Shown: positions 1 to 64,000 of the stretch, piece by piece
Layout of the letters: the number at the start of each line of letters is the position of its first letter
Numbering within the stretch: the first letter of the stretch is position 1
Assembly: GCA_028826165.1 (NCBI GenBank)
Contig: JAPDFW010000063.1
Coordinates: forward strand, 186,001-250,000
DNA from: Anaeramoeba ignava BMAN
Lineage: Eukaryota > Protista > Anaeramoebae
DNA length: 64,000 nucleotides
Direction of reading: 5' to 3'
The notes under the pieces: model-generated
Databases searched by the model: none
What the model was told of the DNA's origin: nothing
The model's input: only the letters and a program-made list of their open reading frames with translations
Program-made: the position numbers and the translations under genes

Positions 1-1818
1 TTGAAAGATAAGCTTGAAGAGCAATATCAAACAATTAAAAATTTGGAAGAAGAAAATAATTCGTTGAAAGAAAAAGTGGAATCAGCAATCAAAGCAATTG
101 AGGAAGAAAAGGGAATAAGAGAAGAAACCGAAGAGGAAAATGAAAAATTGGAAGGAGTTATTAGTGATTTGCGAAAGGAAATTGAGGAGTTAAAGAAACA
201 AATAGAAGAAGCGCTCAATGTTGAACCCCAAATAATAATTCACGAGCCAGACCCAATTATTCCTGAAAGAGATGTTGATATTCTCGAGAAGGAATTGTCA
301 GAATACATCAATTTGCGGTTGAAATTCGATCGCGATTTAATCAGTGTGCTTCCTATTGGAACAAAATCCGCGGATCTTTTGCAAGCAGCAAAAAGCGGTG
401 TTTTACTTTGCAAGTTAATTAATGATAGTTTCCCTTCGACAATTGACAGTAGGGCTATCAATTATGAAATCACCGATGAATCCGCACTTGAAAATCACAA
501 TTTGTGTGTTAATTCGGCAAAATGGATTGGATGTAATGTTGTTGGAATCGAATCACAATCGCTATTGAATGGCGATGAATCATCGATATTGCAATTGACT
601 TGGGAAATTATCAAAGTTGGATTGTTTTCTCAACTCACAATCACAAAACATCCAGAGATTCTTGTTTTATTCGATGAAAACAACACAGGTCCAACTCAAA
701 AACTAGTTGAGGAAATCAATAAAATTCCGCCAGAAAATATTCTTTTGAAATGGATCAACTACCACATTCACAAAGCTGGCGACAAAAGAAACATACAGAA
801 TTTTTCAGGGGATCTTCGCGAACCAAGTGCGTTTGCAATTTTGATGAACCAATTAAGTCCTCAATTGTGTCCACTTGATGAATTTACAAAAGAAACAGAC
901 ATCGATATTCAAGCCAAAGAAATTGAGAAATTCGCATCAAGTTTGGGATGCAAAGAATTTGTTTCCGCGCAAGCAATCGTATCAGGAAGATACGAGCAAC
1001 TAAACATTGCGTTTCTTGCGCTTTTATTTCATACTCGGTCGGGATTATCAATCTCAAAAGAACAAGCTCAAAAAATTGCGTTTGATGACCGCGATCGAGC
1101 AGGAACACGTGAAGAACGCGCTTTTAGAATGTGGATCAACAGCATGGGAATCGAACCTAAGGTGTATGATCTTTATCATGATTTGCGAGACGGGCTGATT
1201 ATTCTTAAGGTTATCGATAAAATCGAACCCGGACTTGTAAACTGGAAAAAAGTCAATTTGGATCCAATTAACGTTTTTAAAGAAGTTGAAAATTGCAATT
1301 ATGTTATTGATTTGGGAAAATTACTTCGTTTGCATTTGGTCAACATTTCGGGACAAAATATTCATGAAGGAAATAGAACATTAATTCTTGGGTTTATTTG
1401 GCAAGCAATGGAATATCACATCAAAGCAATTCTTACAAAATTGAAGGTTATTCGATCCGGAAGAATAACGGATCGTGATATGGTTGGCTGGGCAAATAAA
1501 AAAGTGGAATCCGCAGGAAAACAATCCAAAATTATTAGCTTTAAAGATCGCTCACTTAAAACTGGCATTTTTTTGATTGATTTGGTTTATTCAGTTTCTC
1601 CTAAAGCTGTCAATTATAATTTCGTTCAAAGTGGAAAATCTGATGAAGAATGTATGAATAATGCTCTTTATGCTATTTCGCTTTGCAGAAAAATTGGTGC
1701 TTCTATTTTTGTTTTACCTGAAGATATTGTTGAAGTTAAACCGAAAATGCTTTTAACTGTTGTTGGGGAATTGATGAGAATTGATAAATTAATTAAGAGC
1801 AAAATGGAACAAAAATAA
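1..1818 (+). CDS. Fimbrin/plastin-like actin-bundling protein (tandem CH domains) with N-terminal coiled coil; 5'-truncated by window edge
   Basis: Fimbrin ABD motifs GVLLCKLIN...TIDSRAIN, ENHNLCVNSAKWIGC, PENILLKWINYH, GTREERAFRMWINSMG, NALYAISLCRKIGASIFVLPEDIVEVKPKM; Glu/Lys-rich heptads at the N-terminus. Confidence 0.9.
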   Translation: MKDKLEEQYQTIKNLEEENNSLKEKVESAIKAIEEEKGIREETEEENEKLEGVISDLRKEIEELKKQIEEALNVEPQIIIHEPDPIIPERDVDILEKELSEYINLRLKFDRDLISVLPIGTKSADLLQAAKSGVLLCKLINDSFPSTIDSRAINYEITDESALENHNLCVNSAKWIGCNVVGIESQSLLNGDESSILQLTWEIIKVGLFSQLTITKHPEILVLFDENNTGPTQKLVEEINKIPPENILLKWINYHIHKAGDKRNIQNFSGDLREPSAFAILMNQLSPQLCPLDEFTKETDIDIQAKEIEKFASSLGCKEFVSAQAIVSGRYEQLNIAFLALLFHTRSGLSISKEQAQKIAFDDRDRAGTREERAFRMWINSMGIEPKVYDLYHDLRDGLIILKVIDKIEPGLVNWKKVNLDPINVFKEVENCNYVIDLGKLLRLHLVNISGQNIHEGNRTLILGFIWQAMEYHIKAILTKLKVIRSGRITDRDMVGWANKKVESAGKQSKIISFKDRSLKTGIFLIDLVYSVSPKAVNYNFVQSGKSDEECMNNALYAISLCRKIGASIFVLPEDIVEVKPKMLLTVVGELMRIDKLIKSKMEQK

Positions 1819-2090
1819 TTCAAAAAATGATTAAATAATTGATTTGATTTTTTTTCAATTCAATTTTCAATTCAAAAAAAATTTCTTAATAAAAACAATT
1901 TAATTCTTAATTCTTATTTTTTATTTTTTAATCAATTTGGAAAAAAAAATTTTATTATTCTCCTTTTTATTTATTAAAAAAAAATCTAATTAAAAATTTT
2001 TTTTTTTCCAAATTTCATTTTTTTTTTCTTTTCTTTTTTCTATCACTTAATTTTTTATATTTAAATTCTTTTATTTAATTATTAAAAATA

Positions 2091-5000
2091 ATGCAAGAAA
2101 ATAAAGAAAATAAAAGTAAGAAAGAAAAAATATAATAAAAAAATTTAAAATTTGAATAAAAATTAAATATAAAAATTTTAATTTAAAAGTAAGAGAAATA
2201 CTTGAAAAAAGAAATCAAGAACTTTGTTTTATTCAAGCAGTTGATTTGAATAAAAATAATAAATCAATTGAAAGCTTTTTTATTTTAACAGATTGTCAAA
2301 TAATTTTAGTTAAAAAAAAGAAAATTCTTTCAAGAAAGAAAATATCATTATCAAAACCAAATCATTTATTCAATTTACAAAAAATTAATTCACCAGATAA
2401 TCTTCATGTTTGTTTTTATAAACTAAAACTTAAATTTTAAATTTAAATTTAAAGAAAAAAAAAAGATGATTATTTGAACTAATAATTTGATCTCCTTTTA
2501 TTTTAATTTAAAATCAATTTAAAAAATTTCGAAATTTTAAAATATTCCAAATAACAAATCTTGTTGCATGCTTCTATAATATATTCTTTCTTCAAAAAGT
2601 GTGCATTATTATTTTCAAATATTACAATTTCTTTTACATCAAATCAAACTGATAAAATAATCGAAAAAATTCATCGACAATATCGGAAAATTACGCAAGG
2701 ATTCCCACGCACACACGGGTTTGAGATGGAGATTGGACCGCAAAAACGGATGGAACGGATTGGAGAGAGTTTGATGGATATGAGCGGTAATGAAAAAATA
2801 AAAGCAAAAAACGGATATAAAAAAGATAAATTAACAACAAAACACATGATCAACAAAATAAAATGCAAAAAAATATAGATGAGGAAATCAATCCTGGACA
2901 TGGGTTCCTCGATACATATAGAGCATATTGTCTGCTCGATGGGATTATGCCATCGACACAGTTTATTCATTATATAAAAACACTTTTACAACGAAAGAAA
3001 ATATATCACCATTTAGATTTGACGAAATTTCCAGGAATAAAATATGATCATAAGAGCCCACAATTCCTTGATTTGCGCGCTGTTTTCAACGCGTTGAGAT
3101 ATAACACATGGTTTCGCGAACTCAGTTTGAATGAGAAGTCAAGAAAAGAAGCAGTTTTTTTGATCTCAGAAATTTTGAAAGACAACAAGTCGCTTGTTTC
3201 AATTAATATTTCTGGATTAGGGAGTACATGTTTGAATGATATATCAAAAGCGCTTGAAAGTAATGAGAACTCTGCGGTAAAGAATCTGTATGCAGCGGGG
3301 AATATTATTAATGAAAAAACAGTTACAGAGTTTGCAAATTCGTTAGTTTCAAGAAAAACGGGTCTTACGGTTCTTGATATTGGAGACTGTGAGATGTCTG
3401 TCAAGACAAGTACTCTTCTTTTCTCTTTCTTTTCCAATGCGACTGTGTTCTCGTCTAGTCTTCGCAGGCTGCGGATCGACGGGAATAATCTCGGCATTCC
3501 TGGAACCATTTCTCTTAATGCTTGGTTACAATCAACAGCATCGCAATCAAGCCACAAGATCACTCACTTGTCACTTTCACGCACAGATTGTTCTCTTACT
3601 AAACTCATTCCCGATCTCCAATTATTTGATGATTCGATCATGAACCTGTCACTTTCTTTTAATGATTTAAGTGATCTTTCAACTGCTTCTCAACTTGCAA
3701 ATTTCATCACAAATTCTTTTGTTTTACAGAACTTGGATATTTCTTATGCAAAAATCTCTTTAAACGGTTTTGAGTTGATCATCGATTCCCTCATTTCCAA
3801 CAAGAAGCTCACAAGGTTCTCAATCAACATCAGCGGGAACAATCTCGGCACAAAAGGTGCTGAGATCATCTCCACAAAACTTTTTAACGCCCGCATGATT
3901 GAAAGTCTTATTCTTGATGAAAATAATCTTGGTGATTCTGGTATCGCCCTCATTTCCGCATCGATGATCACTCATCCAAGTCTTAAACGCTTGTCTCTCG
4001 CCCGCAATATCAAAGGCGGATCAACTTGCTCTGCTTCTCCCTCAAAACTTGCTTTGCTTGTTTCTGTAAATCAGGTCATCCAAAACCTCGATCTTTCTGG
4101 TGGAAAAGATTTCTTCTTCGGAAAATCTCTTTTTGATTTCTTTAAAGCTTTTGCCAGTTCAAAATCTATCAAACGGCTAAATATTGAAAATAATAAAATT
4201 GGTGATCAAGGAATCCAAATTCTTGCTGAAAGTCTTAAGAAAAATCAATCCCTTGTTTCTCTTTTTTGGGATGGAAATGATCTTACTCTTCAATCAATTG
4301 AATATATGTATTCTGCTTTGTTTGAAAATCAAACTTTATCTCATCTTCCTATTCCTGAAAACGATATGAAACGATTCCAAAAGAAAAAAGACCAGGAATC
4401 TCTCCATGTTTTCTTTTCTCAAATCTCGGAAAAATTACTCAAAAACCAAAAGAAACAATTTTTTCTTGAAAAAATAAAACGTCAAGAAAAACAAAAAAAA
4501 GTTCAAAAAATCAAACAATATTTGGCTAATAAATCTCCTCAAGATTTTGCAGGAAACACAAGCTTAACTCCAAGACCACTTAAAAAGAAAAATCTCAGTT
4601 TCCAAATGCCCAAAAATTTCCTTGATTTAGCAAATCAAGAAAATAAAGAAAATCAAAATCAAAATCAAAATCAAAATCTAATTCAAATTCAAAATCAAAA
4701 TCAAAATCAAAATCAAATTCAAATTCAAAATGAAAATCAAAATCAAATTCAAAATGATGAAGATGAAGATGAAAATGAAGATGATGAAACTGATAAAGAA
4801 ATTGATCAAGAAACTCCAAAAATATCTCGAAAAATTGATTTAACTTTAGATTTAGATTTAAACTTAAATTTCAATTCAAACTTAAATTTCAATTCTCCAA
4901 AAAATACTAAATTTGTAAACGAATTATTTAGTCCACACACACTTTCAAGTGAAAAATCTCCAAAATCTCCAAAAAACTTTGATCTCTTAAGAGAAGATGA

Positions 5001-7785
5001 TAGTTTTGCTGATAGTTTTGGAGACGATTCATCACCAACAATTTCGATTTCTCGAGAATTTCGAAGTCGTTCAAATTCAGCAAAACAACCAAACTCAAAA
5101 ACATTTTTGGATCCAAATAACGCAAATGATTCATCCTCTTTTTATGCACTATTATCATCAAAACCACTAGATCAATTAGTTCAACCTATGTATGGTCAAT
5201 ACAGCACAAGAAGAACAAAAGCACATGACTCAGTTCCTCCAAATTACAAAGAACTTTCGAATCAAAATGAATTTTCTTATAAGGATTTATCTAATCTTCT
5301 TGATGAAATTGATTCCCAACAAAACAAACCCAAACCCAAACCCAAAGCCAAACCCAAGCAATCACAACCTCCTCAACTTCTGAAATTAAAATCTATTAGC
5401 AATTTTGAGTCAAGACAAGCTCCTTCTTTACTTGATGAAAATCTTATTATAAAAGAAATGGAACCAATGAATGAAAATTTCCGAAAAATTTTAACAACAA
5501 AACCACTTAAAGAAATCAAAAAGTTAATTTCATCCAAAAAAATACAAGTGCATTCAATTTACGATCCAGAATCACGTTCACTTCCTCTTCATTTTGCCTG
5601 CGATATTGGAAACGCAGAATTACTCTCTTTTCTTTTAATTGAAAAATGTTCTCAATTCGTCAATTTTCGCGATAATGCCGGATTATCTCCTTTGCACAGA
5701 CTCATGCATAAATATCTCAATGGCGACTGCTTGATTCTTCTTTATGACTATGGAGCAGACCTAAATATCAAGGACAAACGCGGATGGACTCCGCTTCAAG
5801 TATGTATTAGCCAATTCCAAAAAGAAACAAATTCAACATCAACTCAAAAAAATTCAACTCAAAATATCAAAAAAAATGAAATTGATCCACGAATCCAAAT
5901 GATTGATTTGCTTGTTGAAAAAGGCGCAGATCCGAATTCAGAAGATTCAAAAGGATGGAATGCTTTCCATCGAGCAGCTTCAAAAGGCTTTTTGGAAGCA
6001 TTGAAAATATTCATCAACTCAAATATTGATGTCAATTCTGTTGATTTCAATAAATCGACTGCTCTTCATAAATGCGCAAGAAATGGACATTCAGATTGCG
6101 TCCAATTTCTCATCCAAAAAGGAGCCATCCCCAATTTGAAAGACAAAACGGATCAAACCCCTTTGGATCTTGCGCTTATTTATGGTCACGATTCCTGTGT
6201 TGAACTTCTGCAAAAATTCTATTTGAATGAGAACGAAAATTTACATGAAACTTCTATTGAAAATTTGGATTTAAATTTGAATGAAAATTTGCATGAAACT
6301 TCAATCGATAATTTAAATGAATTGGAAAATTACATCCAAAATGAAAATGATGAGAATTTCATCAGAAATAATCTTGATGAAGACTCTTCAGAAAAAGATG
6401 AATTTTCAAATATTCAAAATGAAATGAAAGAAAATCAATCCCAGTCAAATATTTCTATTCTTGATAACACAACCCCGAATAAGGACTCCATTGACGGTCA
6501 AGAGCAAAATATCAAATTAACTGTCGAAGTTCTTGATACAATCCCCAATTTTGACGAGAGATTATTTGCCAAATCAATTACAAAATCAAGAACTTTCAAC
6601 ATTTGCATTTTAGGCACACACGAAAGTGGCAAAACCAAACTTGTGGAAAGACTAATTATGCACAGATTCAACGAAGAAACAAAATCATATGAAATTGAGT
6701 CGAAATATCAAAAAATTATGCTTATTAACAAACTTGAAATGCTTTTGAATATTGTGGATGTTTCCGGTGACGAAATTTACATGCCGTTTCTCAGCAAGTG
6801 GATCAACTCAGTCGATGGGTTTATAGTCACATTTTCCGCAACAGATAGTCTGCAAATGATCCATGATCTCGAAAACAAAATCTTGTTCCGAATTCATCAA
6901 TTTAAAAAACACTTGAAAAAAATCCCACTTGTTGTTGCTTGTCTGAAATATGATCTTTTTAATAAAGACTTTTTGGATCAAAATAAAGAAAATAAAGATC
7001 TGAAAATGATTCAGGAATCAATTGAAGAAGGCAAAAAAATCAGTCAGAAATATAACTATCCGTTTATTCAAATTTCTTCCAAATTGAATTCAAATGTAAA
7101 TAAAGTGTTTTCTTTAATTGTCAAAGAAATGTACCGAATTTACGAACGAGCAGAAGATATCCAGCATGAAGAAGAAAAAATGCGGGAGAAAAGAGAGCAC
7201 CAAATCAAAATGCGTCAAAAACGAAGAGAAGCAAGAATACGCAAAAAAATCGAATATGAAAATCAACAAAGTCAATCCAAAAATTCAAATAAAAAATCAA
7301 ATACAAAATCAAATACAAAACCAATCGAGAATATTTTTTCTCCTCAAAAAACAAACGATTCTTTTATCGAACTTTCCAGTCAATCATTAGTTCCTTTCCA
7401 TTTACTAATAACATCCACTGAATGTCGTTATTGGTTTGAACAATTTTTATGTCAAGAATTTGCTGAAGAAAATTTACTCTTTTATTTTGCTGTTCAGAAA
7501 TGGAAAAATATTCCAAACGAAGAAGCTGGGTTAATTTCACTTGGAGCTAAGAAGATTTACGAGGAATTCATCTCTCCAAATGCTGAACTTGAAATCAATA
7601 TTGATGGAAATACAAAAAATCAAATCAAAATTTTAATTGATCAAGGAAAATTCACAAAATCTCTTTTTGATACCCCTTTGAAACTTGTTTTGGAATTGTT
7701 GCAAAATCATTGCTATATTGATTTTATTCGTAGTGCTTATTATAATAAAATGGTTGAATCTCAAAAATTTCTTTTCGAAAAATGA
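2091..7785 (+). CDS. Multidomain signalling protein: CARMIL-like PH + RI-type LRRs + low-complexity linker + ankyrin repeats + Ras-like small GTPase domain + coiled coil + RGS domain
   Basis: Spliced model: exons 2091-2115, 2190-2407, 2600-2786, 2879-7785 (GT-AG introns that keep frame). LRRs (LNIENNKIGDQGIQILAESLKKNQSL) ~3080-4380; ankyrins (GWNAFHRAASKG, TALHKCARNGH) ~5580-6225; P-loop GTHESGKT and DVSG ~6590-7150; RGS (FEQFLCQEFAEENLLFYFAV...IYEEFISPNAELEINID) ~7390-7770. Confidence 0.85.
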
Positions 7786-7794
7786 TCTTTTTTT

Positions 7795-8700
7795 AAAAAA
7801 AGATTTAACAAGATTTAAAAAGATTTAATAAGATTTAAAATCAAAAAGATTTAAAAACTAAAAACATTTATAATGATTTAAAATGATTTAACAAGATTTA
7901 TAATGATTTAAAAAGATTTAAAAAGATTTATAAAGATTTAATAATGATTTAAAAAGATTTAAAAAGATTTAACAAGATTTAATAAGATTTAAAAAGATTT
8001 ATAAAGATTTAATAAGATTTAATAAGATTTAAAAGATTTAAAAAGATTTAAAAAGATTTAAAAAGATTTAATAAGATTTAATAAGATTTATAATGATTTA
8101 AAAAGATTTATAATGATTTAAAAAGATTTAATAAGATTTAATAAGATTTATAATGATTTAAAAAGATTTATAATGATTTAAAAAGATTTAATAACATTTA
8201 TAAAGATTTAATAAGATTTAATAAGATTTATAATGATTTAATAAGATTTATAATGATTTAAAAATGATTTAAAAAGATTTATAAAGATTTAAAAACTAAA
8301 AACATTTATAAAAGATTTAATAAGATTTAATAAGATTTATAATGATTTAAAAACATTTATAAAGATTTAAAAAGATTTAAAAACTAAAAACATTTATAAT
8401 GATTTAATAAGATTTATAAAGATTTAATAAGATTTAATAAGATTTAATAAGATTTAAAAAGATTTAATAAGATTTAATAAGATTTAAAAAGATTTAATAA
8501 GATTTAATAAGATTTATAATGATTTAAAAAGATTTAATAAGATTTATAATGATTTAAAAATGATTTAAAAAGATTTAAAAAGATTTAAAAAAGATTTAAT
8601 AAGATTTAATAAGATTTAAAAAGATTTAATAAGATTTAATAAGATTTAATAAGATTTAAAAAGATTTAAAAAGATTTAAAAAGATTTATAATGATTTAAT
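7795..8700. repeat. Intergenic tandem array, ~10-bp unit AAGATTTAAT/AAGATTTAAA
   Basis: Visible imperfect 10-mer array starting just after the stop codon. Confidence 0.95.
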
Positions 8701-8847
8701 ATCAAATTTGATTTATTTTTTTTTATTCATTAAAAATGTGGATTATGAATAAATTGAATTCCTCTAAAAAAATTTTTTTAATTTTCAATTTTTCATTTTT
8801 TTCCTTTTTTTCCTTTTTATTTTTATTGTTTTTTTTTTTTTAAAAAA

Positions 8848-11800
8848 ATGAATTCTGTTGTTAATTTATTCAAATATTATATTTTAAATTCTCCAAATCA
8901 TTTCATTTCTTTTCTTTTTTCAAAAACTTTAGGAAATTTTATTGAATCAACAAATTCTGAAAATTTTGAATATAATTTTACAAACTCTCATTTTAATTTA
9001 TTAATAAAAAAATTAAATTTCCTTCAAAAAGTAAAAAAAAAAGAAAGAATTTAATTTAATTTAAATTTAAAAAAAAAAAACTTCAAAAATTAAAAAAGAA
9101 ATATCAAAATTTTAAATTAGATAATTAATGAAAAATTAAATTATTTGCAAATTCCTTTAAAATTTTGTACTGGATTTCTTTCTGGAGTTGAAATTTCAAT
9201 TCCAACTTCTTTAAATGGATGTTTTATTAGAATTGAAAAAATTGATTTAAAATTTGGTAATTTAAATTTAATTGAAAATTTAATTGAAAATTTAATTTAA
9301 AATTTAATTTGAATTTTAGAAATGAATAATAACAAAATGCAATCATTTAAATCTCCTCAAAAATCTAATAATATTGATAAGAAAGAAATTCAAGATGAAA
9401 ATTTTTCAGAAAATTTTTCCAATGAAAAGAACTCTTTTAACCACATTCTAATGAATATTATTCTTAATACAGAACTTTTTATTCATAAAATTAATTTTGT
9501 GGTTGATGTTTTTGATGAAGAAAAAAACTCAATTATTTTGGATATTGATTTTTTATCTTTAAAGCAATTTATATTTATTCAAAATGATGAGATTATAAAA
9601 TCTTTTACTCAAAATTTGAAAGATTTCTCTTTTCTTCATAGCGCATTATCTAGAAGAATCAAATTTAAAAAAATTTCAGTAAAAAATAAATCACAACAAA
9701 AGAAAAATGAGAATTAATTATTGATTTGGCAAAAAAAATATCAAAAAAAAAAAAAATAAAATAGATTTCAATCCAAAATTTAGAAAATCTCAAAACTTTA
9801 TTTATGATTCAAGGAGATTCAAATTTAATAGAAATTTTGGAGCATTTTAACAAAAATGTTGATAATAAACAGAAAATTTCATCTCAAAACAATTCAAATT
9901 TTCCAATTATTATAAAAGCTGTAATTGATAATATTTTCATTCAATTTGATGAATCTACTTTGGAGAAATTATCTAAAATTATCACAAACACATTGAAGAA
10001 ATTTGAAATTATACTTCAAGAAGAAATCAACAACGAAGAAAATTCAAAAATCAATGAAATTAATAAATCCTTCTCTGAATTTCAAAATAATAATAATAAT
10101 AACAACCAATCAGAAGTTTATCAATTTTTAATAAATCAAAAGAAAATGCAAAAAGAGCAATTGGATGAACTTACCCAATCAATTCATGATATAATATATA
10201 TACAATCAAGAAATCAAACAGACACAAACGAATCAGAATTTTCTGAAGAAAACTCTTTGAATCTTCGATTGGATTTTCATCTTGACAATCTCTCAATTTT
10301 CTATGTTTATGATCAATCTTGGATTGATTTATTTCAACCAAAAAATAGAGAAGTTGCAAATTTTGAGTTTGCTCATTTCCATTTTAAAAAAATCACCTTT
10401 AATTTGGAAAAGGCAATACAGCAATATATTAAATTCTCATTTGAGGATATTTTGGTTCAAGAAAATCTTAAAAAAAATGGAACACTTTATAAAATTGAAG
10501 TTATTAAATTTCTTCAAGAGAGAAAAATTGAAGAAGAAAATTTGCAACGTTTTAATTTGAAAATGAAAATAAATAAATTTTTAAAAGAAAATACAATTGA
10601 GATTACTCTGGATTCTCTCAAAATGATATTCGATTTTAAAATGTTGATTAGATGGATTCCTTTGTTAAGGTTTATAAACAATAAATTTAATCAAAATCAA
10701 GATGAAAATGAAAATCAAAATCAAAATCAAAATCAAAATCAAAATGAAAGAGCCAAAATGAAATTCACAATTTCACCTTTTAATATACAATGCGAAATCC
10801 CAATATTTACTGAAAGAGAACCTCATTTTGAAGATTATTATAATTATGAACAAATTTTGTTGTTAAATATCAAAGATTTGCAAATATTCAATGAAGAAAA
10901 TGGTGAAAATCTAAATTTTTCATTTAAATATATGAAAGGATATTTTACCGATAAATTATTCAAAGAAATCCAAAATGAAGATTTTTTCAACTTGATTATC
11001 AATGGTATTTTTAAAGAAGATCAAGAATTTATTGATCCTTACTTTACATTTAAAATGAAAAGTCTCAAAGATCTCCAAGAAATTGATTCAGAAAAGCTTG
11101 ACAAAATCAAATTCCAAAATGATAATAGAAAGGATTATTTTGGAAATTATGATTACTTACCCATTTTTGGAGATGATTCTGATTTTATTTCTCAATCGGA
11201 AGAAGTTTTGAAATACACAAAAATCACAATGGAACTAAATTTCCCATTTGTTAAATTTGCTCTTCTCCAATCAGATGTTTCTCTTTTATTAGACTTCTTT
11301 TTGTTTCTTGATTTATTTTCAACCAAATTGGATCAAGAATTATTCCCAAATGAAAATGAACTCAGCAAAAGGAAAATTCCACCAACAAAATTTCTTCTCA
11401 AAATGAATATGGATAAGGTTGTTGTTGTATTTGAGGAGCATCAAGAAAATTATTACAAAAAAGCTTTACTTCCAGGAAGACATTCTTACGAATTTGAATT
11501 TTCTCAAGTTTTTGGAATTAATATTACAAATTTTTTGAGTGACAAACTAATTTATTTCTTTATAAAATCACAAGATGTTTTTCTAAGTGATATATATCGG
11601 GATTATCAACATAATAATAATAACAATAATAACAATAATAACAATAACCAAGACCAAAATGTAAAGGATATCATTTTGTCACGAATCCCATTGAAGAAAA
11701 AATTTGAAAAGCAAGAAATGATTACTTTTTCAGTCATTCTCAATTCAAGTCAAAATCATCTGAATAAAAGTGATTTTAGTAAAGAATTGATCCTCAATTT

Positions 11801-14800
11801 AAATATCCAACATTTCAAATATTCTTATTATGTTGGCACTTCATTTCTCTCGAGATTTGTAGATTTTATGAACACTATTATCGATGAAAATGATGCCAAA
11901 GATTATTTATTGAATATTAATAACAGAAACCAACCTATTCAAAAAGCAATTCATTTCAATATCACACTCAAAGATTTTGCATTTGAATATTTTCCAATTA
12001 ACATTTCACCTGCAATAGCTTTAGTCTTTGGATATTTTAATTTTTATCAACGAATAATGCAAGGTTCATCAGCAATTAAACTTAATTTATTGAGTGAGAA
12101 TATTAATGGAGTTTTAATTGATGATCATTTCGAACTTTTGTTTTCAAATGAAGGCAACAATTCATTAGAATATTACATTTTACTTGGATTTCTTCCCATT
12201 CTTCATTGTGATGATTTGAAGATTGATATAATAATAACCAAAACAGATTCAAATTCAAATTCAAATTTAAATTTAAACTCAAATTTCAAATCAGGTTTAT
12301 TGACTGAAATTGACGCAAGTGAAAATGGATTAGAATCTGAAATGTGTTCTGATTCTCTAGCTTTTGTGTTGAATTTGTTTGATCATTTAAATTATGGATA
12401 TGATTTGGAAAAACAATTTCAACCAGTTTTCCCAGAAATTGAAGTTAAAAGTTCTGATAAAGGATTAGATGAATTAGAACAGGAAGATTTGTATGAAAAT
12501 TGGAATGAAATTGAAAATGAAAATGAAAATGAAAATGAAAATGAAAATGAAATTGGAAAAGGAATTGAAATGAAAAACCATTTGGATCAACCATTTCAAA
12601 TTAAGCTTTATGAAAACCCTTTACAAAATATCGAGAAAAATGATGAAATTTATCAGGTTGATGAATATACAGATTATACTGTTTTATGGAAAGACGATGA
12701 TTCTATTGGAGATATTAAACCAAGCTTCCGAGATTATTTAAGTATTTCATATTTATGGGAAGACCAAATTGAAGAAGATTTTCCTGTTGAAAAAGCAAAT
12801 GGAATTATCAAGTTGAAAAATATTTCAGGATTTATTCGTCTTTATGGAGGATATGATTGGGAAACAAAAAAAAATCAAGAAGAAGATGATAAAGAAATTG
12901 AAAAGATTGAACATTATAAAGAATTGGAAGAAAAAATTGAAGATATATTTGAATTTGATGATGCATTTATGAGATATTCATTAGAACTTGAAAAAAGTCT
13001 TGAAAAAAATCAAGATGATGAAAAAAACGATGAAGATATTGAAGAATTTGAGGATGTTTTCACAATTCAACAAATTGAGCAAGAAAATTATTATTCTTAT
13101 CTAAAACCATCAAAAAAAGAATCAAAATCAAGAAAATATCTTCTTGAAAAATTAATTGAGGAAAATTTAATTCAAAACAAATATTTACACAAAACTAAAC
13201 TTCAAAAAAGTCAGAGAACTCAAGATTATTTGGATTTTATTTTTGAAGAAGGATCTCTTGAGTTATTTACATTTCCAAACAAAGAAATTCACAAACTTTG
13301 TCTTGATCTTAAAATCAAGAATTTATTAATTGAAGATCATATACAATCAAGTCAATATTTATCTTTATTAACTTATCAAACAAGATTTCGTGATAACAAA
13401 GATGAATTTATTCCAATGATTCATTTTAGATTCATGATAGTACGACCAAATCCACTAATAAAAACACAAATAATAGAAGCAACTGAAGAGTGGAGAATTC
13501 AAATACAAGTTCTTCCTGTTAGAATGAATATTGATATTCGTTCTTTAGATTTTTTAACTCAATATTTATCAAATCTGAATCAAGAACGAGAAAAAAACCA
13601 GAAAATATATAAAACAAAAGAGCCATTTATTCGTAAATTTTTAATTTTTAATTTTGAATTTTGAATTTTGAATTTTGAATTTTGAATTTTTAAATTTTAA
13701 TTTTTAATTTTGAATTTTGATATCAATAGAATCATTTTCGATTAGTAAATTATATGGAGATTTTTCAATTTCTTATCCTTTAAATGATACAGTATCTTTT
13801 GCAGTTAATCATATTATTATTAGACTTCCATCAGTTCATTTATTTGGAGTAAAAAACTTTGATTTGATTTGATTTAATATTTATTTAATATTTATTTAAT
13901 ATTTATTATTTATTTATTTAATATTTATTTAATATTGATTTAATATTGATTTAATATTGATTTAATATTGATTTAATATTGATTTAATATTTATTTAATA
14001 TTGATTTAATATTTATTTAATATTTATTTAATATTTATTTAATATTTAATATTTATTTAATATTTGATTTAATATTGATTTAATATTTATTTAATATTTA
14101 TTTAATATTTGATTTAATATTTATTTAATATTTATTTAATATTTATTTAATATTTATTTAATATTTATTTAATATTTATTTAATATTTATTTAATATTTA
14201 TTTATTATTTATTTAATATTTATTTAATATTTATTTAATATTTATTTAATATTTATTTAATATTGATTTAATATTGATTTAATATTTATTTAATATTTAT
14301 TTAATATTTATTTAATATTTATTTAATATTTATTTAATATTGATTTAATATTGATTTAATATTTATTTAATATTTATTTAATATTTATTTAATATTTATT
14401 TAATATTTATTTAATATTTATTTTATTTAATATTTATTTAATATTTATTTAATATTTATTTAATATTTATTTAATATTTATTTATTGATTTAATATTTAT
14501 TTAATATTTATTTTATTTATTTAATATTGATTTAATATTTATTTTATTTATTATTTATTTAATATTTATTTAATATTTTAATATTTATTTAATATTTATT
14601 TAATATTTATTTAATATTTATTTAATATTTATTTAATATTTATTTAATATTTATTTAATATTTATTTAATATTTATTTATTTATTTAATATTTATTTTAA
14701 TATTTATTTAATATTTATTTAATATTTATTTAATATTTATTTAATATTTATTTAATATTTATTTAATATTTATTTAATATTTATTTAATATTTATTTATT

Positions 14801-15651
14801 ATTTATTTAATATTTATTTAATATTGATTTAATATTGATTTAATATTTATTCAATATTTGATTTAATATTTAATATTTAATATTTATTTAATATTTATTT
14901 AATATTTGATTTAATATTTATTTAATATTTATTTAATATTTAATTTTAGGCTGAATGGGATAAGGCAATTGAAGAATTAAAAAATCAATACATTTCTTCA
15001 TTCAAACAAAAAAAACAATTAGTAACTGTAGTTGGATCACTTCCTGGAATAAAAACAATAGTAAACATCTCCAAAGGATTCAAAGATTTTATTACACAAC
15101 CAATAAAAAGTTATCAAAATGGAGGAGGATTCATAACAGGAGTTTGGAGAGGAACAGAATCATTAACAAAATCTGTTTTTCTTGAAATTTTAAAAGCAGC
15201 AAAAACAGTTACAAAAATTTCCGAACTTTCTTTATTTTTTGTTGATGATAAAAATATGGAACTTTCTATTAAACATGGAGCTCAACAACCTAAAAATATT
15301 TCTCAAGGTTTAAAATTTGCTTGGGAAGATATTTCAAATGGATTTTATTATGTTTTAAAAAATTTAAATTTGAAATCAAATCAAAATCAAAATCAAAATC
15401 AAAATCAAAATCAAAATCAAAATCAAAATCAAAATCTTGGATTATCTCATTCAATTTATATTAAAACTACTAGTCCGTTAATGATTCCAAAATCTATTTT
15501 TTCTGCTTTGCATTCTGCTTTAAAGGGTTTTATTAATAAAATAGATCCTGAACAATATGTTCAAGATGTTGGAAAATATAAACCTCGTAAAAAAAAGGAT
15601 AATCAAGATAATAATGATAATAAAGATGATGATAAAAAGAATAAAAAATAA
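8848..15651 (+). CDS. ATG2: ATG2 autophagy lipid-transfer protein (chorein-N to ATG_C), multi-exon
   Basis: Chorein-N-like start (LGNFI...LNYLQIPLKFCTGFLSGVEISIP); RLYGGYDW motif; EWRIQIQVLPVRMNIDIRSLDFL; C-terminal LPGIKTIVNISKGFKDFITQPI...QPKNISQGL...GFINKIDPEQYVQDVGKYK; long intron 13849-14949. Confidence 0.85.
13860..14945. repeat. Intronic 11-bp tandem array (TATTTATTTAA, variant TATTGATTTAA)
   Basis: Fills ATG2 intron 13849-14949. Confidence 0.95.
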
Positions 15652-15938
15652 AATTGAAGAAGAAAATTTATCAAATTTTGATTTAATTTTGATTTAATTT
15701 TGATTTAATTTTGAATTTTTAATTTTTAATTTTGAATTTAATTTTGATTTAATTTTGATTTAATTTTGATTTCATTTTGATTTCATTTTGAATTCAATTT
15801 TGAATTCAATTTTGATTTAATTTTGAATTTAATTTTGAATTTTGAATTTAATTTTGAATTTAATTTTGAATTTAATTTTGAATTTAATTTTGAAATTAAT
15901 TTTTGATTTTAATTTTGAATTTATTTTTGATTTTAAAT

Positions 15939-16574
15939 TTAATCTTCTTTCTTTTCATCTTCTTTCTTTTCATCTTCTTTCTTTTCATCTTCTTTCTTTT
16001 CATCTTCTTTCTTTTCTTGATTATCTTCAATTTTAGTTTTTTGAAAACGAGAAATAACTTGATTCAAAAATTCATTTGATTTTTCATAATCTTCATCTTC
16101 AATTTCTGAAGAATTATCAGAATCTTCAAAATCAAAACCAGATTGTTGCATAAATTGATCAAAATTATTAGCAAAAGATTTAAAAAGTTTAGCATTAAGA
16201 TGATCTGTTTGTGTTATTTCAAATGTATTTTGTTTGTCATCTTCTTGTTCATCACTTTCATCTACAAAAATTATTTCATCATTTTCATTTTCTTGTTCAT
16301 ATTTATCTTCTATTTCTTCTTTTATTCTTTGTTCAATTCTATCTTCGATTTCTTGTGCAACTTCAAAATCATTTTCAAATTCATTTTCAAAATCATTTTC
16401 AATTTGAATTTGATTTTCAATTTGAATTTGATTTTCAATTTCTTTTTGATTTTGATTTTCAATTTCTTTTTGAATTTGATTTTCAATTTCTTTTTGGTTT
16501 TGATTTTGATTTTCAATTTGAATTTGATTTTCAATTTGATTTTCAATTTCTTTTTGGTTTTGATTTGAATTCAT
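15939..16574 (-). CDS. Acidic low-complexity hypothetical protein (211 aa)
   Basis: ATG-to-stop ORF with a non-repetitive core (FEITQTDHLNAKLFKSFANNFDQFMQQSGFDF); TCATTTT element upstream; convergent with ATG2. Confidence 0.55.
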   Translation of the reverse strand: MNSNQNQKEIENQIENQIQIENQNQNQKEIENQIQKEIENQNQKEIENQIQIENQIQIENDFENEFENDFEVAQEIEDRIEQRIKEEIEDKYEQENENDEIIFVDESDEQEDDKQNTFEITQTDHLNAKLFKSFANNFDQFMQQSGFDFEDSDNSSEIEDEDYEKSNEFLNQVISRFQKTKIEDNQEKKEDEKKEDEKKEDEKKEDEKKED

Positions 16575-16777
16575 TGTTTTTTTTTTTGGAAAGAAAAGAA
16601 AAAAATGAAATTAAAAAAAAATGAAAAAAATATTTTTTTTTTTTGATCTTGATTTTTATTTTTGAAACAAATTTTGAACTTGTAAAATTCATTTTTTTTC
16701 AATTTAAAATTTAAAAATTAAGAATGAGAATGAAAATGAAAATGAAAATGAAAATGAAAATGAAAATGAAAATGAAA

Positions 16778-19700
16778 ATGAAATTTATTTTAACAATTCA
16801 TTTAATTTTGTTTTTTAATTATTTTTTATTTTCAATTAAATCTGAAACAATAAATGTTAATTGGTTGGGAGGTGAAGATATTTCAAATTGTGGTGTTAAT
16901 TCAAACCCAAATTGCAGTACAATTAAAATATGCAATTGAAAAAAGAATTAATGATAATGATATTTTGTTTATTTATGAAGGGAATTATTACAGTAACTCT
17001 TGTAATATAACATCATTTGATATTTCTTTTCAAATTCAAGCTGAAAATGTTACTTTGGATTGTGAGAACATTTTACCTGCTTTTTTATTTGATTTTTCAA
17101 ATAATACAGATAATGGAAATATAACAATTAAAGGATTAACAATTAAAAATGCAGATAATTCTAATCAAGAATCAATCATTTTTTCAGGAGCAGGAATTAC
17201 AGTTAATAAAGGAAAAGTTTGGATTGAATCTTGTTCTTTTTTGAATAGTTTTTCTAATGGTAGTGAAACATTTCCATGTTCAGCAGGAATTTATTTAGAT
17301 TCACCAAGATATTTATCAATAAACAATTCTAATTTTTCTAATTTATACAATACTAATGCAACAGCTTCAGCAATATTTATTCTAAATCAAGAAAATTTAA
17401 CAGAACCACAAACTTTTATAATGGAATCATGCACATTTAATGAAAATTATGTTGAAAATCAAGGAAGTACAATTATTTCTGTTTCTAATGAAAATGAGGT
17501 TTTATATGATTATATTTTCACAAACAATACTTTTGAAAACAATTTTGCTGATTATTCTGGTGGAATTTATTTTGAGATATTTCCACAAGAAAACTCATCT
17601 ATTATCATTACAAATAATACTTTTTTCAATAATACTGGACAACAAGGTGGAATATATTTCGTTACAATGACTCGATTTATATAATTTGACAATCAGAATA
17701 GATGGAAATAATTTTACTCAAAATATTGGAATCTATGAATCTTCATCTATTAGATTTAATCCTAATGCAATTAAAGATTGGAATTTAGGATCTTTTGAAT
17801 TTGTGAATAATCTAATTTTTGAAGATAATGGATATGAAAGTAATATTGATCTTTCATTTGGATTTAATTTCACAAAATTTGATTTGATAATCGAGAATAA
17901 CAATTTCACTTCAAATATTGTTTCAATTGCAGCTCCAATAATAATAGCTACGCATTTAATAGATAATCAAGCAAATTTTTCATTCATTTCAAATAATTTT
18001 GTGAATAATACAGGAATAAATAGCACATCTGGTGGAATTTCTATTTATGATGAATTTGCTTTAAATGGTTCACAAAAGTATTTTTTTATCAATAATACTT
18101 TCATTAATAATACAGGTCAACGATCTGCTGGAGGAATAATGCTTTTGCATCCAAAAATTTTAGGAGGTAGTTATACACTATTTGAAAATAATACATTTGA
18201 AAACAACATTGGACCTATTGGTGGATTATTTTATTATTCATATGATGACTCTTATAATAATACATTTGAATTTGTTGGAAATACTTTTAGGAATAATATT
18301 GGGAATATTTATTCAGGTGCTATTTATTTTGTACTTCCCAAATGGTTTTTTGATTTTAATTGCACATTTACAAACAATATTTTTGAGAAAAATACAGGAT
18401 GGAGAGATGCTGGTGCAATTTCTTTTGAATTTTCAAATTATTCAGACGGAATAAATATTGGATTATTTGGGAATACTTTTATTAACAATTCTGGAGGACA
18501 AGGTGGTGATCTATCAATTAGAAATGATCTTACCAAGACTCAAAATTTTAATGGAATATTTGAAGATAATATTTTTGAGATGAGCAGTAGTAATGGTGGA
18601 GGAAGTTTATTCTTTGATACTTTATCTACTTTATCTATTCAAAATTGTGAATTTATCAATAATTATGCAATAGAAGGTGGATCAATATTTATTACAGGAC
18701 AAACAGAATTAACAATAAATAATACAAAATTTTCACAAAATAATGGAATGTTTGGATCAACAATTTTATCTTTTTCAAGAGAGAAAACAACAATAATAAA
18801 CTCAATATTGGATACTCCAAATGATTCAGGGAAAATTGGATATTTTGAAAATATTGAACCAATTCTTGAAAATACAACAATAACTTGTGGAGAAGGATAT
18901 ATTTATCAAAATTCAACATCAACAAAATATAAAAATGATATTGAAGTTATAAGCTATTTTTATGAATGTGTTCCTTGTCCACAAGGATCTTATTCAATGA
19001 ATTATGGAGGTAATTTTGAAGGAGCAATGAATTTTTGTTTTAAATGTCCTTATGGAGCTACTTGTAATGGAATAAATAAAATTACACCTTTATCAGGATT
19101 TTGGGGATTTCCAACAAATTCATCACAATTTTTAGAATATAAACCTTGCCCAACAGGATATTGCACAATCAAAACAAGTGAAACAGAATCAATTTTATCA
19201 GGAGATTATAATTATTGTAGTGGAAATAGAAAAGGAATTCTTTGTGGAGAATGTGAAGAAGGATATACAAATACTTTAAGTGATGAATCTGAATGTGTTC
19301 TTAAAGAAGATTGCCAAGGAGGATTAGGATATTATCTATTTTTAGCTTTAATAAAAGCAGTAATTTATTCACTTATTCTTCTTTTCAAACCTCAAGATGG
19401 TTCAGGCTCATTTATTGTTGTAGTTTATTTTTTTCAAATGATTACTTATGTTCTTCCTCAAATTAGAAAAGATCCAGATGAAAAAGATCAAGGAAGTCAA
19501 CAATTTGCAAGTATTCTTCAATTTATCTCTGATTTAGTTAATTTAAAAGCAAGTTTTCCAACTTTAAAAACTTGGGGAAATTGTCCAAATGATCATATTT
19601 CTTCTGTTGAAAAAATAGCATATAATTTAGTTGGACCAGCTTTTTATTTTGGAGTTCTTCTTCTTTTTGTTTTGATTTATTATCTTATTGTTTATTTAAA

Positions 19701-20787
19701 GAAAAAAAGAAAACAAAAAAAACAAAGAAAAAAAGAAAAAGAAGAAAAAGAAAAAGAAAAAGAAGAATCATTAAAACTTGAAGATTTGAATAACAAACAA
19801 AATCAACAAATTAATAATGAAAATCAAGATAATAATGAAAATGAAATGAATGAAAATCAAGAAAATGAAAATGAAAATGAAAATAATAATGAAAATGAAA
19901 ATAATGAAAATGAAATGAATGAAAATAATAATGAAAATGAAAATAATCAAAATCAAAATAATCAAAATCAAAATAATAATGAAAATGAAATGAATGAAAA
20001 TGATAATGATAATGAAAATAAGATTTTTGATTCCAAAGAAACAAAATTTACTCAAAAACAAATTATTTTTGATGCTTTTCTTACTTTATTCATTTTAACA
20101 TACACAAATCTTTCAGAAACAACATTAAATTTATTAAATTGTATTCCAATCAAATTTGAAGATGGTCATACAGAAAAAAGATTATATTTTTCTGGAAATG
20201 TGAAATGTTATAACTCTTGGCAAATTTTTCTTTTTTTCATTGTTATTTTGATTGGATTATTTCCGTTTTTAATTTTGATTTGGAAAAGATGGGCAAAGAA
20301 AAAATATTCAGAAAAATTAAAAAAGAAAAAATCACCATATGTTGAAGTAATGATATTTATTCTTGAAGCACCATTTGTGAAAAATTGCAAATATTGGAGA
20401 TCTTTTTATCTTTTTCGAAGATTTGCAATTATTGTTATATTTGTTTTTGTGATTGATCCTTTTATTAAAAGTTTTATAATTAGTATGATTTGTCTTATTA
20501 TTCTTTTATTAACAATTATTTTATCACCTTTCCATAACAAAAGAGTAATGAAAATGGAATATCTTTCTCTTTCTGTATTGGTTATTTTTTCAATTATGAC
20601 AATGAGAGATGGATCTTTAGCTTCTGCTGGAGTTGATAATGAATTAGGAAGTTTAAAAGATACAACACTTGCATTTAATGTTATTGGATATATTCTCACA
20701 ATAACAGTATTATTATTTGCTTTAATTAATTTCTTTATTGGATTTCGTTCTCAAATCAAATCTTATTGTTCTAAAAAACAAAAATAA
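16778..20787 (+). pseudogene. Copy 1 of beta-helix/Cys-rich/multi-TM surface receptor with two 1-nt insertions (pseudogene or assembly error)
   Basis: Near-identical to 21620-25486; extra A at ~16927 (attaaaatatgc vs attaaatatgc) and extra C at ~17673 (atgactcgattt vs atgactgattt) split it into three ORFs. Confidence 0.75.
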
Positions 20788-21021
20788 CAAAACATCAATT
20801 TCTTTTCTTTCTCTTCTTTCTCTTTTTCTCTCAAAATAACAAAATCAATTCAAAAAAGAAAAAAACAAAAATTCTTTTATATTTTAATTTTAATTTTAAT
20901 TTTAATTTTAATTTTAATTTTAATTTTGATTTTAATTTTTGATTTTAATTTTAATTTTGATTTTAATTTTAATTTTAATTTTAATTTTAATTTTAATTTT
21001 AATTTCTGAGATTATTTCTTA

Positions 21022-21390
21022 TTAAAAAATGAAACAATTTTCTTTTTGTTGTTTCATTTTGCTTTGATTTTGTTCTTTTTCTTTCTTTTCTTGATTTTGA
21101 TTATTAAATTTGTTAATTAATAAATCAAATAAATTTGGATTTGTTTGATTTAATTGAAAATAATCAATTCCAATTTGAATTTCATCAATTATTTCTTGTG
21201 TAATTTCAATTTCATTTTTAATTTGATTTGAATAAATCCAATATTCAAATATTTGAAATGATTTATTACTTAATTCACTATAATCTGTAACTTTATTTGA
21301 TTTATCATTTGTAACAGATAAAAACATTCCTCGATATAATTCACTTCTCATTATTAATATTAATTTTGGAAATTTATATTGTTTTTCTTT
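21022..21390 (-). pseudogene. 3' fragment of RCC1-BTB family gene (last BTB-like domain and CaaX tail only)
   Basis: KQYKFPKLILIMRSELYRGMF...KENCFIF matches the C-termini of the 25737 and 56763 genes; homology stops abruptly at ~21390. Confidence 0.85.
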
Positions 21391-21619
21391 TCAATTTCTG
21401 TTGTTGATATTGTTTTATTTGATTAAAAAAAAAAAATAAAAAATAAAAAATGGTAAAATGAATGAAAAAAAACAATAAAAAAAAAGATCAAATAAAGAAA
21501 AAGATTTTAAACGATCATTTTATAAATTCATTTTTTTTTTCAATTTAAAATTTAAAAATTAAGAATGAGAATGAAAATGAAAATGAAAATTAAGAATGAG
21601 AATGAAAATGAAAATGAAA

Positions 21620-24600
21620 ATGAAATTTATTTTAACAATTAATTTAATTTTGTTTTTTAATTATTTTTTATTTTCAATTAAATCTGAAACAATAAATGTT
21701 AATTGGTTGGGAGGTGAAGATATTTCAAATTGTGGCGTTAGTTCAAACCCAAATTGCAGTACAATTAAATATGCAATTGAAAAAAGAATTAATGATAATG
21801 ATATTTTGTTTATTTATGAAGGGAATTATTACAGTAACTCTTGTAATATAACATCATTTGATATTTCTTTTCAAATTCAAGCTGAAAATGTTACTTTGGA
21901 TTGTGAGAACATTTTACCTGCTTTTTTATTTGATTTTTCAAATAATACAGATAATGGAAATATAACAATTAAAGGATTAACAATTAAAAATGCAGATAAT
22001 TCTAATCAAGAATCAATCATTTTTTCAGGAGCAGGAATTACAGTTAATAAAGGAAAAGTTTGGATTGAATCTTGTTCTTTTTTGAATAGTTTTTCTAATG
22101 GTAGTGAAACATTTCCACGTTCAGCAGGAATTTATTTAGATTCACCAAGATATTTATCAATAAACAATTCTAATTTTTCTAATTTATACAATACTAATGC
22201 AACAGCTTCAGCAATATTTATTCTAAATCAAGAAAATTTAACAGAACCACAAACTTTTATAATGGAATCTTGCACATTTAATGAAAATTATGTTGAGACT
22301 CAAGGAAGTACAATTATTTCTTTTTCTAATGAAAATGAGGTTTTATATGATTATATTTTCACAAACAATACTTTTGAAAACAATTTTGCTGATTATTCTG
22401 GTGTGTTTTTTTTAAAGATTATCCCACAAGAAAATTCATCTATTATCATTGCAAAGAATACTTTTTTCAATAATACTGGACAACAAGGTGGAATTACTTT
22501 CGTTACAATGACTGATTTATATAATTTGACAATCAGAATAGATGGAAATAATTTTACTCAAAATATTGGAATCTATGAATCTTCATCTATTAAGTTTCAT
22601 CCTAATGCAATTAAAGATTGGAATTTAGGATCTTTTGAATTTGTGAATAATCTAATTTTTGAAGATAATGGATATGAAAGTAATATTGATCTTTCATTTG
22701 GATTTAATTTCACAAAATTTGATTTGATAATCGAGAATAACAATTTCACTTCAAATATCATTTTATCTGCAGCTCCAATAATGATATCTTCCTCCTTAAT
22801 AGATAATCAAGTAAATTTTTCATTCATTTCAAATAATTTTGTGAATAATACAGGAATAGATACTTTATCTGGTGGAATTTTTATTTATGATGAATTTGCT
22901 TTAAATGGTTCACAAAAGTATTTTTTTATCAATAATACTTTCATTAATAATACAGGTCAACGATCTGCTGGAGGAATAATGCTTTTGCATCCAAAAATTT
23001 TAGGAGGTAGTTATGCACTATTTGAAAATAATACATTTGAAAACAACATTGGACCTATTGGTGGATTACTTTATTATTCATATGCTGACTCTTATAATAA
23101 TACATTTGAATTTGTTGGAAATACTTTTAGGAATAATATTGGGAATGTTTATTCAGGTGCTATTTATTTTGTGCTTTTGAGTGATTTTTTTGATTTTAAT
23201 TGCACATTTACAAACAATATTTTTGAGAAAAATACAGGATGGAGTGGTGCTGGTGCAATTTTTTTTGATTTTGCAGCTTCCGCCCAAGGAATAAATATTG
23301 AATTATTTGGGAATACTTTTATTAACAATTCTGGAGGACAAGGTGGTGATCTATCAATTAGAAATGATCTTCTCAGCACCCAAAATTTTAGTGGAATATT
23401 TGAAGATAATATTTTTGAGATGAGCAGTAGTGATAGTGGAGGAAGTTTATTCTTTGATACTTTATCTAATTTATCTATTCAAAATTGTGAATTTATCAAT
23501 AATTATGCAGTAGAAGGTGGATCAATATTGGTTCGAGGACAAACAGAATTAACAATAAATAATACAAATTTTTCACAAAATAATGGAATGTTTGGATCAA
23601 CAATTTTATCTTTTTCAAGAGAGAAAACAACAATAATAAACTCAATATTGAATACTCCAAATGATTCAGGGAAAATTGGATATTTTGAAAATATTGAATC
23701 AATTCTTGAAAATACAACAATAACTTGTGGAGAAGGATACATTTATCAGAATTCAACATCAACCAAATATAAAAATGATATTGAAGTTATAAGCTATTTT
23801 TATGAATGTGTTCCTTGTCCACAAGGATCTTATTCAATGAATTATGGAGGTAATTTTGAAGGAGCAATGAATTTTTGTTTTAAATGTCCTTATGGAGCTA
23901 CTTGTAATGGAATAAATAAAATTACACCTTTATCAGGATTTTGGGGATTTCCAACAAATTCATCACAATTTTTAGAATATAAACCTTGTCCAACAGGATA
24001 TTGCACAATCAAAACAAGTGAAACAGAATCAATTTCATCAGGAGATTATAATTATTGTAGTGGGAATAGAAAAGGAATTCTTTGTGGAGAATGTGAAGAA
24101 GGATATACAAATACTTTAAGTGATGAATCTGAATGTGTTCTTAAAGAAGATTGCCAAGGAGGATTAGGATATTATCTATTTTTAGCTTTAATAAAAGCAG
24201 TAATTTATTCACTTATTCTTCTTTTCAAACCTCAAGATGATTCAGGCTCATTTATTGTTGCAGTTTATTTTTTTCAAATGATTACTTATGTTCTTCCTCA
24301 AATTAGAAAAGATCCAGATGAAAAAGACCAAGCAAGTCAACAATTTGCAAGTATTCTTCAATTTATCTCTGATTTAGTTAATTTAAAAGCAAGTTTTCCA
24401 ACTTTAAAAACTTGGGGAAATTGTCCAAATGATCATATTTCTTCTGTTGAAAAAATAGCATATAATTTAGTTGGACCAGCTTTTTATTTTGGAGTTCTTC
24501 TTCTTTTTGTTTTGATTTATTATCTTATTGTTTATTTAAAGAAAAAAAGAAAACAAAAAAAACAAAGAAAAAAAGAAAAAGAAGAAGAAAAAGAAAAAGA

Positions 24601-25486
24601 AGAATCATTAAAACTTGAAGATTTGAATAACAAACAAAATCAACAAATTAATAATGAAAATCAAGATAATGAAAATGAAATGAATGAAAATCAAGAAAAT
24701 GATAATGATAATGAAAATAAGATTTTTGATTCCAAAGAAACAAAATTTACTCAAAAACAAATTATTTTTGATGCTTTTCTTACTTTATTCATTTTAACAT
24801 ACACAAATCTTTCAGAAACAACATTAAATTTATTGAATTGTATTCCAATCAAATTTGAAGATGGTCATACAGAAAAAAGATTATATTTTTCTGGAAATGT
24901 GAAATGTTATAACTCTTGGCAAATTTTTCTTTTTTTCATTGTTATTTTGATTGGATTATTTCCGTTCTTAATTTTGATTTGGAAAAGATGGGCAAAGAAA
25001 AAATATTCAGAAAAATTAAAAAAGAAAAAATCACCATATGTTGAAGTAATGATATTTATTCTTGAAGCACCATTTGTAAAAAATTGCAAATATTGGAGAT
25101 CTTTTTATCTTTTTCGAAGATTTGCAATTATTGTTATATTTGTTTTCGTGATTGATCCTTTTATTAAAAGTTTTATAATTAGTATGATTTGTCTTATTAT
25201 TCTTTTATTAACAATTATTTTATCACCTTTCCATAACAAAAGAGTAATGAAAATGGAATATCTTTCTCTTTCTGTATTGGTTATTTTTTCAATTATGACA
25301 ATGAGAGATGGATCTTTAGCTTCTGCTGGAGTTGATAATGAATTAGGAAGTTTAAAAGATACAACACTTGCATTTAATGTTATTGGATATATTCTCACAA
25401 TAACAGTATTATTATTTGCTTTAATTAATTTCTTTATTGGATTTCGTTCTCAAATCAAATCTTATTGTTCTAAAAAACAAAAATAA
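21620..25486 (+). CDS. Surface receptor-like protein: signal peptide, pectin-lyase/Pmp-like right-handed beta-helix, Cys-rich stalk, ~8-9 TM C-terminal module; intronless
   Basis: Signal-like MKFILTINLILFFNYFLFSIKS; repeated FxNN/GGAI motifs; CVPCPQGSYS, CFKCPYGATC, CSGNRKGILCGECEEGY; many hydrophobic helices incl. YWRSFYLFRRFAII. ORF track starts at 21596 inside an (ATGAAA)n repeat. Confidence 0.85.
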   Translation: MKFILTINLILFFNYFLFSIKSETINVNWLGGEDISNCGVSSNPNCSTIKYAIEKRINDNDILFIYEGNYYSNSCNITSFDISFQIQAENVTLDCENILPAFLFDFSNNTDNGNITIKGLTIKNADNSNQESIIFSGAGITVNKGKVWIESCSFLNSFSNGSETFPRSAGIYLDSPRYLSINNSNFSNLYNTNATASAIFILNQENLTEPQTFIMESCTFNENYVETQGSTIISFSNENEVLYDYIFTNNTFENNFADYSGVFFLKIIPQENSSIIIAKNTFFNNTGQQGGITFVTMTDLYNLTIRIDGNNFTQNIGIYESSSIKFHPNAIKDWNLGSFEFVNNLIFEDNGYESNIDLSFGFNFTKFDLIIENNNFTSNIILSAAPIMISSSLIDNQVNFSFISNNFVNNTGIDTLSGGIFIYDEFALNGSQKYFFINNTFINNTGQRSAGGIMLLHPKILGGSYALFENNTFENNIGPIGGLLYYSYADSYNNTFEFVGNTFRNNIGNVYSGAIYFVLLSDFFDFNCTFTNNIFEKNTGWSGAGAIFFDFAASAQGINIELFGNTFINNSGGQGGDLSIRNDLLSTQNFSGIFEDNIFEMSSSDSGGSLFFDTLSNLSIQNCEFINNYAVEGGSILVRGQTELTINNTNFSQNNGMFGSTILSFSREKTTIINSILNTPNDSGKIGYFENIESILENTTITCGEGYIYQNSTSTKYKNDIEVISYFYECVPCPQGSYSMNYGGNFEGAMNFCFKCPYGATCNGINKITPLSGFWGFPTNSSQFLEYKPCPTGYCTIKTSETESISSGDYNYCSGNRKGILCGECEEGYTNTLSDESECVLKEDCQGGLGYYLFLALIKAVIYSLILLFKPQDDSGSFIVAVYFFQMITYVLPQIRKDPDEKDQASQQFASILQFISDLVNLKASFPTLKTWGNCPNDHISSVEKIAYNLVGPAFYFGVLLLFVLIYYLIVYLKKKRKQKKQRKKEKEEEKEKEESLKLEDLNNKQNQQINNENQDNENEMNENQENDNDNENKIFDSKETKFTQKQIIFDAFLTLFILTYTNLSETTLNLLNCIPIKFEDGHTEKRLYFSGNVKCYNSWQIFLFFIVILIGLFPFLILIWKRWAKKKYSEKLKKKKSPYVEVMIFILEAPFVKNCKYWRSFYLFRRFAIIVIFVFVIDPFIKSFIISMICLIILLLTIILSPFHNKRVMKMEYLSLSVLVIFSIMTMRDGSLASAGVDNELGSLKDTTLAFNVIGYILTITVLLFALINFFIGFRSQIKSYCSKKQK

Positions 25487-25736
25487 CAAAACATCAATTT
25501 TTCTTTCTTTCTTTTCTTTCTTTCTCTTTTTCTCTCAAAATAACAAAATCAATTCAAAAAAGAAAAAAACAAAAATTCTTTTATATTTTGATTTTGATTT
25601 TGATTTTGATTTTAATTTTGATTTTGATTTTGATTTTGATTTTAATTTTGATTTTAATTTTAATTTTGATTTTAATTTTAATTTTAATTTTGATTTTGAT
25701 TTTAATTTTAATTTTGATTTCTGAGATTATTTCTTA

Positions 25737-27600
25737 TTAAAAAATGAAACAATTTTCTTTTTTTGTTGTTTCATTTTTGCTTTTTGTGTTGATATTTTGT
25801 TCTTTTTCTTTCTTTTCTTGATTTTGATTATTAAATTCTTTTTTAATTAAATCAAATAAATTTGGATTTGTTTGATTTAATTGAAAATAATCAATTCCAA
25901 TTTCAATTTCATTAATTATTTCTTGTGTAATTTGAATTTCATCTTTAATTTGATTTGAATAAATCCAATATTCAAATATTTGAAATGATTTATTACTTAA
26001 TTCACTATAATCTGTAACTTTATTTGATTTATCTTCAGTTACAGATAAAAACATTCCTCGATATAATTCACTTCTCATTATTAATATTAATTTTGGAAAT
26101 TTATATTGTTTTTCTTTTCTTTCAATTATAAAATCTTTTTCATTTTCATTTTCATTTTCATTTAAATAAATTCTTTTCATCGTTTCTTCAATTTTTTCAT
26201 TTAAATTTATAATTTCTTTAATTTCAGAATATAATTTTGGATTTATAATTCTGTTTGAATAAATCATTTCAAATATTTGATTTGATTCTTGAATTGATTT
26301 ATTTGAAATAATTTCTTTAAGTTTTTCAATTTCATTTTGATTTTGATTTAATCTATATTTCAATATTAATTTATGAGCTTCAATTATTTCTCCATTTTCG
26401 GTTTTAAATGAAATATCACAAAATTCTTTTCTTTCAAATAGTTTTATCAAATCTTCTTCAAGATTGGAAAAAGGAGGAGGAGAATAATAAAGAAATGATC
26501 TGTTAAATCCACAATAAATATGGTAACTGGAAATATCTTCATTAAATCTTAATTTAGGAAGTTTAATTTGAATTGGAATTGGTTGGTAACTTTTCTCTTC
26601 ATTTCCTAATTCACCATAATAATTACTTCCAAATCCGATTAATTTGCCTTTTGTTGTTAAAATTAAAGTATGTTGATATCCAACAGAAAAATCAAGAATA
26701 TAGTCATTTTCAAATAAAGATGATTTGATTTCAGTAAATATTCTTGTATCGTTTTCTTTGCCAAGTCCATTGTAATAAGTTCCACATGAATAAAATTTTC
26801 TTTTTGCATCATCTTCGATCAACATTATTGAATCATGTTCTCCACATTGAATATCAATTATTTTACCTTTTGGAATTTTTTTGATTTTGGTTAATTTTTC
26901 GATATATTCTTTTTTTGTTCCTAAACCAAGTTGACCATATCTATTCAATCCAGATCCAAATAATTCTTGATTTGAATTTAAAAGAAAAACATGATAAGAA
27001 CAAATTCCTGAAAATATTTTAGAAACATTTTTCATCATTAAAATTGGGTTTGTGAATCTTTCTGATCTTAAGCCTGAATCACTATCTTCGTAACATAACT
27101 TTATTTGATAAGCATTTTGATTTGTAGTTAATAAATAAATTGAAGTTGTTCCAGAAACAATATCTTGAATTATTCTATCCTTTGGATCTTCAATTTCTTT
27201 AGACATATTTTCAAATCGATAAGGTTGAGTTGTGCTAAAAATATGTATTCGACGCAAAAGGTTTCCTTCTGTTGTTAAAATATATTCAAAATGAGAATTA
27301 AAGCAAAGTTTTTTAATATTTTCAATTTGGATTTTTTCAATTTTTTGATCTGAATATTCAAATGCTTTTCCATCTTTAAAAAGGAAAATTTTTGAATATT
27401 CACCTGTTGTTGAAATTTGTTTAATTTGTTTTTCATTTTCATTTTCATTTTCATTTTCAAATTTAAATTGAGTTGGTTTTTGTTATTCTTTCTGGTTCAT
27501 TTTTTAAAAGAATTGGATTTTTATTGAAACCAAAAAATATAATTTCATTCTGTTTTTCTTTTTCTTTTTCTTTTTCTTTTTCTTTTGAATTTGGATTCAT
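25737..27600 (-). CDS. RCC1-repeat beta-propeller + BTB-like domains + CaaX; N-terminal part frameshifted
   Basis: RCC1 motifs (GLNRYGQLGLG, FSVGYQHTLIL, GSNYYGELG); BTB (FCDISFKTENGEIIEAHKLILKYR); ends KENCFIF. Homology to the 56763 gene extends to an ATG at 27600 across several homopolymer frameshifts. Confidence 0.75.
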
Positions 27601-27702
27601 TTTGATTTTATTTTTTGAATTTTTTGAAGAGAAAAAAAAATGAAAGAAAAAAATGAAAAAAAAAAATTTCTTTTTGGAAAATATGAAAAATTTTAAATTG
27701 AA

Positions 27703-29724
<2,022 letters not shown>

Positions 29725-31664
29725 ATGGATCCTGTTAGAAGAATTATGAAAGAAACACAAAGATTATTATCTGAACCATGTAAATAATTTATAAATTAAT
29801 TTTTATAAATATTCTAAATATTCTTTTTAATATTTTTATTATTTTTAGCTCCAGGAATTTCTGCAAAACCAGATGAAACTAATTTTCGTTATTTTCATGT
29901 TATAATTGAAGGTCCTTATCAATCTCCTTATGAAGGTGAATTTTAAATAAATTTTCACAGTTAAAAACTAAATAGAAATGGAATGAAATTGAAAACAAAA
30001 CATTTAAAAACAAAATATTTAAAAACAAAACATTTAAAAACAAAATATTTAAAAACATTTAAAACAAAGCATTTAAAAATAAAACATTTAAAAACAAAAC
30101 ATTTAAAAACAAAACATTTAAAAATAAACATTTAAAAATAAAACATTTAAAAATATTTAAAAACAAAACATTTAAAAACAAAACATTTAAAAACATTTAA
30201 AACAAAGCATTTAAAAATAAAACATTTAAAAACATTTAAAAACCAAACATTTAAAAATAAAACATTTGAAAACAAAACATTTAAAAACAAAATATTTAAA
30301 AACAAAACATTTAAAACCAAAACATTTAAAAACAAAACATTTAAAAACAAAACATTTAAAAACAAAACATTTAAAAACAAAACATTTAAAAACAAAACAT
30401 TTAAAAACAAAACATTTAAAAACAAAACATTTGAAAACAAAACATTTAAAAACATTTAAAAACAAAACATTTAAAAATAAAACATTTAAAAACAAAATAT
30501 TTAAAAACATTTAAAAATAAAACATTTAAAAACAAAACATTTAAAAACAAAATATTTCAAAACAAAACATTTAAAAATAAAACATTTAAAAATAAAACAT
30601 TTGAAAACAAAACATTTGAAAACAAAACATTTAAAAACAAAATATTTAAAACAAAACATTTAAAAATAAAACATTTAAAAATAAAACATTTAAAAACATT
30701 TAAAAACATTTGAAAACAAAACATTTGAAAACAAAACATTTAAAAACAAAATATTTAAAAACAAAACATTTAAAACCAAAACATTTAAAAACCAAAACAT
30801 TTGAAAACAAAACATTTAAAATAAAACATTTAAAAACCAAAACATTTAAAACCAAAACATTTAAAAACATTTAAAAACAAAACATTTAAAAACCAAAACA
30901 TTTAAAATAAAACATTTAAAAACAAAACATTTGAAAACAAAACATTTGAAAACAAAACATTTAAAAACATTTAAAACATTTAAAAACAAAACATTTAAAA
31001 CATTTAAAAACAAAATATTTAAAAACAAAACATTTAAAAATAAAACATTTAAAAATAAAACATTTGAAAACAAAACATTTAAAAACATTTAAAAATAAAA
31101 CATTTGAAAACAAAACATTTAAAAACATTTAAAAACAAAACATTTAAAAATAAAACATTTGAAAACAAAACATTTAAAAACAAAACATTTGAAAATAAAA
31201 CATTTGAAAATAAAACATTTGAAAATAAAACATTTGAAAATAAAACATTTAAAATAAAACATTTAAAAACAAAATATTAAAATTAAAATTAAAATTAAAA
31301 TTGGAAATAAAAATTAAAAATTAAAATTAAAATTTAAAATTGAAAAATAAAAGGAGGAGTGTTTCATTTAGAGCTATTTGTTCCAGATGAATATCCAATG
31401 GTTCCACCAAAAGCAAGATTTCTTACGAAGATTTATCATCCAAACATTGATAAAGTTGGAAGAATTTGTTTGAATATTTTAAAGAAACAATGGGTTCCAA
31501 CTCTTCAAATAAGAACGTTATTAATTAGTATTCAAGCTTTACTTGCAGCTCCAAATCCTGAAGATCCTTTAGATCCTCAAGTTGCAAAACATTGGAAAGA
31601 AAATGAACCTGAAGCTTTAAAAACTGCAAGAGAATGGACTCTTAAATATGCAATTGATAATTAA
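29725..31664 (+). CDS. UBC13: Ubiquitin-conjugating enzyme E2, UBC13/UBE2N-like, 3 exons
   Basis: [31 protein letters not shown]; [22 protein letters not shown]; [23 protein letters not shown]; introns 29780-29848 and 29936-31353. Confidence 0.85.
29992..31275. repeat. Intronic 15-bp tandem array (AAACATTTAAAAACA)
   Basis: Fills the E2 second intron; source of spurious KTKHL/NVLFL ORFs. Confidence 0.95.
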
Positions 31665-31962
31665 TTTTTTTTTTTCCACTTTTTTTTTTGTTTTGGAAAA
31701 AAAATCGAAGAAAATTTGGATCAGAATGAAAAAGAAAAAGAGGAAAAATTTATTTTAAACCAATTAAGCAATTTTAATTAAAACAATTTTTTTTTTAAAA
31801 TTAAAATGTCTTGTTTTTGTTGTTTTTTGTTTTTATTTTTTGAAATGTCTTGTTTTTGTTATTTTTTTTTATTTAAAAAGATCATTTTGATCCAATTTTT
31901 TTTTTTGTTCTCCTTTTTTTTAATTTATTTTTCTTTTTATTTTTCATTTTTATTTTTTGAAA

Positions 31963-33207
31963 ATGTATTTTAACAAAACAGGAATTTTTTCTAAAGAAGA
32001 AATTGAAGAAAAGAAAAAACAAGCTTTAACAAAAAAAGAATTCAAAGTTCTTTTGCACAAAATCAAAGAATATGAAGAAATTTATGAAGAAAATCAAGAA
32101 AGAAAAAAAACACAAGAAGATCTAGAAAATTTATATGAAATTTATGGAATAAAAAGAAAAGAAGAAATCAAAATGAAAACAAAAGAAGAAAAAGAAATGA
32201 ATGAATTAATCAAAACAACAATTCAAATTTTAGAAGCACAAAAAAAACAAACAGAAAATTTTTTTCGAAAATTAAGTGATTTTGAAAAAGAATATGAAGA
32301 AAAATTGGATAATTTGGATCTTCTTCCTCAAATCAAAAAGAGGAAAAAAAAATCATTAGATGAAGCAAGTAATTCATTAAGAAATTTAATTAAAAGAAAA
32401 AATTCAAAGGAACTTTATGATGTTGTTTTGAAAAAATCAAGAAAAAAATTGCCTTCAAAATCCATTCAAATTTTGAGAGAGTTTTTTCTTAATCATATTG
32501 AACATCCTTATCCAACTCAAGAAGAAAAAGAGATGCTTGCTGAAAAAAGTGGACTTACAATTACTCAAATTAATTATTGGTTTATTAATTCTCGAAGAAG
32601 AATATTGAAGCCAATTTTGGAAGAAAAGAATAAACAGGAAGAGGATGAATTAATTAAAGAAATTCAAGGAATTGAAGAAAATGAATTCAATCAATTCAAT
32701 CAATTAAATCAATTCAATGAATTCAATCAATTAAATGAAGAAATTGAAGAAAATCAATTAAATCAATTAAATCAATTAAATCAATTAAATCAATTAAATC
32801 AAGAAATTGAATTAAATCAAGAAATTCAATCAAATCAATTAAATCAATTAAATCAATTAAATCAATTCAATCAATTAAATCAATTAAATCAATTAAATGA
32901 AGAAATTGAATTAAATCAAGAAATTGAAGAAATTGAATTAAATCAATCAAATCAATTAAATCAATTAAATCAATTAAATCAATTAAATCAATTAAATCAA
33001 TCAAATCAATTAAATCAAGAAATTGAAATGGAACAAGAAAATCAATTAAATCAAGAAATTTCAAATAATCCTTCTAAAGATGAAACTCTTTTAAATGATT
33101 TATTACTTCAATTAAAAAAAGATTCAAATTCTTCCACTTTTGATCAAATTTCTCCAAATAAGATTGAAAATTATTTATCGGATTTAGGACTTGAAAAATT
33201 AATTTAA
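31963..33207 (+). CDS. TALE-class homeobox transcription factor with NQL-repeat C-terminus
   Basis: KLPSKSIQILREFFLNHIEHPYPTQEEKEMLAEKSGLTITQINYWFINSRRRILKP: PYP loop extension and WFIN.RRR helix 3. Confidence 0.92.
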   Translation: MYFNKTGIFSKEEIEEKKKQALTKKEFKVLLHKIKEYEEIYEENQERKKTQEDLENLYEIYGIKRKEEIKMKTKEEKEMNELIKTTIQILEAQKKQTENFFRKLSDFEKEYEEKLDNLDLLPQIKKRKKKSLDEASNSLRNLIKRKNSKELYDVVLKKSRKKLPSKSIQILREFFLNHIEHPYPTQEEKEMLAEKSGLTITQINYWFINSRRRILKPILEEKNKQEEDELIKEIQGIEENEFNQFNQLNQFNEFNQLNEEIEENQLNQLNQLNQLNQLNQEIELNQEIQSNQLNQLNQLNQFNQLNQLNQLNEEIELNQEIEEIELNQSNQLNQLNQLNQLNQLNQSNQLNQEIEMEQENQLNQEISNNPSKDETLLNDLLLQLKKDSNSSTFDQISPNKIENYLSDLGLEKLI

Positions 33208-33570
33208 ATCAATTTTAAATCAATTTTAAATCAATTTTTAATCAATTTTAAATCAATTTTTAATCAATTTTAAATCAATTTTTAATCAATTTTAAATCAA
33301 TTTTTAATCAATTTTAAATCAATTTTAAATCAATTTTAAATCAATTTTTAATCAATTTTTAATCAATTTTAAATCAATTTTAAATCAATTTTTAATCAAT
33401 TTTTAATCAATTTTAAATCAATTTTAAATCAATTTTTAATCAATTTTAAATCAATTTTTAATCAATTTTAAATCAATTTTAAATCAATTTTAAATCAATT
33501 TTTAATCAATTTTAATCAATTTTTAATCAATTTTTAATCAATTTTTAATCAATTTTTAAATCAATTTTTA
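33205..33570. repeat. 11-bp tandem array (AAATCAATTTT) directly after the homeobox stop
   Basis: Visible array. Confidence 0.95.
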
Positions 33571-33667
33571 TTTTTTTTTAATTTCATTTTTTTTCATTTT
33601 TTTTTGCATTTTTTAATTTGTTTTTCTTTCTTTTTTTTTTTTTCAAAATCAATTTAAAAATCAATCA

Positions 33668-35603
33668 ATGTCTACTCAATCAATTCAATCCATTTTAACC
33701 GTAAAAAAAAAATAAAAGCAAAAAAAAAAATTATAAAAACAAAAATTTTATATTAATTTTTTTTACAGGAAATGGCACTTCCTTTATTAAGTGAATTACC
33801 AGATTCGTTAAGAAATTATTCAAATTTAACAACAAAATCAAATAAAAAAAGAAAGAGTCCTTATGTTTCAGAAGAAAAACAAGAAAAAAAAAAAGAAAAA
33901 ATAAAAATAAAAGAAAAAGAAAAAGAAAAAATAATAAAAACAAAAAATAAGTCAAATGAGACAAAAGAAAATAAAGAAAATAAACCAGAAACAATAAAAC
34001 AAGATCAAGGAAGTAAGTTTTGGAAAATAATTTCCGATTCAATTTAAAATTCAATTTAAAAATTCAATTTAAAAATTCAATTTAAAATTCAATTTAAAAT
34101 TTAATTTAAAAATTCAATTTAAAATTCAATTTAAAATTCAATTTAAAAATTCAATTTAAAAATTCAATTTAATATTCAATTTAATATTTATTTAAAATTT
34201 ATTTAAAATTCAATTTAAAATTCAATTTAATATTTATTTAAAATTCAATTTAAAATTCAATTTAAAATTCAATTTAATATTTATTTAAAAATTTAATTTA
34301 AAAATTCAATTTAAAATTTATTTAAAAATTTAATTTAAAATCCAATTTAAAATTCAATTTAATATTTATTTAAAATCCAATTTAAAATCCAATTTAAAAT
34401 TCAATTTAAAATTTATTTAAAAATTTAATTTAAAAATCCAATTTAAAATTTATTTAAAATTTAATTTAAAATTCAATTTAAAAATCCAATTTAAAATCCA
34501 ATTTAAAATTCAATTTAAAAATTCAATTTAAAATTTAATTTAAAATTCAATTTAAAAATTCAATTTAAAATTCAATTTAAAATTCAATTTAAAATTCAAT
34601 TTAAAATTCAATTTAAAATTCAATTTAAAATTCAATTTAAAATTCAATTTAAAATTCAATTTAAAAATCCAATTTAAAATTTAATTTAAAAATTCAATTT
34701 AAAATTCAATTTAAAAATTCAATTTAAAAAGTTCGAAAATGGAATTTAAATGAATATAAACATAAACTTGCAAGAAATAATCGAACAAATTCACCAAACG
34801 AGAAAGAAAAAGAAAAAGAAAAAGAAAAAGAAAAAGAAATAGAAATAGAAGAAACAAGTGAGAATAATAATTCACTTATGAATGAAAAAGATTATGAAAA
34901 AAAAGGAGAATCATTATCAAATATTGGAAAAGAATTGAAACATGAAGCTGATAAATTAAAAGATGTAGTTTTCAATTTTTATTAAATGGTTCCTTATTTT
35001 TTTATTTATTCTTTATTATTCAAATTTTTTTATAAAGAAACAACAATCAGCAATTACTTATTTTAAAGCAGGAATTAAATTTCTTGAGAGTGGTGAATGT
35101 TATGAGGTTAATTTATTTAATTATTTATTAATTAAATTATTAAATTATTAATTAATTATTTATTAATTAAAATTGCAAAATAAATTAAGATGGCAGGAAA
35201 ATTAAATCCTAGATTTATAGGAATAGCAGCAAGAATGTATGATAAAACAACACCATTCCTTGAGTTTTGTTCAGAAAGATTCAACAGTCAAAATTTAAAG
35301 AAATTATGCTCATTATGTCATTTATGTATAGCAGTAACGGAAATGAGAACTTTTTTAATTCACAAAAATAAATTAAGACAATTTCAAAAAATTTCAATTA
35401 CAATGAAGGAAAAAAATCAACAAATCGATCAAGAAAAACAATTCACTTTTATGCGTAATATTGGTCATATTTTTAGAGCTTTTGAAGCTTCTGAAAAATA
35501 TGACCGTTTAAATATTGATTCAAAAAAATTCCATGATTTTACTTCTTCTTCTATTTCTCAAGTTATTCAATTTGTTCGTAATTCTGTTGATTTTCAACTT
35601 TAA
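33668..35603 (+). CDS. Small AF4/FMR2 (AFF) C-terminal-homology-domain-like protein, 5 exons
   Basis: Spliced translation gives GKELKHEADKLKDKQQSAITYFKAGIKFLESGECYE...MYDKTTPFLEFC...LCHLCIAVTEMRTF, resembling the AFF CHD helices; long intron 34013-34731. Confidence 0.65.
34040..34730. repeat. Intronic ~12-bp tandem array (TTCAATTTAAAA)
   Basis: Fills intron 34013-34731. Confidence 0.95.
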
Positions 35604-35719
35604 AATCTTTTTTTATTTCTTTTTGTAAAAAGTTTTCTTTCTTTTTTTTAAAAATAAAAGGGTTTGAAGGAATTGTTTTTTTTTATCAACTTTATTTTCT
35701 AAATTTTTAATTTGATTTT

Positions 35720-37915
35720 CTTTATAATTTTGTTTTCTTTATAATTTTGTTTATAATTTTGTTTATAATTTTGTTTATAATTTTGTTTATAATTTTGTTT
35801 ATAATTTTGTTTATAATTTTGTTTATGATTTTGTTTATAATTTTCTTTATAATTTTCTTTATAATTTTCTTTATGATTTTCTTTATGATTTTCTTTATAA
35901 TTTTGTTTATAATTTTTCTTTATAATTTTGTTTATAATTTTTGTTTATAATTTTCTTTTATAATTTTTGTTTTTATAATTTTGTTTATAATTTTGTTTAT
36001 AATTTTGTTTATAATTTTGTTTATGATTTTGTTTATAATTTTGTTTATGATTTTTTTTATAATTTTGTTTATAATTTTGTTTATGATTTTGTTTATAATT
36101 TTGTTTATAATTTTGTTTATAATTTTGTTTATAATTTTGTTTATAATTTTGTTTATAATTTTGTTTATAATTTTCTTTATAATTTTGTTTATAATTTTGT
36201 TTATAATTTTGTTTATAATTTTGTTTATAATTTTGTTTATAATTTTGTTTATAATTTTGTTTATAATTTTGTTTATAATTTTATTTTATAATTTTGTTTT
36301 ATAATTTTGTTTTATAATTTTGTTTATAATTTTGTTTATAATTTTGTTTATAATTTTTGTTTTTTTGATTTTGTTTTTATTTTGTTTATAATTTTGTTTA
36401 TAATTTTGTTTATAATTTTTTGTTTATAATTTTTATGATTTTTCTTTTAATTTTCTTTTATGATTTTCTTTTATAATTTTTGTTTTATAATTTTGTTTAT
36501 AATTTTTGTTTATAATTTTGTTTATAATTTTGTTTATAATTTTGTTTTTAATTTTCTTTATGATTTTCTTTATAATTTTGTTTATAATTTTCTTTATAAT
36601 TTTCGTTTATAATTTTCTTTATAATTTTGTTTATAATTTTCTTTATAATTTTGTTTATAATTTTGTTTTATAATTTTGTTTATGATTTTGTTTTATGATT
36701 TTCTTTTATAATTTTTGTTTATAATTTTTTTTATAATTTTGTTTATAATTTTGTTTATAATTTTGTTTATAATTTTGTTTTTATTTTGTTTATAATTTTG
36801 TTTATAATTTTGTTTATAATTTTGTTTATAATTTTGTTTATAATTTTGTTTATAATTTTGTTTTATAATTTTGTTTATAATTTTGTTTATAATTTTGTTT
36901 ATAATTTTGTTTATAATTTTGTTTATAATTTTGTTTATAATTTTGTTTTATAATTTTGATTTTTTATATTTTGTTTTGATTTTGTTTATAATTTTATAAT
37001 TTTGTTTTTATAATTTTGTTTATAATTTTGTTTATAATTTTATGATTTTCTTTATAATTTTGTTTTTATAATTTTGTTTATAATTTTGTTTATAATTTTG
37101 TTTATAATTTTCTTTATGATTTTGTTTATAATTTTGTTTTATAATTTTCTTTTATAATTTTGTTTATAATTTTGTTTATAATTTTGTTTATAATTTTGTT
37201 TATAATTTTGTTTATAATTTTGTTTATAATTTTGTTTATGATTTTCTTTATAATTTTGTTTTTAATTTTGTTTTTAATTTTCTTTATAATTTTCTTTATA
37301 ATGATTTTCTCTTTCTTTTTAATTATTATCTTTTATGATTATCTTTTATGATTATCTTTATGATTATCTTTTGTTTATGATTATCTTTATGATTTTCTTG
37401 ATGATTTTGTTTATAATTTTCTTTTTAATTTTCTTTATGATTATCTTTATGATTTTCTTTATGATTTTCTTTATAATTATCTTTATAATTATCTTTATAA
37501 TGATTTTTTCTTTCTTTAGAATTATCTTTATGATTATCTTTATGATTTTCTTTATAATTTTCTTTATAATTTTCTTTATAATTTTCTTTATAATGATTTT
37601 CTCTTTCTTTATAATTATCTTTATGATTATCTTTATGATTATCTTTATGATTATCTTTATAATGATTTTCTCTTTCTTTATAATGATTTTCTCTTTCTTT
37701 AGAATTTTCTTTATAATTTTCTTTATAATGATTTTCTCTTAGAATTATCTTTAGAATTTTCTTTAGAATTTTCTTTATAATTTTCTTTATAATTTTCTTT
37801 ATAATTTTCTTTATAATTTTCTTTATGATTTTCTTTATAATTTTCTTTTCAATTTTCTTTATAATTTTGTTTATAATTATCTTTATAATTATCTTTATAA
37901 TTTTCTTTATAATGA
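35720..37915. repeat. 12-bp tandem array TTTTGTTTATAA grading into TTTTCTTTATAA/TTATCTTTATGA
   Basis: About 2.2 kb array between convergent genes; right part overlaps the FAM133-like reading frame. Confidence 0.95.
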
Positions 37916-38324
37916 TTTTTTCTTTCTTTAGAATTTTCTTGATGATTTTCTTTTTCTTTCTTTTTTTCTTTTTCTTTTTCTTTCTCAAAAAATTTCGAAA
38001 GTGGAACAGGTTCTGAACTATTAATGCTTTCTTTTTCTTTTTCGTTATTTTTTTTCTTATTCTTATTCTTATCTCTTTTCTTTTTCTTTTTAAGTTTTTT
38101 TTTCTTTTTTTTTTCTTTATCTTTTTTTTTCTTTTTTCTTTTTTATTTTTTTTAAGTTTTTGTTCTCTTTCATTTTTTAAAGAATTTCGATATTCTTCAG
38201 ATTCCATTTTTTCCCATAAATCAAGTCCATGTTTTTTTTTATTACCAAATTTTTCATTAAATTGATCCCAAGTTGGTCTTGGTCTGCTAAAAAATTCACG
38301 AATTGTTGTTCCACGATTTTCCAT
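37425..38324 (-). CDS. FAM133-like Lys-rich protein; C-terminus runs into NYKE/NHKD repeats; 3' end uncertain
   Basis: GTTIREFFSRPRPTWDQF resembles the FAM133 motif GPTIQDYLNRPRPTWEEV; EPVPLSKFF at ~37985-38015 lies in another frame, implying a homopolymer frameshift. Confidence 0.65.
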   Translation of the reverse strand: MENRGTTIREFFSRPRPTWDQFNEKFGNKKKHGLDLWEKMESEEYRNSLKNEREQKLKKNKKEKRKKKIKKKKRKKNLKRKRKEIRIRIRKKITKKKKKALIVQNLFHFRNFLRKKKKKKKRKKKKIIKKILKKEKIIIKKIIKIIIKIIINKIIKKIEKKIIKKIIKKIIKKIIKKIIKKIIKKILKKILKIILRENHYKENYKENSKERENHYKERENHYKDNHKDNHKDNHKDNYKERENHYKENYKENYKENYKENHKDNHKDNSKERKNHYKDNYKDNYKENHKENHKDNHKEN

Positions 38325-38645
38325 TTAGTTTTTTTTTTTTTTTGATTTTGATTTTGTTTTTGATTTTTTTTTTGTTATGTCGGTTAAATTTGAAAATAAA
38401 AATAAACGGAAAAAAAATGTAAAAATGTCAAAAAGTGTTTTTGTTTTTTGTGTGTTTTTTTAAAAGAATAAAAGAAGATACTTTTTGAAATGATGAAAAT
38501 GAAAAAATGAAAAAATGAAAAAATGAAAAAATGAAAATCGGAAAAAAATATTTTTTTTAATTTTGAATTGAAAATCTTTCTTAATTGATTTGAATTATGA
38601 AAAGAAAAAGAAAAAAAGAAAAAAGAAAAAAATAATGAAAGGGAA

Positions 38646-41430
38646 TTAAATCAAATAATTAATTGCTTGTTGAGTATCTCCCTTTGCCTTTTCCAAAGCA
38701 ACAATATTCTTTTGGATATCACTAAATCCCATATCAGCCAAATCCCTCAATTGCTGAGCATATTTAACTCTTGGATCTTCAGGAATGTTCTGTTGATTAG
38801 AATCAACTTTGTTCTCTTTCATCTGCTTCAAAAGAGCCAATTGTTGATTCAAACTCATCAAAAATGAATTTCCATATTGATTTTGGACTTCATAAGGAAA
38901 GTTTGCCAAGCCAGGAATATTTGGGACAATTTTGTGGAGATACATAAACTCAAGAAGCTGAAAAGGAAGCTCATCAAAAAGAGCAGCAGCGAGTTTTTGA
39001 GGGTCATTTTTGAACATATTAAAAGGAACAAAATTAACGATATCGCGCGCCATTTTGGTTCCATTGCGATGAATAAGCGGATTTTCATCAGCATCAAGAA
39101 GCACCATATCGGAGAAGTCTTCGTTGCCGACTCCGACGATGACGATACTGAGCGGGAGCATTGTTGCCTCGACGATTGCATCGATAGTGTCTTGGAGATG
39201 AGGCGTCTGACCACGCGTGACAGTGCCGTCAGTTATAATCAAAAGGAAGAAGTAATTCTGGTTCATTTGCGTGACGTTTGTGTTCGCCATACGACTTGCA
39301 TAACGAATCACTGCGTCGAAGGTTGTTGGTGCTGATAGTTTCACACTTGTGAGTGCTTCTTTATATGCCTGAGTAACCCCCTTAAGTTTCCGGCAATCTT
39401 GTCCCGAATTTAACGGAAAACAATGTGAAACACTTGATGACCCCCGAGGTATCCCCCCAAATCCGACAACTGAAACGTCCTTTGCTGTGTAGTCAAGAAG
39501 AATCTTGCTCGTTGATTTGATTGTCTGTATATATTGATTCATAAAATCGGGTTGGTTTTGTGGAAAATAATGCAAACTAGTTGGTGAAGTGTAATTTCCG
39601 TTCGAAACAGTAAAATCAATAGCAACAATTAGTTTCATTTTGCAGCCGTTTCTGATATAAGACAAAACCGTTGGTGGTGGCATTTGGAAATTTTGGAAAT
39701 TTTGATAATTTTGATAATTTGGGGGATAGTTTGGATTTGGGGGATAATTTGGGTTTTGATTTGGATTCGGATTTGGATAAATTTGATTTGGTTTTTCAAC
39801 TGGCGGAACATAATTTGGATTTGGTTTTTGAATAGCCTTCATTTCCGCAAGTAATAAAGTTCCTGAATTTCTATAATTTGTCTCATTCTTTCGTTGAACG
39901 TCAACCAGTTCATATTCTTTTTGTCCTTGACTTGCTAGTTGTTGATATGTTGTTTGGAATCCTCCAATATAATCCGGTGCTCGTGTTGGTGATGCTGAAT
40001 AAACTGCAATGAATAATACTCGATTTGGATCGTTGTTGCATAATCGTTGAAGTGAGATTTCAACTGGATTCCAATGTGGGTTTACTTCGTCTGGAATAAC
40101 CTCTGATTGATAACATGGTATTAATCCTTGTTGATCAACTTTGGCTCTTGAAATTTCATAGAAAGAAGCTTTTAAATTTAAAATTCATTTATAAAATTAA
40201 AATTAATTTATAAATTTAAAATCATAATTAAAATTCATTTATAAAATTAAAATTCATTTTGAATTTAAAATTCATTTATAAAATTAAAATTCATTTATAA
40301 AATTAAAATTCATTTATAAAATTAAAATTCATTTATAAAATTAAAATTAAAATTAAAATTCATTTAAAATTAAAATTAAAATTAAAATTAAAATTAAAAT
40401 TTAAAATTAAAATTAAAATTCATTTATAAAATTAAAATTAAAATTAAAATTAAAATTAAAATTAAAATTAAAATTAAAATTAAAATTAAAATTAAAATTA
40501 AAATTAAAATTAAAATTCATTTATAAAATTAAAAATTATTTACCAAGTTTATATCCTTTTCTTTTGGCAATATTTCTTCCATAAAAAGAAATATTAAGAA
40601 ATGTATCATATTGTTGAACAGGACCAAGTTCTTCAATAAAAATCAAAACTTTTGCATTTCCTGGTCGACTATTTGGAATTCTAAAATAAATTTAAATTAA
40701 AATAATAAATTTAATTTAAAATAATAAATTTAAATTAAAATAATAAATTTAAATTAAAATAATAAATTTAATTTAGAATAATAAATTTAAATTAAAATAA
40801 TAAATTTAAATTTAAAATAATAAATAATAAATTTAAATTAAAATAATAAATTTAAATTAAAATAATAAATTTAATTTAAAATAATAAATTTAATTTAAAA
40901 TAATAAATTTAATTTAAAATAATAAATTTAATTTAAAATAATAAATTTAAATTAAAATAATAAATTTAAATTAAAATAATAAATTTAAATTTAAAAAAGA
41001 GAAAGAAATTGTTATTTTTTTTATTTTTAAAATTTATTTACTGAAGTGTTTCTTGAAATTCAACATTTCCAGCAAATTTACTTGTTCTTATTTCTACAAA
41101 TCCAACAAGTACTGATTTAGTAACATCTTCTGTATTTTCTGTATCACTTGAATAAATTTCTATTCTCAATTTTTGTGCTGACTTTTTTATTCAATTTAAA
41201 AATTCAATTTAAAAATTCAATTTAAAAATTCAATTTAAATTTACATTGAAATAATAATCAATAACAAATGATCTTTCAAATTTTGGATAAGAAATTCTTT
41301 TTGGTTCAGTTTTTCCAAAAGAAAAATAACCATTATCTTTAATTTCTTTTAATTCTGCAAAATAATAAGGTTTTTTTGGTGGTAAAGCATGACAAGCTAA
41401 AGAAATTTCAATTTTTGAATCTGGTTGCAT
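38646..41430 (-). CDS. Copine (C2-C2-vWA) with Pro/Asn/Gln linker and C-terminal UBA domain, 4 exons
   Basis: KIEISLACHAL (C2A); CYQSEVIPDEVNPHWNP...RLCNNDPNR (C2B); LIVAIDFTVSNG, FLLIITDG, LPLSIVIVGVGNEDFSDMVLLDAD, RDIVNFVPF (vWA); YAQQLRDLADMGFSDIQKNIVALEKAKGDTQQAINYL (UBA). Confidence 0.92.
40170..40995. repeat. Two copine intronic arrays: (TTAAAA)n/AAAATTCATTTATAAAATT and ~19-bp AAAATAATAAATTTAAATT
   Basis: Arrays at ~40170-40540 and ~40685-40995 flank a short exon. Confidence 0.9.
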
Positions 41431-41664
41431 TTAAAAATAATAAAAAGAGAAAAAAAAGGAAAAAAAAATGAAAAAAATTTTAATTAAAAAAAAAAAAAGC
41501 AAAAAAAAAAAACAAAAGGAGAAAAAAAAAAAGAAGAAAAAAAAATTTTAATTGTTTTTTGTTTTTTAATTTTTCATTTTTTTCATTTCTTTTCTTTTAA
41601 AAAAAATAAATAATAAATTCTTAAAAAATTTTATTAAAATCTTTTAAAAATTAATTTAATTAAA

Positions 41665-43912
<2,248 letters not shown>

Positions 43913-44113
43913 GAGAAAATAATTCAAAATAAAAAACATTAAAAGAAAAACAAAAAAAAAACACAAATCAATCCAAAAAAATAAATCAAATCTTTTTCCT
44001 TTTCAAAAAGAATATTTCATCTCTTTTTTTTTAACTCAAAAAAAAAAAAAGAAATAAAATCCAAAATTATTTTTTTCATTTTTTTTTCATTTCTTTTTAT
44101 TTCAAAAATTAAA

Positions 44114-46342
44114 ATGAATTCAATTTCTGTATTTATAAAAAAAAAAAAGAATTTAAATTCAAAATTAAATTAAATTAAATTAAATTAAAATAGACTTATA
44201 ATCCAATTGGTCTTCCATTAAAATATGGTTTTCTTGCAAAACAAGTAAAAAAGAAAAAATTATATTTATATTTTTTTTTAAATTTAAATTTTTAATTTCT
44301 AAAAAAGTCAGGAAATCATAAAAGATGGAAAAAAAGATTTTTCATTTTAAAAGATGAATATTTATATTATTTTAAATCAAGAGTTGTAAGAGAAAAAAAA
44401 ACCAAAAAAGAAAATGAATTTAAAATTAAAAAATAAAAAATAAAAAGGATGAAATTCCTTGTTTTGAAATTTCTTTAAAAAATGCAGAAATTAAAAATGA
44501 TCCAAATCCAAAAAATACAACAATATTTATGATTTTTCCAGAATCTAAAGAACAAGAAACAAAAGAAAAATCTTTGTAGATTTTTTTATTCTATTTTATT
44601 TTTCCAAAAATTTTTAATTATTAATTAATTTATTAAAAAAAAAAACCAAAGTTTATCTTTATCAGCAAAAACTCAAGAAGAAAAAGAAAATTGGATAAAT
44701 TCTATTGAAAAAGAAATTAGAAAAGGTAAAATGTTTAATTTTTTAATTTATAATTTTTTAATTTATAATTTTTTTTTAGCTTCTAGAAAAGTTATTGGTT
44801 CATTAATTAATGATGTTATTAAATTAAGAAATGATGGGAAATTAATACCAGAAATTATTGAAAAAATTATTGAATTTTTAAAAACAAATGAAAATGAAAA
44901 CAAAAGTAAAAATTTTAAAAGAATTTTAAAAGAATTTTAAAAATTAAATTAAAAAACAAAAAAAAAGTTCTTGAAACTGAAGGATTATTTACAAAATCAT
45001 TTCCAGAAGAAATTAAAGAATTAATCACAGATCTTAATAGATGTAAAATATAAAGAAAAAATCAATCATTTCATTTCATATTAAAATTTATTTTTATTAT
45101 TTTTTTAGTAAAATCAATCCAATTAGAATCAATTAAAAATCCTCATTTAATTATTGAATTATTAATAACCTATTTTAAAGAACTTCCTGTTCCACTTTTA
45201 ACTAATGAATTTTATGATGAATTTAAAGAAGAACTTTGTATTTTTTAAAAAAAATTTTGTAAAAAAAATAAATAAATTTATTAATTTATTAAATTAGCAA
45301 ATGACAAAAAAGAACTTATTCAAAGGTTTATTGATTTCTTTGATAAATTATCTTTTCCAGTTTATGAAACTTTAAAATATTTAATTGAATTTCTTGAATA
45401 TATTACTTTAAAAACAAATCGTTTTACTGTTGAATTTATTAGCAAAGTAAATTATTTTTTTATTTAATTTTTTAATTTCAAATTTTAATTTCAATTTTTG
45501 AAGATTTTTAGTAAAATTTTATTTTCTCAAGAAAACAAAACGGAAAAAGAACAAGAATTTCAAGATCGTTTAATTGAATTTTTTATTCAAGAATTTGGAG
45601 AAATATTTGTAAAAAAAAAATTCAGAAGAAAATTTAAATTCAATTAAATGAAAAAATTTTTATTTTTTGTTATATAAAGGTTTGTCATAATAATTCTGAA
45701 TTAAAATTTGTTAGAGCTATTCATAATTATGTTCCACAAGGATGGAAACAATTATCACTTGAGGAAGGAGAAGTATTTTAATTAAAAAATTTTAATTCAA
45801 AAATTTTAATTCAAAAATTTTAATTCAAAAATTTAATCAAAAATTTGAAAGATTATTCAATTAATTAGAACTCATTCTTCAGGTTGGTGGGTTGGTAAAT
45901 TAAAAGGAAATGTTGGTTTATTTCCCTTTAATTATACTCAATTTTTAACTGAAGATGAAAAAAAAGAAGAAAATCAAAATTTTAATCAAAAAAGTGATTA
46001 TGAATTGAATAAATTAACAGAACAAAATGAATCAACAGAATTGGAATTATGTATAGAACAAGCACAAGAATCAAATGAAAAACTTGAAGAAATTGCTGAT
46101 TATTATCACAAACACAAACAAGATATTTCAAAGTAAATTTTATTCACAAAATATTTTAATTTTTAATTTTAATAATAAAAAATAATTTTTTTATTTTTAG
46201 GGAAAATTTAATTCAAATTTTATCTTTTTTAACAAATGAAGTTAAAACTTTGGAAAAGCAATTAGAAAAAGAAACAATGGAAAGAACAAAACTTCAAGAA
46301 AAATTATTAAGATTAACAAATGAACAATTACTTGAAAAATAA
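44114..46342 (+). CDS. PH + RhoGAP-like + SH3 + coiled-coil protein, many short introns
   Basis: KYGFLAKQ-SGNHKRWKKRFFILKDEYLYYFK (PH); LIPEIIEKIIEFL, EGLFT, YFKELPVPLLT (RhoGAP); VRAIHNYVPQ...LSLEEGE...SGWWVGKLKGNVGLFPFNY (SH3). Confidence 0.85.
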
Positions 46343-46423
46343 AAAAAAATTTCAAAAATCATTTTTTTTCATTTTTTTTTTCATTTTTTTAAAAAAAAAC
46401 ACAATTTACAAAAAAAAAGGAAA

Positions 46424-49400
46424 ATGATAAAAGGATTAGCTTGGACTTTTTTTAGCATTTTTGCTTTACTTTCAATTATTATTTGTTATTTTATTATTAA
46501 ATATTATCATTCAAAAAAATTATCAAATGGTTTTTCAACATTTATAGCAACATTTTCACTTGTTCTCCCACTTCTTGTAAATTAAAAATAAAAACAAAAA
46601 CAACAACAAAAACAAAAATAAAAACAAAAACAAAAACAACAACAAAAACAAAAACAAAAACAAAATCAAAATCAAAAACAAAAACAAAAACAAAAACAAA
46701 AACAACAACAAAAACAAAAACAAAATCAAAATCAAAAACAAAAACAAAAACAAAAAAAACAAAAACAAAAACAAAAACAAAAACAAAAACAAAAACAAAA
46801 ACAAAAACAAAAACAAAAACAAAAAAAAAACAAAAACAAAAACAAAAGAAAAACGAAAGAAAAAAAATTTTTTTCAATAAAAATTTAATTAAAAATTCGA
46901 AATTAAAAACAACAACAATTTTAATAATTAATTTAATAATCAATTTAATAATTAATTTAATAATTAATTTAATAATAAATTTAATAATTAATTTAATAAT
47001 CAATTTAATAATAAATTTAATAATTAATTTAATAATAAATTTAATAATAAATTTAATAATAAATTTAATAATAAATTTATTAATTAATTTAATAATAAAT
47101 TTAATAATCAATTAAATAATTAATTTAATAATAATTAATAAATTTAATAATAAATTTAATAATAAATTTAATAATAAATTTAATAATAAATTTAATAATA
47201 AATTTAATAATAATTTAATAATTAATTTAATAATAAATTTAATAATCAATTTAATAATCAATTTAATAATCAATTTAATAATAAATTTAATAATAAATTT
47301 AATTAATTTAATAATAAATTTAATAATTAATTTAATAATTAATTTAATAATAAATTTAATAATAAATTTAATAATCAATTTAATAATTAATTTAATAATA
47401 AATTTAATAATTAATTTAATAATTAATTTAATAATTAATTTAATAATAAATTTAATAATAAATTTAATAATTAAATTTAATAATCAATTTAATAATAAAT
47501 TTAATAATTAATTTAATAATCAATTTAATAATCAATTTAATAATAAATTTAATAATAAATTTAATAATAAATTTAATAATAAATTTAATAATTAATTTAA
47601 TAATAAATTTAATAATAAATTTAATAATTAATTTTATAATTAAATTAATTATTTAATTAATAATAATTAATTTAATAATAAATTTAATAATTAAATTAAT
47701 AATAAATTTAATAATAAATTTAATAATCAATTTAATAATAAATTTAATAATAAATTTAATAATTAATTTAATAATCAATTTAATAATTAATTTAATAATA
47801 AATTTAATAATTAATTTAATAATTAATTTAATAATTAATTTAAAAATCAATTTAATAATTAATTTAATAATTAATTTAAAAATCAATTTAATAATAAATT
47901 TATTATTAAATTTAATAATTAATTTAATAATTAAATTAATTATTTAATTAATAATTAATTTAAAATTCAAAATTCAAAATTCAAAAATTCAAAATTCAAA
48001 ATTCAAAATTTAAAATTAAATTAAATTTAATTTATAAAATTGAAAATTAAAATTAAAAAGTGCTTCTGGATTTTACCAGTTGATGTTTACTCACTTACAT
48101 CCAAATCATTTGATCACACTTCGTTGAAATATGGATATTATATTTTATTTGGGATAATCTTAGTATTCATGTTTATCTTAATACCATTTGCATATTTTTA
48201 TTCTGAAGACAAAGGAGACGAACAAACATCACAAAAATCAAGAATAGTTTGGGCATTGATATACACAACAATCACCTTTATAGTGATTATGGTTTTATTT
48301 CTAATAGGATTGTTAGCTCAGCCAGGATCAACACCACAAAAAAACGAAAGTTGGTCAAAATCAATTTTTAATAATGAAACAAAAGGAGATTCAGCAATTA
48401 TTTTTAGTATTGCTTGCTTGCTTTTTATTTCGTACTTTGATTTCATCAAATATACTAGTTATGGAATTTCTATGTTTCCAATTTCATTGATTATGAAAAA
48501 GAATATTAAATATCAAAAAGAGGATGTTGAAAACCAACAGAAAATAATCACAGAAAGACTTCAAGCAATTGAAGTGAAATACGCAACTTCGGGTAAAAAA
48601 ATGAGTAGAAGTGATAGAGGTCAAAAAAAACAACTTATTGCTGAACAAGAAAGACTCAGTTTATTTTCAAAGGAAATTAAAATCAAATCAGATAATTGTT
48701 GTATAACTTGTTGTGATAAATTGAAAGTTTTCTCAAGAATTTTTGGTGTTTTATTCGCAATTATTTCTTTATTTTTGATTATTTGCTTTTTGATTACAAT
48801 TATTGAACAAATTTGGAAATCAAAATGTGGGATAAAATGTGGTTTTCTTTTGGAAAAACCTACTAATAATCCTTTTGATAAATTGATGGTTGTTTTAGGT
48901 AAACATTTCCCTTTAGATTTTATTTTGTTGATTTTAGTTGGTGCTTATTTGTTTATATGTTCTTTTTATGCAATCACACGTTTACAAACAAGATTTTTAA
49001 TTTGGAAAGTAAATTTATTTAAAATTGATTTAAAATTAATTTAAAATTGATATAAAATTGAATTAAAATTGATTTAAAATTGATATAAAATTGATATAAA
49101 ATTGATTTAAAATTGATTTAAAATTGATTTAAAATTGATTTAAAATTGATTTAAAATTGATTTAAAATTGATTTAAAATTGATTTAAAATTGATATAAAA
49201 TTAATATAAAATTTATATAAAATTTATATAAAATTGATTTAAAATTGATTTAAAATTGATTTAAAATTGATATAAAATTGATTTAAAATTGATTTAAAAT
49301 TGATATAAAATTGATATAAAATTGATTTAAAATTGATTTAAAATTTATTTAAAATTGATTTAAAATTGATTTAAAATTTATTTAAAATTGATATAAAATT

Positions 49401-50942
49401 GATATAAAATTGATTTAAAATTTATTTAAAATTTATTTAAAATTGATTTAAAATTGATTTAAAATTTATTTAAAATTTATTTAAAATTGATTTAAAATTT
49501 ATTTAAAATTTATTTAAAATTGATTTAAAATTGATTTAAAATTGATTTAAAATTGATTTAAAATTAATTTAAAATTAATATAAAATTAATTTAAAATTGA
49601 TTTAAAATTTATTTAAAATTTATTTAAAATTGATTTAAAATTTATTTAAAATTTATTTAAAATTGATTTAAAATTGATTTAAAATTGATTTAAAATTGAT
49701 TTAAAATTGATTTAAAATTGATTTAAAATTGATTTAAAATTGATTTAAAATTGATTTAAAATTTATTTAAAATTGATATAAAATTGATTTAAAATTGATA
49801 TAAAATTGATTTAAAATTGATATAAAATTGATATAAAATTAATATAAAATTAATATAAAATTGATTTAAAATTGATTTAAAATTGATATAAAATTGATAT
49901 AAAATTGATTTAAAATTGATTTAAAATTGATTTAAAATTGATATAAAATTAATATAAAATTAATATAAAATTTATATAAAATTGATTTAAAATTAATATA
50001 AAATTGATATAAAATTGATTTAAAATTGATTTAAAATTGATATAAAATTGATTTAAAATTGAATTAAAATTGATTTAAAATTGATATAAAATTGATATAA
50101 AATTAATATAAAATTAATATAAAATTGATATAAAATTAATTTAAAATTGATTTAAAATTGATTTAAAATTGATTTAAAATTGATATAAAATTGATATAAA
50201 ATTGATATAAAATTGATTTAAAATTTATTTAAAATTAATATAAAATTGATATAAAATTGATTTAAAATTGATTTAAAATTAATATAAAATTGATTTAAAA
50301 TTTATTTAAAATTGATTTAAAATTAATTTAAAATTAATATAAAATTGATATAAAATTAATATAAAATTGATTTAAAATTGATTTAAAATTGATTTAAAAT
50401 TGATTTAAAATTGATTTAAAATTGATTTAAAATTGATTTAAAATTGATTTAAAATTGATTTAAAATTGATATAAAATTTATTTAAAATTGATTTAAAATT
50501 TATTTAAAATTGATATAAAATTGATTTAAAATTTATTTAAAATTGATTTTTTTAGATGTTCTCAATTTATCCACATCAAACACTCTCTCAAGGATTACTA
50601 TTATTAGGAATGTTTTTAATGGGAATAACATTAATAATTATGTTTGAAATGATGACATTAGCTCCACAATATTCAACATTTGGATCCAAAAAAAATTCAT
50701 CAGGAAATAATTGCACAATTAATGATCCAGAAGATGAATGTCCACACAGTCAAATAAGCATTATTTATTCAAGAATAGTCGGTAAAATGCCTTTCTTTTC
50801 AGTCGTATTTTATATCTTTAATTGGATTTTTAGTACTTTCTCTGTTCTTTACTTCTTTTATGGTTTCTTTAAAAAAAGAAAACTTCAATCTCAAGAAGAA
50901 AGAGCTGATTATGAAATTCTTTCAGATAACGATATAAATTAA
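46424..50942 (+). CDS. LMBRD1: LMBR1-family membrane protein, LMBRD1 (lysosomal cobalamin transport escort)-like, 3 exons
   Basis: ILPVDVYSLTS; YGYYILF...IPFAYFYSE; YTSYGISMFPISLI; CGIKCGFLL...NPFDKL...FPLDFIL; TLSQGLL; LAPQYSTFGS; introns 46577-48060 and 49009-50555. Confidence 0.85.
46580..47960. repeat. Compound intronic array: (AAAAAC)n then 12-bp TTTAATAATAAA
   Basis: Fills LMBRD1 intron 1. Confidence 0.95.
49012..50548. repeat. Intronic 11-bp array (TTAAAATTGAT)
   Basis: Fills LMBRD1 intron 2; unit is the reverse complement of the 33205-33570 unit. Confidence 0.95.
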
Positions 50943-51054
50943 ATCATCTTTAAACCAAAACTTTTAAAATCGTTTAATAACTAAATTTTAAATTTTTTTT
51001 TAAAGGAAAATTTAATAAAAATCAAACCAAAAAAATTAATCAAATATTTTGAAA

Positions 51055-52537
51055 TTAAATGAAATAAGTCTCAAGTTCATCAACAACCCATTTATTATAA
51101 GAACCAGTTAAATAACTTTTAGCTTCATTTGTATTATATTTAATTCCATTAGGAAGATTGTAATTATTGCCAAAATGTGAATAACCAGGTTGAAAAATTG
51201 GATTTATATAAATATCGGCCATATTTCCAAAAGATGGACCAGCATCTAAATGATAATAAACAGAATTTTCTTCTCGACTTTTTTTAATTGGGAATTTCTC
51301 TGGTTTTCTATCTCCTTTATCATTTCTTAATGAGAAAATAAACGCATTTGAATCTGGAATCCATCCATAAAAATGTTCTCTATCTTCTTTTCTCCATTTT
51401 GATTTATCAGTTGTCCATCCAATTTCAGTAAATCCTCCAAAAATAAAATTATCTTTTGTTTTGATAATAACTAATGTTTTTCCTTTATTATCGCATTTTT
51501 CATGCCAATTTTTAGAATTGAATCCATCTTTTTGGCTGAAAATCCTTTTTTCATTTTAGAAAAAAAATCATTATCATTTATCCATTCTTTTAATTTCTTA
51601 ACATATTCTTTTTCTTGAATAATTTTTGAAGTATGTATATTTAATCTTCTTTTGAAAATTAATGAATTTTCTTTTTCTTTTTTTTTTCTTTTTCTTTTTC
51701 AATAAATTGATTTAACTTATTTTCATCTTTTTTATTTTGAAGTTTTTGGAATTGAATTAATTTTTGTGAAATTTGTTTTGGAATTAAATCTTCTTTCAAA
51801 GTATCTTTAAGTTCTTTTTTTGAAAAATCAATAAATCTGATTTTATCAATAACATTTGAAATTTGATTTTGTAATTTTTCTTTTTCTTCTTTTTCAAGTT
51901 TTTGATGAATATTTGATTTGTGTTTTCCCCATTTTATTATTGATTGGAATAGTTCAAATTCATTTGTTGAAACATCATCACTTGATAATATTGAATTTAA
52001 ATGATTTTCTTCAAGTTCAAGAAAAAATGAAGTTTTGATAAATTCTTCAAAATTATCTAAAATAAATTGATAAGAAGAATCCAATAATTGATTGAAGTTC
52101 ATTGATTCAGATAATTTAAGAATATCAACAATAGTTTCAAATTGTAAATTGTTTTTGATAAAATTTGAACAAATTTCAATTAATTCATCAATTAAATATT
52201 TTGATGAAAAAACTAAAATTTCAATAACATTTTCTAAATTAATTTCAATTTTTCCTGAATAAAAATAATTCAAAATTGAAAATAGAATTGAACTTGAAAC
52301 ATCTTTTAGAATTAATTTATTTTCTTGATATTCTTTCATTTTAGATTTAAAAAGGGATTTAAAATAATGACTTCTTGAAGAAAGAATTGATTTATGAGTT
52401 TTAAATGAAGTTTTATTTTGTTCACAAATTATTTCAAAATCAAAATAACTTTCTTCTTCTTTTTGATTTTGGTTTTGATTTTGAAATAAATTTTGTAAAT
52501 CATTTGAAAGTTTTTCTAAATTTGAATAATTTTCCAT
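51055..52537 (-). CDS. BTB-BACK-TLDc protein; one frameshift near 51660-51700 in a poly-A run
   Basis: FDFEIICE...FKTHKSILSSRSHYFKSLF (BTB); FLELEENHL...EFELFQSIIKWG...IRFIDF (BACK); second frame KGFSAKKDGFNSKNWHEKCDNKGKTL...FIFGGFT...WVVDELETYFI (TLDc). Confidence 0.8.
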
Positions 52538-52538
52538 T

Positions 52539-52905
52539 TTATTTAAAAATGAAAAATGAAAAATGAAAAATAAAATTTTGATTTTTAATTTTGATTTTAA
52601 ATTTATTAATTAATAAATCAAATAAATTTGGATTTGTTTGATTTAATTGAAAATAATCAATTCCAATTTTAATTTCATCAATTATTTCTTGTGTAATTTT
52701 AATTTCATCTTTAATTTGATTTGAATAAATCCAATATTCAAATATTTGAAATGATTTATTACTTAATTCACTATAATCTGTAACTTTATTTGATTTATCA
52801 TTTGTTACAGATAAAAACATTCCTCAATATAATTCACTTCTCGTTATTAATATTAATTTAAGAAATTTATATTGTTTTTCTTTTCTTTCAATTATAAAAT
52901 CTTTT
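52539..52905 (-). pseudogene. 3' fragment of RCC1-BTB family gene
   Basis: KDFIIERKEKQY...SELY*GMFLSVTNDKSNK: contains an indel and an in-frame TGA; homology ends at ~52905. Confidence 0.85.
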
Positions 52906-53810
52906 TAATTAATTTATTTCAAAAATGGAATAAAGAATATTAAATAATTAAATTTAAAATTAATTTTATTTTATATATTTTATTAATATTTATTTATTTA
53001 AAATAATATAAAATTATTCTCAATAATTTAAATAAAATTAATAAAATATTTTAATTAATTTATTTCAAAAATGGAATAAAGAATATTAAATAATTAAATT
53101 TTAAAATTAATTTTATTTTATATATTTTATTAATATTTCTTTTGTTTAAAAATAATATAAAATTATTCCCAATAATTTAATAAAATAAATAAAATATTTT
53201 TATTAATTTATTTCAAAAATGGAATAAAGAATATTAAATAATTAAATTTAAAATTAATTTTATTTTATATATTTTATTAATATTTCTTTATTTAAAATAA
53301 TATAAAATTATTCTTAAAAATTTAATAAAAATAGAGAAAAATATTTTAATTATTTTAATTAAGAAAAATTGGAATTTTAAAATAATATTAAATAATTAAA
53401 TTTAAAATAATTTTATTTTTATATATTTAATTAATATTTATTATTCCAATTTTAATTTAATAAAAATATATTAAAAAGTGGAATAAATATTTTAATAAAT
53501 ATAAATATTTAATTTTAATAATAATTTAATATTAATTAAATTTAAATTTATTTTATTTTAATTTGATATAATATTTTCATTTATTATATTAATATTTTTA
53601 ATTATTTATTATTTCAATTTTAATTATAATAAAAATATATTAAAAAGTGGAATAAATATTTTAATAAATATAAATATTTAATTTTAATAATATTTAATAA
53701 TAATTTAATTTAGATTTATTTTAATTTTAATTTAATATAATATTTTTATTTATTAACTTAATATTTTTAATTATTTATTATTTCAATTTTAATTATAATA
53801 AAATATATTA
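52903..53810. repeat. AT-rich minisatellite block: ~148-bp unit x3-4, then ~170-bp unit x2
   Basis: TTATTTCAAAAATGGAATAAAGAATATT at ~52913, 53060 and 53208; ATTAAAAAGTGGAATAAATATT at ~53470 and 53639. Confidence 0.8.
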
Positions 53811-54286
53811 AAAATAAAATTAAAAATTAAAAATTTTAAATAAATTGAATTTAACATGATTGAATAAGATAAACTTTCTAAAAAAAATAATTTACTAATT
53901 ATTCTATTTTTGATTTTGATTATAATTTATTAATATTTAAATAATTAATTAATAATAAATTTTATTTGATTTTTATTTTAATATTTTAATTAATGAATTT
54001 AAATTTAATTATTATTAATTTCTATTTTCAATTTTTATTTTTATTTATTATATTAAAAATATTCAATTTTTAAAATTTATTATTTTTTTTTTGGATTATT
54101 TTTATTAATTAAATTTTTAATAAATATTTTAAATTAAAATTAGATTATTTAAAATTAAATTTGTTTCTTTTCTTATTTATTATTTTAAAGAAATTAATTT
54201 GATTAAAAGTAAATTAAAATTGAATTAAATTTTGAAAAAAAAAAATTAAAAAAAAAAAGTTTGATTTTCTTATTATTAATTAATTT

Positions 54287-55934
54287 TTAAATGAAATAAG
54301 TTTCAAATTCATCAACAACCCATGAATTATAAGAACCAGCTAAATAACTTTTACCAGAATCTGTATTATAAGTAATTCCATTAGGTGGATTATAACTTTT
54401 ACCAAAATTTGACCAACCAGGTTGTAAATTAGAATTTAAATGAAAATCAGGATAAGAATAACCAAAAAATGGACCATAATTTAAATTAGAATAAATTGCA
54501 TTTCCTTCTTGACCTTGTTTAATTGTAAACTTTGCAGGTATTCTATCCCCTTTATCATTCCTTAATGAAAAAATAAATGCATTTGAGTCATTAATGCTTT
54601 CTCCATATTGTGAATGTTTAAATCCAACTTGAGTAAAACCTCCAAAAATAAAATTTTGTTTTGTTTTGATAATAATTAATGTTTTTCCTTTCCCATCAAC
54701 TGCTTTATGCCAATTTTGAGAATTAAATCCATCTTTTTTTGCTGAAAATCCTTTTTTCATTTTAGAAAAAAAATCATTATCATTTATCCATTCTTGTAAT
54801 TTCTTAACATATTCAATATCTTTAATAATTTCTGAATCTGAAAATTGAGGAAAATTCTTTCTTAATTCAATCTCCATTTGATATTGATCAAAAACAGGTT
54901 TCATTTTCTCATTCTCTTCTTTTTACTTAACAAAAACAGGTTTCATTTTCTTTCATTCTTTTTATTTTCTTCCATTTTCTTCAATTTCTTTGTTTTTATC
55001 TTCAATTTCTTTGTTTTTATCTTCAATTTCTTTTCTTTTATTTCTTTTCTTTGTTTTTTTTCTTTTGTTTTTTCAATTTCTTTTTTTGATTTCTTTTTGA
55101 TTATCTTGAATAACTTTGTTTTGAATATCAACTAAAAAGATTTAGGAAAAAAATCAAATTGTTTTTAATTTATCAAAATCTTGTTTTGAAATTGAATTTT
55201 TATCAAATAATGAAAAAGAATGAAATAATCTTTTCTTTTCAATTCATTTTGTTTTTATATTTCTTTTAACTTTCTTTTTTCCAATCCAATTATTTAAAAA
55301 TTGAAAAATCAAATTGAAAAATTTCTTTTTTTTCCTTGTTTAAATTGAATAAATTTGATAATTTCTTCTTTAGTTAAATTGAATAAATTCTCATTATTTT
55401 GAATTTGGGAAAAATTTTTGATTTATTAATTCAAAACATTTTATTTCAATTTCATTTGAATTTAAATTTCGATTTTGGAATAAAAATTGGAAAAATTTGA
55501 ATAATTAATTGAATTTGAAATTTTTGAATAATTTCTTTCAATAAATTTAATTTAAAATAAATTGAAATTTCTAATAATTGAATAAGATTTTCTTGATTCT
55601 CAAAAGAAATATTTCCATAATAAATATAACTCAAAATTGATTCCATTTCTTTTTATTAAATTGATTTAAAGAAATTTTATCAAAAGTTTTTCTTGCCTTA
55701 ATGGGATTCATTAAAAAGGAGATCTTGAAGATAAAATTGATTTATGAACTTTAATTTCAAAAGGATTTGATTTATTCTCAACAAAAATTGAAAAATCTTT
55801 AAATGAATTTCCATTTAAAAGGTTTGAATAATTTTTAATTAAATTTTTGTTACTTTTTCTAAATTTTTCATTTCATTTTGATTTTGATTTTGATTTGCAT
55901 TTTGAATTTGGTTATTGTTATTATTATTATCCAT
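54287..55934 (-). pseudogene. BTB-TLDc gene with intact TLDc C-terminus and multiply frameshifted BTB half
   Basis: TLDc ORF 54287-54904 closely related to 51055-51600; upstream fragments KDFSIFVENKSNPFEIKVHKSILSSRSPF and MESILSYIYYG; ATG at 55934. Confidence 0.75.
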
Positions 55935-56762
55935 TTGTTTTTGTTTTTGTTTTTGTGTTTTTGTTTTTAAAAAAAAGGAAAAATGAAAAATTTAAATAAA
56001 AATGAATAAAAAGTGGATTTTGAAAAAAATAAAAAAATATAAAAATAAGAATAAATTTAAATTAATAATTAATTTAATTTTCTTTTTAATTTATTATTTT
56101 AAATTAATTTATTAATAAATTATTATTATTTTTATTAATTTTTTATTATTAAAAAAAAAGGAAAATTATTTTAATTTAATTTTTAATTTAATTTTTTTTT
56201 TGAATTTAAAAATTATTAATAAATTTAAATTTTTAAAACAAATTTCCAAATTAATATTAATTCAATTTAATTCAAAAAAAAAGATAAAATTTTAATTTCA
56301 AAAATCAATTTTCAAAATATTTTTAAATAATAAAATATTTAAATCTAAAACAATAAATTATTATTTTAATAATAAAATTAAATATTAAATTATATTTTTA
56401 AATTAATTTATAAATTAAATATTAAATTAAATCTATTCTCATTTTTTATATTTATATGTTAAATATTTAAATAATAAAATATTTAAATCTAAAACATTAA
56501 ATTATTATTTTAATAATAAAATTAAATATTAAATTAAATCTATTTTCATTTTTTATATTTATATGTTTAATATTTAAATAATAAAATATTTAAATTTGGA
56601 TTTTTTTGATTTAATTGAAAATAATCAATTCCATTTTGATTTTTAATTTTAATTTTGATTTTAATTTTAATTTTAATTTTAATTTTAATTATTAAATTTG
56701 GATTTGTTTCATTTAATTGAAAATAATCAATTCCAATTTTAATTTCATTAATGATTTCTTGT

Positions 56763-58583
56763 TTAAAAAATTAAACAATTTTCTTTTTTTTTGTTTTTTT
56801 TTCTTTTGAGATTTTCATTTTTAAATTTGTTAATTAATAAATCAAATAAATTTGGATTTGTTTGATTTAATTGAAAATAATCAATTCCAATTTGAATTTC
56901 ATCAATAATTTCTTTTGTAATTTGAATTTCATCTTTAATTTGATTTGAATAAATCCAATATTCAAATATTTGAAATGATTTATTACTTAATTCACTATAA
57001 TCTGTAACTTTATTTGATTTATCATTTATTACAGATAAAAACATTCCTCGATATAATTCACTTCTCATTATTAATATTAATTTAGGAAATTTATATTGTT
57101 TTTCTTTTCTTTCAATTATAAAATCATTTTCATTTTCATTTAAATAAATTCTTTTCATTGTTTCTTCAATTTTTTCATTTGAATTTATAATTTCTTTAAT
57201 TTCTGAATATAATTTTGGATTTATTATTCTGTTTGAATAAATCATTTCAAATATTTGATTTGATTCTTGAATTGATTTTTTTGAAATAATTTCTTGAAGT
57301 TTTTCATTTTGATTTTCATTTTGATTTAATCTATATTTCAATATTAATTTATGAGCTTCAATTATTTCTCCATTTTCTGTTTTAAATGAAATATCACAAA
57401 ATTCTTTTCTTTCAAATAGTTTTATCAAATCTTCTTCAAGATTGGAAAAAGAAGGAGGAGAATAATAAATGAACGAATTGTTATATCCATAATTAACATG
57501 ATAATTGGAAATATCTTCATTAAATCTTAATTTAGGAAGTTCAATTTGAATTGGCACTTTATGATCTTTTGTATCTCCAGTTCCTAATTCACCATAAGAA
57601 TTATTTCCAAGTCCAATTAATTTTGAATTAGAAGTTAAAATCAAAGTATGTTGATTCCCAACAGAAAAATCAAGAATATTATCATCATTTTCAAATAAAG
57701 ATGATTTGATTTCAGTAAATTCATAAGTATTTTTAAGTATTTTTCCAAGTCCATTAAATAGATAATTTCCGCATGAATAAATTTTTCTTTTTGGATTTTC
57801 ATTTTGATTTGGATTTTCATTTTCAATCAACATTATTGAATGATAATTTCCAGATTGAATATCAATTATTTTGCCTTTTGGAATATTTTGGATTTTGGTT
57901 AATTTATTTTTTTCTTCTTTTCTTGATTCTCCTAATCCAAGTTGACCATCACTATTATATCCGCATCCAAATAATTCTTGATTTGAATTTAAAAGAAAAA
58001 CAAAATTCGATGTATTTCCTGAAAATATTTTAGAAACATTTTTCATCATTAAAATTGGTTTTTCTGTTTTAAAAAGTGTTTCAGAATCAAAACCAAGTTG
58101 ACCATAATCATTTGAACCAATTCCATAAGCATTTTGATTTGTAGTTAATAAGTAAATTGAACGAGAAGCAGAAACAATATCTTGAATTATTCTATCATTT
58201 ACATCTTCAATTAATGATGAAATATTGATAAATTCATTTGGATTTTCTGGATTAATATTGTATCCTTTGGCAAATACATTTCCTTCTATTGTTAAAATAG
58301 CTACATTATGAAAACCAACAGTTACTTTTTGAATATTTTCTTCAATTTGGATTTTTTTTTTAATGGTTTCAGGATTTATAATTGAATCTGTGAAACATTG
58401 TATTGCTTTTCCATTTTCAAAAAGGAAAACTACTGAATCATAAATTGGTGAAATTTGTTTAATTTGTTTTTCATTTTCATTTTCATTTTCAAATTTAAAT
58501 TGAATTGGTTTTGTTATTTTATCTGGTTCATTTCTGATAAGTTTTGGATTATAATTTAAACCAAAAAATAAACAATCATTCAT
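56763..58583 (-). CDS. Intact intronless RCC1-repeat + BTB-like + polybasic CaaX protein
   Basis: Likely start MNDCLFFG at 58583; GSNDYGQLG, GYNSDGQLGLG, SVGNQHTLIL; BTB FCDISFK...AHKLILKYR; ends KRKKNKKKENCLIF. Confidence 0.88.
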   Translation of the reverse strand: MNDCLFFGLNYNPKLIRNEPDKITKPIQFKFENENENEKQIKQISPIYDSVVFLFENGKAIQCFTDSIINPETIKKKIQIEENIQKVTVGFHNVAILTIEGNVFAKGYNINPENPNEFINISSLIEDVNDRIIQDIVSASRSIYLLTTNQNAYGIGSNDYGQLGFDSETLFKTEKPILMMKNVSKIFSGNTSNFVFLLNSNQELFGCGYNSDGQLGLGESRKEEKNKLTKIQNIPKGKIIDIQSGNYHSIMLIENENPNQNENPKRKIYSCGNYLFNGLGKILKNTYEFTEIKSSLFENDDNILDFSVGNQHTLILTSNSKLIGLGNNSYGELGTGDTKDHKVPIQIELPKLRFNEDISNYHVNYGYNNSFIYYSPPSFSNLEEDLIKLFERKEFCDISFKTENGEIIEAHKLILKYRLNQNENQNEKLQEIISKKSIQESNQIFEMIYSNRIINPKLYSEIKEIINSNEKIEETMKRIYLNENENDFIIERKEKQYKFPKLILIMRSELYRGMFLSVINDKSNKVTDYSELSNKSFQIFEYWIYSNQIKDEIQITKEIIDEIQIGIDYFQLNQTNPNLFDLLINKFKNENLKRKKNKKKENCLIF

Positions 58584-58651
58584 TTTTGAAAAGAAAAAAA
58601 TGAAAATTAAATTTTTTTTTTTCATTTTTTTTTTCATTTTTTTTTCCTTAA
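58584..58651. promoter_or_regulatory. Putative 68-bp bidirectional promoter between RCC1-BTB and SUMO-like-domain genes
   Basis: Divergent ATGs 68 bp apart with back-to-back TCATTTT elements. Confidence 0.55.
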
Positions 58652-59335
58652 ATGACATTTTGGTCACTTTCTGGACTTGAAGAACTTTATCCAAGTGATC
58701 CTCTTGAAGAAGAACAACAAACACAAGAACCTTATCAAGAATTTTTTAATTCACAAAAAAAAAGAAAAAAACCAAACAATACAAGAAATCAAAAAAAACT
58801 CAAAAACGCAAAACATAAAAAAAATGAAGCAAAAAAAGGAAACACAAGAACAGAAAGAATAACAAGAACAAAATCAGTGCCAATCAAAACAGAAAACCAA
58901 AAGAAAATTATCAACGGAAATGAAAAGAAAAATATAAACGGAAAAATAAAACCGAAAAAAAAAAACAAAAAAAATCAAAATTCTCCTTTACAACTTGATC
59001 GGAAACAAATAAGTATGATTGCGCGCTTGGATCTTCTTCGGGAAAAAGAAGAAAAAGCAGAAAAAGAAGCGCCGTTGCAATCCAATTTTATAGAAGATGA
59101 CGATCCAAATAAAATAATAGTTAAAGTTAACGGACTTGGTTTAAAAGGATTAAAATTTAGAATTTTTAAAAATTCACCTTTTGGCTTGTTAATGGATATT
59201 TTTTGTCAAAAAAGAAATCTTCCTCGTGAAAGAATTCAATTTTTTTGTGAAGATTTAACTGTTAGTCCTGAAGATTCTCCAGAAACTGTTTTTCTTGGTG
59301 AAACTAAAAAAGTTTTAATTGCTGGTTTAATTTAG
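58652..59335 (+). CDS. Protein with basic disordered N-terminus and C-terminal SUMO-like domain (Rad60/Esc2/NIP45-like)
   Basis: IIVKVNG...LKFRIFKNSPFGLLMDIFCQKRNLPRERIQFFCEDLTVSPEDSPETVFL fits a SUMO-like fold; no terminal di-Gly. Confidence 0.7.
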   Translation: MTFWSLSGLEELYPSDPLEEEQQTQEPYQEFFNSQKKRKKPNNTRNQKKLKNAKHKKNEAKKGNTRTERITRTKSVPIKTENQKKIINGNEKKNINGKIKPKKKNKKNQNSPLQLDRKQISMIARLDLLREKEEKAEKEAPLQSNFIEDDDPNKIIVKVNGLGLKGLKFRIFKNSPFGLLMDIFCQKRNLPRERIQFFCEDLTVSPEDSPETVFLGETKKVLIAGLI

Positions 59336-59505
59336 TTTTTTTTTTTTTTGTATTCATGTTTGGGATTATTTTTTTTTTATTTTTTTTATTTTTTTTGGAT
59401 CAATAAAAAGAGAATTCCTTTCATTTTTTAGGTAAAATTTATTCGTTTGAATGATTTTTTCTTGTTAAAGAATCAAAATCAAAAATAAAAATAAAATAAA
59501 TCATT

Positions 59506-62500
59506 TTAAAGTCCTGAATAAACAATTTCAGAAGGTTGTGTTTTTGGAACAGTTGTTTTTAATAAATGAACATCAGGAAGATCATCTCCAGTAAGAATCA
59601 TATTCTTTGGTCTTTGTTTTTGTTTTTCCAATTCTCTTTTTTTTTTGAATCTTTTCCATGAAATCCAAATAATTATTATGAATAAAACTCCTCCAACTGA
59701 AGGAACAATACCAAGAAATATTTTAGAAGTTTTACATTCCTTTTAATTTTTTATCCGATTTAAATTTTTTATCCAATTTTTATTTTAATTTTAATTTTGA
59801 TTTTGATTTTAATTTTTTATCCGATTTTGATTTTAATTTTAATTTTGATTTTAATTTTAATTTAAATTTTGATTTTAATTTTAATTTTAATTTTAATTTT
59901 AATTTTAATTTTAATTTTAATTTTAATTTTAATTTTAATTTTAATTTTAATTTTAATTTTAATTAAAAAAATATAGATAAATATTATACATCTGAACCTT
60001 CTTTTGAAGTTTGTAAAAAACCACATTTTATTGGCTCTGAACAACCAATAGGACATTTATGATTTTTTGGACAAGTAATTGGATTTGCAGTTTTTGCATA
60101 AGGACAATAACTTCCTGCAGGACAAATACTACAAGGAGTAACTCTTCCTGGTTGTGAATTGTATCTTCCAGATCCACAAAAAAGACATGAACTTTTTGCT
60201 TCTTCATTTTGATATGTTCCTGGATCGCATTTAGTACAGTTTGTTGAATTGGAATCTGGTGAATAAGATCCAGGATCACATCCCTTGCAAATACCACCAG
60301 TTATACTTCATTTTTGAATTAAATATAAATTAAATTTCATTTTTAAATTAAATATAATTTCATTTTTAAATTAAATATAAATCTGTTTTCTTTCATTTTT
60401 AAATTAAATATAAATCTGTTTTCTTTCATTTTTAAATTAAATATAAATCTGTTTTCATTCATATTTAAATTAAATATAAATCTATCTTCTTTCATTTTTG
60501 AATATAAATATAAATATAATTTCATTTTTAAATTAAATATAAATTAAATTTCATTTTTGAATTTATAAATATAAATTAATTTTCATTTTTAAATTAAATA
60601 TAAATCTGTTTACTTTCATTTTTAAATTAAATATAAATCTGTTTTCTTTCATTTTTAAATTAAATATAAATCTGTTTTCATTCATTTTTAAATTAAATAT
60701 AAATCTGTTTTCATTCATATTTAAATTAAATATAAATCTATCTTCTTTCATTTTTGAATATAAATATAAATATAATTTCATTTTTAAATTAAATATAAAT
60801 TAAATTTCATTTTTGAATTAAATATTAAATATAATTTCATTTTTGAATTAAATATAAATATAATTTCATTTTTGAATATAAATATAAATATAATTTCATT
60901 TTTGAATTAAATATAAATTAAATTTCATTTTTAAATTAAATATAAATCTGTTTTCTTTCGTTTTTGAATTAAATATAAATCTGTTTTCTTTCATTCATTT
61001 TTGAATATAAATATAAATATAAATTTGTTTTCATTCATTTTTAAATTAAATATAAATCTATTTTCTTTCATTTTTGAATATAAATATAAATATAAATTTA
61101 TCTTCTTTCGTTTTACTTATTATAATAGCCAGGTGCACAAGCATCACATTCTGTATGTTCTACATTTGGTCCTTGACCTGGATTACAAGGAACACAAATT
61201 GTTCTATTATCAACAGAAATATATCCACCAGTGCATGGAATACAAATTGTTTTATTATCAGCAACTCTTGTTCCTGGATCACATTCATGGCAATCTGTTT
61301 GTTCTGGGCATAAAGTTTCATTACCACAATTATTTTCACAATATGCTATTAGATTTAGATTTAGAATTAGATTTAGAATTAGATTTAGAATTAGAATTAG
61401 ATTTAGAATTAGATTTAGAATTATAATTAGATTTAGAATTAGAATTAGATTTAGAATTATATTTAGAATTTTAGAATTAGAATTGTGGAAGAATTATATT
61501 TAGAATTTGAATATATTTAATTAGATTTAGAATTATATATATTTAGAATTTAGAATTATATTTGAATTATAATTAGAATTAGAATTAGAATTAGAATTAG
61601 AATTAGAATTAGAATTAGAATTAGAATTAGAATTAGAATTAGAATTAGAATTAGAATTAGAATTAGAATTAGAATTAAAATTAGAATTAGAATTAGAATT
61701 AGAATTAGAATTAGAATTAGAAGAATTTTAGAATTATGAATTATAAATTAGAATTTAGAATTAGAAAATTAGAATTAGAATTAAATTAGAGTAGAATCAA
61801 ATTTAAGAAGAAAGAATTAGAATTATTAAAGAATTGGAATTAGAAATTAGATTTGAATTTAGATTTAGATTTAAATTGAGAATTTTAAATTTAGAATAGA
61901 ATTTTGAATTATTAAATTAGAATTAGAATAGAAATTTATTAAATTAGAAAGAATTAAATTTAAATTAGAATTAGAATTGAAATTAGATTTTGTAGAAATA
62001 GAAATTAGAATTTCAGATTTAAAATTAGAATTAGAATAGAATTGTAGATTTAGAAATCAGAATTTAGAAATTAGAATTAGAAGAAGAATTAGAATTAATT
62101 AGAAATTAGAATTGTGTAAATTAAATTAAAGAATTAGAATTTAGAATTAGAATTGAATTAAATTTGAATTAGAATTAGAATTAGAATCAGAATAGAGAAA
62201 TTGAAATTAGAAATTAGAATTAGAATAGAATTTAGAAATTAGAAATTAGAATTAAATAAATTGTAGAATTAGAATTTAGAATTAAAGAATTAAATTTAAA
62301 TTAGAAATAGAATTTAGTTATTAGAATTTAAATTTAATTTTAATTAGAATTGAAATTTAAAATTAGAATTGGAATTGAAAATTAGAATTAAAGAATTAGA
62401 ATTTAGAATTAGAATTTAGAATCATGAATTTAGATTTTAGTATTTAATTAAGAAATTAGTAGAATTAAAATTAGAATTAGAAATTATTAAATTAGGAATT

Positions 62501-63206
62501 AAATTAGAAATTAGAAATTAGAATTAATTAGGAAATTAGGTAGAAAAAGAATTGAATTTAGAATTAGAATATTTTAAAATTAGAATAAGAAATTAGGTAG
62601 AATTTAATTAGAATTTAGAATTAGAATTTATTTAGAATTTGGGAATTAGATTTAGAATTAGAATTAGAATTTGGAATCAGAATTTAGAATTTAGAATTTA
62701 GAATTGGAGAATTTAGAATTAGAATTTGAAGAATTAGATTTAGAAATTTAGAATTTATTTAAATTTAAAATTAGAAAAATTTAGATTTATATTTAGAATT
62801 AAATTAGAATTTAGAATTAGAATTAGAATTAAAGAATTAGAATTAGAATTTAAATTATAAATTAGATTTAGAATTAAATTTAAAGAATTTAGAATTAGAA
62901 TTTAGAATTAGAAGAATAGAATTTGAATTAGAATTAGAATTAGAATTATAATTAGAATTAGAATTATATTTAGATTTAGATTTAGAATTAGATTTAAAAT
63001 TAGATTTAGATTTAATATTATAATCAAAATTAAAATTGATTTGAGAATTAAAATTGATTTGAAAATTAAAATTAAAATTGATTTGAAAATTAACTCAAAT
63101 TGTTTGGGACATTTCCTGTTGGACATTCAACACAATCAGATTTAATAAAAGGAAATAAAACTATTAATAAAATAGAAATTAATATAAAATGAATTGATGA
63201 GAACAT
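59506..63206 (-). CDS. Type I membrane protein with CxxC-rich (GCC2/ephrin-receptor-like) ectodomain, 4 exons
   Basis: Signal MFSSIHFILISILLIVLFPFIKS; CHECDPGT, CVPCNPGQG, CTKCDPGTYQ, CSICPAGSYCP; TM IFLGIVPSVGGVLFIIIIWISW; tail ends IVYSGL*; long introns ~60307-61117 and 61346-63094. Confidence 0.85.
60310..61110. repeat. Intronic ~33-bp minisatellite (TTCATTTTTAAATTAAATATAAATCTGTTTTCT)
   Basis: Visible repeats; source of spurious RFIFNLKMKEN ORFs. Confidence 0.9.
61350..63010. repeat. Intronic (TTAGAA)n array, pure at ~61575-61720 and degenerate beyond
   Basis: Visible hexamer array. Confidence 0.9.
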
Positions 63207-63422
63207 AAAATGAAAAAAAATGAAAAAAAATGAAAAAATTTTTTTTTTATTTAAAATTTGTTTTTAAAAAAGAAAAAGCAAAAAAAAAAAGAAGAAACAT
63301 TTGAAAGAGTAAAAGAAAACAAAAAAGAAACATTTTAATTAACATTTAAAAATTTCTTTAGATTTTTTGGATAATTTGATATTTAGATAATTTGGATAAT
63401 TTTGATGCTTTTTGTTTTGGAA

Positions 63423-64000
63423 TTATTTCCGATTAAGACATTTTTGTTTAAGCGATTTCACTAAAAATAAAAATAAAAATTAAAATTAAAATCAAATTAA
63501 AAATAAAATTAAAATTAAAATCAAATTAAAAAATTTACAAGAAATTCCAATTTCATTAACAGAATTCACTTCTTGATGATTTTGCCAATTTAAAAATTGA
63601 TGTTGAATTTGAAGGAATTCTTTGGCAAATTCATTTTCAGCATCAGCAACAGCTAAGTCAAGATCTCTTTTAATTAAACCTAATTCATTTGCATAAGCTT
63701 TTTCTAAAGCTTTAATTTCCGCTTGTTTTTGGTTCTCAATTTGTTGCAGTTTATTTGGATTGTTTGTCACTTTCAAAGGAGACATTGATAAGTTATTTTT
63801 TTTAGTTTCTTGTGACTTTGGCATTTGAACTTTTTGCCAATCTTTTTTAAACTGTGAATTTGAATCAATTTTCAAGTTCATTCTTTCTTGAATTTGTTTT
63901 GTTTGTTGTTTTTTTTGTGTTTTTGATTTCTTTTGTCCTCCTTTAATTCTTCTTCTTTTTGTTGTTGTAAAATTGTTTGGCGTTTCAAATGGAATCTGAA
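63423..64000 (-). CDS. 3' end of a hypothetical coiled-coil protein (5' part outside window)
   Basis: Open frame from the window edge to a GT at ~63538, short intron, last exon LKSLKQKCLNRK*; helical KQAEIKALEKAYANELGLIKRDLDLAV. Confidence 0.6.

Follow-up and report, generated by a model that had tools for sequence, protein, structure and literature searches.

The locus at positions 2,091 to 7,785 of the window, that is, of the whole stretch of 64,000 nucleotides analysed from contig JAPDFW010000063.1 of Anaeramoeba ignava BMAN, raises two questions: whether one gene really joins a CARMIL-like scaffold to ankyrin repeats, a Ras-like GTPase and an RGS domain, and what the product of such a gene would do. 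An earlier note, made from the DNA letters and their open reading frames, had read it as a self-contained hub coupling G-alpha status to cortical actin or membrane events. The span 2091-7785 (+) is a single four-exon gene, and the domain order given in that note (PH-LRR, ankyrin, Ras, RGS) is confirmed by Pfam, PDB matches and structural modelling (Table 1).

Table 1. Exons and protein features of the gene, in positions of the window.
Feature	Positions	Strand	Details
Exon 1 (predicted)	2091-2115	+	Micro-exon; ATG at 2091; GTAAG donor at 2116; phase 1
Exon 2	2190-2407	+	Predicted first strands of CARMIL-type PH domain; lysine-rich loop
Exon 3	2600-2786	+	Predicted last PH strands and PH C-terminal helix (to ~2696); start of linker
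Exon 4	2879-7785	+	Includes stop codon 7783-7785; open frame; collinear contigs
CARMIL-type LRR	3064-4473	+	Ribonuclease-inhibitor-like repeats with C-cap; phmmer against PDB
Low-complexity linker	4495-5503	+	N/Q/K/S-rich by composition (N-Q repeat ~4637-4795); no Pfam match; no CPI motif
Ankyrin repeats	5530-6237	+	About six, disordered insertion in the third; Pfam Ank_2
Divergent Ras-family GTPase domain	6601-7134	+	Pfam Ras; aa 1247-1424
Long charged helix after GTPase	7147-7287	+	Possible coiled coil; model helix 570-616; conserved in all five paralogs
RGS domain	7396-7752	+	Closest to R4 subfamily; Pfam RGS; aa 1512-1630

Exon borders were derived manually from the translation in three frames, and the introns are of the GT..AG type with phases that agree between exons. 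Exon 4 is underlain by an open frame of 1640 codons (2863-7785), in surroundings with a G+C content of 10-38% where open frames arising by chance are short. The single long exon with three small exons upstream, as originally proposed, is supported by the translation, by this open frame and by contigs of the public run X1. Of the three introns put forward, the second (2408-2599) and the third (2787-2878) are exactly removed in the X1 contigs, the joint 2407->2600 being GT..AG; coverage begins at 2195, within exon 2, and exon 1 is uncovered. Exon 1 is predicted because a start codon is needed (exon 2 has none of its own), because a GTAAG donor stands in the right phase and because the paralogs carry comparable micro-exons, in phase 1 in all four (22, 28 and 7 nt on C2, C24 and C115). 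The intron that follows "..NLH" at the end of exon 2 is likewise kept in all paralogs.

The X1 contigs cover 2195-4635, 4796-6170 and 6172-7711 with no other gaps, one break falling in an N/Q repeat and one at a variant site. Between the window and X1, 23 of 25 differences are synonymous, against a random expectation of about 20%. The gene is under purifying selection and is expressed as a spliced form. Taken together, the uninterrupted frame, the spliced contigs, the collinear coverage and the predominance of synonymous differences identify one gene, and its product is one polypeptide of about 1780 residues. Its upstream neighbour is a gene for a fimbrin-like actin bundler.

Domain searches were conducted with each exon separately. 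The best PDB match of the LRR region is CARMIL1 (phmmer, query 63-532 against CARMIL 212-681; 9ec0, E 1e-30; 4k17, 8e-28), compared with 7e-17 for ribonuclease inhibitor; Pfam LRR_6 matches the large exon weakly. For the PH domain, Pfam Carm_PH found nothing significant in exons 2 and 3 of the window, and a profile built from the PH sequences of the family retrieved no CARMIL from the PDB, so that the assignment rests on alignment and on how a relative folds. With Carm_PH, the relative P0042 reaches 30.6 bits; exons 2 and 3 align, abutting exactly, with the PH region of the relatives P0100 and P0042, and exon 2 has 40% identity to residues 10-81 of P0001. A model of P0100 residues 1-680 (pLDDT 90) shows the LRR preceded by seven strands and a helix; it aligns with mouse CARMIL1 1-668 (4K17) over 695 columns from the N-terminus, the whole PH-LRR length, with a TM score of 0.71-0.74. 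For the PH region, it was this comparison of structures, and not of sequences, that revealed the kinship with CARMIL. In the relative's model, a 30-residue helix (pLDDT 70-79) follows the C-cap. At the family level, the aligned exons and the modelled fold thus indicate a CARMIL-type non-canonical PH domain in the window protein, and the suggestion of a CARMIL-type PH-LRR region was correct. A membrane role has been described for the CARMIL PH domain (PMC5491179).

A CPI motif, strict or loose, was found in none of 21 family proteins, and Pfam CARMIL_C has zero matches in the protein and in the whole A. ignava genome. Judged by these sequence features the protein is not a CARMIL, and the proposed link to cortical actin is left unsupported, since the CPI/CSI region, with which CARMIL binds capping protein and so acts on actin, is absent in 21/21 members. 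CPI-like "[ST]PRPxK" strings in the linkers of C64 and C115 were rejected as CPI motifs, as their LxHxT part is missing and they are not conserved. About 18 A. ignava genes bear this LRR type in front of varied tails, and the LRR can therefore be regarded as a reusable cassette.

In the C-terminal half, the large exon matches Pfam Ank_2 with 120 bits (4e-35), and the ankyrin part of the AlphaFold2 model has a pLDDT of 80-96. Foldseek with the 781-residue Ank-Ras-RGS model returned ankyrin proteins as its sole matches, adding nothing for the GTPase or the RGS domain; a word-based protein search was also dominated by ankyrin proteins and retrieved one paralog. The Ras and RGS domains that had been named from the letters were both borne out by HMM matches (63 and 77 bits). 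The GTPase domain scores 63 bits with Pfam Ras (2.6e-17) and matches Ras, KRas and Rheb best among PDB entries; its model has strands and helices in the canonical order. The nucleotide-binding motifs in the window copy are GTHESGKT, DVSG, LKYD (G4, with Leu for Asn at position 116) and SSK, and the family retains GxxxxGK[ST], DxxG, the K.D of G4 and S[AS]K. However, the window copy lacks Gly12/13, Thr35 and Gln61: positions 12/13 are His-Glu, position 35 is Glu and position 61 is Asp. Gln61 occurs in no family member, the position being taken by Asp, Glu, Ala, Ser or Lys. As far as sequence can tell, the attributes of a cycling Ras-type switch (Gln61, Thr35 and small residues at 12/13) are lacking.

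The RGS domain scores 76.8 bits with Pfam RGS (PF00615; cut-off 23.9; 2.3e-21), and the best PDB matches of its box are RGS2, RGS5, RGS18 and RGS4. The residues that contact G-alpha, which we take to be the E87-N88 pair, N128, D163, S164 and R167 in RGS4 numbering, are partly conserved. None of the 16 members departs from the E-N pair or the Asn128 equivalent, while in the window copy D163 is replaced by His, S164 by Cys and R167 by Asp. The D-S pair is kept in 12/16 members and lost in the window's clade (C64, C2, C57, C24); the C115 paralog has a canonical D-S-Y-P-R-F. Given the loss of the D-S pair, GAP activity in the window's clade may be weak or lost. To read the protein as a self-contained hub in which Ras is active is thus an overstatement, with neither the catalytic Gln nor the switch I Thr present and two RGS contact residues lost. 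Potential partners are numerous: the genome, which the earlier note had proposed to check for G-alpha genes, holds at least 40 such loci above the Pfam cut-off.

The gene is not unique. Five paralogs of this architecture, the window gene included, are present in A. ignava and about 10 more in A. flamelloides, giving about 15 in the genus; the family is conserved across the two species. In an exhaustive profile search, the full Ras-RGS module was found only in Anaeramoeba among the best 150 matches listed. The family comprises Anaeramoeba-specific multidomain RGS proteins and is a lineage-specific variant of a known protist theme, given that RGS fusions with LRRs, ankyrin repeats and small GTPases are documented as recurrent (PMC3971589). 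The impression that the order itself is undescribed stands: among the papers searched, no protein with it was found, nor any text pairing "CARMIL" with "RGS domain", and the A. ignava genome paper mentions neither RGS nor CARMIL.

We lean, with modest confidence, towards the view that the protein, anchored to a membrane and scaffolded, regulates some of the at least 40 G-alpha proteins, and that it would end or organise G-alpha signals locally rather than control actin capping. Its position at a membrane would be set by the CARMIL-type PH domain, which has a lysine-rich loop, together with the LRR horseshoe rigidly joined to it; this unit would also present a surface for docking, with the ankyrin repeats as a second one. 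The C-terminal RGS domain would bind activated G-alpha and most likely speed its GTP hydrolysis; this action, together with the placement and the docking surfaces, is what suggests localised termination. The Ras-like domain keeps its motifs but misses catalytic and switch residues, and is read as most likely a nucleotide-bound, slow or non-hydrolysing regulatory or interaction module and not a cycling Ras. The charged helix behind the GTPase may dimerise the protein. A bolder version, speculative and rather improbable, makes the CARMIL-type PH-LRR an old free-standing membrane-scaffold cassette that predates actin capping and carries interchangeable output tails in about 18 Anaeramoeba genes; here, the output would be a switch of a new kind, in which the nucleotide state of a hydrolysis-dead Ras-like domain gates the adjacent RGS, so that the ending of G-alpha signals comes under control of the small-GTPase type.

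Among the alternatives, a pure scaffold or G-alpha effector deserves the most weight, though we hold it to be a lesser prospect. The RGS domain would then bind without GAP activity, the Ras-like domain would be a pseudo-GTPase and the protein would only assemble complexes, consistent with the absence of the Asp163 and Arg167 equivalents and of the switch I Thr from the window clade and with the family-wide absence of Gln61. RGS-homology domains of GRK2 and axin bind partners without GAP activity. Some RGS domains have also turned into scaffolds after losing GAP activity (PMC3971589). However, every one of the 16 members keeps the core catalytic contacts (the E-N pair and the Asn128 equivalent), and the nucleotide-binding motifs are all kept under purifying selection. 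That the protein is instead a true CARMIL orthologue, a cortical regulator of actin capping protein with added signalling domains, is very improbable: its PH-linker-LRR is closer to CARMIL1 than to any other solved structure, and the fimbrin-like neighbour is a weak pointer by position alone, but CPI is missing from the family and CARMIL_C from the genome, and the LRR type is shared by genes with varied tails.

It would also be surprising in the extreme if two adjacent genes, one CARMIL-like and one Ank-Ras-RGS, had been accidentally read as one. The N/Q repeat (4636-4795), skipped as a repeat in read mapping, is bridged by no X1 contig, but the flanking contigs both enter it, 4.9 kb of AT-rich DNA run without a stop, and the one-frame layout recurs in the five A. 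ignava paralogs and in the A. flamelloides protein models. Least credible is a Roco-type mechanism, in which a Roc GTPase drives an output domain via COR-mediated dimerisation. Repeats do lie N-terminal to the GTPase and Pfam Roc reaches 34 bits on the large exon, but this is far below the Ras score, and the GTPase and RGS domains are separated by just ~90 residues, modelled as helix and disorder, with COR-A matching nothing in the genome; the earlier observation that no COR domain is present was right.

The domain order fits a known protist habit, since RGS domains have repeatedly been shuffled into new combinations; as a principle, such shuffling is already established for RGS proteins, and no long-standing question is opened. 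What is added to the known lineage-specific RGS architectures is a conserved and expressed family, present in two species with at least 15 genes. Furthermore, the N-terminal half of CARMIL exists beyond animals and amoebozoans, the lineages in which CARMIL is studied; outside them it occurs as a PH-LRR without the capping-protein-binding half and joined to other signalling outputs. The G-alpha and RGS repertoire of A. ignava is very large and has no published analysis, and natural RGS-box variants beside a GTPase domain without Gln61 are suited to G-protein biochemistry in vitro.

Several known systems share parts of this design. CARMIL1/LRRC16A (4K17, 9EC0) has the same succession of a non-canonical PH domain, a rigid linker/N-cap and an RI-type LRR horseshoe of 16 repeats, followed by a helix that the relative's model also shows, whereas the window protein continues into Ank-Ras-RGS in place of CPI/CSI, CARMIL_C and an evident proline-rich tail. 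The Roco proteins (LRRK2, DAPK1, Dictyostelium Rocos) place LRRs and ankyrin repeats before a GTPase and then an output domain; the window protein differs in having no COR, a GTPase nearer Ras than Roc, and RGS rather than a kinase as output. R4 RGS proteins (RGS2, RGS4, RGS5, RGS18) are the best PDB matches of the RGS box and have the E-N pair in common with it, as well as the Asn128 equivalent; they are, however, small and single-domain, and the window copy has His/Asp at Asp163/Arg167. RGS12 and RGS14 also link G-alpha regulation with Ras-family signalling in one polypeptide, although through Ras-binding domains and a GoLoco motif, with no Ras-like GTPase domain such as the window protein has. 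A small GTPase and RGS are united in one protein in P0161 (EH-Ras-RGS-SH2, metagenome) and P0167 (RGS-Ras, transcriptome), but with other partners, another order and canonical Ras scores, and these two look like independent fusions. Finally, the survey of protist multidomain RGS proteins (de Mendoza et al., 2014; PMC3971589), made when Anaeramoeba was unsampled, does not name the order with a CARMIL-type PH-LRR, but its proteins, like that of the window, combine RGS with LRRs, ankyrin repeats, Rho GTPase and other domains in lineage-unique configurations.

The gene at window 2091-7785 lies in very AT-rich DNA, where the surrounding G+C content is 10-15% between genes and 25-38% within them. 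An open frame of 1640 codons occupies window 2863-7785 on the + strand, and the exons upstream of it were worked out by hand reading of three frames, with each exon searched separately. This reading reproduced the model of three small exons and one long exon put forward in an earlier note (table below). Splicing, which that note had proposed to check by RNA-seq, was examined in contigs of X1, the sole public sequencing run containing the stretch (the kind of run is not on record). X1 contigs omit 2408-2599 and 2787-2878 exactly, both with GT..AG ends, and are otherwise collinear with the window over 2195-4635, 4796-6170 and 6172-7711. Thus, introns 2 and 3 are confirmed as spliced out, and there is no other intron within exon 4. 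The contigs break once at an N/Q-coding repeat (skipped by the tool) and once at a variant site; the coding N-Q/I-Q repeat, at 4637-4795 within a linker, interrupts short-read contigs. They do not reach exon 1, which has canonical splice signals and is required to supply the start codon that exon 2 lacks. All four paralogs carry a micro-exon at the same place (7-28 nt, phase 1), among them P0242, the GenBank model of the paralog on contig C115. Between X1 and the window, 23 of 25 differences are synonymous against about 20% expected for random changes, indicating purifying selection on the frame from LRR to RGS.

Exons of the gene (window positions) and domains of its large exon
Feature	Position	Strand	Details
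Exon 1	2091-2115	+	ATG, GTAAG donor, phase 1
Exon 2	2190-2407	+	ends in phase 0
Exon 3	2600-2786	+	phase 1
Exon 4	2879-7785	+	large exon
LRR region	large exon	+	Pfam LRR_6, weak
Ankyrin repeats	large exon	+	Pfam Ank_2, 120 bits
Ras-like GTPase domain	aa 1247-1424 of large exon	+	Pfam Ras, 63 bits; Roc, 34 bits only
RGS domain	aa 1512-1630 of large exon	+	Pfam RGS, 77 bits

Two further frames lie nearby on the + strand. An open frame entering from the window start (1-1818) carries four calponin-homology domains (Pfam CH, 228 bits), and its predicted product, directly upstream of the gene, is a fimbrin/plastin-like actin bundler. A 1286-aa frame at 9804-13664 (ATG2_CAD, 99 bits) encodes an ATG2-like lipid-transfer protein.

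Pfam bears out the LRR, ankyrin, Ras and RGS domains originally read in the large exon. The LRR_6 match is weak, but CARMIL1 is the best match among all PDB sequences for the N-terminal 541 residues encoded by exon 4 (9EC0, 1e-30; 4K17, 8e-28). The matched CARMIL residues 212-681 comprise the whole LRR domain and C-cap, and ribonuclease inhibitor scores only 7e-17. In a predicted model of the Ank-Ras-RGS half, confident domains (pLDDT 80-96) are separated by disordered linkers: about six ankyrin repeats are followed by a GTPase domain with canonical strand/helix order, then by a charged helix of 47 residues and an RGS box made up entirely of helices. A '[ST]PRPxK' stretch in the disordered linker of the window gene (about 4540-4570) and of the C115 paralog (P0242 aa 731) is not a CPI motif and could represent a proline-directed site or a chance occurrence.

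The CARMIL-type PH region assigned to the small exons is less well supported by sequence: window exons 2 and 3 give no significant Pfam Carm_PH match, and a profile of the family PH region found no CARMIL among PDB sequences. The assignment is supported by alignment and by the predicted fold of a relative. In the family N-terminal alignment, the end of exon 2 and the start of exon 3 fall in adjoining columns inside the PH region, in the same register as P0042, a relative scoring above the Pfam Carm_PH cut-off. Using this family alignment, residues 1-680 of a second relative, P0100, were folded (pLDDT 90, pTM 0.84), giving seven strands and a helix, a linker and a 16-repeat horseshoe. Foldseek placed mouse CARMIL1 1-668 at the top (E 3e-29, TM 0.71-0.74, 695 columns), with ribonuclease inhibitor far behind (2.5e-12, LRR only). 

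The best database match, P0001, named 'leucine-rich repeat isoform f [Anaeramoeba ignava]', is a paralog on contig C57. Its GenBank model lacks 27 residues corresponding to the last PH strands (locus L012, G000:C57:259500-267500, 1765-1944 and 2512-2700). The DNA at those residues reads through stops, exon 3 is present a second time, riddled with stops, 700 bp upstream, and no exon 2 was found within 2.5 kb; this gap reflects either a frameshift in the assembly or a PH domain in decay.

A genome search with the Ras-RGS part recovered four further long frames, on contigs C2, C57, C24 and C115, in each of which Pfam detects LRR, Ank, Ras and RGS. When a profile of the five A. ignava Ras-RGS modules was run against 1.84 billion representative proteins, every match across both Ras and RGS, among the matches listed, came from A. 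ignava or A. flamelloides. Two other proteins among the best 150 matches have both domains, an EH-Ras-RGS-SH2 protein from a JGI metagenome (P0161) and an RGS-Ras protein from a EukProt transcriptome (P0167), and look like independent fusions. In a tree of 16 family members, the window gene pairs with the C2 copy (support 96/92) within an A. ignava-only clade that also holds C57 and C24. The sister group of this clade consists of A. flamelloides genes; C115 falls outside, and seven A. flamelloides genes group apart from these. Given this pattern, the family is older than the split between the two species and grew independently in each of them. GenBank annotations of its members go no further than 'leucine-rich repeat', 'ankyrin repeat' or 'molting protein mlt-4'.

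RGS contact positions follow the RGS4 numbering of the RGS4-Gi-alpha-1 structure. All 16 members retain the E-N pair and an equivalent of Asn128. Asp163 has a counterpart in 12 of them, within a D-S pair in ten and as D-C in two, and the complete D-S-Y-P-R-F is present in C115. The Asp163-region contacts are gone from all four members of the A. ignava clade to which the window gene belongs; the window protein has His, Cys and Asp at Asp163, Ser164 and Arg167. GAP activity of this copy is plausible but uncertain, because the E-N pair and Asn128 are kept but these three equivalents are lost.

Comparison of the GTPase domain with KRas and across the family showed that P-loop GxxxxGK[ST], DxxG and S[AS]K are kept, as is K.D of G4, with Leu for Asn in most members. 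Gln61 occurs in no member, Asp being commonest there. Switch I P-T-I-E is kept in seven A. flamelloides members and probably in the C24 copy; the window's clade has an insertion in switch I and Glu for Thr35, and positions 12 and 13 of the window protein are His-Glu. These residues suggest a domain that binds nucleotide but neither hydrolyses it in the canonical way nor closes switch I.

We lean slightly towards the protein being a localised, scaffolded regulator of G-alpha signalling. The PH-LRR part would place it at a membrane and dock partners, the ankyrin repeats would dock further partners, and the RGS domain would bind activated G-alpha and probably deactivate it. The GTPase domain lacking Gln61 may hold bound nucleotide and serve for regulation or interaction, and the charged helix could dimerise the protein. 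The main rival, which we consider possible but distinctly less probable, is a pure scaffold in which neither the RGS nor the GTPase domain is catalytic. A CARMIL-type regulator of actin capping is unlikely, given that no family member has a CPI motif, strict or loose, and Pfam CARMIL_C matches nowhere in the genome. It is also unlikely that two genes have been read as one, since the frame is uninterrupted and both contigs flanking the N/Q repeat extend into it. A Roco-type protein is likewise unlikely for want of COR; the missing COR had already been remarked on, and COR-A has no match anywhere in the genome.

G-alpha genes, which the earlier note had suggested looking for, number at least 40 loci, alongside about 45 RGS loci, both counted above the Pfam cut-offs; the G-protein repertoire of A. 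ignava is very large. A full-length CARMIL-type LRR domain occurs at about 18 loci, 5 of them with Ank-Ras-RGS; most of these genes bear other tails (e.g., C115:831888-833468, C1:1692383-1693966 and C92:86371-87936).

The literature search agreed with the initial impression that no protein with this domain order has been described: no account of the architecture was found, none of the papers searched combines 'CARMIL' and 'RGS domain', and the Anaeramoeba genome paper does not mention RGS, heterotrimeric G proteins or CARMIL. Fusion of RGS domains to LRR, ankyrin, Rho GTPase and other domains has arisen repeatedly, in independent events and in a lineage-specific manner (de Mendoza et al., 2014; PMC3971589). 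The architecture itself appears undescribed, and the principle of such fusions is already known. Unlike Roco proteins, the window protein has no COR and so does not belong among them. By the defining architecture of CARMIL (PMC5491179), it is not a CARMIL either, because the capping-protein-binding half is missing; what stands of the proposed 'CARMIL-like scaffold' is the PH, linker and LRR half that the two proteins share.
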